64,000 nucleotides of DNA from Spirochaetales bacterium. GTDB lineage: Bacteria > Spirochaetota > Spirochaetia > SZUA-6 > RPPD01. The stretch's first letter is position 1; every line of letters starts with the position of its first letter. Made by a program: the position numbers and the translations under genes. This document shows positions 1 to 64,000 of this stretch, piece by piece. The stretch lies in contig JAFGSW010000086.1 of NCBI GenBank assembly GCA_016934415.1, positions 2,042 to 66,041 of the forward strand, read 5' to 3'. The notes beneath the pieces are model-generated. The model ran no database searches. It was not told the DNA's origin and saw only the letters and a list, made by a program, of their open reading frames with translations.

Positions 1-1698
1 GACGCCGATGGACCAGGCGTCCCGGTGGCCGTAGCTTGTCCCGGTCTTCCAGGCGATCCGCCGTGAGGAAGAGAATGAGCGCCAGTTGACGTCCTCGCCC
101 GGCCGCTCCACCTCGAGTATGGCCTCGAGGGTGAGCCAGGCCGCGGCCTGCGAAAAGACGCGGCCCGGGCGCAGATCCGTCCGGTTCGATTCCGGACGGT
201 CGCCCTCGAGGAAATACGGCTCAACCGCTGACGCGTCGCCGGACTCGCTCAAGGCGGCGCGGCCCAGCCCCGCGTACATTCCGGTGAGCTCCCAGAGCGT
301 CCCCTCGGCGCCGCCGAGGATGAGCGTGAGGCCGTACTCGCTCGCCGGGCGGAAGAGCGTCGACATGCCGAGCGACCTGAGCAATCCGTAGAACCGGTCG
401 AGCCCGAAATCCTTAAGCATGCGGACGGCGGGGACGTTCAAGGATTGAGCGAGGGCCGACCGGGCGGGCACCGCGCCCCGGAACGTCTGCGTATCGTTTT
501 CCGGCCGGAACCCGCCGTAGCGGGTGGGGATGTCGGGCACGAGTTCGGTGGGGAGGATCTCCCCCTCGTCGAGGAGGGCGGCGTAAAGGAAGGGCTTGAG
601 GAGACTCCCGGTGCTTCGGGGCGAGGTGAGGATGTCCACGTCCGGAGCGTGTTCCTCGTTGTCCTCTTCCGGAAGGACGTTGCCCACGTAGGCGAGGGTG
701 CGGCCGGTCGCTGTGTCGATGACGCAGGCCGCGGCGTTATGGATGCCGTTTTCGGAGAGCCGTTCGATGTGGCGCTCGAGTATCCGGCACACACCGATCT
801 GCAGGGTCCCGTCGAGCGTGCTGATTGCGCGGTAACGCCGGTTTTGCGGACGGCTCTCGGCGGCGTTGCGGGCGGCGACGCGCGCGAGAAGGTGCGGGGC
901 GTCTCTGGGGAGCGGGCGGGGCGATGCGGGCAGCGGCTCTTCCTTCGCCAGGCGGCAGTCGAGGTCCGCAATGACGCCCTTCCGCCGCAGCTTGTCGAGG
1001 AGCCGGTCGCGCTTCTCCTTGAGCCGCTCGCGATTGCGGCCGGGATGTATGAGGCCGGGGCTGTTCGGCAGGACGGCGAGCAGCGCGCTCTCGGCCCAGG
1101 AGAGACGCTCAGGGTTCCTTCCGTAATAGCGCCAGGCCGCGCTCTGCAGGCCGACGGTGTTGCCACCGAACGGGGCGTGGGAGGCGAAGAGGGCGAGGAT
1201 GTCGTCCTTGCCGTATTCCGTTTCCAGCCGCAGGGCGAGGAAAGCCTCGATGATCTTTTCCGGCACGCTCCTGTCGTTTCCGCGGCGCTGGAGCCGGATC
1301 ACCTGCATGGAGAGGGTGCTGCCGCCGCTCACCACTTCGCCGGCGGCGAGGTTCTGGACGAAGGCCCGGGCGAGCGAAAACGGGTCCACTCCGGGATGGA
1401 CGAAGAAACGGCCGTCCTCATAGGCTGTAAGGGCGGTCTTGAATTTTTCGGGAACGGAGGCGACGGGCGGGAAACGCCACTGTCCGTCCGCGGCAATGGA
1501 GGCGCCGAGGAGCCCGCCGTTCCGGTCGTAGAGGCTCAACGCATACGGGTCCGAGAAAAGCGGCCGGGGCAGGAGGAGACGCCAGATCCCGAGCGAGGCG
1601 AGCGCGGCGAAAAGCGCGAATCCCGCCGCCGGCAGTACTCGACGCAGTGCCCTCGAAGAGCGCCGCAGCGCCGGCGAAGACCGGAGGATCTGATTCAT
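1..1698 (-). CDS. pbpC: Penicillin-binding protein 1C (PbpC), N-terminal transglycosylase part; 3' end runs off the window
   Basis: Not in the ORF track because the stop lies before position 1. Manual reverse translation from the ATG at 1696-1698 gives MNQILRSSPALRR..., a TM anchor, then GT51 transglycosylase motifs (GGSTLSMQVIRL; EKIIEAFLALRLETEYGKDDILALFASHAPFGGNTVGLQSAAWRYYGR). It lies immediately downstream of the A2M gene, as in the yfhM-pbpC pair. The overlapping + strand ORFs 445..1728 and 86..391 are antisense artefacts. Confidence 0.8.
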   Translation of the reverse strand, partial: MNQILRSSPALRRSSRALRRVLPAAGFALFAALASLGIWRLLLPRPLFSDPYALSLYDRNGGLLGASIAADGQWRFPPVASVPEKFKTALTAYEDGRFFVHPGVDPFSLARAFVQNLAAGEVVSGGSTLSMQVIRLQRRGNDRSVPEKIIEAFLALRLETEYGKDDILALFASHAPFGGNTVGLQSAAWRYYGRNPERLSWAESALLAVLPNSPGLIHPGRNRERLKEKRDRLLDKLRRKGVIADLDCRLAKEEPLPASPRPLPRDAPHLLARVAARNAAESRPQNRRYRAISTLDGTLQIGVCRILERHIERLSENGIHNAAACVIDTATGRTLAYVGNVLPEEDNEEHAPDVDILTSPRSTGSLLKPFLYAALLDEGEILPTELVPDIPTRYGGFRPENDTQTFRGAVPARSALAQSLNVPAVRMLKDFGLDRFYGLLRSLGMSTLFRPASEYGLTLILGGAEGTLWELTGMYAGLGRAALSESGDASAVEPYFLEGDRPESNRTDLRPGRVFSQAAAWLTLEAILEVERPGEDVNWRSFSSSRRIAWKTGTSYGHRDAWSIGV

Positions 1699-2023
1699 CC
1701 TCCGTATTGCTTGAAGAACGTGCTTTAAAATCGGCGCAAGCGGCGACGGGCCCGGGCGGGCGGCCCGCTTCCGGGCCGGGCCGCCATCCGGCTTTCCGGT
1801 CCGGAAGAGGTATTCCCGCAATGTCAGGTCGAGCAGCATGCGAACGCCTATCAGGCTTTTAAATAAACCGTGTTTTCCGCTCCGCGGAAAACCAGCGGTA
1901 TTTTAAAAGCTTCCAAAAATGTAAACCAGAAATTGCCGGAATTCACTTTGTGAGATTTTTCAAGGTTTTTAGTCTGTTACTACTCAATTCCTTATCTCAA
2001 AATCGACTCCGGCAATTTCATGA

Positions 2024-2062
2024 GCAGGTTGTTGAACAAGCTCAACTTTTTCAGCAACCTGC
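2024..2062. repeat. Palindromic hairpin H1 (17 bp arms, loop CTCAA) immediately after the A2M TAG stop
   Basis: gcaggttgttgaacaag-ctcaa-ctttttcagcaacctgc. About 34/39 identical (87%) to the copy at 51836-51873. Confidence 0.7.
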
Positions 2063-5000
2063 TATTTGACCACCGTGACCCACTGACCGGGCAGGCGCGA
2101 TTGGATCGTGGCGTCGTACATCGCCTCCACGCTCTGTATGGGGAGGTAGAATTTTCCCAGGTAACTCGCGTTGAGCAGAACCTGGAAGGTCTTCGTCTCG
2201 TCCCGCGCCAGGTCGAAGAAAATATTGACCCGGTCGTCGCGCACATCGAGGTAATCGTAGGGCGAGTTGACCGCTCCGCCCGGTCCCTCCATGCGCAGGT
2301 TATGGATCTCCCAGCCGGAAGGGAAGAGAGCGGACAGGGCGAGCGTCTGCAGGGCCCGGCCGCTTGAGTTTCTCACCGTGATCACCGCCATGAGGTCGGT
2401 GCCCTGCTCAAGCGATTCGATCGACACCGCTTCTCCCTTGAGCCCCCGGTAGGAGACGTCGAGACTTAATCCGTTCGCCGACGGCTTCTCCCGCCCCGGC
2501 TCCGGCAACCCTTTGGCGAAGACGCGGACGAAGAGCGTCTGCCCGCCCGAGTTCGCCACCGTCACCCTCAGGTTGGCGCCGTTTCCGACCGGCAGAGGGA
2601 TCTGCATGACGGGCGCGCCGCTCTGTTTGGACGTCGGGGCGGCCGAGCCCGCGGCGTAGCTGAACTTCATGAGCCCGTCGCCCTGCCGCACGCCGGCGAA
2701 GCGCGCCATGGCCACCAGGCAGTAGGCCGTGGCCTGCGTGGAGAGCCAATCGTCCCGGCACAGGGCGTCGGATATCTCCTGAACGAGCTTGTCGGCCTGC
2801 GAGTAATTGTTCATGAGGGACATCGTTTCGAGGACGATCGCCTTGTCCCTGAGGTCCGAGCCGTAGGTGCCCGTGAGCTCGTGATAGACGCGGAAAACGA
2901 TGCGCTGGACGGCCGTGAGTTGGGAGGCGGCTTCTTTCTGGCCCGCGAGGGTGTAGGCGGCCGCCAGGTACCAGCGCGCGGTAACGGAGAGGTTTATCGA
3001 CTCGCGCAGCCGGTTCATGGATCCGATCTCGGGCGTGCCGTTCAAGGCCAGCCCGTAGAGGCGGTAGGCCTGGGTGAGCTGGCCGCTCTCGTCGCCGGGG
3101 CTCCAATTGAGGGCCCGGTTCTTCTGGTATTTCCGCCATTGGGAAAGCATCGCCTCGGGCACGTGGTAGGCGAGGCGCTTGGCCTCGAGCAGGAAGTGCC
3201 CGGCGTAGTTGCTCCCCCACTCATCGCTTTTACCGGCGCCGGGCCAGTAGCAGAATCCGCCGTCCGAATTCTGGAAAAACATGAGGCGGCTGATGCCGGC
3301 CTCGACGTTTCGCTGGACTGATTCCGCCTGCTGCGGGGAAAGCTCGAGGAGCTTGGGCAGGTAAAGCTGGGGGAAGACCGACGAGGTCGTCTGCTCGATG
3401 CAGCCGTAGGGGTAATGGATGAGGAAGTCGAGGCGCTTTCCCAGGTTGAGCGGCGGGATGCGCGAGACCTCGAGGGTCGCCTCGTTGGTGCCGGGGAGGC
3501 CCGGCAGCGCGACGTCCTTGACCGCCGTCTGGCCCGCGCCGACGGCCTGCGAGTGGACGTCCACCACGGGCAGGGCGGGCACCCGCACGTCGAATTCGAT
3601 CTTCTGGGAGATGCTCTCTCCCGCGCCGGACGCGTCGATGGCCACACTGGCGACGCCGGTCCGGTTCGCGGCCTTGAGCCGGAAGTTGAGCATCCCGTCT
3701 CCCGGTTCCTTGAAGGCGATGGTCTGGACGGCGGCCCCGTCGATCGAAACCGGTCCCTGGACGCTCACCTTTACGTTGACGTTTTTCAGCTTCGCCTCGG
3801 TGGCGAAAACGGCCACCGGCAGCGCGAACTCCTCGCCGACGGCGACGCTGCGCGGCAGGGTGCCCTGCACCATGAGGGGTTTCTTCACCGTGACCGTTTT
3901 TTCCGCGGCGCCGAAAGCCCGGCCATTGCCGGCCACGACCATCACCCGCACCGCGCCCACGTACAGCGGGATGTCGACGGTGTGGGTGCGTTTGACGCCG
4001 GCGGCCAGCGTGAACGGGCCGTAGAAGCGCACCAGGGGCGGGAAGCGTTCGGCCTTGCGGCCCTTGTCCGGCAGGAGGTCACCTTCGCCTCCGCCGATGG
4101 CGAGCAGCTGTTCGAGCTTGCCGCCGTAGGCAGCGGCGACGTAATCGTAGAGGTCCCAGGTGCCCACAGCGATCGCCTGTCGCTTGAAGAACAGGTCCCA
4201 CGGATCGGGCGTGGCGTAGCGGGTGAGTCCGAGCAGGCCCTCGTCAACCACGGCCAAGGTGTACGTCATGGCTGCGCCCTGCCGCTCGCTCACCGTGACC
4301 GCCGCCTTCGATTCCGGCTTAAAGACGTCGGTGCAGGCGATGGCGGGCTTCAAGTGCGTCGCCGGATTTTCCACCATCACCGGCAGGAATCCGTAGAGGC
4401 GGATGGGCATGTCGTTGCCCGTGCGCATGTGCGGCTGGAGGTAGGTGACGTGTGCGTAGATATTGGGCGCCATCTCGGCCGCGGCCGTGAACGAATAACG
4501 GTAGGTTTGATCGCTGGCCGCCGGCGTGAAATATTCGGTGGAGAGGATCTTTCCGCCGGCTTCGATGCACACCACGCCCCGGCCCTGCGGGGCGACCGGG
4601 ATGTTGAGGGTGATCTTGTCGCCGACGGCGTACTTTTCCTTGTCGGCGGAGAAGGTGAGCATGTTCGCGCCCGGCGAACCTTCAGCCTGGGCCCGGCCGG
4701 CCCAGCCCGGCCAGTCGATGTAAACGATTTTACCGGTGTTGTGGTTGCCCTCGAGGTCGCTCACATGGACGAAGAACCGGCCCCACTGGGGGTATTTGAC
4801 CTCGAACCGCCACGAGCCGCGGCCGTTTTTAAGCTCCACTACGTCGCTGTCCATCGGCTGGTAATCGGAGGTGCCGACGTAATTCGCCAGGTCTTCCTCT
4901 TCTTTCTCCCACCACCAGCGCCAGCGGATCTTGTACAGCTCGACCTTGACCCGCGCATTTTTAACCGGTTTCCCGTCCTGGTCGACGGCCATCAGGTCCA

Positions 5001-7620
5001 CCGCGTGCTTTTTATCCGTGAGGAGCATGCCGCGGGTGACGTCGCCTTTGGGCAGGCGCACGCCGATGTAGCGGTTGTACGGATGGAAGGGGAGGCTATA
5101 GCGGTCGACGCTGAACGCGCCGCTCATTTCATAGACACGGGTGTTGAAATTGGCGGTGAGCATGCCCGGCGAGTTCCGGCTGCCCTCCAGGGAGGTTTGG
5201 ATGACGGCTTTGCCGTTTTCGTCCAGAGAGCCGTCGTAGATGTCCTCGACCGAGGGCGTGAAGGCGCGGCTCGGGTCGTCGAAGGTGAAGTCCGGGAAAC
5301 CTTTGAAGGCGGTGACGCGCGGAGCGAAACTCGCCTTGACCTCGGCCTTGAGGCCGCCGGCCGGCGCCCCGTGGAGCCAGGCCGCCGCCAGCTTCGCGGA
5401 CAGCACCCCGCTCGAGAGGTATTTCACGTTCGCCCCGAAATCGAGCGAGATCTTGAGGCGGTTGGGCATGATCGTCTCTATCTTCAGCGCCTTTTCAAAC
5501 GTCTCGCCCCCCACCATGATCCGGGCGAGCCAGTCGCCGGTGGGCGATTCGGGATCGGTCTGGAGCTTGAAGTGGTAGAAGCCGTTTTCGGATATCGTCT
5601 GGGTGACGGTTTTCGCCGTCTGGCCGCGCGGATTGATGAGCTTGAGTATGACGGGGTGGTTCGCCGGAAGCGTTTTCAGCGTGTCGAGGAGGATGAAGGT
5701 GAGGTAGATGGGATCTCCGGGCCGCCACACGCCTCGTTCGCCGTAGATGAAGCCCTTGAGACCCTTTCGGGAGGCTTCGCCCGCCACGTCGAACTGGCTC
5801 ACGGAGAGCGATGTGGCCGGGTCCAGGCGCAGGTAGCCTTTCTGGTCGTCCTTGGACGCGACGAGCAGGTAAGGAACGCCGTTGCAGGCGAGGGTCGAAA
5901 GGCCGTTCGCGTCGGTGCCGCCCTTGACCATGCTCTGCTTCTGATAGTTGAGGACGTCGAGCGAGACGCCGGAAAGCGGGGCGGCGGTTTTTATGTCCGT
6001 GGCGATGACGAGGAGTGTGTTGTCCGGGCCCTTCTTGGCGATGAGTCCGATGTCGGAAATGAGGACGTTGCGGGAGATCGAGACATTGTGATCGTTGTAT
6101 GGGAAATAATACGCGGGGTGGCAGGGATTTTTCCGTTGATTGTAGTAATCCCAATAGTTGTAATCGCCCGATTCATAATAGTCCCAGTAGCTTGAATCCT
6201 GCATGCCCTGTCCGAAGTCGTAGCCGCCGGTTCCCTCCTTCGACTCGGGGAACTCGGCGCCGGGCTGGCCGGCGCACGGGTAGTCGACCTGGTCGTGCGT
6301 GAAGGAGATCGTCAGCCGGTACAGGCCTTTCGGGTATTTGCGCGTGAGCTCGGTCAGGTCGAGCCCGGAGCGCACCCAGCGGTTGCGCTTGGCGGAGTCC
6401 CAGTTGAGGGACACGATCTGTTTCCAGACGGGCCGTCCGACGCGCGCCATTTCCCTCGTTTCGTAGTAGCGGTTGACCTGGAAAAACTGCTCCATGTTGT
6501 CCTCGTAGACGTAGACGGCTTCCACGGTCACGGCCTTGACGTTGCAGGACTCGATGGGCAGGGTGAGGCCGTTGGTGGTGGGCAGGATCGTCCCCTTGCC
6601 GAGGAACTTGACCTGCGGCTCGAGCATCTGGAACACCACTTTTTCGCTCGCGCCCTTGCGGAGCGGGTCGCCGAAGGTATTGGCGATGCCGGGCCGCACG
6701 GTGACGTTCACCTCGGCCGGCCAGTTGGAGAGATTGTAGATGCGGACGACGTTCGAGTCGATCTGGAAGCGCAGGTTCGGCTGGCCCGCGATCGAAATGA
6801 GGCCGCGCAGATCCTGGCCCGGTTTGACGGGGTCTGAGAACGTCACCTCGACGTATTGTTCATGGTCCTTGACCGGGGAGACGCCGAGCACCTCGAAATT
6901 CTTGATGGACGGCACGTCGACCGTGGTCGTGCCGTTTTTTTCGGCGCCGATGCTCCGGCCGTCGAAACTCACCGTCACCGCGGAAGCGGCGTCGCGGCGC
7001 GTCACCCCGGTAATGACGAATTCGTGCCGATTGTTGTTCGCGGCGTGAGTCCACTCGATGGCGAGGGATTTCCCCTCCTGGGCCGCGGCGATGATTTTTT
7101 CCACGTCCTCGCCCGCGGCGGCGTCGGCGGTCTGGATCGCGCCCGGCAGCACGAGGTTTTTGGTCTGGCGCCGGTCCGTGATGCGGAGGTTGTCGAGCGT
7201 GAGCTCGAAATTCTGTTCGATGACATTGACGATGAACCTGAACTCGCCGGCCGCCTCGTTCTTAAGCACTTTCCCGAGGAAGAGCCGGCAGAGATATTTC
7301 TGGCCGCTCTTCAGTTTCTGGTTGGGGCGGAATTCGAGGGTGTGCGTGTCCGACCAGGCGGTGACGCCGTCTATCCCGGGGTCAAAGGCGAAGTAGGAAT
7401 CTTTGACCGGGACATTGATCCGGTCGGCCGTCGCGATTTCGTTCACGAATCTGAAGACGATCGACGAGGAGGCCGAAACGACTCCCGTTGTGAACCCCGA
7501 TAGAATCGACGAGTCCGGCGTGGAAGGCTTGAACTCTTTCGGCGCGCACGAGGCGACTACAAGGATCGCGGCGGCGAACAACCCCGCCCGAATGAGAGCG
7601 TTACGCATCGTCTTTTTCAT
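2062..7620 (-). CDS. Bacterial alpha-2-macroglobulin family lipoprotein (thioester-containing)
   Basis: 1893-aa ORF. Real start is likely MKKTMRNALIRAGLFAAAILVVASC (lipoprotein signal) at 7620, with an AAGGAG RBS. Thioester motif GCIEQ within HYPYGCIEQTTS. Followed by pbpC. Confidence 0.9.
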   Translation of the reverse strand: MKKTMRNALIRAGLFAAAILVVASCAPKEFKPSTPDSSILSGFTTGVVSASSSIVFRFVNEIATADRINVPVKDSYFAFDPGIDGVTAWSDTHTLEFRPNQKLKSGQKYLCRLFLGKVLKNEAAGEFRFIVNVIEQNFELTLDNLRITDRRQTKNLVLPGAIQTADAAAGEDVEKIIAAAQEGKSLAIEWTHAANNNRHEFVITGVTRRDAASAVTVSFDGRSIGAEKNGTTTVDVPSIKNFEVLGVSPVKDHEQYVEVTFSDPVKPGQDLRGLISIAGQPNLRFQIDSNVVRIYNLSNWPAEVNVTVRPGIANTFGDPLRKGASEKVVFQMLEPQVKFLGKGTILPTTNGLTLPIESCNVKAVTVEAVYVYEDNMEQFFQVNRYYETREMARVGRPVWKQIVSLNWDSAKRNRWVRSGLDLTELTRKYPKGLYRLTISFTHDQVDYPCAGQPGAEFPESKEGTGGYDFGQGMQDSSYWDYYESGDYNYWDYYNQRKNPCHPAYYFPYNDHNVSISRNVLISDIGLIAKKGPDNTLLVIATDIKTAAPLSGVSLDVLNYQKQSMVKGGTDANGLSTLACNGVPYLLVASKDDQKGYLRLDPATSLSVSQFDVAGEASRKGLKGFIYGERGVWRPGDPIYLTFILLDTLKTLPANHPVILKLINPRGQTAKTVTQTISENGFYHFKLQTDPESPTGDWLARIMVGGETFEKALKIETIMPNRLKISLDFGANVKYLSSGVLSAKLAAAWLHGAPAGGLKAEVKASFAPRVTAFKGFPDFTFDDPSRAFTPSVEDIYDGSLDENGKAVIQTSLEGSRNSPGMLTANFNTRVYEMSGAFSVDRYSLPFHPYNRYIGVRLPKGDVTRGMLLTDKKHAVDLMAVDQDGKPVKNARVKVELYKIRWRWWWEKEEEDLANYVGTSDYQPMDSDVVELKNGRGSWRFEVKYPQWGRFFVHVSDLEGNHNTGKIVYIDWPGWAGRAQAEGSPGANMLTFSADKEKYAVGDKITLNIPVAPQGRGVVCIEAGGKILSTEYFTPAASDQTYRYSFTAAAEMAPNIYAHVTYLQPHMRTGNDMPIRLYGFLPVMVENPATHLKPAIACTDVFKPESKAAVTVSERQGAAMTYTLAVVDEGLLGLTRYATPDPWDLFFKRQAIAVGTWDLYDYVAAAYGGKLEQLLAIGGGEGDLLPDKGRKAERFPPLVRFYGPFTLAAGVKRTHTVDIPLYVGAVRVMVVAGNGRAFGAAEKTVTVKKPLMVQGTLPRSVAVGEEFALPVAVFATEAKLKNVNVKVSVQGPVSIDGAAVQTIAFKEPGDGMLNFRLKAANRTGVASVAIDASGAGESISQKIEFDVRVPALPVVDVHSQAVGAGQTAVKDVALPGLPGTNEATLEVSRIPPLNLGKRLDFLIHYPYGCIEQTTSSVFPQLYLPKLLELSPQQAESVQRNVEAGISRLMFFQNSDGGFCYWPGAGKSDEWGSNYAGHFLLEAKRLAYHVPEAMLSQWRKYQKNRALNWSPGDESGQLTQAYRLYGLALNGTPEIGSMNRLRESINLSVTARWYLAAAYTLAGQKEAASQLTAVQRIVFRVYHELTGTYGSDLRDKAIVLETMSLMNNYSQADKLVQEISDALCRDDWLSTQATAYCLVAMARFAGVRQGDGLMKFSYAAGSAAPTSKQSGAPVMQIPLPVGNGANLRVTVANSGGQTLFVRVFAKGLPEPGREKPSANGLSLDVSYRGLKGEAVSIESLEQGTDLMAVITVRNSSGRALQTLALSALFPSGWEIHNLRMEGPGGAVNSPYDYLDVRDDRVNIFFDLARDETKTFQVLLNASYLGKFYLPIQSVEAMYDATIQSRLPGQWVTVVK

Positions 7621-8039
7621 TTCAAACTCCTTTACGACCTCAGGTTGCGCCGACGGACTTAGAGCCGAACCGTCGTTGGCCCCGTCGGCGGAGAAAAGCT
7701 CACCGTCACCCTCGTCGGGGGAGGGAGGCGGGAAGTGCGGCATCTGGAAAATAGTTTACACCGGGGCGCGGGGTCTTTCGTGCCGTCGCCGCCGGATTGC
7801 AGCCGTGTGATGCGTCACCGGGAAAGGAATCGGGTTTGAGACGGCGGGGAGAAGGCGCCTTTTTGTGCTCGGCGCGGCAACGCCCTTTTTTTTCGGAGTC
7901 GGAAGGGAAAGACAAGGCCGACCTCTCGAACATCGACTATTCAGTGGAAAGCGAGGAGAGGTTATCTCCGCGTCTCCTCCGTCACTTCGATTCCACTATA
8001 GTACAACGATCGCGGCGGTGGCAAGGGGAAACCGGTCTT

Positions 8040-9773
8040 TTATCGCTCTTGGATTTTAAACACGGCGTGAACCGGGATCGATTTGGTGAGCGCGGCCGAA
8101 AAGGACGGCATGCGGTCGGGCTCCTCGCTCTTGACGCCGATGTAAAACGAGCGGCTTTCTCCGACGGCGAACATTTCCGGCACGGCTTCCGCCCGATAGG
8201 TTCCGAAGGGATTGATGCACACCGCTGCCGGCCGATGCGCGCCTTTTTTCCCACCCGGGACGACCCGGGCTTCAAGGAGGCCCACCGGTTCGGATTTATG
8301 CGCGACGTATCCGAACACAAGGCGCATTCCCGGGCGGGCGACCGAGAACACCGTACCCGCCAGCGTCGTCGAGACGTCCGCGCCGGTGAAAACGGTCTTT
8401 GCCGAGCTGCCGTCGGCGTAGAGACGGGTGATTTCGAGCGGTGCTTCCGGGGAGCACGCGCCGACCGGGATTTCAAGCGGCGCGACTGCGGCAATGCGTT
8501 CGAGCTGGGAAGAGGGACGGCCCAGGCACAAGCCGGAAATGAGGAGCCACGGGATCTCCCCCGAAAAGGCGTAACGAAGAGTGAAGGAATGCTCGTGTCC
8601 GGAACCGGGAAATAAAACGAAGGCCTCAAGACCCCGCAGATCGTTTTTCTCGAATGAGAAGACCCGGTCGAACGGAAGGGGCGCCTCCCTGCCTCCGAGC
8701 GCCGCCCAGGCGCGCGGCGCGCCCGAGGGCAGAAGGCTTGCCCCGCCCGTCCGTAGATCGGAAAGGCGGCCGCCCGAGAAAAAAGCGTCGAAACCGTTTC
8801 CGGGGAGGAGTATCTCTCCCGGCATGTTGGCGGTGTAGGCGGTGCCTTCGCGCGCGGCCGGCTTCGCCTTCAATTCCGACCGCGCCTTTTCGGCCTCGTG
8901 CGGTTCCCCGGCGGTGAGGAGGAGAAGGTCGCGCATCTCGCTGTCTTTCAGCTGCGTTTTGGCGCGCAGACGGGCGGCCTGGTCGCGAAGGCTGCGCAGG
9001 AGAGGGGTGTCGGCGATCGCGGCCGGAACGGACGGCGAGCGGGGCGCCCTTTCGCCCGCGGGCGGCGGCGTTTCGGCGGGGCTCTCGAACGCGGCGATGA
9101 CGAGGTCGCGCCGTTGACGCAGCGCCTCGATCAGGGAAATGAGCGCGGCCAGGGTTTCGGGACCGTCGGGGGCGACGAGGAGGAAGAGGCGATCGAGGTC
9201 GCGCGGGAAAAACGACCGGGCAAGGCGAGTCGGATCGGCGGTAACGCGCGGGTCCAAACACAAATAATGGAAGACCGTGATTCCGTCTCCGGACGCTTCA
9301 CCCCGGAAGCGGTAGACGGGTGAACCTTGAGGAAGCGGCGCTCCGAGAAAGCGGAAGCCCTGACGGCGGTACAATTCCACAACCTTTTCACGGTTGAAAT
9401 CGGCCCATGCCGGGATGAGGACATCGGGCTGCTTCCGGAACACGTCGTAGACGCCGCTTTTCCAGGGGTTGCGGATCGACCACTCCAATTCGCGGGAGAC
9501 CTCGTTCACGCCGAGGAGCGGGTGGGGAGCGCCGCCGTACCCCGCCGGGATGACGGTGTCGCCGATCCGGGCCAGGCGCGCCTTGATCTCCGCGACGAGC
9601 CGGTCGCGGCCGGCGCTCCGTTTTTCGAGGGCCGCACCCGACGCCAGCACCCAGTTGAGGGGACTCCGGTCGAAGGTTTCGAGAAACGACTCACAGACCG
9701 CGATCGGCTCCCGAACGCCGTCATTCCGGACGGCCAGCCCGATATGGAGATGCAATTCCCGCTTTTTCGCCAT
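8040..9773 (-). CDS. Hypothetical protein (577 aa), no confidently recognisable domain
   Basis: Long ORF with realistic composition. Its start is divergent from groEL. No motifs I can name with confidence; a GH57/polysaccharide-deacetylase-like fold was considered and dropped. Confidence 0.5.
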   Translation of the reverse strand: MAKKRELHLHIGLAVRNDGVREPIAVCESFLETFDRSPLNWVLASGAALEKRSAGRDRLVAEIKARLARIGDTVIPAGYGGAPHPLLGVNEVSRELEWSIRNPWKSGVYDVFRKQPDVLIPAWADFNREKVVELYRRQGFRFLGAPLPQGSPVYRFRGEASGDGITVFHYLCLDPRVTADPTRLARSFFPRDLDRLFLLVAPDGPETLAALISLIEALRQRRDLVIAAFESPAETPPPAGERAPRSPSVPAAIADTPLLRSLRDQAARLRAKTQLKDSEMRDLLLLTAGEPHEAEKARSELKAKPAAREGTAYTANMPGEILLPGNGFDAFFSGGRLSDLRTGGASLLPSGAPRAWAALGGREAPLPFDRVFSFEKNDLRGLEAFVLFPGSGHEHSFTLRYAFSGEIPWLLISGLCLGRPSSQLERIAAVAPLEIPVGACSPEAPLEITRLYADGSSAKTVFTGADVSTTLAGTVFSVARPGMRLVFGYVAHKSEPVGLLEARVVPGGKKGAHRPAAVCINPFGTYRAEAVPEMFAVGESRSFYIGVKSEEPDRMPSFSAALTKSIPVHAVFKIQER

Positions 9774-9923
9774 TCTCCTTTTTTGTCTGGGAAAAGGGCG
9801 AAAGTCAAGTGGGAAGTGGGGTGGGGCCTTGATTTTTTTTAAAAAAAATATTGATGAAAATTAAAAGAATCTGTATCTTAGTGTCAAACTATCACGTTGG
9901 TTTTTTGACTCTTTTGCCAATAA

Positions 9924-11606
<1,683 letters not shown>

Positions 11607-11627
11607 TCCGATAGCAAGTTAAGTTGA

Positions 11628-11661
11628 GGGCCGTCTCCCGCGAGGGGGACGGCCTTTTTTT
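11628..11661 (+). terminator. Rho-independent terminator of groEL
   Basis: gggccgtctccc-gcga-gggggacggcc followed by a T7 run. Confidence 0.6.
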
Positions 11662-11675
11662 CTCTTCTTGAAAAG

Positions 11676-11940
11676 GTCGATAAGGAAGCCAGGAACCCAG
11701 GAAAGGAGGAATGGGAAAGGAAGCGAGGAAACAGGAAAAGACAGAAGGGAGAAGGTGAATCAATTAAAATTTTTCAATTCTTGCTTTCAAAATTGTCAGA
11801 AACTTCGTCTGGCACTTTGCTTTTTCCTCTTACCAGCAGGGTGTTGTTCGTGTCATATGGGTTTTCTTCTTTGCCCTGCTCTTCTTTTTATTCGGTGTCC
11901 TCTTTTCCTCACCTGTCCTTCCTGGTTTCCTTATTGATCC
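11676..11940. mobile_element. MITE/Correia-like AT-rich intergenic element, copy E1 (~265 bp)
   Basis: Left end gtcgATAAGGAAGCCAGGAA, right end (revcomp) gatcaATAAGGAAACCAGGAAgg. Purine-rich left half and pyrimidine-rich right half, so the whole element is a long imperfect palindrome. The ORF 11668..11937 inside it is spurious. Confidence 0.6.
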
Positions 11941-11985
11941 TCCGGAATTGAACTCCCTTGCGAAAATTCCGGTTTTTCGGCACAA

Positions 11986-12327
11986 TTGGTCTATCTTCTA
12001 TTTTATAACAGTGAAGGGGAGGACGCGCAGTTGATCTCTCGCTTGGATTTCATGTTTTCCGTCGGGTTCGAGGGAAATTCCGCTCTTGTCGACGCTTCGG
12101 CCAAGCGGGCCAACGGCCGGCTTGCGCCCCGCGAGCTGGCTGGAAAAGGCCTGTTCAAGGCGGCGGTGTTCGGCGCGTATTATGATGAGGATGAACGGGA
12201 GCTCGAGGAAGTGCTCGCCGTATATAACTCGAAGGGAGAAGTGCGGCTGAATTCGGTCGATGCGCTCAAACGCACATTCGGCGTCCTCGAATCGTTCGAT
12301 GACATCAACCGGGTGATGTACGTCTAG
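11986..12327 (+). CDS. Hypothetical small protein. Start uncertain: TTG at 12031 with a GGGGAGG RBS is the better candidate.
   Basis: ORF lies in the same orientation, 34 bp upstream of the MerR-like gene. Acidic C-terminal half. No known domain. Confidence 0.4.
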   Translation: MVYLLFYNSEGEDAQLISRLDFMFSVGFEGNSALVDASAKRANGRLAPRELAGKGLFKAAVFGAYYDEDERELEEVLAVYNSKGEVRLNSVDALKRTFGVLESFDDINRVMYV

Positions 12328-12360
12328 ACACTCACGCCCCGGCGGCGGAAGAAGGTCGGA

Positions 12361-13032
12361 TTGAAATATTCGCTGAAGGAACTTGCGAAAAAACTCGACG
12401 TCTCGGCGGAAACGCTCACCGGCTGGCTGGAGAAGGAGCTTTTCGCCTCCTCGGTCGCGAATACCGATTATTTCAACGATGCCGCCGTGCGCGAGGGCGA
12501 GGCCATCAAGAAATTCTTGACCATGGGGTATACCCTTCCCGAAATCGCCAAAATCCGGAAAGAGATCGGGCTGCCGAGCAAGGACGGCGCCAAGGTGCAA
12601 ACCGCCCTCACCGACCGCCTGACGGTCGGCGAGCTCGCCGAAAGGGGGGGGGTGAACACCCGCACCATCAAGTTTTGGGAGGAAAAAGGCCTTATTCAGC
12701 CTTGCCAACGAAGCGAGGGCGGTTTTCGGTTGTTCATGGCTCAGGACGTGGAGATGGTCAAGTTCATCAAGGACCTCCAGACGTTCAACTACACCCTTTC
12801 CGAAATCGGGAACATCCTCAAGTTGACGGGCAAACCGCTCGGTTCGGCGGAGGGGCTGGAGGGGCAGCCGGCGAGCGAGCTGGAAAAAATCCATTCCGCG
12901 CTCGAATACCTCATTACCAGGATGCGGGAAACCCGGCAAGCCTCCTTAAGGGTGGAAGCGCTTTTCGCCAAGCGCCTTAAGTCCGTTGCGCGCCTCTACA
13001 AACCAGGAAAAAAGGGCGATGCGGTGCCTTAA
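12361..13032 (+). CDS. MerR-family transcriptional regulator with two tandem MerR-type HTH motifs
   Basis: YSLKELAKKLDVSAETLTGWLEKELF and LTVGELAERGGVNTRTIKFWEEKGLIQP. TTG start with a GGAAGAAGG RBS. The antisense ORF 11998..12939 is rejected. Confidence 0.75.
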   Translation: MKYSLKELAKKLDVSAETLTGWLEKELFASSVANTDYFNDAAVREGEAIKKFLTMGYTLPEIAKIRKEIGLPSKDGAKVQTALTDRLTVGELAERGGVNTRTIKFWEEKGLIQPCQRSEGGFRLFMAQDVEMVKFIKDLQTFNYTLSEIGNILKLTGKPLGSAEGLEGQPASELEKIHSALEYLITRMRETRQASLRVEALFAKRLKSVARLYKPGKKGDAVP

Positions 13033-13207
13033 ACGGTTTTCCTTCCTCCCCGTGCTTCGTATCCGCCTTCCCAAACACGAGGAGGGAGGGCCGACGAAGC
13101 GCGATCAAGCGCCATACCAGCGCTTGACTTTGGTATAGACTGTTCTTATTGTAAAGAAATCCGCCGCCTGCGACGGCGGTCGTTTATTATCATTACAGGG
13201 CTGTATC

Positions 13208-13236
13208 TTGACTTTTCATGTCAATATGACTATGAT
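13208..13236 (+). promoter_or_regulatory. Sigma70-like promoter for yajC-secDF (TTGACT-17-TATGAT)
   Basis: ttgact at 13208-13213, 17-nt spacer, tatgat at 13231-13236, about 140 bp upstream of yajC. Confidence 0.45.
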
Positions 13237-13373
13237 CGTCAAAATCTCGCTCGATAACGAACATTGGATCATACGTAGACGCGACCAGGTTCTCACGTTT
13301 TTCCAATATCGATCGTAAGTTTTGGTCGCATGAAGCTGCTGAAACTCAATCTTTAACGCACAGAGGTTTTAGT

Positions 13374-13733
13374 ATGTACGATTTTCTCTCTCGTTTGCCG
13401 TTTTTACAGGCGCCCGCTCCGGCCGGTGACGGAGGTTCCACCACGCAAATGCTCATGATGCTCGGTGTCGTCGCCGCGGTCATCCTCGTTTTTTACTTTC
13501 TTATCATCCGGCCGCAGAACAAGAAACAGAAGGCGCTTCAGAAAATGCTCAGCTCCCTGACGAAAGGCGACAAGGTCGTCACCATCGGCGGCATCCGGGG
13601 AACGGTGAGTTCGGTGAAGGAGCAGTCGGTGATCGTGAAAGTCGACGACGATGTGAAGCTCGAATTCAACAAAAACGCCGTCGCGCAGGTCTTGGAGCGC
13701 ACCGAAGCCGAAGTCACCGAGGAAAAAAAATAG
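13374..13733 (+). CDS. yajC: Preprotein translocase subunit YajC
   Basis: Single TM helix followed by IRPQNKKQKALQKMLSSLTKGDKVVTIGGIRGTV. Immediately upstream of secD. Confidence 0.85.
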   Translation: MYDFLSRLPFLQAPAPAGDGGSTTQMLMMLGVVAAVILVFYFLIIRPQNKKQKALQKMLSSLTKGDKVVTIGGIRGTVSSVKEQSVIVKVDDDVKLEFNKNAVAQVLERTEAEVTEEKK

Positions 13734-13880
13734 GCCGGCGGAGACCGGCCGCCCGCGGCCGGCATCTTTCGGTTGGAGCGCATTTTCGAGGAGTGTACGC
13801 ATCCCGTTCGGCGGCATGGCGACGCTCCCCAACCCTATCCTCGATCATTTTATCGATATGAAGAGAGCGGAGAGACGAAA

Positions 13881-15626
13881 ATGAGTATTCGCGCCAGAGT
13901 CATTATCCTGGTCATTCTTGTGGTTATGGGGATCATGTTTATTTCCCCGTCCGTTCAATGGTATTTCCTCCTCCCCGATGAAACGAAAAACATCGCCATG
14001 AGTTCGCTTCCGCAGATCAAGAATTATGCCCAAGACCAGGCACAGCGGGATTACACGACCATGAATGATTTCGTAAATAATCCGTCGTCGGGACTCGCGG
14101 CGGCGTTCGGCGGTTTTTTGACCAAGGTCTTCGAGGAAAAAGGCCAGGTCAATCCGGTCGCGTTCAGGTCGGCTGTGGAAGGACAGTACCGGGACGACAT
14201 CCTCAACATTAAGAACCTGAGGGACCTGACGCTGCAGCTCGGCCTCGACCTGCGGGGCGGCCTGTACGCCTCAATCGCCGCCGACTTCGGCGCGCTTGAG
14301 AAACAGATCGCCGAAAAAAACAAGGGGCAGGAGAACGCCGCCACCCTTCAAATCGACAAGGACAAGGTCCTCCAGGACGTTATGGAGCGGCTCCTGGCCC
14401 GCCTCGACGAGTTCGGTACCGTGGAACCCACCATCCGCCGGCAGATCGGCACCGACACCATCATCATCGAGCTTCCGGGCGCCGCAGACCCGGAACGCAT
14501 TAAGAAGGTCATCATGGGGAAAGGGAGGCTCAACTTCCACCTCGTGGACGAGGCCGGCTGGAATAAATTCAACGAATATTTTCAGCAGCATCCCGAATGG
14601 ACTCCGCAATTCAATACCGATTTTACCGTGGATGTGCCCGCCGCGGTCGGACTCGATCCGGGGTCGGAGGTGGTGGGGACCTACCAGAAAGACAAATACG
14701 GCATGGATGAGTTCGTGAAATACATCGTCATCAAGTCCAAACCGGAACTTTCCGGAGAGGCGATCACGGACGCGCGCGCCGAGCAGAATCCCCAGGACCG
14801 TTCGGCCGAGGTCACCTTTATCCTCGGCAATTACACCGACAAGGACGGCACCGTCGTCAACGGCCCGGACAAATTCGCCGACCTCACCGGTAAAAACATC
14901 GGCAAATATATCGCCGTCGTGCTCGACAACAAGGTCATGTCCTACGCCGGCATCAGAGAAAAAATCCCCAATGGCCAGGTGCGGGTCACCGGCCAGTTTT
15001 CAATGCAGGACGCCCAGGACCTGGCCAAAGTCCTGCGCAGCGGCGCGCTGCCCGTGCCCCTCGAGATCAGGGACGTTGCGGCGGTCGGCGCCAGCGCGGG
15101 CGAGGACACCATCGCCAAGGGGCTCAATGCCATGCTCATCGGCGCCGGGCTCGTCCTCCTCTTCATTCTCATCTATTACAAAGGGTCGGGGGTGTTCGCC
15201 GCCATCGCGCTCATTTTCAACATCTTCCTGCTTCTGGCCCTGCTCTCCGTCACCCGGTTCACGCTCTCGCTCACCAGCCTGGCCGGTATCGTTCTCACCA
15301 TCGGTATGGCGGTGGACGCCAACGTGCTTATTAATGAACGCATGAAGGAAGAGCTCCGTCTGGGCAAGAGCCCGAAGGCGGCCGTCAAAGCCGGGTTCGA
15401 TCGCGCCTTCTGGACGATCCTCGATTCCAACGTCACCACCTTCATCGCCGGCATCGTCCTGGCCATGTTCACGAAAGGGAGCGTGCAGGGATTCGCCTTC
15501 ACGCTCTGCATCGGGATCGTCACGTCGTTCTTCTCGGCGATCTTCGTGAGCAGAATCCTGTTCGATTTCACGACCGACGTCCTCAAGGTGAAAAAACTGA
15601 GTATCAGCTGGAGGCGCTTTCAATGA
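13881..15626 (+). CDS. secD: Protein-export membrane protein SecD
   Basis: Real start MSIRARVIILVILVV at 13881 with a GGAGAG RBS; the ORF-track start at 13773 is an upstream extension. Large periplasmic domain plus a C-terminal 6-TM bundle. Confidence 0.9.
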   Translation: MSIRARVIILVILVVMGIMFISPSVQWYFLLPDETKNIAMSSLPQIKNYAQDQAQRDYTTMNDFVNNPSSGLAAAFGGFLTKVFEEKGQVNPVAFRSAVEGQYRDDILNIKNLRDLTLQLGLDLRGGLYASIAADFGALEKQIAEKNKGQENAATLQIDKDKVLQDVMERLLARLDEFGTVEPTIRRQIGTDTIIIELPGAADPERIKKVIMGKGRLNFHLVDEAGWNKFNEYFQQHPEWTPQFNTDFTVDVPAAVGLDPGSEVVGTYQKDKYGMDEFVKYIVIKSKPELSGEAITDARAEQNPQDRSAEVTFILGNYTDKDGTVVNGPDKFADLTGKNIGKYIAVVLDNKVMSYAGIREKIPNGQVRVTGQFSMQDAQDLAKVLRSGALPVPLEIRDVAAVGASAGEDTIAKGLNAMLIGAGLVLLFILIYYKGSGVFAAIALIFNIFLLLALLSVTRFTLSLTSLAGIVLTIGMAVDANVLINERMKEELRLGKSPKAAVKAGFDRAFWTILDSNVTTFIAGIVLAMFTKGSVQGFAFTLCIGIVTSFFSAIFVSRILFDFTTDVLKVKKLSISWRRFQ

Positions 15627-17083
15627 GACGCATTCTTCCGTTCATCCGGTTCCGAAACGTCTGGTTCATTCTCTCGACCCTCATCATCGTCGGCGGAATC
15701 GGATCGACCTTCCTCCTCAAGGGGGGCTACAATATCGGCATCGATTTCAAGGGCGGTCTCTCCCAGCAGATCCGGATCGCGCCCTACGCCTTCACCGTCG
15801 CGAACGTCACGAACCGCGTCATCGATTTCGAAATCAACAACAATGAGATCAGCTATATCAAATCCGGGGAGAAAAAAATGGTCTTCCCGCGCGTCCCGGA
15901 CCTGACGCTCGCCGAAGTGGTCAAGGACCTGGAAAGCATGGGCGATCTGAAAGTCACCATGCCCGCGGGAACGGAATTCGACGTTTCGCTGTTGCTTCCG
16001 GACCAAAAAACACTTGAGCCGGGGCAGTCCACGACGGTCAACCACCTCCAACCGAACGGCGCTCCGCCGCAGGCGACGATCGCGACCGTTCGCGGCCAAC
16101 TCGAGGGGCTCCCGGGCGGGGTGAACATCCAGGAAGTGGGTGATCCGGTCGCCCAGACCTTCCTCATCAGAACCGATCCCACCGCCTTCACGCCTTCGGG
16201 CGACCGGGACGCCTCGGGAACGGCCGCCGCGGCCGTCATTTCCGCGCTCGAAAAAAAGTTCGGTCAGGGGTCCGTGATCCAGCAGTCGCAGGAATCGCTG
16301 GGACCGCAAATGGCGCAGGCGCTCGCCGCCGGCTCGTTCATCGCCATCGGGGTCGCCATGGCGCTCATGCTCGTCTACGCCTGGATCAGGTTCCGCCTCA
16401 GCTACGCCGCCGCCGCCATCATCGCTCTCGTCCACGACGTCCTCACCACCTTCGTATTCGTCGGCCTTTTCGGGGTGGAGCTCAATACCGCGGTGATCGC
16501 CGCCTTCCTCACCATCATCGGATTTTCCATAAACGACACGATCGTCGTCTACGACCGGATCAGGGAAAATGAAAAAATCATGAGGGGCCAGGATCTGATG
16601 TCGATCATGCAGTACAGCATATCCCAGACCCTGAACCGGACGATCATCACTTCGTTGACGGTTTTCATAGCCATTTTCCCGTTATTTCTATTCGGTACCG
16701 GCCCGGTGAAGGATTTCTCCTTCACCATGGTGTTCGGCATCATTACCGGGACCTACTCTACGATCTGCATCGCTTCGCCCATCGCTTTCGTTTGGGAGAA
16801 TGCGGTCATGCGCGCCAAACGCAGGAAAGAGATCAAGCTCTACGGGCAGGTGCAGACGCCGGCGCTTGAGGACGGATTGACACCGGCGCCCGCAGGCCAA
16901 GCGGGAAGCGATTCCTCAGCGACCGCGACGGACGGCAGCGTCCCGGAGGGCGCGCCCGGCGGCGTTACCGGCGATACGACTCAGGCGGGTGGATCTCCGC
17001 CGAACGCCCCGTACGCCGGAACGGGCGGCCCGGTCACCCGGGTGCAGCGCGTTCTCGATAAGAAGAAAAAACGCCGTCACTAG
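15623..17083 (+). CDS. secF: Protein-export membrane protein SecF with an unusually long Pro/Gly/Thr-rich C-terminal tail
   Basis: ATGA overlap with secD. MRRILPFIRFRNVWFILSTLIIVGG..GIDFKGG. 486 aa against the typical ~300 aa. Confidence 0.9.
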   Translation: MRRILPFIRFRNVWFILSTLIIVGGIGSTFLLKGGYNIGIDFKGGLSQQIRIAPYAFTVANVTNRVIDFEINNNEISYIKSGEKKMVFPRVPDLTLAEVVKDLESMGDLKVTMPAGTEFDVSLLLPDQKTLEPGQSTTVNHLQPNGAPPQATIATVRGQLEGLPGGVNIQEVGDPVAQTFLIRTDPTAFTPSGDRDASGTAAAAVISALEKKFGQGSVIQQSQESLGPQMAQALAAGSFIAIGVAMALMLVYAWIRFRLSYAAAAIIALVHDVLTTFVFVGLFGVELNTAVIAAFLTIIGFSINDTIVVYDRIRENEKIMRGQDLMSIMQYSISQTLNRTIITSLTVFIAIFPLFLFGTGPVKDFSFTMVFGIITGTYSTICIASPIAFVWENAVMRAKRRKEIKLYGQVQTPALEDGLTPAPAGQAGSDSSATATDGSVPEGAPGGVTGDTTQAGGSPPNAPYAGTGGPVTRVQRVLDKKKKRRH

Positions 17084-17098
17084 GAGTTTGTCGCGGCC

Positions 17099-17767
17099 AT
17101 GCGCTTCCTGGTGCTCGCCGACATCCACGGCCATCAACGGTTCCTCCGCGCGGTCGTAGAGGCGGAGCCCGCCTGGGATGCGGTCGTGATCGTCGGCGAT
17201 CTCACCCAACGCGGCGGGCACGATGACGCGGAAGCCGTCACGTCCGTATTGGGCGCGACCGGCCGCCCGATCCTGGCCGTGCCGGGAAACATGGACCGGC
17301 CCGATGTGCTCGGATTCCTGGAAGACTCCGGCCGATCCTTGCACGGTACGGGAACGGTGATCGGAGAGGTCGGTTTCTTCGGCGTGGGCGGCTCGAACCC
17401 CACCCCTTTCGGCACTCCCTTCGAGCTGTCCGAAGACGAGATCGGACGCCTGGCCCTGACCGGATTCGCGGCCGTTCGCGAGGCGGCGGTGAAGGTGCTG
17501 GTGAGCCACACTCCTCCGCACGGGTGCGCACTCGACCGAGCCGGGCTGGGGGTGCACGCCGGTTCGACCGCCGTGCGCCGGTTCCTGAATGCGCATCCCG
17601 TCGACCTGTGCCTCTGCGGACACATTCACGAGGCCTCGGGCGAGGAGACCGTCGAGGGCGTTCGCTGCTGCAATCCCGGCGCCGTCAGGAACGGCCGATA
17701 CGCAGTTCTGGAAATCGATCACGGCGCCATTGACGTGAAGAGGAGGAAGATTACTTCATGGACATGA
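17099..17767 (+). CDS. Metallophosphoesterase (calcineurin-like phosphoesterase, YfcE-like)
   Basis: LVLADIHGHQRFL ... VVIVGDLTQRG ... GNMD ... CGHIHE motifs. Confidence 0.75.
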   Translation: MRFLVLADIHGHQRFLRAVVEAEPAWDAVVIVGDLTQRGGHDDAEAVTSVLGATGRPILAVPGNMDRPDVLGFLEDSGRSLHGTGTVIGEVGFFGVGGSNPTPFGTPFELSEDEIGRLALTGFAAVREAAVKVLVSHTPPHGCALDRAGLGVHAGSTAVRRFLNAHPVDLCLCGHIHEASGEETVEGVRCCNPGAVRNGRYAVLEIDHGAIDVKRRKITSWT

Positions 17768-19743
17768 TGAAAGGCATCGAGAAGGCGGCCCTGACCGTCC
17801 GCCTCCTCACCATTGACGCGATTGAGAAGGCCGCCTCCGGGCACCCCGGTCTTCCACTCGGCCTGGCCGAATTGGGCGCCCTCCTGTACGGGGAAATCCT
17901 CAAGCACAACCCGGCCGCGCCCGATTGGATCGATCGCGACCGATTCGTGCTTTCGGCCGGTCACGGATCGATGTGGCTGTATTCGCTGCTCTTTCTGTCC
18001 GGCTACGGAACCACGCTCGACGACATCAAGAATTTCCGCCAGCTCGGCTCTCGGGCGGCCGGCCACCCCGAACGCGGGGAGATGCCGGGCATCGAGACCA
18101 CGACCGGTCCGCTCGGCCAGGGCATCGCCAATGCCGTGGGTCTGGCGATGGCGGAACGGTATCTCGCGGCGAAGTTCAACACGAGCGAGCATACGATCAT
18201 CGACCACTATACTTACGCGCTGGCCGGCGACGGCTGCATGATGGAAGGCGTCGCGAGTGAGGCGTGCTCGCTCGCCGGTCACCAGAAACTCGGCAAGCTC
18301 GTCATTTTCTACGACAGCAACAAGATCACGATCGACGGCTCGACCGACCTCGCCTTCATCGAGGACACTCAAAAACGTTTCGAGGCCTACGGCTTCAAGA
18401 CGTTCCGCGGTTCGGCGTACGACGTGCCCGGGATCCTCGAGCTCGTGAAGAAGGCCAAGGCCGACCAAAGCAAACCGACCCTCATCGTCCTTGAATCGCT
18501 CATCGGCAAGGGCTCGCCCAACAAACAGGGTACCGCCCATTGCCACGGCGCGCCCCTGGGCGAGGATGAGGTGAAGGCGACCAAACGCGCCCTCGGCGTT
18601 CCCGAGACGGAGATGTTCCGCGTCGAGCCCGAGGCGCTCCAGTACTTCGCGGACAAAATAGACGCCCGAACGAAGGCGTACGAGGAATGGCGGGCGAGGT
18701 TCGAGGCCTGGCGGAAAGCCAACCCCGAACTGGCCGCGCTCTGGAAGCGGCATTTCGAGGACGGACCGGACGCGATCGACAAGGCGGTCCTGCCCGAGTA
18801 CAAGACGGGAGACAAGCCGGCTACGCGCGACTCGAACGGCGCCATCCTCAATGCCGCCGCCAAGGCGCTCCCCGCGCTCATCGGCGGATCGGCCGACCTG
18901 GCCGCCTCGAACAAGACGCGGCTCAAGGACGAAAAAGACATGCAGGCGGCCACGCCCGCCGGCCGGAACATCAACTTCGGCGTGCGCGAGCACGGCATGG
19001 GCGCGATCGTGAACGGACTGGCCCTGCACGGCGGCCTGCGGCCCTTCTGCTCGACTTTCTTCGTCTTCGCCGATTACATGCGGCCCCCCATCCGTTTGGC
19101 GGCTCTCATGAAGCTGCCCGTGCTCTACGTGTTCACTCACGATTCCATTTACGTGGGCGAGGACGGCCCGACCCACGAGCCGGTGGAACACTACGCGAGC
19201 CTGCGGGCCATTCCCAACCTGGACGTCTGGCGTCCCGCCGACGCCGAGGAGAACGTCGAGATCTTCAAGATCATGTACAAGCGCAGCGACGGTCCCTCCA
19301 TGATCGGCCTTACCCGCCAGGGCCTGGCCGTCTTCCCCAAAGCGGACGTGGATTGGCGGAAGAACATCGCCCGCGGGGCCTACACGGCCAAGGAGTCGGA
19401 AGGCGCCCCGGCGGTGGTGATCGTCGCCACCGGCTCGGAAGTGGGCGCCGCCCTCGACGCCGTCGCCGAGCTCGGCCGGAAGGACGTGCGTATCGTCTCG
19501 ATGCCCTGCCGCGAACGCTTCCTGGCGCTCTCCGAGGCCGAACGCGACAAACTCATTCCCCCGGGCGCGAAACGCGTCGTGGTTGAAGCGGGGGTGTCCT
19601 TGGGCTGGGAATGCCTGGCCGGGGAGGACGGGCTTCTCGTCTGCATGAACGGCTTCGGTACGTCGGGGAATTACAAGGCCGTTTCCGACCACTTCGGTTT
19701 CAGCCCGAAAAAAATCGCGGAACGCATCAAGAACTGGAAATAG
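17758..19743 (+). CDS. tkt: Transketolase
   Basis: TIDAIEKAASGHPGLPLGLAEL ... GDGCMMEGV ... HDSIYVGEDGPTHEPVEH. GAGGAGG RBS. Overlaps the upstream gene by 10 nt. Confidence 0.95.
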   Translation: MDMMKGIEKAALTVRLLTIDAIEKAASGHPGLPLGLAELGALLYGEILKHNPAAPDWIDRDRFVLSAGHGSMWLYSLLFLSGYGTTLDDIKNFRQLGSRAAGHPERGEMPGIETTTGPLGQGIANAVGLAMAERYLAAKFNTSEHTIIDHYTYALAGDGCMMEGVASEACSLAGHQKLGKLVIFYDSNKITIDGSTDLAFIEDTQKRFEAYGFKTFRGSAYDVPGILELVKKAKADQSKPTLIVLESLIGKGSPNKQGTAHCHGAPLGEDEVKATKRALGVPETEMFRVEPEALQYFADKIDARTKAYEEWRARFEAWRKANPELAALWKRHFEDGPDAIDKAVLPEYKTGDKPATRDSNGAILNAAAKALPALIGGSADLAASNKTRLKDEKDMQAATPAGRNINFGVREHGMGAIVNGLALHGGLRPFCSTFFVFADYMRPPIRLAALMKLPVLYVFTHDSIYVGEDGPTHEPVEHYASLRAIPNLDVWRPADAEENVEIFKIMYKRSDGPSMIGLTRQGLAVFPKADVDWRKNIARGAYTAKESEGAPAVVIVATGSEVGAALDAVAELGRKDVRIVSMPCRERFLALSEAERDKLIPPGAKRVVVEAGVSLGWECLAGEDGLLVCMNGFGTSGNYKAVSDHFGFSPKKIAERIKNWK

Positions 19744-19762
19744 GGCGAGTAAACGCAAAAAT

Positions 19763-19802
19763 CGGACCGATCGGCCCCCGTGGTCAATCGGTCTTTTTTT
19801 TT
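19763..19802 (+). terminator. Rho-independent terminator of tkt
   Basis: Stem gaccgat ... atcggtc followed by a T9 run. Confidence 0.6.
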
Positions 19803-19851
19803 GGCCAGAAGGAGAACTACGGATAGCACGGATGAAACTGATGAGGAAGGG

Positions 19852-20023
19852 GAAGAATAAATAAGGAAACCAGGAAGCCGGGAGAATGGAAAAATACTAT
19901 AAGCATCTACTGAAGGCCGATCATCGATTTTGTGAAAAGAGCACATGCGAAGCAATACATAAAGATTTCCATAACAAGTCGCCTCTTTTTTCATAGTTTC
20001 CTGGCTTCCTTATTGACTTCTTC
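19852..20023. mobile_element. MITE-like element copy E2 (~170 bp)
   Basis: Left gaagaaTAAATAAGGAAACCAGGAAgcc, right (revcomp) gaagaagTCAATAAGGAAGCCAGGAAac. Lies about 55 bp upstream of the membrane-protein gene start. Confidence 0.6.
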
Positions 20024-20075
20024 CTCTCTGGCACAAGGAAAAGAAACGTGCTACATTGAAGCCCTTGGAGCGACT

Positions 20076-20816
20076 ATGGAAGAGCTGAAAAAAAAGATCA
20101 TGGCTGACAAGAATCCGCAGGACAGTTTCCTGTTTTGGAAAACCGGGTTCGTCGGAATCGTCCTCGTGCTCTGCGGGATCTTTTTCCTGCTCATGAACTT
20201 CAGGATCATCCCGGAGAGCGGCGATTTGAACAACCGCGTGCTCGGGGTGCTCCTGTTCATCACAGGGATCGTCTTCACCTTCTTTCAGGGCGGCGGCGGC
20301 GGGCTCTTCTGGTTCCTCATCCCGGCGGGCGTTTCCTTCACGGTCGGCATCATCACGCTGATCGTGGGTATCGACCAGCTTTTTTCGATCGTCAACCTCG
20401 GATTTTTCTGCCTCGGCCTGGCCGTCACCTTTCTGCTCATCTTCCTCCTGCGCAAGACCGCCTGGTGGGCTCTGCTCCCCGCCGGCGCGCTCGCCGGAAT
20501 CTGCGCCTGGATCATGCTCGCCCTTGTCCAGCCCGCGATCGGCTTCCATCCGCCGGCGCTCATTTTCTTCGTCGGGCTGTCCTTCCTCTCCGTCTACTTT
20601 TTCTCCGTGCAGAAGCACAAGATGCGCTTCGCCCTTTTCACGGGCCTGATCATCGTGACCGCGGCCATGCTCTACTATTTTATCGTCATCTTCTACGTCT
20701 TCACGCTTTTTTGGGCCATCCTGCTCGTGGCGGCCGGGATCGTATTTCCTTTCGCTATCCTGTTTTTTGAAAAACGGGCGAAACGCCATGAGTATTTTGA
20801 GAAGCCTCAGGCGTAA
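20076..20816 (+). CDS. Polytopic membrane protein, hypothetical
   Basis: Start MEELKKKIMADKN with a GGAG RBS; the ORF-track start at 19932 lies inside element E2. About 7 predicted TM helices and a GGGGG loop. Confidence 0.6.
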   Translation: MEELKKKIMADKNPQDSFLFWKTGFVGIVLVLCGIFFLLMNFRIIPESGDLNNRVLGVLLFITGIVFTFFQGGGGGLFWFLIPAGVSFTVGIITLIVGIDQLFSIVNLGFFCLGLAVTFLLIFLLRKTAWWALLPAGALAGICAWIMLALVQPAIGFHPPALIFFVGLSFLSVYFFSVQKHKMRFALFTGLIIVTAAMLYYFIVIFYVFTLFWAILLVAAGIVFPFAILFFEKRAKRHEYFEKPQA

Positions 20817-21111
20817 GCTTAAGGACAGCCGGAATCGTTGGGAAGACCTCTGTAAAAAGTGCGGTATCTGTTGCTACGCCAAGGACGGCGGGCTCCTCCG
20901 CACCGTGATTTACATGAACAAACCGTGCGAGTATTTCGACAAGCGCACGAAACTGTGCAAAGTCTACGAGGAGCGGTTCCGCGTCTGCCAATTCTGCGGC
21001 AAGGTACGGATCTACCACGCGCTCTTCTCCCGCTGCCTGCCCGACACCTGCGGATACGTGGAGCATTACCGGCGCTGGCGGCTTGTCCGCGGGGCGGAGA
21101 TAAAGAGATAA
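20788..21111 (+). CDS. YkgJ-family cysteine-cluster (CxxCxxCC) protein
   Basis: CKKCGICCYAKDGG...C..C motif typical of the UPF0153/YkgJ putative metal-binding family. An alternative TTG start lies at 20767. Confidence 0.6.
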   Translation: MSILRSLRRKLKDSRNRWEDLCKKCGICCYAKDGGLLRTVIYMNKPCEYFDKRTKLCKVYEERFRVCQFCGKVRIYHALFSRCLPDTCGYVEHYRRWRLVRGAEIKR

Positions 21112-21130
21112 AGTTCATCACGAAGAACAC

Positions 21131-21366
21131 GAAGAAGAAGAAAGGAAGCTCAGGAAACCAGGAAACCAGGAATAGAAGTGAAGAGAGAATGGAATAAAAC
21201 AAGGTGGAGCGTAGAATAATAGAGACATAAAACAGAAAATTTATTACTGGGGGGAGGTGATATGAAAAAAAACACATTCATGTTGTTTGTGTCCGTCTTG
21301 AACACTATAATTAGGTATAAACGAAAACAAGCAGGAAGAAAGAAGATGTGTTTTTCCTGACTACTT
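21131..21366. repeat. Probable degenerate MITE-like copy E4
   Basis: Left gaagaagaagAAAGGAAGCTCAGGAAACCAGGAAACCAGG. AT-rich body. Right end tttttcctgactacttg (revcomp caagtagtCAGGAAAAA) matches only weakly. Confidence 0.35.
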
Positions 21367-21530
21367 GTTTTGCATTCGAAGCTTGCTCCGGGCGTATTGT
21401 GCAACGTAGAATCCAGCACGCCGAGAGGTGTTCGGAGCCTGCCCTGAGCTGCTTTGGAGCATGTATGCTCCAAAGCAAGCCGAAGGGTGACCTTCGTGTC
21501 CTCTTTTGAAGGTCCATAAAGGAGAGTTCA

Positions 21531-21896
21531 ATGGTCGAGAGAAGAAAACACCGCCGTTTGTCCTGCCACATGAAAACCGTCGTCACACGAACACTCCCGG
21601 ACGGGAAAACGGTCGTCATGGAATTTTCACTCAGCAGTCTCTCCGCGGGCGGGGCCTTCATTTCCTCCGAAGACCTTACGATATTCGACCTGGACGAGGA
21701 AGTCTCGATTGTCGTCGAGGACGCCGAGGACCGGTTTTACGACGGCCGGGCCCGGGTGGTCCGATCGAGCCGCGTGTTCAATCCCGAGCACAAACTCACG
21801 CAAAGCGGGTTCGGCCTCATGTTCATCGACGCGCCGCCCGAGTACCTCGACCTCATCGACCGACATGTGGAAAAGTACAACCCCATCATTCTCTGA
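21531..21896 (+). CDS. PilZ-domain c-di-GMP-binding protein
   Basis: RRKHRR (RxxxR) followed by the DxSxxG-like segment SLSAGGAFI. AAGGAGAG RBS. Confidence 0.8.
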   Translation: MVERRKHRRLSCHMKTVVTRTLPDGKTVVMEFSLSSLSAGGAFISSEDLTIFDLDEEVSIVVEDAEDRFYDGRARVVRSSRVFNPEHKLTQSGFGLMFIDAPPEYLDLIDRHVEKYNPIIL

Positions 21897-21907
21897 CCCC
21901 GTGAAGC

Positions 21908-23443
21908 CTATTTGTCCGTCCGGAAGGGACGCGCCGGCAAGCCTTCTTCATTGTAGAGATTCGGCGCGGGGGTGTCGTCCGCGGCGGCGGCCTTTGTGGT
22001 CCAGGCGTAGCGGACAGCGGCCGGTTTTTCCACATCGTCACTCGTCACCACGACCGTGGCGCCCCGAATGACGGCTTTGGCCGGATGGAATTCCCGGTCC
22101 TCGCCCGCGATCGTGAACCAGGAGAGCTCCTGGCCGTCGGGCACCGTCAATCCCTTCGCCGCGAAATCGAACGACAGAATGGCCTCGTTCTTCGCCACCT
22201 TCAGGCTTTTATAGACCGGCCCGGAATAGGCGACTCTCTTCTTATACGTTTTGGCGAGGGCGATCAGCTCGAGCCGCTCTCCCACTTCTCTTTTCCTCTT
22301 GGGGTGGATGTCCTTGAGGTCGCCCAGATCGGCGGTGACGGCCAGCCCGGTGCCCGGCACATCAAGGCAGGAGTACTGCTGCTCCCAAAAGCGGGGCAAG
22401 GTCGTATCGCCGCCGTAGCCATAAGGCGGTATCTGCACATAATAGAACGCCAGATCGTTTTGGCCGAAGGCCCGGCGCCAGCTTGAGATGAGGGCCTTCT
22501 GTTTTTTGGCGTAATCGGTCTGGCCCATGTTGGACTCCCCCTGGTACCAGAGGAACCCGCGGACGGCGAACGGGGCAAGGGGATAAATCATGGCGTTATA
22601 TGCCGTGGTTACGTCCAAGTGGTTTGCACTGCCCACGCCTTGGAGGGGGTGTCTGGCCTCGGGATCGGTTTGAAGCGCCTCGGCGTACCTGGCGTTCGCC
22701 TTGATCACCCGCTGGTAATAGAAATTGAGGGCGATGTTTTCCTTCAGACCCTCGAGGGGAATGAACGGTTCGATGCCCGCGCCGCCATAGGCGGCCTGGA
22801 TGACGCCCACCGGGACATTGAGGTCGTGACTGAGCTTTTTCGCGAAATAATACCCGACGGCCGAAAAACCGCTCCACCCGCCCGTGGTAAGTCCTTCCTC
22901 ATTGCAAAGCCGCCACGGGCCGCCGGGCGTCTTGTTGTGCCGGAAGGGCGAGGTCTTTTCGTTAACCAGGAAAAGACGAATAAGAGGGTTTTCGGGCAGG
23001 TTGAGCTCGCCTTGCCCCCCCAGGGAGTTTTTTACGCTCAAGGCCATGTTGGACTGACCCGAGCAGAGCCAGACTTCTCCGATGAGCACATTGGAGATGG
23101 TGACCTTGGCGCTATCGTGGTCGGAGGGAACGTAGTCGATGACCAGCGCGTGCGGCTCGGCGGAGGCCTTGAGCGGATCGAGGACGACTTTCCAGTTGCC
23201 TTCCGTGTCGACCTTCGCGCGCTTGGTTCGCCCGGCGAACGTCACCGTCACGATGCGGTCCGCCTGGGCAGTGCCCCAGACCGGCACTTTTTTCTCCCGC
23301 TGCAGGACCATGTTGTCGGTGAAAATGCCGGCGGGCGCGATCGCGGCCGCGCCCGAGTTCTGGGCGGAAAGCGGAGACAGGACGGCGACCAAGAACAACG
23401 CCGGGATAAGCCGAATCAAAATCGATCTGAAAATAATGCGCAT
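21908..23443 (-). CDS. Secreted sialate O-acetylesterase-like carbohydrate esterase (SASA/DUF303 family)
   Basis: Signal peptide, then CSGQSNM (GDS-like catalytic serine motif) and a second QGESNM block. Confidence 0.8.
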   Translation of the reverse strand: MRIIFRSILIRLIPALFLVAVLSPLSAQNSGAAAIAPAGIFTDNMVLQREKKVPVWGTAQADRIVTVTFAGRTKRAKVDTEGNWKVVLDPLKASAEPHALVIDYVPSDHDSAKVTISNVLIGEVWLCSGQSNMALSVKNSLGGQGELNLPENPLIRLFLVNEKTSPFRHNKTPGGPWRLCNEEGLTTGGWSGFSAVGYYFAKKLSHDLNVPVGVIQAAYGGAGIEPFIPLEGLKENIALNFYYQRVIKANARYAEALQTDPEARHPLQGVGSANHLDVTTAYNAMIYPLAPFAVRGFLWYQGESNMGQTDYAKKQKALISSWRRAFGQNDLAFYYVQIPPYGYGGDTTLPRFWEQQYSCLDVPGTGLAVTADLGDLKDIHPKRKREVGERLELIALAKTYKKRVAYSGPVYKSLKVAKNEAILSFDFAAKGLTVPDGQELSWFTIAGEDREFHPAKAVIRGATVVVTSDDVEKPAAVRYAWTTKAAAADDTPAPNLYNEEGLPARPFRTDK

Positions 23444-23501
23444 CGGAGTAGCCCCCTTCGTGACAAGTGTATGAGTATCGTATACTTTTCCTGAGATAGG
23501 G

Positions 23502-25160
23502 TTAATACGAGAACGCGCTCTGCCCGATGAACTCGCGGAGGATCGACTTGTCCGGGATGAAGGTGGACGGGAACGAGATGACGTTGTTGAGAAAGGCGAG
23601 GAGGCGGCGCGACTCGGAGTACTCCTCGACGTCGGGTTTGATGGTTTTGAGGAGTCGCTCGACGTAGACTTTCAGCACGGCGAGCTCGTAGTCGAGGCTT
23701 GAGTTGAAGGCGGTGTCGGCGTTGTTCTGGAAGGGGAAGATGTTGCGGTCTTCGCCCCGGCGCACCGAGGGCCACATGCGCAGGGTATCGAGCGCCCGGT
23801 AGCCGCGGAAACTGTAGTCGCGCACCAACCGTCGGATGAGGCGTACGTCGGTGGTGGGGATGCGGTTATGATCGTCCAGGTTAAGCTGGGTGAGCGCCGA
23901 AACGTAGATCTTGTATTTCCGGTCGGCGGGAATCCCCGAGGTCAGCTCGTCGTTCAGACCGTGAATGCCCTCGAGAATGAAGAGCGAGTGGGGCGTCGGC
24001 CGGACCTCGACCCCCCCGGGTTTGGGCGCGCCTGTCACGAAATCGTAGATCGGGGTGACCGTCGCCTTGCCCGCGAGGAGCCGGGCCAGGTTGCGGTTGA
24101 GCCGCTCCAGGTTGAGCGCGCGCAAGCTCTCGAAGTCGGGCTTGCCTTCCTCGTCCAGGGGTGTCGCGGAGCGAGGCAGATAGTAATTGTCGAGCGAGAG
24201 GGCGACCGGGTCCAGGCCGAGGACCTTGAGCTGGATGGCGAGCTTTTTGGAGAAGGTGGTCTTGCCGGACGAGGATGGTCCGGCGATGAGCACGGCGCCG
24301 GCGCGGTCGAAGCGCTTGCGGATGCGATCGGCGATCTCGGCGATTTTCTTGTCGTGGAGCGCCTCGGCGACGTCGATGAATTCCCTGATCTGGCCCGTCT
24401 CGATCTGGCGGTTCAACCGGCCGATGCAGTTGATGTTGAGAATCTTCCCCCAGCTCTTGTACTCGCGGTAGACGCCGAAGAGGATCGGGTTGTCCTCGAA
24501 CACGGCGAGCCCCTCCGGCGCGGCGAGGGGCGGGTAGCGGAGGATGAAGCCGGGCGGGTAGGGCTTGAGGCCGAACGAGGTGAGCGCGCCAGTGCAGGGG
24601 ACGAGGGGGGCGTGAAAAATGTCGATGAACCCGTCGCAGACATTCACCGCGATCTTGGCTTCATTGCGGTACTGGAGGAGGAGGACGGTGTCGGGTTGGT
24701 TCGCTTCCTTAAAGTGGCGGACGGCGTCGTCGTAGGAGAGGTTGATCCGCTCGATGGGAAGGTCGGCGGCCACGAGTTCGACCATGGCCCGGGCGAGCTT
24801 CTTGAGGTCCTCCTCCGGCACTCCCGCCATGCCGTCGTATTCGTAGAAATACCCCTTGCCGAGGGAGTGGCCGATGACGAGGCGGCGCTCGCGAAACACG
24901 CGCCGCGAGGCGCAGGCGAGGAGGTAGCAGAGCGACCGGCGGTAGAGATTCATGCCTTCCCGCGACTGCAGGGTAATCGGCGCGACCCGGCTCGTGATGT
25001 CCACCTTGTAAGAGCGGCTCGTGATCTCGTTGTTGACGACCGCGGCGATGGGCGGAGGGGAGGTGAAGGCGTCCGGCCGGCTTTTAAAAATCTCGTCGAC
25101 CGTTGTCCAGCGGGGAAACTGCCGCGTCGCCCCGTCGGGAAAAGTGACGGTGATGTCCAT
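23502..25160 (-). CDS. TGS-domain plus uridine kinase/PRK-family nucleoside kinase fusion
   Basis: Real start MDITVTFPDGATRQFP (TGS-like fold). Central GPSSSGKTTFSKKLA P-loop and LSLDNYY of the Udk/PRK family. The ORF-track start at 25328 is an upstream extension. Confidence 0.75.
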   Translation of the reverse strand: MDITVTFPDGATRQFPRWTTVDEIFKSRPDAFTSPPPIAAVVNNEITSRSYKVDITSRVAPITLQSREGMNLYRRSLCYLLACASRRVFRERRLVIGHSLGKGYFYEYDGMAGVPEEDLKKLARAMVELVAADLPIERINLSYDDAVRHFKEANQPDTVLLLQYRNEAKIAVNVCDGFIDIFHAPLVPCTGALTSFGLKPYPPGFILRYPPLAAPEGLAVFEDNPILFGVYREYKSWGKILNINCIGRLNRQIETGQIREFIDVAEALHDKKIAEIADRIRKRFDRAGAVLIAGPSSSGKTTFSKKLAIQLKVLGLDPVALSLDNYYLPRSATPLDEEGKPDFESLRALNLERLNRNLARLLAGKATVTPIYDFVTGAPKPGGVEVRPTPHSLFILEGIHGLNDELTSGIPADRKYKIYVSALTQLNLDDHNRIPTTDVRLIRRLVRDYSFRGYRALDTLRMWPSVRRGEDRNIFPFQNNADTAFNSSLDYELAVLKVYVERLLKTIKPDVEEYSESRRLLAFLNNVISFPSTFIPDKSILREFIGQSAFSY

Positions 25161-25502
25161 ACCCGTTTTCAGTCTAAGCGATGCCCCGCGGTTATGCAAG
25201 GGCGGCGATGGAAGAAGACGATGGATGGCGGAAGAAGGCGCCGCCCGATCGGACGATTGATTTATTTGAAATGCGTCGGTACTCGGCTTATGATTTATTT
25301 CAATGCGGAAACATCGTCCGGGATACAATGACCTGGACGCCCGGCGCTTCTCCTCCCGGGCGGGCGGGACGGGGCGCGGACGAAGAAGCTTCCTGAAGAC
25401 CGGGGTAGCGCGATCAATCCGGCTGTCCGAGGACGGATGAAACAGGAATCACGGTGTTAAGAGCGGTCGGCCCAGGAGAACTCATAGGGAGATTGGATCA
25501 CA

Positions 25503-27884
25503 ATGCCGGTCATTACATTTCTTGTCAGCGTATTTTTCACCTTCACCCTTTTCCTAGCCGGGTACATTTATTTCAAAAATCCCCGAGGAAAAGCCAACCG
25601 CCTTTTCGTCCTTTTCTCCCTACCCACCGCCGTCTGGCGCCTGGGATTCATTTTTATGACAAACGCGGCGGACGAAACCGTTGCCCGCGGCTGGTTTCGC
25701 TTCATGGTCTCCGGCTGGTACCTGTTCGTGCCTTTGCTGCTGCATTTGATCCTTATCCTTGCCGGTTACAATCCGGCCGGAAGGCGCCGGTGGCTCCTGC
25801 TTTTGATGTACCTTCCGGCTCTTCCCTTCACCTGCGCGTACACGACGGCGCTGACGCCCATCAGCGGTTTCGAACGCACGAATCTCGGTTGGGTGTACGT
25901 TTATAATCCGGATTCCCTTTGGCTGGACATCGGAGCGGCCTTTGTCATGATCTACGTTCTCACCGGTCTGGCCCAACTCGTTCGATCATATTTGCGTACC
26001 CCCAGGCTGATCCAGAAGCGACAAAGCCGGGTGCTCATCATCACGATGTTTTTCAGTTTCTTGATGAACATGTTCACGACCTTCGCGCCGTTATTCGGGC
26101 GGATATACTTTCTCCCCCATCTTGAAATTACAATCTCTGCGATCTGGGAGCTCGGCGTATCGTACGCCATCCTCCGATACGGCTTGATGCTCGTCTCGCC
26201 CGCATCGGCCGCGTCGAGCATCTTGAGCACCATGGCCGACGGCCTGCTTCTGACGGACGTCGACGGGAAAATCATCGGAGGGAACCGGGCTCTTTCGGAA
26301 ATTTTGGAGATCGAGGAAAAGGCCGTCGTCGGGAGGCCGGTGCGGGAATTGTTGCCGGCGACCTCCGCCGAGCATGATCTATTGAAAAGGCTGTCGAAGG
26401 AAACCGCGGTCCGCGACATGGAAACGGTCTTTGCGGCTTCCGGAGGACGCGAAATCAGCCTTTCCCTGGCGGCTTCGCCGGTGACGGACAAGATCGGCCA
26501 AAAGGCAGGCTACGTCGTCCTGTTGCGGGATATATCTGAGAGAAAGCGCACGGAAAAACAGCTTCAGCACCTGGCCACGCACGATATGCTCACCAACCTG
26601 CCCAACCGCACGGTTTTGAACGACCGCCTGCGCAATGCCCTGGCCCGGGCCAAACGGCACGGCCAGCAGGTGGGAATAATGCTGGTGGACGTCGATCATT
26701 TCAAGGAGGTCAACGACTTGTTCGGACACGATTGCGGCGATATGTTCCTCAGGGGAATCGCCGATCGGTTGCTTTCCGGCGTCCGCGATTACGACACCGT
26801 CGCCCGCATGGGGGGCGACGAATTCGCCGTCGTTCTTCCCGATCTCCCGGGGTCGGACGATTGTCTGACCGTCATCAAACGGATCCGTGAGTCGCTTTCC
26901 CGGCCGCTCACGGTCGGAAAGCGCCAGATCACGGCCGGTGTGAGCATGGGCGTAAGCTTTTACCCGCTTCACGCCGAGAACGTCGAGGATCTCTTCAAAT
27001 ACGCGGATTTGGCGCTTTACCGCGTGAAAGCCTCAGGACGCGGCAATTACCTTTTTTACTCGCCCGAAATCGACGCCGCCGCCCGCAAGCACATCAAGCT
27101 GGAACAGGAGTTACTCGAAGCTATCGGTGGGAATCAGTTCGAGCTTCATTACCAGCCTATATACGACACCGATACGAGAAAATTGATGTCCCTGGAAGCT
27201 CTCATCCGCTGGAACCATCCGGAGTTCGGACTCATAAGCCCAATGAGTTTCATTCCCCTCGCGGAAAGATCCGGGGCGATCATCCCGTTGGGGAATTGGG
27301 TGCTTGAAAGCATCTGCCGCCAGCAAAAGATTTGGGAGGGCCGGGGATTCTCCCCGGTCCCCGTCACCGTCAATATTTCGGCCCGGCAATTCCAGGACCA
27401 AACGCTCCTCGAAAAAATTATCGGGCTCCTGCGCGATCACCGGCTCGAACCGCGCCTTTTGGAATTGGAATTGACCGAGAGCACCGCGATGATCGAGATT
27501 GAAAGGACCATAAATACCGTGCGGCGCCTGAAAGAGATAGGCATCGCGATCATCATCGACGATTTCGGTTCCGGGTATTCGTCGATGGCTTGGCTGAAGC
27601 AACTAAGCGTTCGAGCGATTAAAATCGACCGATTTTTCATCCAAAATATAGCCCACGATCCGCATGACGCGGCTATAGTAAAGGCGATCGTCTCCATGGC
27701 CCACAGCATGGGCATCCGGGTCGTGGCCGAAGGCGTCGAGACCGAGGAGCAGCTCGCGAGCCTGCGCTCCATGCGTTGGGAAGTCAGCACGGAACTGATG
27801 TGCGATTCGGTTCAGGGTTATTTGTTCAGCAAGCCGCTTACCTCCGCCGATGTCGCCGGCCTGCTCGAGCGGGAGGCCCGTTGA
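25503..27884 (+). CDS. Membrane-anchored PAS-GGDEF-EAL protein (diguanylate cyclase/phosphodiesterase)
   Basis: N-terminal multi-TM sensor, PAS, RMGGDEFAV (GGDEF), SLEALIRW...ELELTES (EAL). Confidence 0.9.
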   Translation: MPVITFLVSVFFTFTLFLAGYIYFKNPRGKANRLFVLFSLPTAVWRLGFIFMTNAADETVARGWFRFMVSGWYLFVPLLLHLILILAGYNPAGRRRWLLLLMYLPALPFTCAYTTALTPISGFERTNLGWVYVYNPDSLWLDIGAAFVMIYVLTGLAQLVRSYLRTPRLIQKRQSRVLIITMFFSFLMNMFTTFAPLFGRIYFLPHLEITISAIWELGVSYAILRYGLMLVSPASAASSILSTMADGLLLTDVDGKIIGGNRALSEILEIEEKAVVGRPVRELLPATSAEHDLLKRLSKETAVRDMETVFAASGGREISLSLAASPVTDKIGQKAGYVVLLRDISERKRTEKQLQHLATHDMLTNLPNRTVLNDRLRNALARAKRHGQQVGIMLVDVDHFKEVNDLFGHDCGDMFLRGIADRLLSGVRDYDTVARMGGDEFAVVLPDLPGSDDCLTVIKRIRESLSRPLTVGKRQITAGVSMGVSFYPLHAENVEDLFKYADLALYRVKASGRGNYLFYSPEIDAAARKHIKLEQELLEAIGGNQFELHYQPIYDTDTRKLMSLEALIRWNHPEFGLISPMSFIPLAERSGAIIPLGNWVLESICRQQKIWEGRGFSPVPVTVNISARQFQDQTLLEKIIGLLRDHRLEPRLLELELTESTAMIEIERTINTVRRLKEIGIAIIIDDFGSGYSSMAWLKQLSVRAIKIDRFFIQNIAHDPHDAAIVKAIVSMAHSMGIRVVAEGVETEEQLASLRSMRWEVSTELMCDSVQGYLFSKPLTSADVAGLLEREAR

Positions 27885-28037
27885 AACGCTCCCGCATCAA
27901 CTGCGCGACGACGAGGTCGCGCGGGCGGTCGCCGGATGCGGAATGAGGATGGTTCAGACTGGCTGCGGTTGTTTTCCCACTTGCAGGTGATGTATGCGGG
28001 GAGAGTGCTGTTATGGCAGCGGGGAGGGGACGACGGT

Positions 28038-28706
28038 TTAGTTGGGGAAAATCCGGGGCACGCGCCCGGCGTACTCCCGGTACTCGTTTCCGAAATGTTT
28101 GGCCAGCTCGCGGTCTTCGATGATCGAGAGCACCCAGAGGGAGACGGTGAACATCACCCAATTGGCGAACGTTTCGGTCATGATCCAGGTTTGACCGGCG
28201 CCCGTTCCCCATTGTCCCGCCGGAAACAGCACGGCGGAGAAGAACGTGACGCCGACGGCCGAGAGGAATTGCGGATGGCGGACGATGGCGTACGGCCCGC
28301 GCGTGAAAAGCCGGTCGTCCGTCCGGCGGAACAGAAAAGACCGCCGGACGCCGAGAGCCTTGACGGCCCAGATGCCGAAAGCGAAGGAGGCGAGTATGCC
28401 GAGCAGGGTGAGTAGGTTGATCCAGAACATGATTTGCGGGCCCGAGTGAGCGTCCCAGCCGAAATAAAAAAGGAGCGTTTCCGCGTTCAGGTCCGGTACG
28501 CCGAACGCCGGTTGGACCGCGTCGACCGCCAGCCACCCGAAAAAAATGAGAAGCACGCCGACCGGCCGTATAGCGGAGGAGAAAAGGTAATACCAGATCT
28601 TGCCCCGTCCAGCCAGCTGATGGGTGAAGCGCGTCAGTCCCAAACATATAACGCCCGCCAGCCAGATGAGCGGGGCGTACGGGTGAACGGGCGCGAGCCA
28701 TGGCAT
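28038..28706 (-). CDS. Isoprenylcysteine carboxyl methyltransferase (ICMT/PEMT) family membrane protein
   Basis: RGPYAIVRHPQF ... EDRELAKHFGNEYREYAGRVPR C-terminal signature. Multiple TM helices. Confidence 0.8.
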   Translation of the reverse strand: MPWLAPVHPYAPLIWLAGVICLGLTRFTHQLAGRGKIWYYLFSSAIRPVGVLLIFFGWLAVDAVQPAFGVPDLNAETLLFYFGWDAHSGPQIMFWINLLTLLGILASFAFGIWAVKALGVRRSFLFRRTDDRLFTRGPYAIVRHPQFLSAVGVTFFSAVLFPAGQWGTGAGQTWIMTETFANWVMFTVSLWVLSIIEDRELAKHFGNEYREYAGRVPRIFPN

Positions 28707-28830
28707 GTAAACGGGGATAAGCGGTAAAATACGATTCTCCTCTCTTCCGTGACGCCGCCAGTATATGCAAGGAACGGTCTTTTTTCAAGCCCGCGCCTGG
28801 CGCTTGCGCCGCGACTTGCCTTCAATTATC

Positions 28831-29751
28831 ATGACCATGATGCACGGGACCACCGGCAAACGGAAACGACGCGCGAAGCGCGCAGCCCTGCCCTTATATC
28901 TCCTCCTGGCCTCGGCGGCGGTCTGCGCTCCCGGCGACAAGCGGGAACCGGCCGAGCCCCCTCCCGCTGCCGCCTGCCTGGGGACGGCGGTGCTCGAGCG
29001 GGTTGACGATCTCCTCGCCGGGAAAACCTTCGAATTGCACTATCTCATAATCCGCGGGGAACGGGTGCTCTCCGTCTGGCTGGTCGTACCGGAGCTCGAC
29101 GATGTCGCCGCGGGCCCCGCTTTCGAAAATGCGCGGCGTTTGTCACTGCTCACCGGCGCTCGGCTCGGTCACCGGCTGGTCGCGGAGATTCCCTGCGTGC
29201 GGATCTTGTTCGACGCCTTCAATCCGATGATCGTCGACTCCCGCTTCAATTGCTGGTATCGTGACATCGTCCCGCTCGCGAATCTGCTGCCCGACCGGCG
29301 GCCAGCGGATGAGGAGCTTATCCGCTCGGTCCTGGCGCGCGACTTGAAGTACTCCTACCGGCGCAGCCTGCCGCCGCGCGCCGACCGGATCGATGCCGTC
29401 TCCTCGCTCGACGAGTGGCGTTCGCTGCGCCGGGCCCTCCGGCCGATCATCAGCCCCGGCGCGGGGCGCCGCAACGCCGCCGCGTATCCTATGTTCGTGA
29501 ACGACTACTGCATCGTGCAGGCGACCTGGCCGGCCGAATCTTCCGCCGATATCGAGGACGAGGCCGTCTCGGGGCGGATGCTCGCCGCGGCCCGCCTGAT
29601 GGGCCGGATCGGCCTTCGGACCGGACGCCTGGATATGACGATTACCGACAGGTTCGGCCGGCTGCGCGCCTACGGCAAGGTCGACGGCGCCATGCTCGGC
29701 CCGGGCAAGGCTCTTTCCGATGAGAACATCATTTATTACAGATTGCCTTGA
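28831..29751 (+). CDS. Hypothetical secreted protein
   Basis: Start MTMMHGTTGKRKRRAKRAALPLYLLLASAAVCAPG (signal peptide). No recognisable domain. Confidence 0.5.
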   Translation: MTMMHGTTGKRKRRAKRAALPLYLLLASAAVCAPGDKREPAEPPPAAACLGTAVLERVDDLLAGKTFELHYLIIRGERVLSVWLVVPELDDVAAGPAFENARRLSLLTGARLGHRLVAEIPCVRILFDAFNPMIVDSRFNCWYRDIVPLANLLPDRRPADEELIRSVLARDLKYSYRRSLPPRADRIDAVSSLDEWRSLRRALRPIISPGAGRRNAAAYPMFVNDYCIVQATWPAESSADIEDEAVSGRMLAAARLMGRIGLRTGRLDMTITDRFGRLRAYGKVDGAMLGPGKALSDENIIYYRLP

Positions 29752-29775
29752 TGGAGAGTGATACTCCATATCAAA

Positions 29776-29841
29776 TGGTTTTCTATTTCCTAAGTCATCG
29801 GCTTGCGATAGACTGTGAGGGCATAAGGAAACAGAAAACCA
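29776..29841. repeat. 66-bp inverted repeat resembling a miniature copy of the MITE termini
   Basis: ggttttctatttcctaag, 29-nt spacer, cataaggaaacagaaaacc. Shares the ATAAGGAAAC core. Confidence 0.4.
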
Positions 29842-29853
29842 TTAAAATCGATA

Positions 29854-29881
29854 ATGCTGAAAAGTATTTGCTTTTCAGCAT
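29854..29881. repeat. Palindromic hairpin H2 (GAAAAG/CTTTTC-core family)
   Basis: atgctgaaaag-tatttg-cttttcagcat, a perfect 11-bp stem, between convergent genes. Confidence 0.5.
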
Positions 29882-29938
29882 AGTACTCCCCAGATTGTGC
29901 AGGACAAAACACGCCGCCCCCCGCCGGAAGGCCGGCCG

Positions 29939-31093
29939 CTATTTTCCGGTGATCTGGATTTTTTCGCCTTCCTCCAGGACGCGGAAAATGCTCGTGCCCG
30001 CCTGATCCGAAGTTTGGATGAGAACGGGCTCGGCGAGCTGTACGCCGTTTTTGTCCACCAGGATTTTGACGACCGGGCATTTCGGGTTCTGGGGGTTGGT
30101 CTTGACGACCACGCCCTTGGCCTTGTTGGTGAGGAGCACGTAGGTGCCCACCGGGTAGAGCGAAATGGAGAAGATGAGCGCCTTCAGGACGTTCTCGTCG
30201 TACCGGTTCCTGTTGTTCTTGAGGAGGTCGATGATGCCGTGGTGGCCGTCGAGCGAGTCCTTGAACGGCCTCTCGGCGGTGATGCCGTCGAAGGAGCAGG
30301 CCACCGCCACGATGCGCGAGTAGAGCGAGATCTGCTCGCCTTTGAGGGCCCGCGGGTAGCCGGAGCCGTCGAGGCGTTCATGGTGTTCCATCGAGACGAG
30401 GGCGAGAGGCTCGGGGACGGAGAGGGCGCGCAGGCTCTTGTAGCCGGCGATGGTATGGGCCAGTATGTTCTTTTTCTCGGACTGGTCGAGCGGTTTCTCG
30501 CTCATGTACAGGGCCGGCGGCAGGCGGAGCATGCCGATGTCGTGCAGCAGGGCCGCGATCCCGAGCTCAATGAGCCGGTGAGGCGCCAGCTTGAGGATAT
30601 TCCCGATGGCGAGGGAGAGGAGCGCGGTGTTGACGCTGTGGTTGTACAGATAATTTTCGGTGGGAAACTTGAGCTCGGCGAAGCGCAGGATGAAGTCCTT
30701 GTGCTTCTTGACATGTTCAATGGTCGACTTGATCTTATCGGTGAGGAGAGGGACGTCGAGCTCGTTCTTGGACAGGAAATCTGTGAACAGCTCTTTGGTG
30801 AAGGTGAGCAGGTCGAAGTAGAATTTCCCGACCGCTTCCTGATCGTTTTTCTGCCGGATGTTCTCGTCGAGGGTGTATTCGATGGTGGGGGTGTCGTCGG
30901 TTTTAACGAATTCCGACCGGGTGACGGGGTTGCCGCCGGTATAAAGCTTGGTGTAGTTCCACTTTTTCAGCCGCTCGATCAAGCTCTCGTCCACCGCGAC
31001 GTCAGGGCTGAGCACGATGTATTTCTCGTCCAGAAACACGGATTCGGTGAAATTCATGTTGGGCATGAGACTGTCGACCCTGATCGCGTTCAT
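29939..31093 (-). CDS. HD-GYP domain c-di-GMP phosphodiesterase
   Basis: LLHDIGM ... HHERLDGSGYP signature. CAGGAG RBS. Confidence 0.85.
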   Translation of the reverse strand: MNAIRVDSLMPNMNFTESVFLDEKYIVLSPDVAVDESLIERLKKWNYTKLYTGGNPVTRSEFVKTDDTPTIEYTLDENIRQKNDQEAVGKFYFDLLTFTKELFTDFLSKNELDVPLLTDKIKSTIEHVKKHKDFILRFAELKFPTENYLYNHSVNTALLSLAIGNILKLAPHRLIELGIAALLHDIGMLRLPPALYMSEKPLDQSEKKNILAHTIAGYKSLRALSVPEPLALVSMEHHERLDGSGYPRALKGEQISLYSRIVAVACSFDGITAERPFKDSLDGHHGIIDLLKNNRNRYDENVLKALIFSISLYPVGTYVLLTNKAKGVVVKTNPQNPKCPVVKILVDKNGVQLAEPVLIQTSDQAGTSIFRVLEEGEKIQITGK

Positions 31094-31160
31094 CCCGGCA
31101 CTCCTGTTGACCTCACTACTAATATACTATACCATGCAACTTCGTCATAGGGGTCGTCCG

Positions 31161-31967
31161 ATGAAATTTAAAATCATTTTCATCATTTTTAATATCGTCA
31201 TCATCTCGTCGTTTTTATTCATCTTTCTTTCTCCCCTGTTCGTCATGGGGCCGGCCGGGTTTCTCTACCTGCTTCAGCAGAATTACGTCATCGCCGTCGT
31301 TTTTTTCGTCTTTTTAGCGGGATTCAATCTCTTTTTTTTCAAGAACTGGCGGTACTACTCCTACCTGGAGAACGAGGACTGGAATTCCCTGATCACCTAC
31401 CTCGAAGACAGCATTTATCGACGGCGCTCGACGCGCGTCGGATTCATCCGCACGCTCCTCAATGCCTACGTCGTCACCTCGAATATGGCGGGGATCTCGC
31501 GTCTTGAGAAGCATTTTTCCGAGCGTAAGCCGTCCGTTGTGGAGCGATTTTCACTGCAATTCGGCATTCCGTATCTTCTCGGCAATCAACCGCAGGCCGG
31601 GGAGGCGTTTTTCGCGAGTCTGCTCAATCAGCCGGGCACGCACCACCGCGAGTGGATGCGCTGGAATCTCGCCTTCAGCCTGCTCCAGCAGAACAAGATC
31701 GAGCCGGCCAAGCGCGAGCTCGTCGCCCTCCTCGATCACTCGGGCGATTTCGTGCTCACTCTCCTCGTGCTCTACCTTCTCGAGCCCTATTCCCAAAAAG
31801 ACCGGGAAACGGGTGAAAAGGTGTCTCGGGCCCTCGTCGCCTACAGGGGAAAAATCACCAAGCCCCGCTGGGAAGCCCTGTTCGAAGACGCCAAGAAGAA
31901 TATCGAGGTGCTCATGCTCACCCAGATCATCGGCGACGCGAGCAAGTGGTTCTTCCAGGAGGCATAG
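31161..31967 (+). CDS. Hypothetical polytopic membrane protein
   Basis: Start MKFKIIFIIFNIVIISSF. Three N-terminal TM helices then a soluble helical region. Divergent from the HD-GYP gene. Confidence 0.55.
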   Translation: MKFKIIFIIFNIVIISSFLFIFLSPLFVMGPAGFLYLLQQNYVIAVVFFVFLAGFNLFFFKNWRYYSYLENEDWNSLITYLEDSIYRRRSTRVGFIRTLLNAYVVTSNMAGISRLEKHFSERKPSVVERFSLQFGIPYLLGNQPQAGEAFFASLLNQPGTHHREWMRWNLAFSLLQQNKIEPAKRELVALLDHSGDFVLTLLVLYLLEPYSQKDRETGEKVSRALVAYRGKITKPRWEALFEDAKKNIEVLMLTQIIGDASKWFFQEA

Positions 31968-32007
31968 TCGCCGCTGCTTCACTCTGTAAACGCTCCTCCC
32001 TGAAGAG

Positions 32008-32150
32008 TTTATAAGGAAACCAGGAAACCAGGAGAAAACGAAGAAAATTGACGCATTCGATACAATAATTTCAGATTCAATAGTAATTTTGATGGCATAT
32101 TTTTTTACTATTTCTCTTTCGATTGCTTTTTCCTGGATTCCTTATTGACC
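32008..32150. mobile_element. MITE-like element copy E3 (~143 bp)
   Basis: Left tttATAAGGAAACCAGGAAACCAGG, right (revcomp) ggtcaATAAGGAATCCAGGAAAAAgc. Flanked on both sides by tgaagag (32001-32007 and 32154-32160). Confidence 0.6.
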
Positions 32151-32205
32151 TCTTGAAGAGGAGTCGCTGAAATGAGATTATAGTCAAAAGTCAGGTTATT
32201 ATATG

Positions 32206-32234
32206 TTGTCAATCGCCCGGGACGTGGTTACAAT
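32206..32234 (+). promoter_or_regulatory. Sigma70-like promoter (TTGTCA-17-TACAAT) predicted to yield a leaderless mRNA
   Basis: The -10 ends 6 nt before the ATG at 32241, so the TSS is predicted at or next to the start codon. No RBS is possible. Confidence 0.5.
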
Positions 32235-32240
32235 AGTGAC

Positions 32241-33221
32241 ATGGTAGAAGGCCTCTCCAAACGCATCGCCGGGGACTGGGTTGATCTCGGGCAGGCCGGC
32301 TTGTCGTTGACAGCGCTCGCCGAGTACTTCGCCTTTGAGCCCCCGGTGGTCGCCGCGATTTCCCAGAAACTCTCATCGTCCGTACTCCAGGGGGTCGTCG
32401 AATACAAGCAGGGCGTGCTCCAGCCGCTCTTCCAGGTGCTGGAGGACATGAAGTACAAATCAATCGCCTTTGATGCGCTGGCGCGGCAGAATGGCGAGAT
32501 CGGGAGGCTCGTGTTCGTCACCCTCATCCAGCGCCTGTTCGCCTCGGGCGGGCTCAAACCCGAGGGCGGTGAAGAGTCCTCGCCCGCCGCCTCGGAGAAA
32601 CCAGAGACCGACCTCAAGGCGATCCTTGCGGACGTGATGACGCGCGTGCGCGAAGAACCCGCGCTCAAGAACAACACGGCCGTCAAGCTCATCCTCACCC
32701 AGCTCGCCATTTATCAGCGCGAGCGGGAGGTCATGGAAAAACTGAAACCGAATATCAAGGACCGGGAGAAGGCCGTCTCCTTCCGGAAAAATTTCACGGC
32801 CACGTTCAAGAAAATATCCCAGAATATCCGGAAATACTACGGCGAATTCATGGAGTCGCAGCGGGCGGGCGCCGATCGGGACCGGCGGCCGTCGCTCGGC
32901 CGGTACCGGCTGCGCGAGTTGACGGGGCTTTTTACCAGGCAGGCCCGCGAATTTGCGCGCATCCGGTCCACCCTCGGCTTCGCCCTCGATCAGAAATACA
33001 AGGTGCGGGAAATTTGCGTCCACCTGTTCAACGAAAAGAAAGAGTTTATTACCCTTCTCGATCAGGAGACGACCGCGTGCCGCGCGCTCATCGACGATGG
33101 GCCGGGCGGCGGGAAGCGGAACGACGGCCACGAAGTCAGCGTGGCCTTCGCCTCCGAAATCGCCGCGCTGGTGGGAAAACTGGCAGCGCGGGAAGTCAAA
33201 AGCGACCGGGAGTCGGATTAG
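32241..33221 (+). CDS. Hypothetical protein (326 aa)
   Basis: Protein-like composition with charged helical segments. No known domain. Confidence 0.55.
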   Translation: MVEGLSKRIAGDWVDLGQAGLSLTALAEYFAFEPPVVAAISQKLSSSVLQGVVEYKQGVLQPLFQVLEDMKYKSIAFDALARQNGEIGRLVFVTLIQRLFASGGLKPEGGEESSPAASEKPETDLKAILADVMTRVREEPALKNNTAVKLILTQLAIYQREREVMEKLKPNIKDREKAVSFRKNFTATFKKISQNIRKYYGEFMESQRAGADRDRRPSLGRYRLRELTGLFTRQAREFARIRSTLGFALDQKYKVREICVHLFNEKKEFITLLDQETTACRALIDDGPGGGKRNDGHEVSVAFASEIAALVGKLAAREVKSDRESD

Positions 33222-33468
33222 AAATTCGCAGCCGACTTCCAAAAAAAGTTCGACTATTACTGACGTGCAAGGCGGCGAGGAAAGATCGCATAGTGTTTTG
33301 ATCATGGACTCGTTGATCGGCAAATGGAAAACCGGATGCGGTTTTCCATTTGCGGCCATAGATGTAAACAAGAAATTGCCGGGAGTCATGAGAAAGGCTT
33401 TCACGTACCTTAAGGCGATGAAATTATTCTATGCTCCACCCTTATGTGTTAACCGGCAATTTCATAGA

Positions 33469-33505
33469 CCAATGTGCGAAAAAGCTCGACTTTTTCGCAC
33501 ATTGG
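33469..33505. repeat. Palindromic hairpin H3 immediately after the TGA stop of the CBM48 gene
   Basis: ccaatgtgcgaaaaag-ctcga-ctttttcgcacattgg, a perfect 16-bp stem. The stop codon (revcomp of 33506-33508) directly abuts it. Confidence 0.65.
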
Positions 33506-34201
33506 TCAGGGGACCGTCACCACCGACAGCTGGTGCCGGTCGACATCGATGACCACTCGTTCATTGAGGGGGTCGATGAAGGAGACGCCGTCAAGAACGA
33601 AGTAATACAGGTGTCGGCCGGGGAGAAGCTTGATTTTGATGCTATATACTCCGGGCTGTGTTTCCGAAAGCCGGTGAGTGAAGGGATTATAGTTATTAAA
33701 ATCGCCGGCGATGGTGATGAGTTCTCCGGGTTGCCCCGCCACCGTGAATTCCACATACCCGTCCCCCAACAGTCGGGGGCTCTCAAGTGTGGGCTGATCG
33801 GTCTTCTGAACGGAGAAGAGCGAGAAAACGACGCCCCGTTCGTCGGTGACGCTTGCGGGATTGGCCGGATCCGCCATCCAGACGCCGTCGACCATGAAGC
33901 GATACCTGACGACCCCACCGGACGCGGGAAGCGGTAGCGACAACACGTACACGCCGTTTTCGTTTTTCCTGAAGGTATGAAAAATCTCGTATTTTTCGTG
34001 GCTGAAACGCGCCCCCACGATGAAAACGCGCGCCGCGGGACGGTAGCTGAAAATGACGAGGTCGTTGAAGACCTCCGGGGGACGGGCGTTTTCAAAAGCC
34101 TGCAGGTGCAGGTTTAAATCCACCGATTCGGCCGAGACCTGGATGAGGCTCAGCGTCAGGAACAGAACGGCCGCCGAGCTCGTCATACGAAACGATGTCA
34201 T
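33506..34201 (-). CDS. Secreted protein with CBM48/AMPK-beta glycogen-binding-like (E-set) domains
   Basis: Signal peptide. YRFMVDGVWMADPANP and YYFVLDGVSFIDPLN motifs typical of CBM48. Confidence 0.65.
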   Translation of the reverse strand: MTSFRMTSSAAVLFLTLSLIQVSAESVDLNLHLQAFENARPPEVFNDLVIFSYRPAARVFIVGARFSHEKYEIFHTFRKNENGVYVLSLPLPASGGVVRYRFMVDGVWMADPANPASVTDERGVVFSLFSVQKTDQPTLESPRLLGDGYVEFTVAGQPGELITIAGDFNNYNPFTHRLSETQPGVYSIKIKLLPGRHLYYFVLDGVSFIDPLNERVVIDVDRHQLSVVTVP

Positions 34202-34518
34202 GGTCTGCTTTCCTCCCCACCCGGCTCAGGCCGGGACGCGTCTGTGCCGTCGCCGAAGCTTCGGCGCAAGCGTCGCAGTTTCGACGCAAGCGTCGCAGTT
34301 GCCGGTACGGACCGCATCGTGTATACTTTATGGAGTGACGATCACTGTGACTGCCACTCTTCAGGCACGCGGAAATGATCCGCTCCTCGTATTATCAATC
34401 GGTATATTGATGATTTATCTTAACCCGCCCTCATTCCATGGCCGTTTTCGGCCGATTTACTATAATAAGCGCCGGACCGCGGGCCGGCGCGGGGAGCGTA
34501 CAGCGAGCGTGAACAGGC

Positions 34519-37500
34519 ATGCCTAAATTATCGGACATCGAAAAACTCAAGGATATCGTCGACGGTCTCGGCCAGGAGAGGGAAATCCGCGCCAAGCGCG
34601 GCGAGCAGGTCGAAGAAATCGCGCCGCCCGAGCAGGCGCTTTCCTCTGAGGACCTCGATTCCCTTCTCGGGACCGGAGAGTCCGAAGATGCTGCCGGTAC
34701 GCCCCGGCCGACCGAGGAGGTGATTGCCGACGCGCTGGAGGCGGTCGGCTCCGAGGACGCCCAGATAGACGACATTTCGCAGGCCCTGGAGGAAACGGGC
34801 GTCAGCGAGCCGTCTTCCGAGGATACCATGGGACTCGATGTACTCCCGGAAGCTTTCGGCGAGGAGCCGGGCCAAGCCCTGGAGGCTGCTTCGGGCGAAG
34901 AAAGACTAGGAACGGCGTTCGAGGAATTCGAGCTCCCCGATTTCGGCGGAGCCGAGGGCTCAGTGCTCGATGAGGCGGCCGCGGGAGCCGCCCTGGAAAC
35001 TGCCGCCGAACCGGTATCGGAAGCGGTCGAGGAGTTTTCCCTCCCGGAAGACCCCGGCGAAGCGCCCAAACCGACGGAGCCGACTACCGTACCGATTGAA
35101 GAGTTCTCCCTCCCGGAAGGCCTCGGCGAAGCGCCCGAACCGACGGAGCCGACTGCTGTGCCGGTCGAGGAGTTCTCCCTCCCGGAAGGCTTCGGCGAAA
35201 CGCCCGAGCCGGCGGAGCCGACAACCGTTTCGATTGAAGAGTTCTCTCTCCCCGGCGGCCTCGGCGAAGCGCCAGAACCGGCGGAGTCCGCGGCTGAGCC
35301 GGCACCGACTTTCGATCTCTCCGATTTCCAGATCTCCGAGTCTTTTGCCGGCGGTGAGAGCGATGCGGACAAACTTTTCGAATCGGTCCCTGAAACGCCG
35401 GCCGAACCCGCACCGGTGGAAGCCCAGGCCGAAGCGATGGAGGGCCTTCAGGAAATCGAAGCCGGAATCCCCGAAATAACCGGCGAGCCTTCGCCTTCGG
35501 CCCCGGAAACGGGAGGGTTCGAGTTCCCCGATCTGGGCGGCCTCGGCGGACCCGAAACCGAGCCGGGAGAGCCACTACCGTCTTTCGAAACCGAGATTCA
35601 GCCGCAGGCCGAGGAGGGCGAATTCGGCGGGGTGGAGGACAAGCTTTTCGACCTCCCCGAGGGGGAGGACTTCACCGCCGCACCCGCACCGTCGGGCGCT
35701 CCGCCGCCCGGCGCCGAACCGGAGGAGGCCGGAGCTTTCGCCGGCTTCGAAATGCCCGATCTGTCGGAGATCGGCGGCGCCTTGGAAGCGGAACCGCCGG
35801 CGCCCGGGGGGCAGGAGGAAGCCGGGGGGCCGCAGGACGAAGGGCTCGACATCATCGATACCGGTCAATTCGCGATGCCCGAGTTCGAGGGGCGGACGGC
35901 CCCTCAGGCGGCGGAAATACGCGAACTCGGGGAGTCGGGCGCTCCCGAAGAGCTGGCCGGCGCCGAAGACGACCTTCAATTCTCCCAGCACGACTTCGAC
36001 AACATCAAGGCCACCCTGGCCATCCTTCCCCTCAACCTGAAGATCGCCGTCGAGGACCTCATCGCGGATCATGGCCTGCAGGGCCCGAGACTGAGACGGC
36101 TCCTCGACGCGCTCATTGCCGGCGAATCCCCAAAGGCCGTCGCCGCCATCGTTTCCAGCATCACCGGCCGGAAAATCGTTCTGCCCAAAAGCTTCGAAAA
36201 GAGGTCCGGCATCGCCTTCGAGCGGGAGCGGGAAAGTTTCGCCTATTTCCTGCGCACCAAGGGCGCCCGGGCGGCTCTTTTCGCCGGCGCGGCGATCGTC
36301 ATCCTGTTCCTGCTCGCCTACGGGGCCTACGTGCTCGTGTTCCGCCCGCTTTCGGCCGTCGCCGTCTACGACAAGGGCTACGAGGCCATCCAGAAGGACC
36401 TGTACGAGGAGGCGCGGCGGAAATTCGACGAGGCCTCCCGCATCTGGGACTCGAAGGACCAGTATTACCGTTACGCCGAGGCCTTCGTCGCGAGCGCGGC
36501 GGGGAACTACCGCTACGCCGACCAGATGTACCGTATGCTCCTGCGGCGCTACCCCGGCGACGTGAAGGGCATGATCGATTACGCGCGCCTGGAGACGCTT
36601 CAGGGAAATTACGCCCACGCGGATTCGCTCCTCGAAGACGGGGTCCTCAAGCGCGAGCCGTACAATTACGACGCCCTGGCCGCCTGCGCGGACAATTACC
36701 TGACCTGGGCCGAGGAGGACGATTCGAAACTGAAGGACGCCCAGTACTATTACGCGACGCTCGCCGAACATTACCGGGAGCGGACCGCCGCCCACCTTAA
36801 ACGGATCGATTTCCTCATCCGCTCGGAGCGCATCGCGCGGAAGCAGGGCCTGTCCGACGTCGACAATACCAACCTCGTGATCGCCTATGCCGGTTTTCTC
36901 AAGAAAAAAGGCTGGGACCTCGTGGACCCGGCCGTGTACACCGAGATGGCCTCATACCTCATCGACAAGAACGAAACCGACCTCGTGCCCGAGCTTCTCG
37001 AAAAGACGCGAGCGGCCGACCCCGGGTACGCGCCGGCCTGGTACGAGACGGCCCGTAACGAGCGGTTGGCGGGGAAGACCGAAAACGAGCGGCGGGCGCT
37101 GGAAAAGGCCATCGATTTGTTTCGGAACTCCGAACAGGGGAACGCACGCGGCTTCCAGCTCGCCGCCGAGCGGCGGAACTCGCTGGACCGATCGGCCATG
37201 CTGGTGCTCGCGTTGAACCGCCTCGGAGAATACTGGATCGATCAGGGCAAGCCGGAACGCGCCGAAGACCTCCTGCTCGACGCGCAGCGGCTCTACGAGC
37301 AGTCCGCCTCCAGGCTGCAGACCACCCGCTTCGCCTCGGGCGGCGCGTTCGGGCGGCTCTATTACAACCTGGGGAACATCGCCCTCGGCGCCGGGAACGA
37401 CGAGCGCGCGCTCGCCATGTTCTCGGCCGCGGAAAAAAACGGGTTCACCAGCCCGGACCAAACGTACAAAAAGGGCTTTGTTCTCTACCGGCGGAAGGAT

Positions 37501-38103
37501 TTCGCGGGCGCCGCTCTCGAATTCCACCGGGCCGACGGCGAACTGCCCGACAACGAGGCGGTCCTCTTCGCCCTCGCCACCACCGAATACCGGCGATTCC
37601 AGTACCATGTCGCGCAGGGCTACTATCTGTACCTCATCGGGCGGTTGGGGAAAATAAAGGACTCGCTCCCGGCGATTAATGTGGAATCCAACCCGGCCGA
37701 TCGCGACCTCATTACCAACTTCTACATCGCCTACAACAATCTCGGCTGCACCTACTTCAAGATCTCCGGCGGGCGGGACGGCCGGGACATGACCGAGGCG
37801 ACGAATTACCTCCGCAAGGCGAGCGAGCTCTACGACGTCATGTCGCGCGATCCGGACACCCTGGCCCGCCTCGAGGAGACGACCATCGCCGCGCGCGTCG
37901 GAAAGAAGGAAGTCGTCAAGGGCAAGGGCGCTGCGGCCCGCTATCTCAAAGCGCCGGCCCCCTTCTACAACCTCGACGTGATCTTCCACGGCAAGGCCGA
38001 TACGATCGTGCTGGGTGAAAAAATCGACGTGCTCATCTACGACATCCTGCCGCGAAATCTGGAAAAGCCCGAGCTTCTCTCCACCCGCCTCACCTCCCAG
38101 TAA
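34519..38103 (+). CDS. Large membrane-anchored TPR-repeat protein with an acidic N-terminal repeat region
   Basis: Acidic Glu/Pro-rich N-terminus with 23-aa tandem repeats, one TM helix (ALFAGAAIVILFLLAYGAYVLVF), and a ~600-aa TPR-like C-terminal region. Confidence 0.8.
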   Translation: MPKLSDIEKLKDIVDGLGQEREIRAKRGEQVEEIAPPEQALSSEDLDSLLGTGESEDAAGTPRPTEEVIADALEAVGSEDAQIDDISQALEETGVSEPSSEDTMGLDVLPEAFGEEPGQALEAASGEERLGTAFEEFELPDFGGAEGSVLDEAAAGAALETAAEPVSEAVEEFSLPEDPGEAPKPTEPTTVPIEEFSLPEGLGEAPEPTEPTAVPVEEFSLPEGFGETPEPAEPTTVSIEEFSLPGGLGEAPEPAESAAEPAPTFDLSDFQISESFAGGESDADKLFESVPETPAEPAPVEAQAEAMEGLQEIEAGIPEITGEPSPSAPETGGFEFPDLGGLGGPETEPGEPLPSFETEIQPQAEEGEFGGVEDKLFDLPEGEDFTAAPAPSGAPPPGAEPEEAGAFAGFEMPDLSEIGGALEAEPPAPGGQEEAGGPQDEGLDIIDTGQFAMPEFEGRTAPQAAEIRELGESGAPEELAGAEDDLQFSQHDFDNIKATLAILPLNLKIAVEDLIADHGLQGPRLRRLLDALIAGESPKAVAAIVSSITGRKIVLPKSFEKRSGIAFERERESFAYFLRTKGARAALFAGAAIVILFLLAYGAYVLVFRPLSAVAVYDKGYEAIQKDLYEEARRKFDEASRIWDSKDQYYRYAEAFVASAAGNYRYADQMYRMLLRRYPGDVKGMIDYARLETLQGNYAHADSLLEDGVLKREPYNYDALAACADNYLTWAEEDDSKLKDAQYYYATLAEHYRERTAAHLKRIDFLIRSERIARKQGLSDVDNTNLVIAYAGFLKKKGWDLVDPAVYTEMASYLIDKNETDLVPELLEKTRAADPGYAPAWYETARNERLAGKTENERRALEKAIDLFRNSEQGNARGFQLAAERRNSLDRSAMLVLALNRLGEYWIDQGKPERAEDLLLDAQRLYEQSASRLQTTRFASGGAFGRLYYNLGNIALGAGNDERALAMFSAAEKNGFTSPDQTYKKGFVLYRRKDFAGAALEFHRADGELPDNEAVLFALATTEYRRFQYHVAQGYYLYLIGRLGKIKDSLPAINVESNPADRDLITNFYIAYNNLGCTYFKISGGRDGRDMTEATNYLRKASELYDVMSRDPDTLARLEETTIAARVGKKEVVKGKGAAARYLKAPAPFYNLDVIFHGKADTIVLGEKIDVLIYDILPRNLEKPELLSTRLTSQ
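35029..35304 (+). repeat. Four tandem 69-bp coding repeats (EEFSLPEGLGEAPEPTEPTxVPx)
   Basis: Units begin at 35029, 35098, 35167 and 35236, each near-identical. Confidence 0.8.
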
Positions 38104-38389
38104 CCGGCGCCGGTCTGAACGCTCAATCCTCCATCATGATCGCCTTGACGGCGAGGAATCCGCGCGCCAGTCTTCGCTCCCCCTCGAAATTGATGAGCGG
38201 TTCGGCCCGATCGCGGGAAATACTGCGGGTGAGGAACTTCCAGGCGGTATCGTCCGACAACGTCACGGTCGCTTTTTATAAATTCTTATCCGTGTTATCC
38301 GTTCTTCTCAGTGTCCTGAGCCTGCCCTGAGCGACCCCTCACTCAATTTTTTGAGTGAGGGGGAGTCGAAGGGTGGTTCCCTTTTCTCT

Positions 38390-39487
38390 TCACTTATCCA
38401 CGTCGAACATCCACTCGTACTTGTCGGGTTCCGCGCCGTACTGGATGCCCTTGAGGGTGTGCAGGAGCTCCCGGGTCGTGTCTCCCATCCTACCGCCGTT
38501 GAACCGGGCGGTTTTCCCCTTATGGGTGATGGATTCGAAGTAGGAGATGCCAGCCGCCGTGCCGGTGACGAAGACTTCCTTGGATTCGTCCATCGCCTCC
38601 TCGATGCTGATGCGGCGCTCCTCGGTGGTGATGCCCATATCAGCGGCGATGACAAGGATCGACTTGCGGGTGATGCCGGGGAGGATGGTGTCCCCGAGCT
38701 CGGGCGTGACGAGGACGCCGGACTTGAGGAGGAAGAAGATGTTGCAGGACGACCCCTCCTCCACGTATTTCCTGTCGCATGCGTCGAGGAAGATCGCCTC
38801 CATGTAGCCCGCCGCCTCGGCCCTTTTCTTCGCCAGGGTGGCGGCGACGTAGTTGGCGTCGCACTTGATGCAGCCCGTGCCCCCGGGCGTGGCGCGGATC
38901 ATGTCGGTGGTCACGGCCGAGGGTTTCTCCGATTCGAAGTACTTTCCGACGCAGGTGGCGGCGATGACCACCCAGGGGTGCTTGGATATGCCCAGGCCGA
39001 TGGCGCCCTCGGAGTAGCTGAAGGGCCTGACGTAGACGGAGTGCCCGTCGGCGAAATTGCCCTTCTCCCACTCGGGATCGTAGGCCGGGGCGAAGCCGAG
39101 TTTTTTATTCAGCGCCACGGTTTTCTTCACCGCGGCCGTGAAGAGGGCCGCCGGGTAGACCGGCATCATGAGCCCGGCCATGGAGCTCTCCATGCGCTTG
39201 GCGTTTTCGTCCGGCCGGAAAAGCTTGAGGCTGCCGTCCTTCTGGGGCAGGGCTTTCAGGCCCTCGAAGCAGCCCATGCCGTACTGGGTGGTGTAGTTGA
39301 CGAGCGGCAATTCGGGGAATGAATTCCGCTTGGCGAGAAGCTCCGTGAGCTCGCCGTTGTTGAGCGCCGCTTCTTCCTTCGGGGTGAGGTGGGGCTTTTC
39401 GACGTATTGTTCCCGCCATTCATTTCCCCCGGTGTGCTTCGCGAGGTAGACGAACGGATTGACTTCCAAGGTGAACCCTTTGGCCAT
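38390..39487 (-). CDS. ilvE: Branched-chain amino acid aminotransferase
   Basis: Real start MAKGFTLEVNP at 39487; the ORF-track start at 39607 is an extension. Typical class IV aminotransferase motifs (FEGLKA, PLP-binding TGTAA). Confidence 0.9.
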   Translation of the reverse strand: MAKGFTLEVNPFVYLAKHTGGNEWREQYVEKPHLTPKEEAALNNGELTELLAKRNSFPELPLVNYTTQYGMGCFEGLKALPQKDGSLKLFRPDENAKRMESSMAGLMMPVYPAALFTAAVKKTVALNKKLGFAPAYDPEWEKGNFADGHSVYVRPFSYSEGAIGLGISKHPWVVIAATCVGKYFESEKPSAVTTDMIRATPGGTGCIKCDANYVAATLAKKRAEAAGYMEAIFLDACDRKYVEEGSSCNIFFLLKSGVLVTPELGDTILPGITRKSILVIAADMGITTEERRISIEEAMDESKEVFVTGTAAGISYFESITHKGKTARFNGGRMGDTTRELLHTLKGIQYGAEPDKYEWMFDVDK

Positions 39488-39647
39488 GCTGTAATTCCTC
39501 CGAAAGTGATAAGGCCCGATGAAACGTGCGGTTATTATGCAAGGCGGCGTTTTCGGCGGTGTCCTTGATAGGGTGATTGTAGTGGACCCGGCAGGCGTCG
39601 TCAACAATATTTTTATTTCGCAAACTGAACGTATAGGGACAGGTTTT

Positions 39648-39686
39648 GCAGGCTGCTGACAGACTTGAGGTCTGTCAGCAGCCTGC
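39648..39686. repeat. Palindromic hairpin H5 (perfect 17-bp stem, loop TTGAG), same family as H1/H4
   Basis: gcaggctgctgacagac-ttgag-gtctgtcagcagcctgc. Shares GCAGGCTG...TTGAG...CAGCCTGC with the copies at 2024 and 51836. Confidence 0.65.
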
Positions 39687-39700
39687 TAGGCAATTGCTCG

Positions 39701-39786
39701 CCGACCACCCGCACACAGGTGGTCGGACTACGCAATTACATAAATGAAGGAAAGTGATGACAAACTCTCAATGAGTTTGTCATCAC
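39701..39786. repeat. Two further strong hairpins in the GH31-ilvE spacer
   Basis: ccgaccacc-cgcacaca-ggtggtcgg at 39701-39726, and gtgatgacaaactc-tcaat-gagtttgtcatcac at 39754-39786 with a perfect 14-bp stem. Confidence 0.55.
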
Positions 39787-39854
39787 CCTATTGATCGTGA
39801 TGCACCCGCATTCTGATAATTTTCCCCGCTTTCTCATTCTCATGCACGTGATCA

Positions 39855-42389
39855 TTACGCATGGATTTCCACCGTAATCGGCAGCCGGTCGACCGGCGGA
39901 TGGATGACGATCCAATCGCCTTCGGTCTTCACCCGCTCGCCCCGCAGCTCCTCGCCGTTCGCGGTCACGCGGCCGGGCGGAGCCGTGTTCCCGAAGCGGG
40001 CCAGGCGGAGCACGACCGAGGAGAACCGGCCGAGCGGCGCCGTCTTGAGGCCGTCGGTCTGCTCGATCAAAACCGACGTCCGCCCATCGGCTTCATGCCC
40101 GGAAACGCCGACCAGCGAGTATTGTTTTTCGGCATAGGCCAGGGTTTCGCCGTCGTCCAGGTAAAGCTCGCCGGAGAAGGAGGCCGCCGGGAAAACGTCG
40201 AGGGAGAGGGTTTGCTCGTATAGTTGGTCCGATGAGGTGAAGGCGCCGGGCTTGCTCGCGAGCAGCGGCAGCACCGCCCCCCGGCGTACGAACAGGAGCA
40301 GGCGAGCGAGCGGCACGTCGAAGGTTTCCTCCTTTCCGCCCTGGTGGATCTCGTGCGTCCGGTACTCCACCCATTCAGTGGAGGGCGCTTGAGGGGAACC
40401 CGGGAAATAAACGTCCCGGCCGAACCGGCCTTTCTCGAGCACCGGCGCGACGAGCAGGTCGCCGCCGCAGAGGTATTCCGTGTCCGCGACGCCGGGTCGC
40501 ACGCAACCGGGATCGCCGGGGAAGTCGTAGGCGAGCGGCCGGCAGACCGGATCGCCGGTCACCGTGCCCTCCCGGATCGCGGCGTAGAGGTAGAGCAGGA
40601 ACGCGTAGCGCAGCCGGATAAACTCGACGGAAATCGATTCGATTTCATCGCCGAAGGCCCACATCTCCTGCGGCGGCATCCCGTTCGCCGTGTGGTTGCG
40701 GTGGAAGGGAAGGAAGGTGGCCGCCTGGAGGAAGCGGACGAAGAGCTCGGGCGTGGGCGCGCCCCAGAACCCGCCGATATCGGGTCCGGTCATGATCTGG
40801 CCGGAAAGGCCGAGGTTCATCACCATGGGCAGGCTCATGCGCAGGTGCGACCATTCGCTCTTGATGTCGCCGGTCCAGGACGATGCGAACCGCTGGATCC
40901 CGGCGTAGGACGAGCGCGTGAAGAGAAACGTTCTTTTCCCCGGGCGGAGCCGGTCCAGCCCCGCGGCCGTCGCCCGGGCCATGAGAAAGCCGTAATAGTT
41001 GTGAAGGCTCGCGTGGTCGCGGCGGGCCAGCGTTCCGCCGGCCGCTGCCGGCTCGACCGTGTGGACGACCGCGTCGGGCAGGGTGCGGCGCGCGGTGAAG
41101 GCCGCCGGCTCGTTCATGTCGATCCAGAAGCCGTCGACGAGCTTGTCCGTATGCACTTTAAATTGTTCGCCCCACCATTGCGCCGCGGCGGGCGACCCGA
41201 AATCCGGAAACGCGGCCGGCCCGGGCCAGACGGGCGCCTGCGCGATCGCGCCGTCGGGGAAGGCGAGGAAACAATCTTTCGCCTTCCCCTCGCGGTACAC
41301 GTCCCACTCCTCGTCCGCTTTCAAGCCCGGATCGGTGATGAGGACGGGATGAATGCGCCGCTCGCGCAGGCCGCTCAAGAAACCGTCAGGATCGGGAAAT
41401 CGCTCCGGGTCCCAGGTGAAGCAGCGATAGCCGCGCATGGCGCCGATGTCGACGTGCAGCGCGTCCAGAGGGATGCCCCGCTCCCGGAAGCCGCGCGCGA
41501 TCCCCCCGAGCCTATCCGCGCTCTCGTTCGCCTCCCAACGGGAATGGTGGTGGCCGAGCGCCCAGAGGGGCGGCAGGCGGTAATATCCGGTGAGGGCCGA
41601 GAATTGCCGCACCACGTCGCGAAGGCGCGGACCGCCCAGCAGGTAGAACGCGAGCGGGCCCCGCGCTGCGCCATAGCGGAAAGTCCCCGGCCGGCCGCGC
41701 CGCGGCAGCCTGAACCGGGTGTAATGCGGGTTGTCGAAGAAAAGACCGAAGGCCGAGCCGTTCTCTTCCAAAACGATCGCCAGCGGGCAGGACTGGTAGA
41801 GCGGATCCGAGCCCGGGTACATGTCCGAGAAATCGGTGTTCCACATGACGTAGGTTTCGCCGTTTTTGAAAAGCCCGCCGGTCTTTTGGCCGAAGCCGAG
41901 GGAGCGCGCGGTCCGCGGCGGCCGAAACGCGAATTCGACCCAGTCGCCCGCCATGGCGGGCCGGCCCTCCCCGAAGAGCTCATCGTCGCGGCGGCGCGCC
42001 CCGAAAAGCCCGGCCTCGAGGTCGATGACGAGCTCCGGCCCTCCGCCTGATCCGGCCGCCGCGACCGAAAGGCGCCCGCCGTGTTCCCGAACCGCGAGCG
42101 GGAGCGGGATCTTGTCGACCACGGCGTAGGAAAAATATTCCCCGTCGTAAAAAGGTGTTGTCCGGACCCGCGCAAAGGAAACCACGATTTTCAATGCTCC
42201 CGCCTGAAGGGCGGATACGTCTACCCGGGCATTCGCGAATCGGGCGGTGAAAAGCGCGCCGCTTTCGTCGAGACCGTATTCGCGCAACCCGCCGAGCGTC
42301 CGGCGGGGCAGGCCGGGGAAGCGGCGGTTGAGCAGGGGCTGCAGCACGTGGGTGGCGAGCTTGACTTTTAAAAAGGTTGCGAGGTCCAC
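39855..42389 (-). CDS. Glycoside hydrolase family 31 alpha-glucosidase
   Basis: GFWIDMNEPA catalytic-nucleophile region and GH31 WTGD motif. GTG start with a GAGGA RBS. 844 aa. Confidence 0.9.
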   Translation of the reverse strand: MDLATFLKVKLATHVLQPLLNRRFPGLPRRTLGGLREYGLDESGALFTARFANARVDVSALQAGALKIVVSFARVRTTPFYDGEYFSYAVVDKIPLPLAVREHGGRLSVAAAGSGGGPELVIDLEAGLFGARRRDDELFGEGRPAMAGDWVEFAFRPPRTARSLGFGQKTGGLFKNGETYVMWNTDFSDMYPGSDPLYQSCPLAIVLEENGSAFGLFFDNPHYTRFRLPRRGRPGTFRYGAARGPLAFYLLGGPRLRDVVRQFSALTGYYRLPPLWALGHHHSRWEANESADRLGGIARGFRERGIPLDALHVDIGAMRGYRCFTWDPERFPDPDGFLSGLRERRIHPVLITDPGLKADEEWDVYREGKAKDCFLAFPDGAIAQAPVWPGPAAFPDFGSPAAAQWWGEQFKVHTDKLVDGFWIDMNEPAAFTARRTLPDAVVHTVEPAAAGGTLARRDHASLHNYYGFLMARATAAGLDRLRPGKRTFLFTRSSYAGIQRFASSWTGDIKSEWSHLRMSLPMVMNLGLSGQIMTGPDIGGFWGAPTPELFVRFLQAATFLPFHRNHTANGMPPQEMWAFGDEIESISVEFIRLRYAFLLYLYAAIREGTVTGDPVCRPLAYDFPGDPGCVRPGVADTEYLCGGDLLVAPVLEKGRFGRDVYFPGSPQAPSTEWVEYRTHEIHQGGKEETFDVPLARLLLFVRRGAVLPLLASKPGAFTSSDQLYEQTLSLDVFPAASFSGELYLDDGETLAYAEKQYSLVGVSGHEADGRTSVLIEQTDGLKTAPLGRFSSVVLRLARFGNTAPPGRVTANGEELRGERVKTEGDWIVIHPPVDRLPITVEIHA

Positions 42390-42396
42390 GTCGTCC

Positions 42397-44628
42397 TCAC
42401 TTTCTCTTTTTCCCCCGGTCCTGACCGCGCGCCTGAAACATCAGTCCGGCGATCGAGGCCAGCGACGCGAGCATGAGAAGAATCCGCACCGGCAGGGGAT
42501 TGGCGATCGACTCCGCACCTCCGTACAAAAGGCACATTGCGACGATGAGGGCGGCGATGAATCCCCCCGCCTTCGCCGAGAGGGCGGCGGCGAAGAACAT
42601 CGGGTCCCGTCGTTCATTTGTTTTATCTCGCGCGGTGGCGGCCGCGTCGGCGGTGAAGAGGAGGGACAAGGCGAGGAGCAGGGCGATGGGAAAGGCGAGG
42701 AGAATCAGGGCCGCCAGGCCCCAGATCCAGGGCAGGGGATACCGGTAGGTCGTTACGCGTCCCTGGGCGAGCTCCGTGACGCCGCTCGCGGTCACGAACC
42801 AGGTCGAGCCGTTACGCGCGAAGAGCACGTCCTCCACCTTGTCGGCGGCCAGCCCGTCGGCCCGCGTCAGGACGCGTTTCCCCGCCGGGCCGGAGATGAA
42901 GCAGCCTGAGTCGGTGGCGACGAACAGCCGGCCGTCGGGAGCGGTTCTGATCGCGCGGACTGCGTCGCTCGGCAGGCCGTCGGCGCTCGTCAGATAAGTC
43001 CAGGCGGTTCCGGAAAGGCGGGCCACGCCCCGGTACGTACCCAGGAAGACGACGCCGTCCTCGCCGATTTCCAAGGAAGTGATCGTATCATCCTTCAGGC
43101 CCTTTCCCGTTGTGTACTCGGTCCAGTCGGACCCGCTCAGGCGATAGGCGCCCCTTTCCGTGCCCACCCAGAGATCGCCCTCCGGGCTCAAGCCGAAGGC
43201 GGTGAGCGGCGCCGCGGGATCTTTCCCGCCGGGCCGCTTCGGCGCGAATTCCACCCAGCGCGAGTTCTCGCGGTCGAGGAGCGAGACGCCGACGGGCGTC
43301 AGGAACCAGACGGCGCCGCCGCGCTGCATCACGGCGATCACCCGGTTGTCGATCAATCCGGAGGCCTTGGAATAGTGGGTCCAGGCCGCGCCGTCGAAGA
43401 AGCTGGCGCCGCCTTCCGTGGCGAACCAGACGCCGCCGTCCCCGGCCGAGATCGAATTGATGCGGTCGTCGATCAGCCCCTCCCGCCGGGTGACCTGCGA
43501 CCAGGCGCCCGCTGCGAAGCGGGAGGCGCCGCGCTTGGTGCCGATCCAGACGCCGCCGTCGGGAGCCTGGGCCGCGGAGACGGCGCAGTTCCAGCGCAGG
43601 CCCGATTCGTCGGGCGCGAATCCGGTCGCGGCGAGGACGAGAAGTCCCGCGGCGAGCGCGGCCGATCCCGCCACGCCCAGCTTTCTCTTGTCCAGTTTCG
43701 CCGCAAGCGGCCGGAGGAACGGCGGGAAAATGAGCCCCGCCGCCAGGAAGGCGACGACGGAAAGGCGTGTGAATTCCGCGTCCACGAGCATCAGGTCCCG
43801 GCCGACGAAATAAAGCGACGCGGCCAGGGCGGCGAGCGCGAAGGATACGCACGCTTCGGCGCGCAGGAAGCGGGAGAAGGCGCGGTGTGACGCCGCCGTC
43901 CTCAATGCGCGCGCGGCGGCCGCGGGAAAAGACGCGTCGTGCCGCCGGGATGAATCTTTGGCCGGCTTCTCGCGCACGGTGAAGAAGGCGACGCTCACGA
44001 TGACGGCCGCCGGGAGTATCAGGAGAAAGACCGACCACTGGAACGAAGCGGTCGGGTCGAGGCCGGGGAACATGGTGAAGAAACCGGGGAGGAGGGCGAC
44101 CGGGAGGAGCGCGCCCGCGAACAGCAACGCGGTCTGGAGCGCCGCCAGGGACGCGCGATCCGCATCCACGGGCAGACTCGAGTAGCCCAGCGACAGGTAC
44201 GGAGCGAACGATACGGCCGCTCCGGCGCCCGCGGCCAGCGAAAAAAGGAACACCAGGACGAGGTTGACCGCGGCCGGACCGGCCGCGAACGGCAGAAAAA
44301 CCAGAAGCGAGGAAAGCGCGAGCAGCGGCAGGCCGGCGAGGAGAAACGCCCGGCGTCCGCCCAGAGCCGTGCGTGATCTGCCGGCTTGAAAGGCGGCGAG
44401 CGGCGAGACGACCGCGAAGGCGAGAAGCCCGAGGAGCGCGGCAAACCAGAGGGAGCGGATGTTGTCCGGGGGAAGTGCGGGCAGAAAGCGGGGCAGGCCG
44501 TCCTTGAGGCGTTCGAGCGGTGGTGAGAAAAACGCGGCGCCGCCCGCCGTCAGGGAGACGAGGATCAGGCCGTAGCCGGCGGTGGAGAACGCGTACAGAA
44601 AGAATCGTAGCCCGCGTAATCGTTTCAC
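42397..44628 (-). CDS. Polytopic membrane protein (MFS-like N-terminal ~9 TM) with a periplasmic beta-propeller of two-component-regulator-propeller-type repeats and 3 C-terminal TM helices
   Basis: Likely GTG start at 44628 with a GAGGAGG RBS; the ORF-track N-terminus MLYFILVYFIV is translated promoter DNA. Repeats DGGVWIGTKRGASRF / DGGVWFATEGGASFF / DLWVGTERGAYRL. Ends 8 bp before the GH31 start. Confidence 0.6.
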   Translation of the reverse strand: MKRLRGLRFFLYAFSTAGYGLILVSLTAGGAAFFSPPLERLKDGLPRFLPALPPDNIRSLWFAALLGLLAFAVVSPLAAFQAGRSRTALGGRRAFLLAGLPLLALSSLLVFLPFAAGPAAVNLVLVFLFSLAAGAGAAVSFAPYLSLGYSSLPVDADRASLAALQTALLFAGALLPVALLPGFFTMFPGLDPTASFQWSVFLLILPAAVIVSVAFFTVREKPAKDSSRRHDASFPAAAARALRTAASHRAFSRFLRAEACVSFALAALAASLYFVGRDLMLVDAEFTRLSVVAFLAAGLIFPPFLRPLAAKLDKRKLGVAGSAALAAGLLVLAATGFAPDESGLRWNCAVSAAQAPDGGVWIGTKRGASRFAAGAWSQVTRREGLIDDRINSISAGDGGVWFATEGGASFFDGAAWTHYSKASGLIDNRVIAVMQRGGAVWFLTPVGVSLLDRENSRWVEFAPKRPGGKDPAAPLTAFGLSPEGDLWVGTERGAYRLSGSDWTEYTTGKGLKDDTITSLEIGEDGVVFLGTYRGVARLSGTAWTYLTSADGLPSDAVRAIRTAPDGRLFVATDSGCFISGPAGKRVLTRADGLAADKVEDVLFARNGSTWFVTASGVTELAQGRVTTYRYPLPWIWGLAALILLAFPIALLLALSLLFTADAAATARDKTNERRDPMFFAAALSAKAGGFIAALIVAMCLLYGGAESIANPLPVRILLMLASLASIAGLMFQARGQDRGKKRK

Positions 44629-44871
44629 CGACGCCTCCTCGTTTTTTTTTATGCGGGCGCCGAAGCGCTCGACGACGGCCGGGGCGACCCGGTCCCGTCC
44701 GCTCCCCGGCCCGGAGTCAGAATAATCGGAAATGAAAAAAGAATCAACAAATCCGGGCTTGACAAGTACTATAAAATATACTAATATAAAATATAGCAAT
44801 ACGCGAAGGAGAGGGCGCTGCGTACTGGGGGGGCCCTCTCCTTTTCCATTGCGTCACCCGGGGGAGGGGCG

Positions 44872-45387
44872 GTGTCGTCGATTGATCTCGTGCTGCTGGG
44901 TCTTCTGGCCCGGCAGCGGCGGAGCGCCTACGATCTGGCCAAGGAAATAGCGCGGTACGAGCTTGACGGCGTCGTCCGCTTGAGCATCCCGGCCATCTAT
45001 AAAAACGTCAAACACCTGGAAGAGCGGCGCTACCTCGAGCGGCGCGAAACGCGCCGCGGCGAGATGCCGGAGAAGACGATCTACTCGCTCACCGCCCTCG
45101 GCCGCGAGCGGTTCCTCGCGCTCATGGAGCAATGCGCGGCGGAGAAGGTCCGCTATCGATTCGATTTCAATCCGGTCATCCTCAATCTGGACGGCGTGCC
45201 GAAACAGCGGCGCGGGAAGCTGCTTCGCCTCATGAAGGAGAGCCTGGCGGCGGGGAGAAAAGAGCTGGAGGAATCGCTTGAGGCGTGGAAGGAAAAATCG
45301 ACCACCGCCGGCCTCATTCTGGGACAGGTGGAGTCGGTGAGCCGGGCGCTGGGCGAATGGATCGACGACGCGTTGAAGAAAACGTGA
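44872..45387 (+). CDS. PadR-family transcriptional regulator
   Basis: LVLLGLLARQRRSAYDLAKEI ... IPAIYKNVKHLEERRYLERRE winged-helix signature. Confidence 0.8.
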   Translation: MSSIDLVLLGLLARQRRSAYDLAKEIARYELDGVVRLSIPAIYKNVKHLEERRYLERRETRRGEMPEKTIYSLTALGRERFLALMEQCAAEKVRYRFDFNPVILNLDGVPKQRRGKLLRLMKESLAAGRKELEESLEAWKEKSTTAGLILGQVESVSRALGEWIDDALKKT

Positions 45388-45393
45388 CGTATT

Positions 45394-45490
45394 GTAGAGA
45401 CGCGCGGCCGTGGGTTGCTACAATTTCAATCGCCCGTGTGGTTTTTCAAGTATAGATATAGCGTAGAGACGCACGGCCGTGCGTCTCTAC
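45394..45490. promoter_or_regulatory. Two copies of GTAGAGACGCRCGGCCGTG; the second is a perfect 28-bp palindrome
   Basis: Copy 1 at 45394-45421 is an imperfect palindrome. Copy 2 at 45463-45490 is gtagagacgcac-ggcc-gtgcgtctctac. Between the convergent PadR and HD-GYP genes. Confidence 0.5.
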
Positions 45491-45507
45491 GATTCAATCC
45501 CGCGTGA

Positions 45508-47883
45508 TCATTTTTTGAATGTATACCCTTTTTCAATGAATAACCGTAGACAGGCGTCCACCGCGGACGGCTCGTACAGCGTGTTCTTGTTCTGCACGAT
45601 CTCGGCAAGCGCCATTTCGATGCCCAGCGATTCCCGGTACGGCCGGTGCGAAGCCATCGCCTCGACGACGTCCGCCACGGAGAGGATGCGGGCCTCCAGG
45701 CTGATCTGATCGCCTGAGAGGCCGCGCGGGTAGCCGGAACCGTCGAGCCGCTCGTGGTGCTGATAGACGATCTCGGCGATCGGCCAGGGGAAATCCACGT
45801 TTTTCAGGATGTCGAACGCTACTTGCGGATGGCGCTTGATCATGCTGAACTCGATGTCGTCCAAAATGCCCGACCGGTTGAGGATTTCGGACGGCACGTA
45901 GATTTTTCCCAGGTCGTGGATGATGCCCGCCATGCGGATGCACTCGATCTGCGACGGGGAGAGCCCCATTTCCTGGGCGATGTTGCGCGCCAGGTCCGAG
46001 ACGCGGTGCTGGTGCCCGGCGGTGTACGGATCGCGCGTCTCCACGGTCAGCGACATGGTCTGGATGAAACCGGCCATGGCGTGGCGCAGGGTGTCCAGCG
46101 TGCGGCCGAGGTCGTTTTTCTGCACCTGGAGCTCCTTGTAATGGATGGCCGCCTCCATGGCGCCGCCGATGATGTCGCTCAAGAAGGTGATGAAGCGCAG
46201 GCGCTTCGGCTCGACCGGGAAGAGGACGAAACCGATCCGCTTGAGCGACTTGACGATGACGTGCCGGGGCTCCGCGTCGGAGAGAAAATCGTCGGGGACG
46301 AGGTCCCGCGCGGGATAGACGGCGCGCGCAGGGTCCGATTCGATCCGCGTCCCGTCCCTGAAGGCGAGGAGGGAGCGGGCCAGCGCGCGGTCCGAATCGT
46401 ACAGGGCGATATAGCAGTCCTTTAGCTCCACCTCGGGCAGGCGATAGGCGAGGATGCCCATCTGCCGCTCGATGTCGAGGGTGACGATGATCTCGCGGAT
46501 GAGCTGCAGGGAGCGGCTCTCCTGAAGGTAGCCCATGAGACGGTCCCGCTCGCTCTGAATGGCCTGCCGGCCCAGATCCATCACCGCCTTGAAGCACTCG
46601 TCGCGGATCTCGGCGGGCATGTGCCGGTCGCCGTCGGGCGAGGCGCGGTCCGGCCATAACCCGTACAGCAATTCCTGAAACACGGAAAAATCGAGACCTG
46701 ATACCGAGGACTGCCGCGCGATCTCGCCGCAGGTCCAGGCGAATCGTTTTTCATCCCCTGCCTCGAACCCGTGCCGGAGGGATTCGACGAGCGAGGAGGC
46801 CAGGGCGGAGACGCTGCGTCCGGCGGCTCCCCGCGCGTCCTTCGCTCCCCGGACAGGGTGCGGGGCATCCGCCCATACGGCGACGGCCGGCGGCGTCTCT
46901 ATTCTCTTGCCCGGGACGGGATCCGCCCTGCCGCCGGTGCATCCGCAGGAGCGCCTGATGACCGGGACGGTCGGCAGCAGGGTTCGAGAGGGAACCGGTT
47001 TTCCCGCGAGAACCTCGACGAGCAGGCGCGCCGCGTTCCAGCCTTTTTCCCACACCGGCTGGCGCACGGTGGTGAGCGGCGGCTCGCTGTAGCCGGCGAT
47101 TTCCAGGTCGTCGAAGCCGGTGATGCTCAAGCGGCCGATCCTCTCCGGATCGCGCCGGGACAAGGTTTCGAGCGCGCCCACGGCCATGCTGTCGTTGGCG
47201 GCCACGATCGCGTCCACGCCGTCCAGACCCCGGCTCAGGAAATAATCCATGGCGTCCCGGCCCGAATCGGGGGTGAAGGAGCCCTGGTAGACCAGCTCAG
47301 GATCGAGGGGCAGCGAATGGTCTCCCAGGGCCTCGACGAAGGTTTCGTACCGCTCGGCCGCGTCCGGGTTGCCGTCCGTTCCCCGGATGAAGGCGAAGCG
47401 GCGCGCCTGGTGGCGATCAATGAGGTGGTCGATGAGATCGCGGAATCCCTGACGGTTGTCGGTCATGATCGAGGGCATGGAGGAGAGCTCCGCGCCGACG
47501 CTCACGGCCGGCAGGCCGGCGAAGCGCCCGCAGAAATCGGCGAAGGAGGAAAGTCCGACGTAGCGCGAGAGAGGGGCGGAGAGGATCACGAGGCCGTCGA
47601 CGGTTTCGCTTCCGGCCAGGTCGTAGACGGCGTTGCGCTGCAATTCGTATTCGTCCTGCGCCTTGAGGGCGCCGCCTTCGAAGAAGACGCAATTCATCCC
47701 GTGCTCGTGGACGTAATCCAGTATCCCGTTCAGGAGCAGGAATTGATAGTTGTCCGTCGTCCAGTCGATGAAGATGCCGATGGTCGTTCTTTTTCTGCTC
47801 CGATCTCCCATGTCGCCTTCCCGGCCCCCTCCGTCGGATGACCGTTCATTGGAATTATACGAACATCCGGCGTCGCGATTCAA
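45508..47883 (-). CDS. LacI-type sugar-binding-domain sensor fused to an HD-GYP c-di-GMP phosphodiesterase
   Basis: N-terminal Peripla_BP-like domain (TTIGIFIDWTTDNYQF...DAIVAANDSMAVGALETL) with no signal peptide. C-terminal HD-GYP (HHERLDGSGYPRGLSGDQIS). An alternative start lies at 47811. Confidence 0.8.
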   Translation of the reverse strand: MNRDAGCSYNSNERSSDGGGREGDMGDRSRKRTTIGIFIDWTTDNYQFLLLNGILDYVHEHGMNCVFFEGGALKAQDEYELQRNAVYDLAGSETVDGLVILSAPLSRYVGLSSFADFCGRFAGLPAVSVGAELSSMPSIMTDNRQGFRDLIDHLIDRHQARRFAFIRGTDGNPDAAERYETFVEALGDHSLPLDPELVYQGSFTPDSGRDAMDYFLSRGLDGVDAIVAANDSMAVGALETLSRRDPERIGRLSITGFDDLEIAGYSEPPLTTVRQPVWEKGWNAARLLVEVLAGKPVPSRTLLPTVPVIRRSCGCTGGRADPVPGKRIETPPAVAVWADAPHPVRGAKDARGAAGRSVSALASSLVESLRHGFEAGDEKRFAWTCGEIARQSSVSGLDFSVFQELLYGLWPDRASPDGDRHMPAEIRDECFKAVMDLGRQAIQSERDRLMGYLQESRSLQLIREIIVTLDIERQMGILAYRLPEVELKDCYIALYDSDRALARSLLAFRDGTRIESDPARAVYPARDLVPDDFLSDAEPRHVIVKSLKRIGFVLFPVEPKRLRFITFLSDIIGGAMEAAIHYKELQVQKNDLGRTLDTLRHAMAGFIQTMSLTVETRDPYTAGHQHRVSDLARNIAQEMGLSPSQIECIRMAGIIHDLGKIYVPSEILNRSGILDDIEFSMIKRHPQVAFDILKNVDFPWPIAEIVYQHHERLDGSGYPRGLSGDQISLEARILSVADVVEAMASHRPYRESLGIEMALAEIVQNKNTLYEPSAVDACLRLFIEKGYTFKK

Positions 47884-47951
47884 ATGAATTCATCGCCGCA
47901 TCGCATCGAATTTCTGGACAGGAAAAAGAGTGATGTGTTAAGCTTCTGGGG

Positions 47952-50324
47952 ATGAATCGCATGAAAGGCATCGGCGCGCTGCTCAAGGCATTGACCCTGG
48001 AGGAAAAGGCCTCCCTCATCATCGGGGCCGGGAATTGGACCACGGCGGCCGTGCCCCGTCTCGGGATCCCGTCGCTCTTTCTGGCCGACGGGCCGCACGG
48101 CGTGCGCCGCGTCGTGGACGAGCAGGGGCTGGGCATTCCCGGGCTGCCGGCCACCTGCTTCCCCACCGCCTCCTGCCTGGCCTCGACCTGGGATACGGCC
48201 CTCGTCGAGGAGCTGGGCCGGGCCCTTGGCGGCGAGGCCAAAGCCCTGCGCGTCGACGTCCTGCTCGGGCCGGGCGTCAACGTACGGCGCACGCCGCTGG
48301 GCGGGCGCAATTTCGAGTATTTTTCGGAGGACCCGTGCCTGGCCGGGGAGCTCGCGGCGGCGTTCATCCGCGGGGTGCAGAGCCGGGGCGTGGGGACCTC
48401 GCTCAAGCACTACGCGGCCAACAACCAGGAGTACGAGCGCTTCACCGTCGACGCCGTCGTCGACGAGCGCGCGCTGCGCGAGATCTACCTCGCCGCTTTC
48501 GAGACCGCGGTGAAAAAAGGCGCGCCCCGCACCGTGATGGCGGCCTACAACCGGGTGAACGGCGTGCGCGCCTGCGAGCACGCCGCGCTCATCGACGGAG
48601 TGCTGCGGCGCGAGTGGGGTTTCGACGGGGTCGTCGTCTCCGATTGGGGCGCGGTCAAGGACCGGGTCGTCTCATTGAAAGCGGGCCTGGATCTGGAGAT
48701 GCCCGGCCCGCGAAAGGACCGTCGCCGCGCCGTGGTGAGGGCGGTCAAGTCGGGAGCGCTGCCTCCGCGCGTTCTCGACCGGGCCGTGAGGCGGGTTCTG
48801 CGCCTGGCGGCGGCCTGCGCCGCGACATCCAAGGGCGGCGCGACGGATTGGGAGGCCCATCACTCGCTCGCCCGCCGGATCGCCGGGGAGGGTTTCGTGC
48901 TGCTGAAGAACGAGGGCGTGCTGCCGCTCGGCGATCCCGTGCGCGTCGCCGTCATCGGCCGCTCCGCCCCCGAGCCGTACGTCCAGGGCGGCGGCAGCTC
49001 CCGCGTCGCCGCCCGCCGCGTCGACGTCCCCCTGGACGAGATTCGCGCCCGGGCGGGCGGGGCGGAAGTATCTTTCTGTGAAGGATACCCGGCGGGTCCG
49101 GTCATCGATCAAAGGCTCGTGGACGAGGCGGCCGAACTCGCCCGCCGCGCCGAGGTCGCTCTTGTCTTCATCGCCCTCGACGAATTCGTCGAGTCCGAGA
49201 GCTGCGACCGGACGACGACCGATCTCCCGGCGAACCGGGTCGCCCTCATCAAGGCCGTGTGCGCCGCCCAACCGCGGACGGCGGTCATCCTCGGGAACGG
49301 GGGTGTGGTGACGATGGAGGAGTGGATCGACGGGGCCCCGGCCGTGCTCGAGACCTGGATGGCGGGCGAGGCCGGGGCCGGGGCAATCGCCGACGCGCTC
49401 TGGGGGGACGTCAATCCCTCGGGGAAGCTCCCGGAAACCGTGCCGCTCCGCCTGGCCGACACGCCGGCCTTCATCAACTACCCCGGCGAGAACGGCCGGG
49501 TGCGCTACGGCGAGGGGTTATTCGTCGGATACCGCTATTACGATTACCGGGGCGCGCCGGTGCGGTTTCCCTTCGGTCACGGCCTCTCCTATACGACCTT
49601 CGAGTACGGCCGGCTTTCATTCTCGGAGACGTCGTTCAAGGACGCTGACGGCCTCACCGTTTCGTTCGAGATCGCCAACACCGGAACGCGGGCGGGGAGA
49701 GAAACGGCGCAGGTGTACGTCCGCGACGTCCGCGCCTCGCTCGCGCGGCCGGTTAAGGAGCTCAAGGCCTTCGTCAAGACGGCGCTCGAGCCGGGCGAGC
49801 GGAAGGCGATCTCGGTTCATCTCGATTTCCGCGCCTTCGCCTTCTACCATCCGGGACTCGGCCGCTGGGTCGCCGAGAGCGGCGAGTTCGAGATCCTCGT
49901 CGGCTCCTCGGCCGCCGACATCCGCCTGCGGGGCGCGGTGCGGCTGCGCTCGACCGCAGGCGAACCGAGTTTGCTCGCCCCCGGATCGTCGGTGCGCCTG
50001 TGGCTGGACGACGAGCGCGGCGGTCCGCTCGTGCGGCCGCTCGTGGAGAAAATCGAGGCCGCGCTCTCGAAGGAGGGTGGCGGCGGGATGCTGGGATTTA
50101 TCCTGGAATCGCCGCTCGAGCGCCTCCTCCGCCAGTGGGAGGAGCCGCTCGCCCTCAACGCCGACGAGACAATGGCGGATATCATGCGGCGACTTCACGG
50201 GAAGTTTTCCGCGCCAAAACAGCCACGGAGACCCGGAGGACACGGAGGAGGAAAAGGAAACAATAAGGAAGCCAGGAAACCAGGAAAAAGGAATCTAGGA
50301 AAAGGGATCCAGGAAAAGAAATAG
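47952..50324 (+). CDS. Glycoside hydrolase family 3 beta-glucosidase whose last ~20 codons and stop are supplied by a MITE-like element
   Basis: GH3 motifs (GFDGVVVSDWGAV; KHYAANNQE). The tail ...NNKEARKPGKRNLGKGIQEKK* is encoded by aataaggaagccaggaaaccaggaaaaagg... Confidence 0.9.
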   Translation: MNRMKGIGALLKALTLEEKASLIIGAGNWTTAAVPRLGIPSLFLADGPHGVRRVVDEQGLGIPGLPATCFPTASCLASTWDTALVEELGRALGGEAKALRVDVLLGPGVNVRRTPLGGRNFEYFSEDPCLAGELAAAFIRGVQSRGVGTSLKHYAANNQEYERFTVDAVVDERALREIYLAAFETAVKKGAPRTVMAAYNRVNGVRACEHAALIDGVLRREWGFDGVVVSDWGAVKDRVVSLKAGLDLEMPGPRKDRRRAVVRAVKSGALPPRVLDRAVRRVLRLAAACAATSKGGATDWEAHHSLARRIAGEGFVLLKNEGVLPLGDPVRVAVIGRSAPEPYVQGGGSSRVAARRVDVPLDEIRARAGGAEVSFCEGYPAGPVIDQRLVDEAAELARRAEVALVFIALDEFVESESCDRTTTDLPANRVALIKAVCAAQPRTAVILGNGGVVTMEEWIDGAPAVLETWMAGEAGAGAIADALWGDVNPSGKLPETVPLRLADTPAFINYPGENGRVRYGEGLFVGYRYYDYRGAPVRFPFGHGLSYTTFEYGRLSFSETSFKDADGLTVSFEIANTGTRAGRETAQVYVRDVRASLARPVKELKAFVKTALEPGERKAISVHLDFRAFAFYHPGLGRWVAESGEFEILVGSSAADIRLRGAVRLRSTAGEPSLLAPGSSVRLWLDDERGGPLVRPLVEKIEAALSKEGGGGMLGFILESPLERLLRQWEEPLALNADETMADIMRRLHGKFSAPKQPRRPGGHGGGKGNNKEARKPGKRNLGKGIQEKK
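50262..50300. repeat. Left terminus of a partial or truncated MITE-like element copy E5 overlapping the GH3 3' end
   Basis: AATAAGGAAGCCAGGAAACCAGGAAAAAGG. No convincing right terminus found downstream. Confidence 0.4.
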
Positions 50325-50645
50325 GGAAACTGAAAAGGGGAATGAAGGAAATAGATATGCTTATCGCTTTTTTACCGAAATCCTTCCCTGATTTTTCCAA
50401 AACTCTTCCTTTTTTTTTCAAGTTCCGATTATAGGTACGAGTGTATGGTGATTCGCATTCTCCAGACCGGATTATCTTTTCCATTTTTCTTCTTCTTTAT
50501 CCGTGTCATCCGTTCCTATCCGTGGTTCCCTCCCTCGTTGAATGAATGCCGCGAATTGTGTTCCCCCGCAAAATGCTATATAATGATGGCATCAACCGTC
50601 GGCATGAGCCGGACACCCGCACTTCCACCGGAGAAAGGAACGACG

Positions 50646-51836
50646 ATGATGACTGCTTTTTCCGCAACCAGGAAATACTTCTGCCTCGTCCTTGCGGCGG
50701 CGCTGTTTTTGGGCGCCGCGGGGGGGGCGTACGCCCAGGGGAAGGCCGTGAAGATCGGCTTCGTGAAGATCGAGAACTCGAGCGAAGACCCGCGCTACGA
50801 CTACCTCGAGGGTATCGTGAGCGGCACCCTGCTCTACGACCTGTCCAACGCCCCGGGACTCGTCGTCGTGGATCGGGCCTTGCTTGACAACATCCTCAAG
50901 GAGCAGGAGCTTATTTTAAGCGACCTGGTCAAGGCCGACAACGCCGTCCGCGTCGGGAAGATTCTCGGCGCCGACTACCTCCTCAAGGGCGATTACGTTT
51001 TCCTCGGAAACGAAATCCGGCTGAACGTCTCCATCATCAACGTGGAATCGGCCAAGACCATGACCTTCAAGGAGACCGGCTCCACGGAAAACCTGGTGCA
51101 CGCCGTGTGCGAGCGGATCATCGAGCGCCTCACGGGCAACCAGGTCGCCCTGCGCTCGGACGAGCACGACCGGTCGATCATCTCGCTCAAGGACGAGAAG
51201 CCCGGTTCGATCGGCCTGTTCTGCAACCTCATCGACGCCGAAATTTTCGTGGACGACCAGTTCGTCTGCTACTCCACGGGCAAGGCCAACGTGCCGAGCG
51301 AGCTCACCGGTCTGAAGCCGGGCAAGCACACGGTGCGCGTCCGCCTGACGGGCTTCGGCGTGGTCAAGGCGCCGGAGATCACCTTCTCCGACTGGCAGCA
51401 GGCGGTGGACGTGAAGCCGGGACAGCGGCAGGTGGTCCGCGCGCAGATAACACTTTTCACCTACCAGCTCTACGACCTGCAGAAGCTCCTCTCCGACCAC
51501 GTCCGGATCGAAGCCGCGGATTTCGGCAAGCCCTTCTCCAAGGAAATGGAATTCGAATACGTCGACCGCGCAAGCAAAAAGCACAAAGGAAATCTGAAGC
51601 TCTCGCTCGCCGCCGCGGAAGCGCAGGCCGAGCTCAAGGCCGAGCTCACTCTCGACGGAAAGAAACGTTCGTACTCGCTCACATGCCCGGCCAAGAAAAG
51701 GACGAAGAGCGATGAAACCTTCGGCAAGGTGGATATTAAACTTGAGTTGGACTACTACTATCCCGACCGTTATTGCCGAATAGAATATCGCGTCACGCGG
51801 AACGACATCAGCCAGGACATGTGGCACAAGGAATAG
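50646..51836 (+). CDS. Secreted protein with an N-terminal CsgG-like domain
   Basis: Start MMTAFSATRKYFCLVLAAALFLGAAGGAYAQG (signal peptide) with a GGAGAAAGGAA RBS; the ORF-track start at 50445 is an extension. Pattern VKIGFVKIEN...DRALLDNILKEQELILSDL...VGKILGADYLLKG...IRLNVSIINVESAKTM resembles the CsgG fold. Confidence 0.65.
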   Translation: MMTAFSATRKYFCLVLAAALFLGAAGGAYAQGKAVKIGFVKIENSSEDPRYDYLEGIVSGTLLYDLSNAPGLVVVDRALLDNILKEQELILSDLVKADNAVRVGKILGADYLLKGDYVFLGNEIRLNVSIINVESAKTMTFKETGSTENLVHAVCERIIERLTGNQVALRSDEHDRSIISLKDEKPGSIGLFCNLIDAEIFVDDQFVCYSTGKANVPSELTGLKPGKHTVRVRLTGFGVVKAPEITFSDWQQAVDVKPGQRQVVRAQITLFTYQLYDLQKLLSDHVRIEAADFGKPFSKEMEFEYVDRASKKHKGNLKLSLAAAEAQAELKAELTLDGKKRSYSLTCPAKKRTKSDETFGKVDIKLELDYYYPDRYCRIEYRVTRNDISQDMWHKE

Positions 51837-51873
51837 CAGGCTGTTGAAAAAGTTGAGCTTTTTCAACAGCCTG
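51836..51873. repeat. Palindromic hairpin H4 overlapping the last base of the TAG stop of the CsgG-like gene
   Basis: gcaggctgttgaaaaag-ttgag-ctttttcaacagcctg. 16-bp stem, no trailing T-run. Confidence 0.7.
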
Positions 51874-51900
51874 ATGGAACGATATATTGTCGCGTTCAAG

Positions 51901-51932
51901 GCCCGCCGCGAAACGTGCGGGCTTTTTTTTTT
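51901..51932 (+). terminator. Rho-independent terminator
   Basis: gcccgc-cgcgaaacgt-gcgggc followed by a T10 run. Confidence 0.7.
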
Positions 51933-51942
51933 ATGAAAATAC

Positions 51943-51975
51943 TATAAGGAATCCAGGAGATAAGGAAGCCAGGGA
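51943..51975. repeat. Solo duplicated MITE-terminus motif E6
   Basis: ctATAAGGAATCCAGGAgATAAGGAAGCCAGGGaaaaaa. Confidence 0.35.
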
Positions 51976-52546
51976 AAAAAGACCGAAAAAAGCCGATTCC
52001 CGTCAGTCATAAAACTTCTCAGTTGGTGTATTATTTCTGAATAAAATAAAAATGTACGGGAAGCGCGCTGAAACTGCGGGTGTGAAAAACGGCACGACAG
52101 TGGCATTGCAGTTTTCGAAACGGAGAGACCGGACCTATGTTTTTTCGCGACTGCCGCGCCGGAGCTTGTGGGATTTTCCCCGTCGCGTTGTGCAGTTGAT
52201 CGGACAAGGATCGCACCCCGGTCCGAAAATTGATGACCCGACCGTCCCTCGGCGGGTTAATATACCAGGCACCGGTCGGGGCCCCGTCTTCCGGGGCACC
52301 CCGTCCCTGAGGGATCCCGTCCCCGGTTCCCCGGCCGGTTTTTTTTCACCGCCTTGACGAACACCGTTATTTCCCTCCACTATTGAACCGCGCCGTCTTG
52401 AATCGTTGTGTGCGTCGGTCGGGTTCGGGGCGGTGCAATGCCGTCCGGAACCCGGTGCCGGCCGGAAACGGCGGATTGACAGGTGAGGGGAAATTCATTA
52501 GTTTCATTCCCTGATCCGTCGCAGCGAAAGCCTCCATGGAGCATGT

Positions 52547-53290
52547 ATGCACAAGAAAGAACTCGACACGACGCTCGTCTTGATAAAACCCGACGCGCTC
52601 AAGAACTCGCTCACGGGCTACATCCTCTCCCAGCTCTCGGAATTCAACACCGGGCTGCGCTTCGCCGGCATGAAGGTCGTGCAGGTCAACAGGATTCTCG
52701 CCGAGGAGCATTACGCCGAGCACCGCGGCAAGGTGTTCTACCCGCCGCTCATCGACTACATCATGGGCCTGGCCCATTATCCGAATACTCCGGACCGGCG
52801 CCGCGTCATCGCCATCGTCTACCAGGGGCCGAACGCGGTCCCGAAAATCAGGCAGATCGTCGGCTCCACCGATCCGCATTGCGCGCGCGAAGGCCAGCCC
52901 GGTTCGATTCGGGCCCTGGGCATGATCGTCCACCTGCGCAATGAAAAAGGCGAGGTGATCGGCCAGCGGATGGACAACCTCATCCACGCCTCGGCCAATG
53001 CCGCGGACGCCGAGCGCGAGATCAAGCTCTGGTTCAAGCCCAACGATATCCCCCCCCGCCTCCATCCCTTCCCCACCCGGCAAAGCGAAAAACATTATTA
53101 TTACAAAGTGAAGCGTCTTTTTACCTGTTACGAGCCGGAGAGCGTCTGTATTTTCGCGCCGGGCGACGAGGCCTGGGAATCGGATCTCGATGTGCTCGAA
53201 AAAATCGATCGCGGCAAAAAACCGGCCTATCCGCTCGAGACCGTGGTCGCCAAGTACCTGAGCAACGAAGCGCGGGGCATGAATCTCTAG
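52547..53290 (+). CDS. ndk: Nucleoside diphosphate kinase with a ~100-aa C-terminal extension
   Basis: TLVLIKPDA ... NLIHASANAADAEREIKLWF (NxxHxSD active-site histidine region). 247 aa against the typical ~140-150 aa. Confidence 0.9.
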   Translation: MHKKELDTTLVLIKPDALKNSLTGYILSQLSEFNTGLRFAGMKVVQVNRILAEEHYAEHRGKVFYPPLIDYIMGLAHYPNTPDRRRVIAIVYQGPNAVPKIRQIVGSTDPHCAREGQPGSIRALGMIVHLRNEKGEVIGQRMDNLIHASANAADAEREIKLWFKPNDIPPRLHPFPTRQSEKHYYYKVKRLFTCYEPESVCIFAPGDEAWESDLDVLEKIDRGKKPAYPLETVVAKYLSNEARGMNL

Positions 53291-53472
53291 TCCTTGACGA
53301 AGCGCCGGCGAATGATTACATTATTGTTTCGAATTTGAACTGATTAATCCCGGAAAATATCATTTTCCTGATTTTTACTTTCGGAGCAACGACCGGACCC
53401 TTCATGTGCGAGACGGGAGCTCGGCGGGTGTCCGATAAAACGCCCATGAAAGACGAATAGAGCGGCAGACAC

Positions 53473-55545
53473 ATGAACATCTCACGCATGAGGAACATAG
53501 GCGTCAGCGCCCACATCGACTCGGGCAAGACCACCTTAAGCGAGCGTATCCTCTATTACTGCAAAAAGATCCACGCCATTCACGAGGTGAAGGGCAAAGA
53601 CGGCGTCGGCGCCACCATGGATTCCATGGATCTGGAGCGGGAACGCGGCATCACCATCGCCTCCGCCGCCACCAATGTGGAATGGAAAGGGCACTCCATC
53701 AACATCATCGACACGCCCGGCCACGTCGATTTCACCATCGAGGTGGAACGGGCCCTCCGCGTTCTGGACGGCGCCGTGCTCGTCCTGTGCGCGGTGGGCG
53801 GAGTGCAGTCGCAGTCCATCACGGTCGACCGGCAGCTCAAGCGCTATTCGGTGCCGCGACTCGCCTTCGTGAACAAGTGCGACCGGGTCGGCGCCGATCC
53901 CTACAAGGTCCGCGACCAGCTCGAGGAGAAACTCGGCCTGAACGCGGTCATGCTGCAGCTTCCCATCGGTCTGGAAGACAAGCTCTGCGGTATCGTCGAC
54001 CTCGTGCGCATGAAGGCCGTCTATTTCGAAGGGCCGCACGGCAACGACCTTCGGGAAGACGATATTCCGGCGGACATGGCGAAACTGGCCGCGGAGAAGC
54101 GCGAGGAGCTCATCGACAAGGCGTCGCTGTTTTCCGACGAGTTGGCCGCGAGCTACCTGGAGGGAACGGTCACCGAGGCGCAGCTCAAGGCGGCGGTGCG
54201 CAAGGGCACGCTCTCGCTCAAACTCGTGCCGGTCTTCATGGGCTCCGCTTACAAGAATGTCGCAGTCCAGCCCCTTATTGACGCGGTCATCGACTTTCTC
54301 CCCGCGCCCGACGAGATCCCGGCCGAAGCCCTCGATCTCGACAAGAACGAGGCGACGGTGACGCTGGCCGCCGTCAACGACCGCGAGCCCGTCGCCCTCG
54401 CCTTCAAGCTTGAGGACGGCCAGTTCGGCCAGCTCACCTATATCCGCATCTACCAAGGCTCCATCGGCAAGGGCACCGAGCTTTATAATACGCGCTCCCG
54501 GCGCAAGGTCCGGGTCGGGCGTCTCGTGCGCCTGCACGCGGACAGCATGGAGGATATTGAGCGCGCCGAAGCGGGCGACATCGTCGCCCTGTTCGGCATC
54601 GACTGCCACTCGGGAGACACGTTCACCGGCGGGAATCTCAACTACGCGTTGAGCTCCATGTTCGTGCCCGAGCCGGTCATTTCCCTCGCGGTCAAGCCCA
54701 AGGACAAGAAAGCCGAGGAGAACATGTCCAAGGCCCTCAATCGCTTCTCCAAGGAGGATCCCACCTTCCGCACTTTCGTCGATCCCGAATCGAACGAAAC
54801 CATCATCAAGGGCATGGGGGAGCTCCACCTCGACGTCTATCTCGAGCGCATGCGCCGCGAGTACAAGGTCGAGCTTGAGACCGGCGCGCCGCAGGTCGCC
54901 TACCGGGAGACGATCGCCCGGAAGGCCGAGTTCGACTACACCCACAAGAAGCAGACCGGCGGTTCGGGACAGTACGGCAGGGTGGCCGGATTCATCGAGC
55001 CGAACACCGAATCCGATTACGAGTTCGTGGACGAGATCAAGGGCGGCGCCATCCCGCGCGAGTTCATACCCTCCTGCGACAAGGGCTTCCGGAAGTGCCT
55101 CAACCGGGGAAGCCTCATCGGTTTTCCCATCGTCGGCGTCAAGGTGACGATCAACGACGGCAGCGCCCACGCCGTCGACTCCTCGGACATCGCGTTCCAG
55201 CAGGCCGCCATCGGCGCCTTCCGCGCCGCCTACTCCAAGGCCAAGCCGGAGATCCTCGAGCCCATCATGCGCGTCACGGTGGAGACGCCGGTCGACTACC
55301 AGGGCAATGTTTTCTCGAGCATCAACCAGCGCCGGGGCATCATCCTTGCCACCACCGAGGACGTCCGCTTCTCCAAGATCGAGGCGGACGTGCCGTTGAG
55401 CGCCATGTTCGGCTACGCCACCGTGCTCCGCTCCCTGTCCCAGGGGAAGGCGGAATTCACGATGGAGTTTCTGAAGTACGGCAAGGTGCCGGCGAGCATC
55501 CGCGAAGAGCTCATTGAGACCTTCGCGTCTCGGAAAAAATCATAG
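53473..55545 (+). CDS. fusA: Elongation factor G (stand-alone copy, not in an rpsL-rpsG-fusA-tuf context)
   Basis: [22 protein letters not shown] ... DTPGHVDF ... NKCDR. 690 aa. Confidence 0.95.
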
Positions 55546-55564
55546 AGGCAGAGGGGAGGGCGGT

Positions 55565-56272
55565 ATGCTCAAAAACGAACTGATCAAAAACAGCCCGTTG
55601 CGGATTCTCGAGAAATCGGTCCACGGCGGGGTAGGGCGGGGCAACATCGGCGTCCTGGCGGCGCGCCAGGGGGTGGGGAAAACCGCCTGTCTGGTCCACA
55701 TCGCCACCGACAAGCTGTTCCAGGGCAAGCACGTCATCCACGTTTCCTTCGCCGCCTCGCCGTCTCACATCATCTCCTGGTACGAGGACATCTTCGAGGA
55801 ACTGTCCCGCAGGCTCAACCTGGAAAACGCCATGGATGTCCACGACGAGCTCGTGAAGAATCGCGTCATCATGAACTTCAACCAGGAAGGCGTACCGATC
55901 GAGAAAGTGGCCGCCTCGCTGCGCTCGATGATCAAGGACGGGGGATTTTCCACCGACTGCCTTATCATTGACGGATATGATTTCGAAAGGGGCTCACCGG
56001 CGGACTTCCTCGTCCTTAAGCAACTCGCCGCCGACCTGGAGCTCGAGATATGGTTTTCCGCGTCCTTGCGGGAAAAAGAAGTCTCCTTCGACGCGCAGGG
56101 CTTTCCCGCCCTTCTCACGCCCTACGTGGAGCATATCGCCGTGTTCATTTACCTGAAATCGGAGGAAGGCGTCATCCGGCTGGAGTTGAAGAAGGACCAC
56201 GAGCACATCCCCCAGGCCGACCTGCATTTGAAGCTCGACCCCAAGATTCTTCTGATCATGGATGACAAGTAG
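55565..56272 (+). CDS. RecA-superfamily (KaiC/RadA-like) single-domain ATPase, hypothetical
   Basis: Start MLKNELIK with a GGGGAGGG RBS; overlaps the fusA stop region. Walker A VLAARQGVGKTACLVHIA and Walker B DCLIIDG. Confidence 0.55.
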   Translation: MLKNELIKNSPLRILEKSVHGGVGRGNIGVLAARQGVGKTACLVHIATDKLFQGKHVIHVSFAASPSHIISWYEDIFEELSRRLNLENAMDVHDELVKNRVIMNFNQEGVPIEKVAASLRSMIKDGGFSTDCLIIDGYDFERGSPADFLVLKQLAADLELEIWFSASLREKEVSFDAQGFPALLTPYVEHIAVFIYLKSEEGVIRLELKKDHEHIPQADLHLKLDPKILLIMDDK

Positions 56273-56337
56273 GCGAACGCTTCCGTTTTTCCCAAAAATC
56301 AGATACATTTGAGTTGCCGGAAGCTTTCGGAGGCGCT

Positions 56338-56670
56338 ATGAAATCTTCGCGGAGGCACAAGTCATTTTCATTGCGCGAAGACGCGGTTAAACAGGGCCGG
56401 GCGATGGTGAGGGTGATATCTCTGGCGACGCGGGAGCCGGCCACCATCGGCGTGTGCCCGGCGTGCTTCAATCTCAAAAAAAGGCGGGAGGTCCTTCTCG
56501 CCAGGCTTTTAAAAATGGGATATGAGGTCGTGCACCCGTCCGACCGGCTTGACGGAATCTACCGCCCGGGACGGGGCCATGCCCCGGGCTGCCGGTCCGG
56601 CTGCCTGGGCGGCGACGACTGGGAAGAGTTCGCCCGGGCGTTGGGAAGGTCGAAGAAGAGGCCGGGCTGA
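56338..56670 (+). CDS. Small hypothetical protein with a CxxC ... CxxxC putative zinc ribbon
   Basis: GGAGG RBS then MKSSRRHK... Contains GVCPAC and PGCRSGC. Confidence 0.4.
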   Translation: MKSSRRHKSFSLREDAVKQGRAMVRVISLATREPATIGVCPACFNLKKRREVLLARLLKMGYEVVHPSDRLDGIYRPGRGHAPGCRSGCLGGDDWEEFARALGRSKKRPG

Positions 56671-56718
56671 CGAGCGGAGACCGCCGGGCATTCGTGATGT
56701 GGGAAGCGGGGATCGGTC

Positions 56719-57396
56719 ATGAGAGGTTGGTCGCTCCTTGAGCGGATCGTCAGAGCTTTCTTCCCGAGGATCGCTTTCCACTCGCGGTCTGACAATTTCG
56801 CCAGGCCCGCCATTTTCGTCGCCAACCACGAAAACGCCTTCGGTCCCATCGCTACCTACTTGTATTTTCCCGTCCGGGTCCATCCCTGGGTGATGTTCGA
56901 GCTCACCGAAAAAGGCGCCTGCGCCGCGTATCTGGCGAGGGAATTCTTCCAGAGAGAGCTTCGTCTCCGGCTGCCCTGTTCCCGTCTCCTCGCGCGCCTC
57001 ATCGAGCCCGTGTGCATCGCCCTGTTCCGCCGCATCGGGGCCGTGCCCGTGTACCACAACAGCCGCCGGATCATCGAAACGGTATCCCGGAGCATCGTCC
57101 TGCTCGAAGAGGGCGAGCACCTCATCGTTTTCCCGGAAATACCGGAAGCCGCCCTGAACCGCTACATCAACCGGTTCAACACCGGCTTCCTGGAGATCGT
57201 GAAATCGGCCGACCGCGACGGGGGGAGCCATATCCCCATCTACCCGGTCTGCATCGACCGGCGGCGCCGTCTCATCCGGGTGGGCGCGCCGCTGCAGTTC
57301 GATTATTCCCGTAATTTCGTTTTGGAAAAACAGCGGATGAAGCGGGAGATCGAGAGGGCGATTACGCTCATGAAGGCGAAGCTCGGCGGGGAGTAA
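56719..57396 (+). CDS. Divergent lysophospholipid (PlsC-like) acyltransferase-family protein
   Basis: FVANHENAFGP (NHx4-like block lacking the usual Asp), VFPEIPEA (FPEGTR-like), IPIYPVCI blocks. Confidence 0.5.
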   Translation: MRGWSLLERIVRAFFPRIAFHSRSDNFARPAIFVANHENAFGPIATYLYFPVRVHPWVMFELTEKGACAAYLAREFFQRELRLRLPCSRLLARLIEPVCIALFRRIGAVPVYHNSRRIIETVSRSIVLLEEGEHLIVFPEIPEAALNRYINRFNTGFLEIVKSADRDGGSHIPIYPVCIDRRRRLIRVGAPLQFDYSRNFVLEKQRMKREIERAITLMKAKLGGE

Positions 57397-57466
57397 GGCG
57401 TTGTCAATTTATGTTAAGCCATCGTGTGAGTATCAATCAATTACGAAAGAGGACACGCAACAAAAA

Positions 57467-57802
57467 TCAGGCGGGGGGAGATCCGGAGGCGGCCTCGTCC
57501 TTGCCTTGGCGGTTCTGGCCCGAGGCTTTTCCCCACCTGAAGACCGCCAGGGCGATGACGGCGCAAAGACCCAGGCCGATGATGATTTTTTCCGGAGAGA
57601 AAGGATTGTCTCCGACCGTTTGGGGGCCGGCGGCGGGAGGCTGCGCCGCGGCGGCGGCTACGGGACGGGGGTTCGATACAAGGGGTGCGGCGTCGGGTTT
57701 TTGAGCGCTGACGCCCGTCTTTTCTTCCGCGCGCAGGGACGCCAGGCTGAAGGCGGAAACGACCGCCAGCGACAGGACGACGACCAACACCGATTTCATC
57801 AT
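57467..57802 (-). CDS. Small exported/membrane protein (signal peptide plus C-terminal TM), divergent from the two-component operon
   Basis: MMKSVLVVVLSLAVVSAFSLASL ... IIIGLGLCAVIALAVF. GAGGAGG RBS 5 nt upstream. Confidence 0.45.
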   Translation of the reverse strand: MMKSVLVVVLSLAVVSAFSLASLRAEEKTGVSAQKPDAAPLVSNPRPVAAAAAQPPAAGPQTVGDNPFSPEKIIIGLGLCAVIALAVFRWGKASGQNRQGKDEAASGSPPA

Positions 57803-57931
57803 AGCGTCTTCCTCCTCGGGAAACGGTAAACATCGTCATTTAGAGTGTCACAAATATTGTGGAATTGTGGCGGAAATAAGGAAAATTGCCCCCCTTGGAG
57901 AACGGTTTCCAAATGTGCTACACTGGGAGCC

Positions 57932-58639
57932 ATGAATAAAGGCGCCGGTCCGTTCGTGGCCATCGTCGATGACGAGAAGAACATCCAGGAGACCGTCTCC
58001 TACGCCCTAAAAAAGGAAGGCTTTCGGCCGCTCGCGTACTCCAATGGACAAGAGGCGTGGGACAGCTTCCAGAAAAAACTCCCGGACCTGGTCATCCTCG
58101 ACATTCTCATGCCCATGATGGACGGACTGGAGCTTTGCCGCAAGCTGCGCGGGCTCAAGGACGGGCTCCCCATCATTTTTCTCACTTCAAAGGACGAAGA
58201 GTTCGACCGGGTGCTGGGGCTGGAGATGGGCGCGGACGACTACCTTTGCAAACCCTTCTCCATGCGTGAGCTCATGACACGGGTCAAGGTGCTCTTCCGC
58301 CGTATAAACCACCCGGCCGGCGGTCAGGAGGAAGGCGAGGCGCTCACCGTCTTCGACCTGGAGCTTGATCTCAAACGGTACACCGCCAAGTGGAAGGGCC
58401 TGAAATTGCCGCTTACCATCACGGAGTTCATGCTTCTCCTCTCTCTCGGCCGACAGCCGGGGATCGTCAAGACGCGGGAGAAACTGATGGAAGAAGCGTA
58501 TCCCGACAATACCTTCGTGAGCGACCGGACCATCGACAGCCATATCAAGCGGCTGCGCAGGAAGTTCCTGCAGGTCGATCCGGATTTCACCCTCATCGAG
58601 ACCGTGTACGGCCTGGGGTACAGATTCAAGGCCGAATGA
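57932..58639 (+). CDS. OmpR/PhoB-family response regulator
   Basis: Start MNKGAGPFVAIVDDE. Receiver-domain Asp in LVILDILMP. C-terminal winged helix ending TVYGLGYRF. Confidence 0.9.
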   Translation: MNKGAGPFVAIVDDEKNIQETVSYALKKEGFRPLAYSNGQEAWDSFQKKLPDLVILDILMPMMDGLELCRKLRGLKDGLPIIFLTSKDEEFDRVLGLEMGADDYLCKPFSMRELMTRVKVLFRRINHPAGGQEEGEALTVFDLELDLKRYTAKWKGLKLPLTITEFMLLLSLGRQPGIVKTREKLMEEAYPDNTFVSDRTIDSHIKRLRRKFLQVDPDFTLIETVYGLGYRFKAE

Positions 58640-58706
58640 GCGGGGCAGGATTTCTCCGGGCGCCGCGCCTTCCCGCCGGGGCGGATGGCGGAGCGGACTC
58701 GAACCG

Positions 58707-60344
58707 ATGAAAAGATTTTTCTCCCGCCTGAAAACGTTTCTTTTTCGCATCTCCTTCAGACTGCTGGCCTTCAATATCCTGCTCGTTATTTTGCCCTGGG
58801 CCGGCTTTCTGTTTCTTGACACGTACGAAAAACAGCTGCTCGCCTCCCAGGAAGACTCGATGGTCCAGCAGGGCCGCCTTCTCTCCGCCGCGCTGGCGGA
58901 GCAGGGCCCTCTCGACGAGGCGAAAGCGACAACCCTCCTGACGCGGCTTCGGGGCCGCACCGTGGCGCGGCTGCGGGTCGTGGACCGGGAAGGCCGCCTG
59001 CTGGCCGATTCAAGCGTGCTGCCGGTCGGCGGCGACCGGGAAGAGGAATCATCGCCGGCTTCGGCGAGGGGAGGAGAGAATACCCGCGCCGAGGACCGGG
59101 CGGAAAGCCGGGCGTCGGATACGATAGAGCCGGCCGGGGATTGGCTGTACGGCCTGTTCACCGGGATTGCGCGCCTTTTCCGCGAAGTCACCGGCATGCC
59201 CAAGCCGGATCTGGCGAGCGCCGATTTTTATTCCAAGGACAAGCCGCTCATGGGGCCGGAAATCAAGGCTGCGCTCGACGGCCGTTACGGGGCCACCACG
59301 CGCTATTCCATCGGCGAACAGCGCCAGTCGATCATCATCTATTCGGCCATCCCGGTGCGCAGCGCGGAGAAGGTGGTGGGCGTCGTTTTAGTGAGTCAAT
59401 CGACCTACCGCCTCCTCCTCGATCTGTACGAGGTGCGCATGGGAACCCTCAAGGTATTCCTCTTCTGCATGGTCTTCGCCGTGGTATTGAGCTTGTTCCT
59501 CTCAAGCACCATCGGCCGGCCTCTCCGCCGCCTGCGCGATGAGGCGGAGGCGGTGCTCGACAAGCGGGGCCGGCTCCTGCGACCCTTCCGGCCCACCCGG
59601 CGCCTCGACGAAATCGGGGATCTCGGACGCACCCTGCGCGCCCTCACCGAGCGCCTCGAGACGCACATGCAGTTCATCGAATCGTTCGCGGCCGACCTGT
59701 CCCACGAATTCAAGAACCCGCTCGCCTCGATCCGCTCGGCGGCCGAGATCGCGCTGGAGGCGGGGGAGAAGAAGGAACGGGCGAAGTTCCTGGACATGGC
59801 GATCCGGGACGTGGCGCGCATGGAGCGCCTTCTCTCGGGCGCGCGTGAGATCAGCCGCCTCGACGTCGGGCTCGCCATGGAGCCCCGCGAGGAGGTGAGA
59901 CTCGACCCGCTCGTCGAGCACATCGTGGCCGGGGCCGCCCTGCGCGAAAAATCCCTCGATTTCCGGTACCGGCCCCCGGAGAAGCCGGTCTCGGTGGCGG
60001 GACGGGAGGAACGGCTCGCCCAGGTGCTCGAAAACGTCCTCGACAACGCCTGCGGTTTTTCGCCCGAGGGGGGACGAATCGACGTCGTCCTGTCGGCGGC
60101 CGACGGCCACGCCGTCATTACGGTCGCGGACGAGGGGCCGGGAATCCCGGAGGAGCACCGCGAAAAGATTTTCGGGCGGTTTTTCACCTTTCGTCCCGGG
60201 GCGGGCGACAATACGCTTCATACCGGGCTGGGCCTCTCTGTCGTCAAGGTCATTGTTCAGGGCTATGACGGTACGGTCGCCGCCCGGAACCGGGAGTCCG
60301 GGGGAGCGGCCTTCGAGATCAGGTTGCCTTTGTTCGCGGAATAA
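58707..60344 (+). CDS. Sensor histidine kinase (two TM, HAMP, HisKA, HATPase_c)
   Basis: H-box LSHEFKNPLASIRSAAE. N/G boxes (VLDNACGFSPEGG; GLGLSVVKVI). Confidence 0.9.
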   Translation: MKRFFSRLKTFLFRISFRLLAFNILLVILPWAGFLFLDTYEKQLLASQEDSMVQQGRLLSAALAEQGPLDEAKATTLLTRLRGRTVARLRVVDREGRLLADSSVLPVGGDREEESSPASARGGENTRAEDRAESRASDTIEPAGDWLYGLFTGIARLFREVTGMPKPDLASADFYSKDKPLMGPEIKAALDGRYGATTRYSIGEQRQSIIIYSAIPVRSAEKVVGVVLVSQSTYRLLLDLYEVRMGTLKVFLFCMVFAVVLSLFLSSTIGRPLRRLRDEAEAVLDKRGRLLRPFRPTRRLDEIGDLGRTLRALTERLETHMQFIESFAADLSHEFKNPLASIRSAAEIALEAGEKKERAKFLDMAIRDVARMERLLSGAREISRLDVGLAMEPREEVRLDPLVEHIVAGAALREKSLDFRYRPPEKPVSVAGREERLAQVLENVLDNACGFSPEGGRIDVVLSAADGHAVITVADEGPGIPEEHREKIFGRFFTFRPGAGDNTLHTGLGLSVVKVIVQGYDGTVAARNRESGGAAFEIRLPLFAE

Positions 60345-60513
60345 CGATAAAAGAGAACGTTTTCGGGGGACGGACCTCTCGTCCCCCGCTTTACCATATC
60401 CGCGTTGATTGCTAAAGTGAAATTATTCGGGAATAATCTTCCGAGTAAAAAGATCGATTCCGGTGAGGCCTGCGCCCATGCCGAATGGAGCGGACGGGCC
60501 GGAGGAGTTGTGT

Positions 60514-61260
60514 ATGAAAAAGACGATCGGAGCCGTCATCGCCGCCGCGCTGTTTCTCGTATTTTTTTCCTGCGCCACGGAAAAGCCGAAGGACACCAAG
60601 CGATTCCTCGACTTCGATCGGCTCATGAGCGCCGAGGAGAGCACCTATCTGCCGTTCGTCGTCGATGACAGGCGCATTCAGGAAATCAAGGAATTGTTCG
60701 TGAAGGACAATCTTCCGATGCGGCCGTACCGGATTGATTTCTCGGCCAAGATAACGATCCCGAAGGACGTGAAATACAGGGAGGCGTCCGCCGCGCTCAA
60801 CCAAAAGATCGTCGCCGACTTCTTCAATGCCCTGAAACCGCCGGTAAGACTCGCGGCCATTCAGGAAAACAAGTATTTCATCTGCGGCGCCTACCTGACC
60901 GCGCTTCTCAAAAAAAGCGGTTTACTCTCCCAATTGAATTATACAAAAGTCATCGGCCCGTTCAATTACTTCAAGCGGCAGGACGTTTTGCTGGAATGCA
61001 CGATTCGCGAGGATTCGATACCGAGAATTTTCAGCCTTCTCCGCAACCTCCTTTATTCGGACGGTGCGATTACGGTGAGGAAATTGACCGCCCAGGAGCT
61101 CGATTGGTATTGGGTGTCCAGCAGTTACGATATCGAAGAGCCCATTTTCGTGTTCGAGAACAGCCGGCACAAAATCATGATCCATTTCACGCCGGAAGGC
61201 CAGATATTCTTTTTGGAGCTCTTCGATACTTTAAATTGGAAGGTCCGAAACGCCAATTGA
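60514..61260 (+). CDS. Hypothetical lipoprotein
   Basis: GGAGG RBS. MKKTIGAVIAAALFLVFFSC lipobox. No known domain. Confidence 0.6.
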   Translation: MKKTIGAVIAAALFLVFFSCATEKPKDTKRFLDFDRLMSAEESTYLPFVVDDRRIQEIKELFVKDNLPMRPYRIDFSAKITIPKDVKYREASAALNQKIVADFFNALKPPVRLAAIQENKYFICGAYLTALLKKSGLLSQLNYTKVIGPFNYFKRQDVLLECTIREDSIPRIFSLLRNLLYSDGAITVRKLTAQELDWYWVSSSYDIEEPIFVFENSRHKIMIHFTPEGQIFFLELFDTLNWKVRNAN

Positions 61261-61475
61261 GCGGGATTCCTGCACTCCCCAATCCCGCCCGGCTTAAACC
61301 GGCGGCCAGTCCGCCGTGTTACCTTTCGGAAATCGGATTGATTTTGTATTGTTCTTTCCCGCGATAAGGGCCTTAATTGTATTATGCCGGTTTCGTGGGT
61401 ATATTATGGCGGAAAGGCCCTCATTCCTGAACAGCGGCGCACTGAATGTCGAAACACGCGTCGAGGAGGTTTCAC

Positions 61476-63008
61476 ATGAATAAAAGAAAGAGCGTTTTCT
61501 ATTCGAAGAAATTCTTGATTTTCAATATCGCCCTGGCGTCCATGATCGTCGGCTTTGTCCTCTCCACCGTTCTCATCTACACGTTTTCCGGGAACGGCCG
61601 CGTCGAGTTGCCCCGGGCTTACGCCCAGGATTCCGACCAGGTGGAGAAGGGATACCAGGCCCTGGAGAGCATCCAGAGCTCGTTCCGCAATGTCGCGAAA
61701 ACGGCTTTGCCGGTCGTCGTGGAGATCAAGGTGATCCAGGCGGCGAGGCAGGGCGGATCGCAGCCGGATTCCCCGTGGCGATTTTTCTTCGGACCGCCCG
61801 ATTCCGAGGGCGGCAACGGCCCCGGCCGGGAATTCGAGTACCGCCGTCCGGGCGGCTTGGGCTCGGGCGTGATCGTCACGCGCGACGGCGACAAGGTCTT
61901 CGTGATCACCAACAACCACGTGGTGGGCGACGCGGTCGAGATGAGTGTCCAGCTCCATGACGGCCGGACGTATCCCGGTAAAATAGTGGCCAAGGACGAG
62001 CGCGTCGATCTGGCCATGATTTCCTTTGAAACCCGCGACCAGGTGTCCGTCGCCAGGCTCGGCGATTCGGACGTGCTCGAAGTCGGCGACTGGGCCATCG
62101 CCGTCGGCAACCCCTTCGGGCTCGAGTCCTCGCTCACGGTCGGCGTGGTGAGCGCTCTGGGCCGGAACGCGGTTCGCGGCTCGAACATCTCCAACTACAA
62201 CGAATACATTCAGACCGACGCCCAGATCAACCCCGGCAATTCGGGAGGGGCGCTCCTCAATCTGCGGGGCGAGGTCATCGGCATTAATACCTGGATCGCC
62301 TCCTCCACCGGCGTGAGTCAGGGGGTGGGCTTCGCCATTCCCATCAATGGCGTGAAAAAGGTTATGAGCGATTTCCTCACCAAGGGGAAAGTCGAATACG
62401 GCTGGCTGGGCGTGGGGATCGACGACCCCGAGGAGCAGTCGTTTCCCGGCGTGGCCGAAGACCTGAAGCTCAAGGGAATGAAGGGCGCGCTGGTGGTGAG
62501 CGTGTTCAAGGGCTCTCCCGCAGAGAAGAGCGGAATTCTCCCCGGCGACTATATCACCATGGCGGACGGCAGGACCGTTTCCGACGCCAATACCCTCACC
62601 CGCATCGTCGGGGGCCTGCCCCCCGACCGCGTCGTTGATTTTGTTCTCAGGCGTTATGGACAAGAGCGGCGGCTGAAAGTGACGCTCAAGGTCCGCGAAT
62701 CCGAAGACAAGCTGCGCGCCACTACCGCGATCTGGCCCGGATTGAACGCGATCAGGTTGACCGACGACTTCCGAAGGCAGCTGAAGGCCCCCTCTTCGGT
62801 CAAGGGCCTGCTTGTAAGCTCCGTCTCTCCGGGAACCGAAGCACAGAGTACGGGCTTTAAAATCGGCGACGTGATCGTGAAAATGAACGACCATGCGGTG
62901 ACCTCGGTCATGGATTTTTACCGATTTCTCAATGATAAGTCAAAAAATAAAATCAGTTTCAGAATCTGGCGCAACGAGAAGGAGTCCGTCATCGACCTCT
63001 CACGATAG
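61476..63008 (+). CDS. htrA: HtrA/DegP-family periplasmic serine protease with two PDZ domains
   Basis: Catalytic triad context HVVGDA ... DLAMISF ... GNSGGALLN. Two PDZ-like C-terminal domains. An alternative start lies at 61446. Confidence 0.9.
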   Translation: MNKRKSVFYSKKFLIFNIALASMIVGFVLSTVLIYTFSGNGRVELPRAYAQDSDQVEKGYQALESIQSSFRNVAKTALPVVVEIKVIQAARQGGSQPDSPWRFFFGPPDSEGGNGPGREFEYRRPGGLGSGVIVTRDGDKVFVITNNHVVGDAVEMSVQLHDGRTYPGKIVAKDERVDLAMISFETRDQVSVARLGDSDVLEVGDWAIAVGNPFGLESSLTVGVVSALGRNAVRGSNISNYNEYIQTDAQINPGNSGGALLNLRGEVIGINTWIASSTGVSQGVGFAIPINGVKKVMSDFLTKGKVEYGWLGVGIDDPEEQSFPGVAEDLKLKGMKGALVVSVFKGSPAEKSGILPGDYITMADGRTVSDANTLTRIVGGLPPDRVVDFVLRRYGQERRLKVTLKVRESEDKLRATTAIWPGLNAIRLTDDFRRQLKAPSSVKGLLVSSVSPGTEAQSTGFKIGDVIVKMNDHAVTSVMDFYRFLNDKSKNKISFRIWRNEKESVIDLSR

Positions 63009-63069
63009 GCGTTTTCAGGTGTTGAAGGAAGACGGGAATACCCGTCGTTGACTGATTAATGCTGATGAT

Positions 63070-63104
63070 AAAAGGCGGCCCCCCAAGGCCGCCTTTTATT
63101 TTTA
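63070..63104 (+). terminator. Rho-independent terminator of htrA
   Basis: aaaaggcggcc-ccccaa-ggccgcctttt followed by a T-run. Confidence 0.7.
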
Positions 63105-63127
63105 ATAATTTTCGCCATAAAATTGAA

Positions 63128-63156
63128 TTGAAAAACCGAAAAAATAACCATATAAT
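63128..63156 (+). promoter_or_regulatory. Sigma70-like promoter (TTGAAA-17-TATAAT) for the FN3 lipoprotein gene
   Basis: ttgaaa at 63128-63133, 17-nt spacer, tataat at 63151-63156, about 60 nt upstream of the ATG. Confidence 0.5.
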
Positions 63157-63218
63157 AGTTACATTGAAGAATTTAGATTTTTTCTCTTAAGTATAATCTA
63201 TTGCCAGAGGAGTCGGGT

Positions 63219-64000
63219 ATGAAGAAGACGGACGCGATTTCGGTTACTAGATCGTCCATACCTATTCTAATATCAATATTTCTCATACTTTTTACCGTCG
63301 GTTGCGATTTGCCGACGACAACGCGAGCGGTCTCCCCGGTCGCTCCCGCGGCTCCGAGCCTGACCCCCGGTACCGGACAGATCACGGTGACCTGGACGGC
63401 GGTGGATAAGGCGACCTCCTATGAAGTCTGGTGGAATACGGTCAACGACACGGCCACTGCCGCCCAATACGGCAGCGATTGTGTATTGACGGTGACCGTC
63501 ATCAACGGCGTGCCGGACGGTTTCACCTATTGGGTGTGGATCAAAGCGAAAAACCGCTTCGGCACGAGCGGCTTCAGCCCCGCGGCGAGCGTCGCCATGG
63601 GCGTTCCGACCGTGCCGCCTTCCGCGCCGAACGCGCCGACTCTCACACCGGCCGATTCGGCCCTGGTCGTGAGCTGGGGCGCCGTTGCCGGCGCTTCGGC
63701 GTACGAGGTCTGGTACAACACCGTCGACGTCTCCGCCAGCGCCACGCAGTTCGGCGGCGACATTACAATACTAGGCACGACCATTACCGGACTCACGAAT
63801 GGAACCACGTACTACGTGTGGGTACTCGCGAAGAACGCTATCGGTTCGAGTCCCTTCTCCCCCTCCTCGAACGCCGTGCCGCAGATCGGTCCGCCGGCGG
63901 CGCCCGGAGCGCCGGTGTTGACGCCCGGCGATACGCAGATCGACGCGAACTGGGGCGCGGTAGGCGGAGCCACGCAGTATCGCGTATATATCAATACCAT
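63219..64000 (+). CDS. Lipoprotein with tandem fibronectin-type-III-like ~95-aa modules (partial, runs off the window)
   Basis: Not in the ORF track because no stop falls in the window. GAGGAG RBS. MKKTDAISV...LFTVGC lipobox. Three repeats of PxLTPGxxQI..W.AV..A..YEVW.NTV.D.A.A.Q.G.D......I.GL.NGTTY.VW..AKN..GSS.FSP. Confidence 0.7.
   Translation, partial: MKKTDAISVTRSSIPILISIFLILFTVGCDLPTTTRAVSPVAPAAPSLTPGTGQITVTWTAVDKATSYEVWWNTVNDTATAAQYGSDCVLTVTVINGVPDGFTYWVWIKAKNRFGTSGFSPAASVAMGVPTVPPSAPNAPTLTPADSALVVSWGAVAGASAYEVWYNTVDVSASATQFGGDITILGTTITGLTNGTTYYVWVLAKNAIGSSPFSPSSNAVPQIGPPAAPGAPVLTPGDTQIDANWGAVGGATQYRVYINT

Follow-up and report, generated by a model that had tools for sequence, protein, structure and literature searches.

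MITEs and the small bacterial repeats Correia/NEMIS, ERIC, RUP and BOX are short, non-coding, intergenic and multi-copy, with terminal inverted repeats. REPs are 20-40 nt long and lineage-specific. Rickettsia palindromic elements (RPE), reportedly described by Ogata et al. in 2000, are said to sit in-frame inside ORFs and to be Rickettsia-specific. A further type is the 23S rRNA intervening sequence (IVS), which in Coxiella and Leptospira comes with an S23p / four-helix-bundle ORF. The Coxiella IVS is a selfish element that carries a small ORF and is excised by RNase III (PMC4990558). REP elements carry a GTAG or CGTC tag (PMC3733652).

An inverted-repeat element of approximately 300 nt (50223-50525) was found in the window, the whole 64-kb stretch of Spirochaetales DNA analysed here, and was compared with these systems. 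It lies in the region between a GH3 beta-glucosidase gene and a CsgG-like gene, and its left arm overlaps the GH3 ORF. It resembles MITEs in its shortness, its inverted arms, its many copies (six regions in 64 kb) and its remodelling of a gene end. Unlike MITEs, it showed no target-site duplication, its interior is not conserved and no transposase-bearing parent was found; an arm sequence common to at least nine phyla is also unusual for a MITE family. The label MITE-like, given in a sequence-only reading of the same DNA, fits an element that is small, has inverted arms and occurs in many copies. It does not fit with respect to a target-site duplication, a transposase partner or the arms, which are of the GxxExxY type described below. 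As with REP/BIME sequences (RAYT transposases), hairpin repeats occur in intergenic positions after gene ends, often as inverted pairs, but the window arms as read have no GTAG or CGTC tag and are built of 8-nt units. As with RPE, a host protein includes the translation of a palindromic repeat and is not destroyed by it, but here the repeat stands at the 3' end and supplies a tail and a stop codon. The 23S rRNA IVS with its S23p ORF, like the arm cassettes found elsewhere, consists of a small ORF within complementary flanks, whereas the present element lies between protein-coding genes and not in rRNA. S23p-family genes on plasmids were found to sit between operon genes and to be likewise bordered by purine-rich tandem repeats and the complement of these. 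Their arm sequences (GTAGGGA, GGGAAAA and others) differ from the window arms, and no four-helix-bundle gene stood beside CCAGGAA arms at the loci examined here.

The GH3 to CsgG-like region probably represents an old, cargo-less inverted-repeat element of hairpin type, whose T-poor arm extends the GH3 ORF. The features of the region were as follows.

47952-50201, + strand: GH3 beta-glucosidase, GH3-homologous part (Pfam, homologue alignment); the NCBI model starts at 47961.
50202-50222, + strand: seven codons (KFSAPKQ) from the end of homology to the element, unaligned to any homologue outside the clade.
50223-50249, + strand: outer module of the left arm, with three units of CACGGAG type (CCACGGAGA CCCGGAGGA CACGGAGGA) encoding PRRPGGHGG.
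50263-50286, + strand: left arm, inner module (ATAAGGAA GCCAGGAA ACCAGGAA) encoding (N)KEARKPG, kept in orthologous locus L001.
50287-50324, + strand: degenerate extra GGA units up to the first in-frame stop (TAG, 50322-50324).
50325-50459, no strand assigned: interior, AT-rich by composition (34-41% GC), in which no cargo was recognised; unalignable to L001.
50460-50525, + strand: decayed right arm; its inner module is vestigial, and it also has a run of pyrimidines and the complement of the outer module, ATCCGTGTCATCCGTTCCTATCCGTGG (50499-50525).
50551-50600, + strand: conserved region ahead of the CsgG-like gene, outside the element (blastn against L001), with TATATAAT at 50577-50584.
50646-51836, + strand: CsgG-like lipoprotein gene (Pfam CsgG), downstream, syntenic in L001 and L002.

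The host gene is a member of glycoside hydrolase family 3 with all three domains present (PF00933 Glyco_hydro_3, 5.6e-43; PF01915 Glyco_hydro_3_C, 3.7e-50; PF14310 Fn3-like, 2.2e-23). Many annotated beta-glucosidases 58-71% identical to its protein were among the 8000 homologues found. The ORF (47952-50324) encodes 790 aa with the C-terminus ...NNKEARKPGKRNLGKGIQEKK, and NCBI protein model P0001 ends identically. The letters agree with the sequence-only reading, with aataaggaagccaggaaaccaggaaaaagg at 50262-50291 and a TAG at 50322-50324. It had proposed an alignment to GH3 homologues as a check; in this alignment, similarity broke off at ...RRLHG (50201), 40 codons before the TAG. The purine-rich left arm of the element makes up approximately 33 of these 40 non-homologous codons. 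The predicted tail and stop codon are thus repeat-element sequence, as had been claimed. The extent given for it, the last ~20 residues, was too small, the element beginning at approximately 50223 (a start set by comparison with the other copies). The further claim that the native C-terminus had been replaced was not supported: homologues outside the clade end 0-11 residues past the HG, so that the tail is in essence an extension.

The stretch 50263-50286 is an exact match to the inner module ATAAGGAA-NCCAGGAA(-NCAGGAA). The left arm contains 1 T in 71 nt, and, being nearly T-free, offers hardly any stop codons to a reading frame; the one stop per frame is a TAG at 50322, a TAG at 50296 and a TAA at 50264. 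The right arm (50460-50525), when reverse-complemented, resembles both its own left arm and that of the copy at 19861. In the predicted minimum-energy fold the right arm pairs with 50223-50260, and the outer module 50223-50249 with 50499-50525. The outer-module complement is clear in this right arm and the inner-module complement is barely recognisable; the stem is no better than that of shuffled sequence (z = -1.2). The GH3 copy is cargo-less, partly decayed and probably old. No canonical terminator was found between GH3 and the next gene.

The arms of the element family consist of short tandem units rich in purines, with CACGGAG-type octamers outside and ATAAGGAA-NCCAGGAA inside. In the proposed mechanism, the element would adjoin the natural end of GH3, which has no stop codon of its own ahead of it. 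The ORF would then cross the arm to the first in-frame TAG, because the arm is almost T-free and almost stop-free, and would gain a 40-residue Lys/Arg/Gly-rich tail. We infer that this basic tail is a neutral by-product of the arm. On a beta-glucosidase of cytoplasmic type it is probably disordered and harmless.

Two syntenic orthologous loci, L001 and L002, were recovered, with the gene order regulator (-), GH3 (+), CsgG-like (+). GH3 of L001 was 71% identical to that of the window in protein and 76.6% in nucleotide sequence, and GH3 of L002 was 66% identical in protein. L001 carries the same left arm at the corresponding position, with 51 of 62 nt identical against 28 of 53 (53%) in the preceding stretch 50170-50222; this 82% arm identity is partly inflated by the two-letter purine composition. 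The blastn alignment of the window to L001 crossed the arm to 50289 and resumed at 50551 at 79.6% identity, and the element interior was unalignable. Because of a 2-nt indel, the first ~14 arm codons are framed differently in the window and L001 (KQPRRPGGHGGGKG and KTTETQRTRRRKEK, respectively). The L002 tail is purine-rich and Lys-rich, and aligns partly with the outer module, without the core motif. The element was probably inserted in a common ancestor. Lys/Arg-rich tails of ~20-42 residues are predicted in all three orthologues (window, L001, L002); such a shared basic tail may be tolerated or useful.

The core motif ATAAGGAARCCAGGAA was present in six intergenic regions of the window in a looser scan. 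A search with AATAAGGAARCCAGGAAVCC at three or fewer mismatches gave 8 matches over the two strands, where 100 shuffles led to an expectation of 0.00. Besides the element at GH3, the copies were as follows.

11680-11934, no strand assigned: two-armed copy with a different interior.
19861-20013, no strand assigned: two-armed copy with the outer module (CTACGGATAGCACGGATGA...) in its left flank; fold z = -3.9.
21149-21172, + strand: solo left arm with CACGAAGAACACGAAGAAG directly before it.
32011-32145, no strand assigned: best-preserved two-armed copy; fold z = -4.4.
51944-51975, + strand: two tandem solo left-arm units past the terminators of the CsgG-like gene.

The two-armed copies at 11680, 19861 and 32011 are 135-255 nt long, and the units at 51944-51975 were absent from the corresponding site of L001. 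Each of the six window copies follows a gene end and has co-directional genes on its two sides; those at 11680 and 51944 come after ordinary terminators. Repeat families in the window were limited to the arms, and interiors differed between copies. The window gave 0 matches to Rfam families at gathering thresholds and no rRNA matches; below threshold, only miRNA/sRNA noise was returned, on hairpins in 7 loci and in 50100-52450. Six-frame searches by tblastn and profile HMM found no GxxExxY gene or remnant in any window element, the positive control (L008) being detected, so the evidence for reading these copies as empty cassettes is the arms.

Hairpin pairs of the arm modules (CACGGAG-type octamers and ATAAGGAA-NCCAGGAA units) were found in nine phyla or more. 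Phyla with a 16-24 nt arm were Spirochaetota, Planctomycetota, Verrucomicrobiota, Armatimonadota, Sumerlaeota, Chloroflexota, Thermodesulfobacteriota, Acidobacteriota and Lindowbacteria. Identical inner-module units were found by genome scan at 56 or more loci in at least nine phyla, and the outer module also precedes the core motif in L014, L052, L074, L081 and L115, from other phyla. The raw count of 17-mer matches was dropped as evidence, since ~280 chance matches were expected in the 596 Gb scanned (our own arithmetic), and a third unit and an inverted partner were used for this reason. Among the matches listed there were 127 exact 17-mer instances, in at least nine phyla; a third unit was present in 52 of these (~0.25 expected) and an inverted partner within 500 nt in 47 (~0.06 expected). 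Some 17-mer matches were rpsH coding sequence (DKEARK).

At other loci, at least 10 ORFs ended exactly with the TAA of ATAAGG or overlapped its first base. Divergent gene pairs surrounded the arms in 14 of 69 cases in other genomes, with no depletion by a crude ORF-based context count; an orientation bias relative to neighbouring genes was also considered there, and none was clear by crude ORF calls. Inspection by eye of the window copies and of the short hairpins L021, L039 and L083 revealed no target-site duplication beside ATAAGG...CCTTAT. Where similarity continued outward beyond the arms it was inverted, not direct. No filled and empty pair of otherwise identical sites was found. In the loci read, there was no transposase between the arms, and GxxExxY was the only cargo found there. 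The arms had no match in Rfam or the searchable literature (sequence strings, GxxExxY/TIGR04256, MITE plus phylum names), and as far as these show, the element class is undescribed.

The arms are linked to GxxExxY genes. In L026 they enclose one such gene (TIGR04256, E = 7e-40; PF13366, E = 3e-37). At GxxExxY loci (TIGR04256 / PF13366 PDDEXK_3, genes of ~125 aa) the upstream flank is purine and the downstream flank pyrimidine, and both window modules are present. A sample of 80 such loci, biased by 13 close relatives of L026 and by ~14 representatives of one conserved locus, had the left arm in 44, the right arm in 44 and both in 39. The ~14 lie upstream of an MPNE...VQIDG... gene, which we take to be nuoG-like. 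Many of the remaining loci have CACGAAAG-type repeats and the complement of these as flanks, the outer module taking the form of CACGAAAG/CACAGAAG repeats. CACGRAR-type tandem units of the outer module were found at L143, L145, L152, L170 and others, and unit and hairpin numbers differ among related loci (L120-L124). Some GxxExxY genes have their start or first codons inside the arm (ATAAGGAAGCC-ATG-AAA-CCA-GGA; ATG-AAT-AAG-GAA-AAC-AGG...), and these yield an NKExRKxGK peptide, as in the GH3 tail. Unlike GxxExxY loci, the window copies have no cargo gene or remnant, and the right arm of the GH3 copy is decayed; by the operational definition of a cassette used here, the GH3 copy has the inner and outer modules and no enclosed GxxExxY gene. 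No solved structure of GxxExxY was found. A tentative and rather doubtful extension is that CCAGGAA/CACGGAG arms are the ends of a family of hairpin-enclosed mini-cassettes spreading horizontally across phyla. The arms would supply a ribosome-binding site and sometimes a start codon, and the PD-(D/E)XK-like GxxExxY cargo would move or maintain the cassette. Cargo-less shells, six of them here, would persist as MITE-like hairpins that reshape host 3' ends and possibly transcripts.

The sequence-only reading had proposed that a MITE-like element recently entered GH3 at its 3' end, with loss of the native C-terminus and terminator. A tail and stop made of element sequence, and inverted arms in many copies, would suit such an event, but it is very improbable given that the same arm occupies the same site in L001 (71% protein and 76.6% nucleotide identity) and that a purine-rich remnant is present in L002 (66%). 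The search for an uninterrupted 3' end in relatives, also proposed there, returned this arm and this remnant. A recent event is further opposed by the decay of the interior and right arm, and by homologues that end 0-11 residues past the homology break. The tail might instead be a selected functional extension of GH3 (localisation, polyanion binding), with its likeness to a repeat secondary; we consider this improbable, even with Lys/Arg-rich tails in all three orthologues. The window and L001 read the same first DNA in different frames, so the amino acids of the tail are unconserved while the DNA is conserved. Moreover, a GGA/GAA/AAG-rich tract encodes K/R/G/E whichever frame is read, and non-coding intergenic regions contain the same DNA in either orientation.

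The arms could also be a 3'-UTR stem that the host uses to terminate, stabilise or process the GH3 transcript and to insulate it from the next gene, and would retain on that account; such a role would be compatible with a selfish origin, and is possible at a low probability. It agrees with the position of all six window copies, with the missing canonical terminator after GH3, with the long terminal stems into which well-preserved copies fold (32011 and 19861) and with retention of the left arm, but not the interior, between the window and L001. IVS stems, in addition, are RNase III substrates (PMC4990558). However, the stem of the GH3 copy is no better than that of shuffles, divergent pairs are not depleted elsewhere by the crude count, and the copies at 11680 and 51944 stand behind ordinary terminators. 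The 2-nt spacers between CAGGAA hexamers also mismatch between arms in a share of pairs that ranges, by position, from approximately one third to above two thirds, and therefore sequence, not pairing, is conserved. Simple-sequence expansion of a purine tract in place at several loci, with no element, would draw on the slippage-prone 8-9 nt tandem units and the variable unit and hairpin numbers of L120-L124. This has next to no probability, since one specific sequence of 16-24 nt recurs together with an inverted partner in many phyla, and beside a single gene family, far more often than chance allows.

With an old, cargo-less element as the preferred reading, little changes for the GH3 gene itself. 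K/R/G-rich ends of annotated proteins in such genomes may be translated repeat arms, and T-free arms account for a whole class of ORFs, spurious or extended, in the annotation of metagenomes. An arm tied to one uncharacterised nuclease-like family provides a concrete handle on the role of the GxxExxY protein, and on the spread and decay of small hairpin-enclosed ORFs of the 23S intervening-sequence type.

In the transcript, the arms may pair into a long imperfect stem that could be cut or act as a 3' barrier, in analogy to the 23S rRNA intervening sequences that RNase III removes. The asymmetry of G-U and A-C pairs was considered for finding the transcribed strand and was uninterpretable, the paired arms being symmetric. 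A sigma-54 promoter was rejected: the right arm CTGGCTTCCTTATTGA shows GG and TTG at -24/-12 spacing, but the TTGA is missing in other phyla and both orientations occur. GGA recurs every 8-9 nt in the arm, and CACGGAUG resembles CsrA sites; a CsrA or Hfq sponge was kept as an idea, and the GGA would be paired in the stem.

The GH3 beta-glucosidase gene lies in GC-rich DNA (window about 61%; coding DNA around the locus about 60-79%) and runs at its 3' end into a segment of about 42% GC (50236-50564), falling to 34% in 100-nt windows. The predicted C-terminus reads ...GKGNNKEARKPGKRNLGKGIQEKK, and an NCBI protein model from a MAG of 'Spirochaetales bacterium' (P0001) is identical to the predicted protein, C-terminus included. 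GH3 homologues (n = 8000) were scored; length and coverage statements refer to those outside the immediate clade. These proteins (Chloroflexota, Meiothermus and others) were mostly 744-770 aa among the best 120, with query coverage of 88-96%. In the C-terminal alignment all sequences stay together up to ...RRLHG (G at 50199-50201). Past this point the outside homologues end within 0-11 residues, whereas the window protein continues for 40 (50202-50321). The features of the locus were as follows.

47952-50324, plus strand: GH3 ORF, 790 aa, with GH3 N-terminal, GH3 C-terminal and Fn3-like domains; stop codon TAG at 50322-50324
50223-50249: left arm, outer module, three CACGGAG-type units
between the modules: left arm, short A-rich spacer
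50263-50286: left arm, inner module, ATAAGGAA-GCCAGGAA-ACCAGGAA
after the inner module, up to the stop: left arm, degenerate GGA units
50499-50525: right arm, ATCCGTGTCATCCGTTCCTATCCGTGG, complement of the outer module

The left arm thus spans 50223 to the stop, and the sequence-only reading was right that repeat DNA supplies both tail and stop codon. It had also held that the native C-terminus was replaced; given where the outside homologues end, the tail is instead an extension, with no substantial native C-terminus exchanged. The DNA, rich in GGA, GAA, AAG and AGG, gives K, R, G and E in any frame, hence the composition of the tail. Only a single T occurs in the 71 nt from 50223. Counted from 50202, the first stops in the three frames are TAG 50322 (the GH3 frame), TAG 50296 and TAA 50264; the third of these belongs to the ATAAGG of the inner module. 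An ORF entering the arm has about a one-in-three chance of stopping at ATAAGG and otherwise reads on. Consistent with this, at least 10 same-strand ORFs in loci from other genomes either have the ATAAGG TAA as their exact stop or reach into the first base of the motif. The most likely origin of the GH3 tail is an old insertion that placed a T-free hairpin arm at the gene end, the tail being a by-product that is tolerated.

The motif quoted in the earlier reading, AATAAGGAARCCAGGAAVCC, was confirmed as a genuine repeat: at up to 3 mismatches it gave 8 matches over both strands of the window, against 0.00 expected. With a looser scan, six intergenic regions contained it (11680/11919; 19861/19998; 21149; 32011/32130; 50263; 51944/51960). 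In three of them the motif forms a clear inverted pair, and the AT-rich 135-255 nt enclosed is different in each copy. Comparison with the other copies showed that the arm beside GH3 starts before the quoted motif, slightly enlarging the original observation. The order outer module, spacer, inner module recurs at 19820-19880 and 21120-21172, and in four Planctomycetota loci (L014, L052, L074, L081). In the right arm of the GH3 copy the inner-module complement is vestigial only. Its minimum-energy fold paired 50223-50260 with 50480-50525 and did not exceed shuffled sequence in stability (z = -1.2), compared with -4.4 and -3.9 for the well-preserved copies at 31993-32163 and 19845-20030. The GH3-adjacent copy is therefore decayed.

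The insertion had been called recent, with a comparison of related genomes suggested. The contigs of two close relatives of the GH3 protein were identified: L001 (71% identity) and L002 (66%). Gene order in both is that of the window: a periplasmic-binding/HD-domain regulator on the minus strand, GH3, and a CsgG-like gene. The GH3 3' end of L001 (...CCACAGAGACGCAGAGGACACGGAGAAGAAAAGAGAAAAAGGCTAAGGAAACCAGGAAGCCAGGAAG...) carries the same arm in the same place. The blastn alignment of window and L001 (76.6% identity over the genes) continued through the arm to 50289, broke across the element interior and resumed at 50551, upstream of the CsgG-like gene. Identity over the arm was 51 of 62 aligned bases, compared with 28 of 53 for the coding sequence that immediately precedes it. 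Because of a 2-nt length difference the two genomes use different frames for the first part of the tail (window, KQPRRPGGHGGGKG; L001, KTTETQRTRRRKEK), after which both read KE(A/T)RKPG. What is conserved in the tail is thus not its amino-acid sequence. The tail in L002 is shorter and Lys-rich; its DNA can be aligned in part with the outer module and has no core motif, and another gene follows immediately. Since window and L001 share the arm at the same site, the insertion is older than their split, and it probably predates the split of all three lineages; 'recent' does not hold. In L002 an additional signal-peptide-bearing ORF (8329-9260), starting with an ATGA that overlaps the GH3 stop, occupies the space of the hairpin element in the other two genomes; an N gap of the contig lies inside it.

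More interesting than the tail is the identity of the arm. One genome per species was scanned with ATAAGGAARCCAGGAAR, giving at least 116 loci. The raw match number is not evidence, as about 280 chance matches were expected in the collection by our own arithmetic and several matches were rpsH coding sequence. Among the matches listed, a third NCA(G/T)GA unit followed in 52 of 127 instances (about 0.25 expected) and an inverted partner (up to 2 mismatches, within 500 nt) was present in 47 of 127 (about 0.06 expected). Loci with either feature numbered 56 among these matches, from Planctomycetota, Verrucomicrobiota, Spirochaetota, Thermodesulfobacteriota/Syntrophaceae, Chloroflexota, Armatimonadota, Sumerlaeota, Lindowbacteria and Acidobacteriota. 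Compact hairpins of 45-67 nt are common among them; L021, for instance, consists of ATAAGGAAGCCAGGAAACCAGGAA and TTCCTGGTTTCCTGGCTTCCTTAT around a 13-nt loop. Both arms keep their CAGGAA hexamers almost without change, whereas the 2-nt spacers between the hexamers vary independently from arm to arm, with pairing in only 35-78 of 116 pairs. Sequence, and not merely the stem, is therefore conserved, a pattern that points to recognition by some protein or RNA. CCATGAA in one arm is frequently opposite CCAGGAA in the other in several phyla (L043, L045, L051, L059, L093, L098, L101). This variant puts an ATG a few bases past AAGGAA, and short empty hairpins then contain the mini-ORF ATG-AAA-CCA-TGA.

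A GxxExxY protein or fragment was encoded beside the arm in five loci. It is intact in L026 (TIGR04256, 7e-40; PF13366, PDDEXK_3, 3e-37), where the ATG of the CCATGAA variant is the start codon. The association was tested in reverse with 80 metagenomic GxxExxY loci. AAGGAANCCAGGAA (up to 2 mismatches) occurred within 110 nt upstream in 44 of the 80, its complement just past the stop in 44, and both flanks in 39. Many of the remaining loci had CACGAAAG/CACAGAAG/CGCGAAAG tandem units upstream and the complement downstream, that is, the outer module. The sample is biased, with 13 close relatives of L026 and about 14 representatives of one conserved locus; the association is nevertheless far from chance. 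The arm beside GH3 belongs to a hairpin family that is linked with GxxExxY genes and occurs in at least nine phyla. The arm contains the start codon in some cassettes (ATAAGGAAGCC-ATG-AAA-CCA-GGA), and in some it encodes the first residues, MNKENRKTGK..., the peptide motif of the GH3 tail. Window elements contained no GxxExxY gene or remnant, and our reading is therefore that they are shells of such cassettes without cargo.

The roughly 14 cassettes at one site (L150, L168, L172, L175, L176, L178-L180, L182, L184, L185, L188, L189, L195) share an upstream gene ending ...HDPGWEKAG and a downstream gene, starting MPNESSVPLFNVQIDGVWHQFPKGTRVIEAC, that looks nuoG-like; these conserved flanks mean that the cassette lies within an operon. 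Close relatives of one GxxExxY locus (L120-L131, e.g. L122, L123, L124) carry variable numbers of tandem left-arm units, some taking in the first codons (ATGAATCCAGGAAAAGGATTAGAATAA), and downstream hairpins. The varying numbers suggest array-like expansion and contraction.

The element had been described as MITE-like, a label in need of correction. The three clear inverted pairs agree with it; against it, direct repeats flanking the arms were not seen (outward similarity, where it continued, was inverted), interiors were unrelated between copies, and no transposase-bearing relative was found. The nearest known analogues are elements with S23p-family genes. The Coxiella 23S rRNA intervening sequence is a 428-nt selfish element with a small ORF (S23p), excised from the precursor by RNase III (PMC4990558). 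S23p-family genes (annotated as four-helix-bundle protein or S23 ribosomal protein) were found between operon genes (nrdB/nrdA, cas6/cas4, cas10/cmr3) on cyanobacterial and Gemmatimonadota plasmids (L199-L203: NZ_CP054697.1, NZ_CP112875.1, NZ_AP014824.1, NZ_CP007129.1, NZ_CP016476.1). Purine-rich tandem oligomers lie upstream, with the complement downstream in 4 of the 5 cases read; in L200 the downstream repeats are direct, not inverted. The oligomers are lineage-specific (GTAGGGA; GCTAAAA upstream and GCCAAAA downstream in L200; GGGAAAA; GAGGAGATAA); the enclosed architecture is the same as that of the GxxExxY-type arms but the unit sequences differ. From this common architecture we infer that the arms, once transcribed, may function as an RNA stem. 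In the loci examined, CCAGGAA arms had no four-helix-bundle gene beside them. Rfam held no family for the arms, and text searches of the open-access literature (arm sequences, GxxExxY/TIGR04256 and related terms) found no description of them.

Mechanical ORF calling puts the start of the CsgG-like gene at 50445, with the frame crossing the pyrimidine-rich right arm (FFFFFIRVIRSYPWFPPS); the signal peptide and a conserved region upstream (50551-50600) indicate 50646 as the true start. An arm can therefore lengthen a predicted protein at its N-terminus as well as at its C-terminus. After the CsgG-like gene L001 has a PEBP-family gene (10321-10944) that is absent at window 51872-52210, where two tandem solo left-arm units are present (51944-51975).

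A 42-nt near-perfect palindrome, CAGGCTGTTGAAAAAGTTGAGCTTTTTCAACAGCCTG, is present in two window copies (2025-2066, 51832-51873) that are 90% complementary to each other, one of them directly after the CsgG-like stop, and matches L001 3442-3487 (82.6%). In Rfam it gave only a sub-threshold isrK-like match (28 bits; gathering score 50), and it seems to be a repeated hairpin of a second kind, distinct from the element. The GC-rich non-coding segment 52210-52346 has nested stems and ends in a terminator-like CCGGTTCCCCGGCCGG and T run. It had no Rfam match, is conserved at 83% with L001 10921-11052 although the neighbouring genes differ, and may be a small RNA or leader. Two GC-rich, presumably coding tandem repeats were also observed, at 34955-35299 (69-nt period, at least 4 copies, 61-84% identity) and 42995-43560 (period of about 120 nt, 5 copies, 60-72%).

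Follow-up and report, generated by a model that had tools for sequence, protein, structure and literature searches.

A palindromic hairpin at the stop codon of a CsgG-like gene: probable member of a dispersed REP/MITE-like repeat family in uncultured Spirochaetales

Results

A hairpin between the stop codon and the terminator of a CsgG-like gene

The window analysed here, a 64-kb stretch of Spirochaetales DNA taken as a whole, contains a CsgG-like gene whose TAG stop codon is directly followed by a hairpin, H4, and then by a canonical intrinsic terminator (Table 1). H4 is a perfect 16-bp stem (arms 51837-51852 and 51858-51873) closed by a TTGAG loop, with an RNA folding energy of -26.3 kcal/mol. 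An initial annotation of this DNA had let the hairpin overlap the last G of the stop codon, and this was right only in part: the 16-bp stem starts after TAG, but the AG is paired as well, yielding an 18-bp stem (17 of 18 pairs) that reaches inside the stop codon. It had also stated that the hairpins lack a U-tract. This is true of the hairpins themselves, but a terminator with T10 stands 27 nt after H4.

All five orthologous loci examined (L011, L012, L014, L015 and L016) were empty. The CsgG orthologs, of 87% and 69% amino acid identity, end at the identical codon (TGA or TAG) without a hairpin, and the closest of them (87%) retains the same U-tract terminator while H4 is missing. H4 is an insertion specific to one lineage, and it separates the stop codon from a terminator that was already in place. 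Since that terminator lies 3' of H4 and is kept in an ortholog devoid of it, H4 falls within the 3' UTR, after the stop codon but ahead of the native terminator; being upstream of the real terminator, it should be transcribed. A single 1.6-kb Logan contig encoding the CsgG-like protein of the window was found, and it breaks off inside the hairpin.

These observations bear on whether the hairpins might be U-tract-less intrinsic terminators used by this lineage, as one could think of long, stable stem-loops standing at gene ends with no T-run directly after. The initial annotation had concluded that they were not canonical terminators, and we agree: the genome uses ordinary terminators made of a GC-rich hairpin and a U-tract, and H4 precedes one of these, which the close ortholog keeps without H4. 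Moreover, the stems are A/T-rich nearest the loop and some copies lie off gene ends. We give the U-tract-less terminator reading almost no chance of being correct.

Table 1. Positions of the H4 locus and of the other repeat copies, with their modules, in the 64-kb window
Feature	Position	Strand	Remarks
H4, solo copy	51835..51875	+	covariance model, 63.4 bits
TAG stop codon of the CsgG-like ORF (50445-51836)	51834..51836	+	its AG is paired at the foot of the H4 stem
Canonical intrinsic terminator	51901..51932	+	GCCCGC ... GCGGGC, then T10; 27 nt 3' of H4
H1, type-1 composite after TAG of the alpha-2-macroglobulin gene	1852..2063	-	ATAG flanks both ends
H1, hairpin A	2023-2063		two mismatches
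H1, box1	2009-2019		GAAATTGCCGG
H1, variable spacer			69 nt
H1, inverted box1'	1929-1939
H1, further box	1913-1927		GGTTTACAT
H1, hairpin C	1855-1910
H3, type-1 composite after/overlapping TGA of the CBM48 gene	33320..33507	-	orthologous position kept in 3 other genomes
H3, hairpin A	33467-33507		loop TCGAG
H3, box1	33453-33463
H3, spacer			70 nt
H3, box1'	33372-33382
H3, further box	33356-33370		TGTTTACATCTATGG
H3, hairpin C	33320-33353
H5, type-2 composite, adjoins no stop codon	39646..39791	+	architecture as in L003 and L010
H5, hairpin A	39648-39686
H5, box	39690-39697		GCAATTGC
H5, middle hairpin	39701-39726
H5, box			GCAATTAC
H5, third hairpin	39754-39786

Three further copies in the window

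Scanning the window with a covariance model returned exactly four strong matches (58-63 bits): H4, H1, H3 and H5. The shared pattern was found three times in the window and never in 100 shuffles. H1 and H4 are identical at 34 of 39 positions, as previously stated. The hairpins had been described as perfect palindromes, and with stems of 16-18 bp and 5-nt loops this holds for H4, H3 (18 bp) and H5 (17 bp), but not for H1. Likewise, a start at the base after the stop codon was found for H4, for H1, whose hairpin A lies 3' of the TAG of a 1893-aa alpha-2-macroglobulin ORF, and for H3, which overlaps a TGA. H5 is the exception: it is placed between the GH31 and BCAT genes, antisense to both, and the GH31 stop is ~170 nt away. 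An empty-site search using the C-terminal 400 aa of the alpha-2-macroglobulin returned only matches of at most 51% identity, from other phyla.

H5 had been thought to share the consensus of H1 and H4. Its loop is indeed TTGAG, but its inner stem reads GACAGAC/GTCTGTC instead of GAAAAAG/CTTTTTC; this is a compensatory variant, which the earlier consensus had hidden. H2 (29854-29881), presented as a relative, was rejected as a family member, the covariance model giving it 13.6 bits and E = 0.17. It lies within a ~150-nt stretch holding other, unrelated hairpins, and this stretch is missing from the CAZKOS ortholog.

A family of solo and composite elements

A census in related Spirochaetales MAGs and metagenomes yielded 29 distinct sites. 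The genome scan gave nine matches in two Spirochaete MAGs, and 18 of the 23 metagenome loci were family members, eight or nine of those contigs ending at most ~250 nt from the hairpin. The sites were gathered with patterns demanding the TTGAG loop and the inner stem, so sequence variants are under-sampled in these counts.

The elements are small and have no coding capacity, and their GC content is 35-49%, versus 61% for the genome. The unit consists of an invariant T, an 18-bp stem whose inner part is conserved and A/T-rich (GAAAAAG/CTTTTTC), and the loop TTGAG. It occurs either as a solo hairpin of 41 nt or at the head of a three-hairpin composite (~150-210 nt), type 1 measuring ~190-210 nt (H1, H3) and type 2 ~145 nt (H5). 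The two ends of composites are inverted copies of each other, CAGGYTGTTGAAAAA ... TTTTTCAACARCCTG. Type-1 composites share conserved blocks, and their box1 and box1' are separated by a spacer of constant length, 69-70 nt.

Such conserved 11-nt inverted boxes (GAAATTGCCGG / CCGGCAATTTC), held at a constant distance around a variable spacer, would be in keeping with a BIME-like array acting at the DNA level, in which gyrase, a recombinase or a nucleoid protein would bind the composite on the chromosome and the hairpins would act as DNA cruciforms and not as RNA. Two reports (PMC2817692, PMC3479197) describe REPs/BIMEs as protein-binding sites, for instance in IHF recruitment. The antisense position of H5 with respect to both neighbours and the lack of strand bias among wobble mismatches (see below) point the same way. 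However, the boxes are missing from the solo copies H4, L005, L032 and L036, no binding protein is known, and the array would leave unexplained both the zero offset from stop codons and the fixed orientation to genes reported below. We regard it as very unlikely.

Other identities were considered. Searching Rfam with the whole window gave no match at the gathering threshold, and in E-value mode the H1 and H5 composites gave only chance-level matches to miRNA precursors. The core had no match in the viral contigs scanned. No acceptable -10 at the right spacing was read in the sequence for an outward promoter in the TTTACA box. A small ORF starting from ATGAAATTGCCGG (MKLP...) was rejected, as it stops after 7-9 codons at positions that are not conserved. 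Integron attC sites have arms with RYYYAAC/GTTRRRY cores; the arms here have none and the flanking genes are large and chromosomal, and this assignment was dropped.

Position and orientation relative to stop codons

The initial annotation had suggested tabulating the distance to the nearest stop codon and the nature of the upstream protein. In 19 of the 29 sites, the hairpin stands at offset 0 from a stop codon (16 TAG, 1 TAA, 2 TGA) whose ORF is 80 codons or longer, TAG being the stop of ~31% of the window ORFs. The ten sites away from ORF ends are at least 30 nt from a stop, offsets of 1-29 nt being absent from the census. Thus, stop-codon adjacency was borne out, but the upstream proteins turned out to be mostly cytoplasmic and include NusG, a dCMP deaminase, a peroxiredoxin (AhpC/Bcp) and a diadenylate cyclase. 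The suggested link with secreted proteins is correct for the three window genes upstream of hairpins, all with signal peptides, but since the genes upstream of copies elsewhere are unrelated and mostly cytoplasmic, there is no tie to secretion. As a matter of fact, near-identical copies lie 3' of unrelated genes, nusG included.

The hairpin-A end, with the TTGAG loop in sense, faces the gene in all 19 gene-adjacent copies, and the last two bases of the stop codon pair with the 3' arm to form the base of the 18-bp stem. In the 27 aligned copies, T occupies position -3 without exception and the triplet is TAG in 15; the base before this triplet is C in about half and G in two. About three quarters of the left flanks fit YTAR, CTAG being the commonest, and the opposite ends of solos and composites again show (N)TAG(G). 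Direct flank repeats occur around H1 and at L006, L010 and L032 (CTAG/CTAG) and L008 (TAA/TAA).

These flanks raise the possibility of a classical MITE mobilised by a DDE transposase, which would be either of the IS5 type, targeting YTAR, or of the IS630 type, targeting the TA of CTAG. The stem arms would then be back-to-back terminal inverted repeats, the target site would be duplicated over 2-4 bp with TAG as its left copy, and a solo would be left when a composite lost the stretch between the right arms of its hairpins A and C, which are direct repeats. The inverted ends of composites and the presence/absence polymorphism would be compatible with this. However, exact 4-bp NTAG repeats at both ends occur in only four copies, the others agreeing at two or three of the four positions (about seven of them at three), and many copies lack matching flanks, as with TTTG/ATAG (L020) or CTAG/ATCG (L037). 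The variable first flank base matches in 7 of 12 cases versus ~4.3 expected, which is not significant. The NTAG direct repeats are in fact inseparable from an element-encoded ...NTAG(G) end, and target-site duplication is ambiguous. Besides, a palindromic or short target predicts both orientations whereas the gene-adjacent copies share one, freely varying paired arms are unusual for inverted repeats recognised by a protein, and no transposase was found beside the copies. A DDE-mobilised MITE seems improbable to us.

Stem covariation and the CBM48 locus

A covariation check, also called for by the initial annotation, upheld the conservation of the structure: in the family alignment, 96% of the cells are paired and 15 of the 18 pairs have changed on both sides, and none of 500 shuffles scored as high. 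The arms are free to vary in sequence while pairing holds. Stem mismatches read on the sense strand comprise seven G.T and nine A.C, and because they show no G-U bias, selection at the RNA level is not demonstrated.

At the CBM48 locus, H3 is present at the orthologous position in the window and in three other genomes, and four more lack hairpin A. One of the latter loci, L043, contains a different palindrome. Between the window and L040, we counted two compensated changes in hairpin A and three in hairpin C, and between the window and L041, five in hairpin A; uncompensated changes were zero in both comparisons. The 70-nt spacer has wholly diverged between copies while the stems stay paired, and the structure and its conserved blocks persist in orthologs down to 67% protein identity. 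Such compensatory changes make some constraint on the hairpin plausible, and the persistence of H3, an old copy shared by four genomes, fits better with a host function than with junk DNA. Four orthologs that lack hairpin A also end with the TGA that H3 abuts, indicating that the target cannot be strictly TAG.

One may therefore ask whether the hairpins are host 3'-UTR RNA structures, selected for regulation of the upstream gene through stability, processing or binding of a translation-coupled factor, duplication being secondary. The conservation at the CBM48 locus would agree with this, as would the strong covariation across the family, the conserved loop and boxes, the sense orientation of all gene-adjacent copies and the position 5' of a real terminator. 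In addition, E. coli REPs at most 15 nt from a stop codon are reported to down-regulate translation by ribosome stalling (summarised in PMC12306157). Yet H4 is missing in every ortholog examined, near-identical copies follow unrelated genes, ten sites are off ORF ends with H5 antisense to both neighbours, mismatches have no sense-strand G-U preference, and contigs break at the element as at a repeat. Also, replication template switching can yield compensatory changes without selection (PMC8794818). Collectively, these points make a host 3'-UTR hairpin an unlikely origin for the family. The narrower proposal of the initial annotation, a gene-specific 3'-UTR signal for exported proteins, is contradicted by a dispersed repeat of 29 sites whose H4 copy is absent from five of five orthologous loci.

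Discussion

The reading we favour, and consider rather likely, is that H4 is a copy of a small dispersed REP/MITE-like palindromic repeat that inserts next to stop triplets in an uncultured Spirochaetales lineage. The palindromic element is probably mobile. An enzyme specific to the element would place each new copy immediately after a triplet, T-A-G or T-R-R, and always the same way round. This fixed orientation and the hairpins at both ends would be better explained by a transposase of the HUH/Y1 type acting on single strands (IS200/IS605-like or RAYT-like) than by a DDE enzyme. Copies landing inside genes would be lost and those at a stop codon would spare the protein, which, we propose, explains the hairpin starts immediately 3' of stop codons. 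Palindromy would be kept by compensatory change, through either selection on the hairpin or template switching during replication. Once inserted, a stem-loop of -26 kcal/mol would be transcribed in the 3' UTR where, by analogy with REPs, it would probably act as a barrier to 3'-exonucleases and/or slow down ribosomes at termination.

Several points weigh against this reading. Neither a transposase nor a RAYT gene was found beside the copies: the ORFs next to the extra copies in L008, L009 and L019 have no transposase domain and correspond to an HU-like DNA-binding protein and an MCP, and no autonomous IS with the same termini was present in the ~270 kb of loci covered. Target-site duplication is ambiguous, H3 abuts a TGA, and the persistence of that copy suits a host function better than junk DNA.

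A more elaborate scenario is that the CT/TT/TC dinucleotide 3' of hairpin A targets TAG/TAA/TGA by pairing with their last two bases, in the guide-like manner of IS200/IS605, so that variants would be retargeted, and that the hairpin with the stop codon in its stem was exapted for tuning of termination or mRNA decay. Targeting by pairing followed by exaptation would account for the compensatory upkeep of the old copy, but we deem this scenario distinctly doubtful.

If the dispersed-repeat interpretation is true, what looked like regulatory hairpins after secreted-protein genes are small palindromic repeats of a family not described before, in an uncultured clade of Spirochaetales. Such repeats would break metagenome assemblies, and annotation could mistake them for terminators or small RNAs. 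The same 64 kb would hold a young copy, H4, and an old one maintained by compensation, H3, with the stop codon built into the stem. The family would thereby be a convenient system to study site choice by REP-like elements, and selection versus template switching in the upkeep of hairpins.

Comparison with known systems

A stop-adjacent repeat family of this sort is of a kind already known, akin to REP and MITE repeats found in other bacteria. It differs from Rho-independent terminators in that no copy is followed by a T-run. With bacterial MITEs (Correia/nemis, ERIC, RUP; IS5- or IS630-derived), it shares non-coding elements of ~40-210 nt with inverted termini, multiple copies, presence/absence polymorphism, insertion sites rich in TA or CTAG, and frequent co-transcription with flanking genes as RNA hairpins. 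Unlike MITEs, it has a fixed orientation to target and gene, no clear target duplication, a hairpin with freely covarying arms at each end, and no known parent IS.

In PATEs derived from IS200/IS605, each end carries a hairpin, both oriented alike, and it is the structure of the ends that is conserved and not their sequence. They insert immediately after a short specific sequence, always the same way round and without duplication, and their hairpin stands ~10-20 nt from the target. Measured against these generally known features, the fixed orientation of our gene-adjacent copies (19 of 19) and the composites with hairpins at both ends would be PATE-like. By contrast, the hairpin is here 0-1 nt from the presumed target, itself base-paired to the 3' side of that hairpin, no TnpA/TnpB partner was seen, and the CBM48 copy sits at an ancestral TGA instead of TAG.

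As for the GTAG-tagged REP/RAYT system, both are short, dispersed extragenic palindromes in many copies, with compensatory stem variants, located mostly 3' of ORFs and found singly or in composite arrays. GTAG-type REPs are known to supply TAG stop codons, as at 16 sites here (ORFs of at least 80 codons), and their mobilisation, in the form of single-stranded hairpins, is attributed to a Y1 transposase. However, over 90% of them carry an unpaired GTAG (or GYAG, GTRG) at one end, whereas the tag is here NTAG, mostly CTAG, with its AG paired to the 3' arm. Our stems are of 16-18 bp and A/T-rich, versus 6-13 bp in GTAG-tagged REPs (Di Nocera et al. 2013; PMC3733652), in which survey Spirochaetes had CGTC-type repeats only. 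Further differences are the conserved 5-mer loop TTGAG, composites in which three hairpins, all in direct orientation, form one unit with conserved boxes, and copies without an adjacent RAYT gene.

Finally, the likeness to the stop-proximal REPs of E. coli considered above would lie in a stable stem-loop so close to the stop codon that the terminating ribosome would have to unwind it, with the difference that here the stop codon is itself part of the stem.

The repeat family and its copies

The hairpins belong to a REP/MITE-like repeat whose copies land against stop triplets. The shared pattern has three occurrences in the window and none in 100 shuffles, and a covariance model matched exactly H1, H3, H4, and H5, at 58–63 bits (see table). 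The initial annotation had described conserved perfect palindromes beginning right after the stop codons of genes for secreted envelope proteins. As an observation this was largely correct, except that H2 is no member, H5 has no adjoining stop, and H1 carries two mismatches. H2 was ruled out by the covariance model (13.6 bits, E = 0.17).

Family hairpins, composites, and the terminator 3' of H4 (window coordinates)
Feature	Position	Strand	Description
H4 hairpin	51837-51873	+	CAGGCTGTTGAAAAAG-TTGAG-CTTTTTCAACAGCCTG; 16-bp stem without mismatch, 5-nt loop
Terminator	51901-51932		ordinary, GCCCGC...GCGGGC + T10; 27 nt 3' of H4
H1 hairpin	2023-2063	-	3' of TAG of 1893-aa alpha-2-macroglobulin ORF; two mismatches
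H1 type-1 composite	1852-2063	-	
H3 hairpin	33467-33507	-	18-bp stem without mismatch, loop TCGAG; overlaps TGA of CBM48 gene
H3 type-1 composite	33320-33507	-	
H5 hairpin	39648-39686		17-bp stem without mismatch, loop TTGAG
H5 type-2 composite	39646-39791		hairpin A, short middle hairpin between GCAATTGC boxes, third hairpin

Other palindromes were noticed in the window. About 150 nt around H2 (region 29774-29990), downstream of an HD-domain gene (29939-31093, -), are missing from the CAZKOS ortholog L040. This stretch contains a long interrupted hairpin (29774-29843, arms GGTTTTC/GAAAACC), H2 itself (29854-29881), and a third small palindrome, and may be a different inserted repeat. A perfect 30-nt palindrome without spacer, CGTAGAGACGCACGG|CCGTGCGTCTCTACG (45462-45491), unrelated in sequence to the family, lies between a convergent PadR-like ORF (44872-45387, +) and an ORF at 45508-47883 (-). 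Further perfect 12–13 bp hairpins (63068-63099, 38335-38362, and 21450-21477) gave no family-model match; one of them, ATAAAAGGCGGCC...GGCCGCCTTTTAT, looks like a bidirectional terminator.

Aligning the regions 3' of H1 and H3 revealed shared blocks beyond the hairpin. In this type-1 plan, hairpin A is followed by ATGAAATTGCCGG, a variable spacer of 69–70 nt, an inverted box CCGGCAATTTC then TKGTTTACATYTWTGG, and hairpin C, whose arms are similar to those of hairpin A (GCTGTTGAAAAACCG ... CGGTTTTTCAACAGCCTG in the best-preserved copies). The type-2 plan of H5 was also found at L003 and L010, two loci of another MAG. Every composite folds into three hairpins, whichever strand is considered. H4 is a solo hairpin; such solos could be what remains of a composite once the segment between the right arms of hairpins A and C, which are direct repeats, has been deleted. 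Boxes GAAATTGCCGG and CCGGCAATTTC, each 11 nt long, are inverted relative to each other (1929-1939 / 2009-2019 and 33372-33382 / 33453-33463). Because the spacer between them keeps its length of 69–70 nt while its sequence is unconserved even among orthologous copies, a constraint on spacing is suggested, such as a long-range helix or a site where a protein binds would impose. Downstream of the H1 composite, the long ORFs (445-1728, +, and 438-1166, -) had no Pfam match on either strand.

At the related locus L038, the composite's right end is directly followed by a further unit that resembles hairpin A but has diverged (GGGTTGTTGAAAAAG-TCGGG-CTCCTTCGACAACCC, 1556-1648), in a tandem arrangement. 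L002 and L017, the same gene in two assemblies, are identical over hairpin A, box1, and about 10 more nt, then fully divergent, a lipoprotein gene starting past this point in L002; a rearrangement seems to have had its breakpoint at the element.

The window's host contig is a 67-kb piece of a Spirochaetales MAG. The H1/H4/H5 pattern matched species-representative genomes at nine places, all within two Spirochaete MAGs. A scan of metagenomes with a 21-nt core gave 23 loci. The family accounts for 18 of them, most of which share their population with one of the MAGs. Contigs of 8 or 9 of these 18 stop no more than about 250 nt from the hairpin, as is usual for contigs at multi-copy repeats. The covariance model found additional copies within these loci, and the census reached 29 distinct sites after orthologous duplicates were merged. 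The GC content of the element is 35–49%, versus 61% for the genome. Rfam holds no matching family, and the viral contigs scanned gave no match.

Most copies abut stop codons, irrespective of secretion

At 19 of the 29 sites, the C of CAGG is directly preceded by a stop triplet that ends an ORF of 80 or more codons (16 TAG, 1 TAA, and 2 TGA, the latter both from the CBM48 locus). At four further sites this stop triplet has no long ORF, and at six the triplet is TTG, TGG, or TCT. No copy lies 1–29 nt from a stop, the remaining ones being at least 30 nt away. TAG is in strong excess at the hairpin-abutting stops, because it ends only ~31% of ORFs in the window by crude gene calls (16/19, binomial ~3e-6). 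The gene-adjacent end is hairpin A with TTGAG in sense in 19/19 cases, and the C end in none. The T at -3 is invariant (27/27 aligned copies), and the two bases following it pair and covary with the two bases past the 3' arm: AG with CT, AA with TT (2/4 copies), and GA with TC. H5 has no stop codon next to it; it is located in the GH31-BCAT intergenic region, antisense to both genes.

The three window genes that abut a hairpin all have signal peptides. Genes upstream of copies outside the window encode a PTS-EIIA/diadenylate cyclase protein, NusG, dCMP deaminase, an AhpC/Bcp peroxiredoxin, and GT2 and WecG glycosyltransferases. There is no tie between the hairpins and secretion: the link to secreted proteins made in the initial annotation did not survive the wider pattern search, given cytoplasmic-type genes such as NusG and dCMP deaminase.

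Stem covariation and possible mode of mobilization

The covariation analysis that had been suggested gave a positive answer. Among 27 distinct copies, 96.3% of cells were paired, with both-sided changes in 15 of the 18 pairs, and neither shuffles nor slid registers came near the observed pairing. One-sided wobble intermediates were rare and mismatches were strand-symmetrical (7 G.T vs 9 A.C). This pattern does not single out a sense RNA; it is equally expected of a DNA hairpin recognized by a protein, or of template switching between arms, and replication template switching was shown both to generate perfect stems and to keep them perfect (PMC8794818). The initial interpretation was only partly correct: the structures are real and conserved, but as repeat copies and not as signals for exported proteins.

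On their far side, solos and composites alike usually end in CCTG-NTAG(G), so that most copies are flanked by direct NTAG repeats. These match exactly for H1 (ATAG) and for L006, L010, and L032 (CTAG); about seven other copies differ at one base, and in some (L020, L037) the two flanks are unrelated. Such flanks fit an IS5- or IS630-type MITE that duplicates 3–4 bp of its target, a YTAR- or CTAG-like site. They fit equally well an element that itself ends in ...NTAG on the 3' side and that inserts 3' of TAG without duplication, as in the IS200/IS605 or REP/RAYT type. Mobilization would rather be of the single-strand HUH type, because orientation is invariant, same-direction hairpins lie at both ends, and the arms covary freely. 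In a search confined to the neighbourhood of the copies, no transposase gene was found.

A young copy at CsgG and an older one at CBM48

A CsgG-domain ORF of 463 codons ends in TAG (51834-51836), and H4 starts at the next base. The AG of this stop lengthens the helix, with 17 of 18 outer positions paired, and the folding energy as RNA is -26.3 kcal/mol. Terminators of the kind found 3' of H4 are used elsewhere in the genome. The closest CsgG ortholog (L011, 87% aa identity) ends with ...TGGCACAAGGAA-TGA, and the same GCCCGC...GCGGGC-T terminator begins 22 nt past the TGA, with no hairpin in between. Orthologs at 69% identity likewise lack the hairpin, and the covariance model found no match at CsgG ortholog loci. 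Given that orthologs lack the hairpin and that L011 has kept the terminator, H4 must have been inserted between the C-terminus, which is unchanged, and a terminator that was already there. Incidentally, on a 24-kb JGI contig (Ga0568894_0004050; L012/L013), the CsgG, PBP, two-MCP, NDK, EF-G block is present twice, ~14 kb apart, because of a large direct duplication or else an artefact of assembly.

The picture at CBM48 is the opposite, with an old copy as against the young H4. Orthologs at 79% (L040), 75% (L042), and 67% (L041) identity carry the hairpin against the same TGA. Compared with the window, stem A has two changes in L040 and five in L041, and stem C three in L040, compensated throughout. 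Boxes and loop-proximal stem are kept among these copies, while the 70-nt spacer is unalignable. Orthologs at 59–54% identity lack the hairpin and also end in TGA; the element thus landed next to a TGA here, and its target is not strictly TAG. In another ortholog (L043, 69% identity), hairpin A is absent and a different perfect palindrome, TCAAATGAAAACCC-AATA-GGGGTTTTCATTTGA (868-910), includes the TGA stop. Its arms are similar to those of hairpin C in the H3 composite (AAATGGAAAACC), and it may be a remnant of internal deletion.

Relation to known elements

What stands out is that the stop codon pairs with the element, and that one window contains both a young insertion and an old copy maintained by compensation. 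REPs at most 15 nt from a stop codon were reported to stall terminating ribosomes (PMC12306157); by analogy, a stem containing the stop codon could do likewise. The closest described elements are the GTAG-tagged REPs, in which the central observation already has precedent, since they too are known to provide TAG stop codons. However, the family falls outside the formal GTAG-REP definition, its tag being NTAG with a paired AG, and its stems are 16–18 bp long versus 6–13 bp (PMC3733652). In the same survey, Spirochaetes had CGTC-type repeats only. Some features are shared with MITEs, and some with IS200/IS605-derived palindromic elements. The repeat is a new family within a known kind of element.
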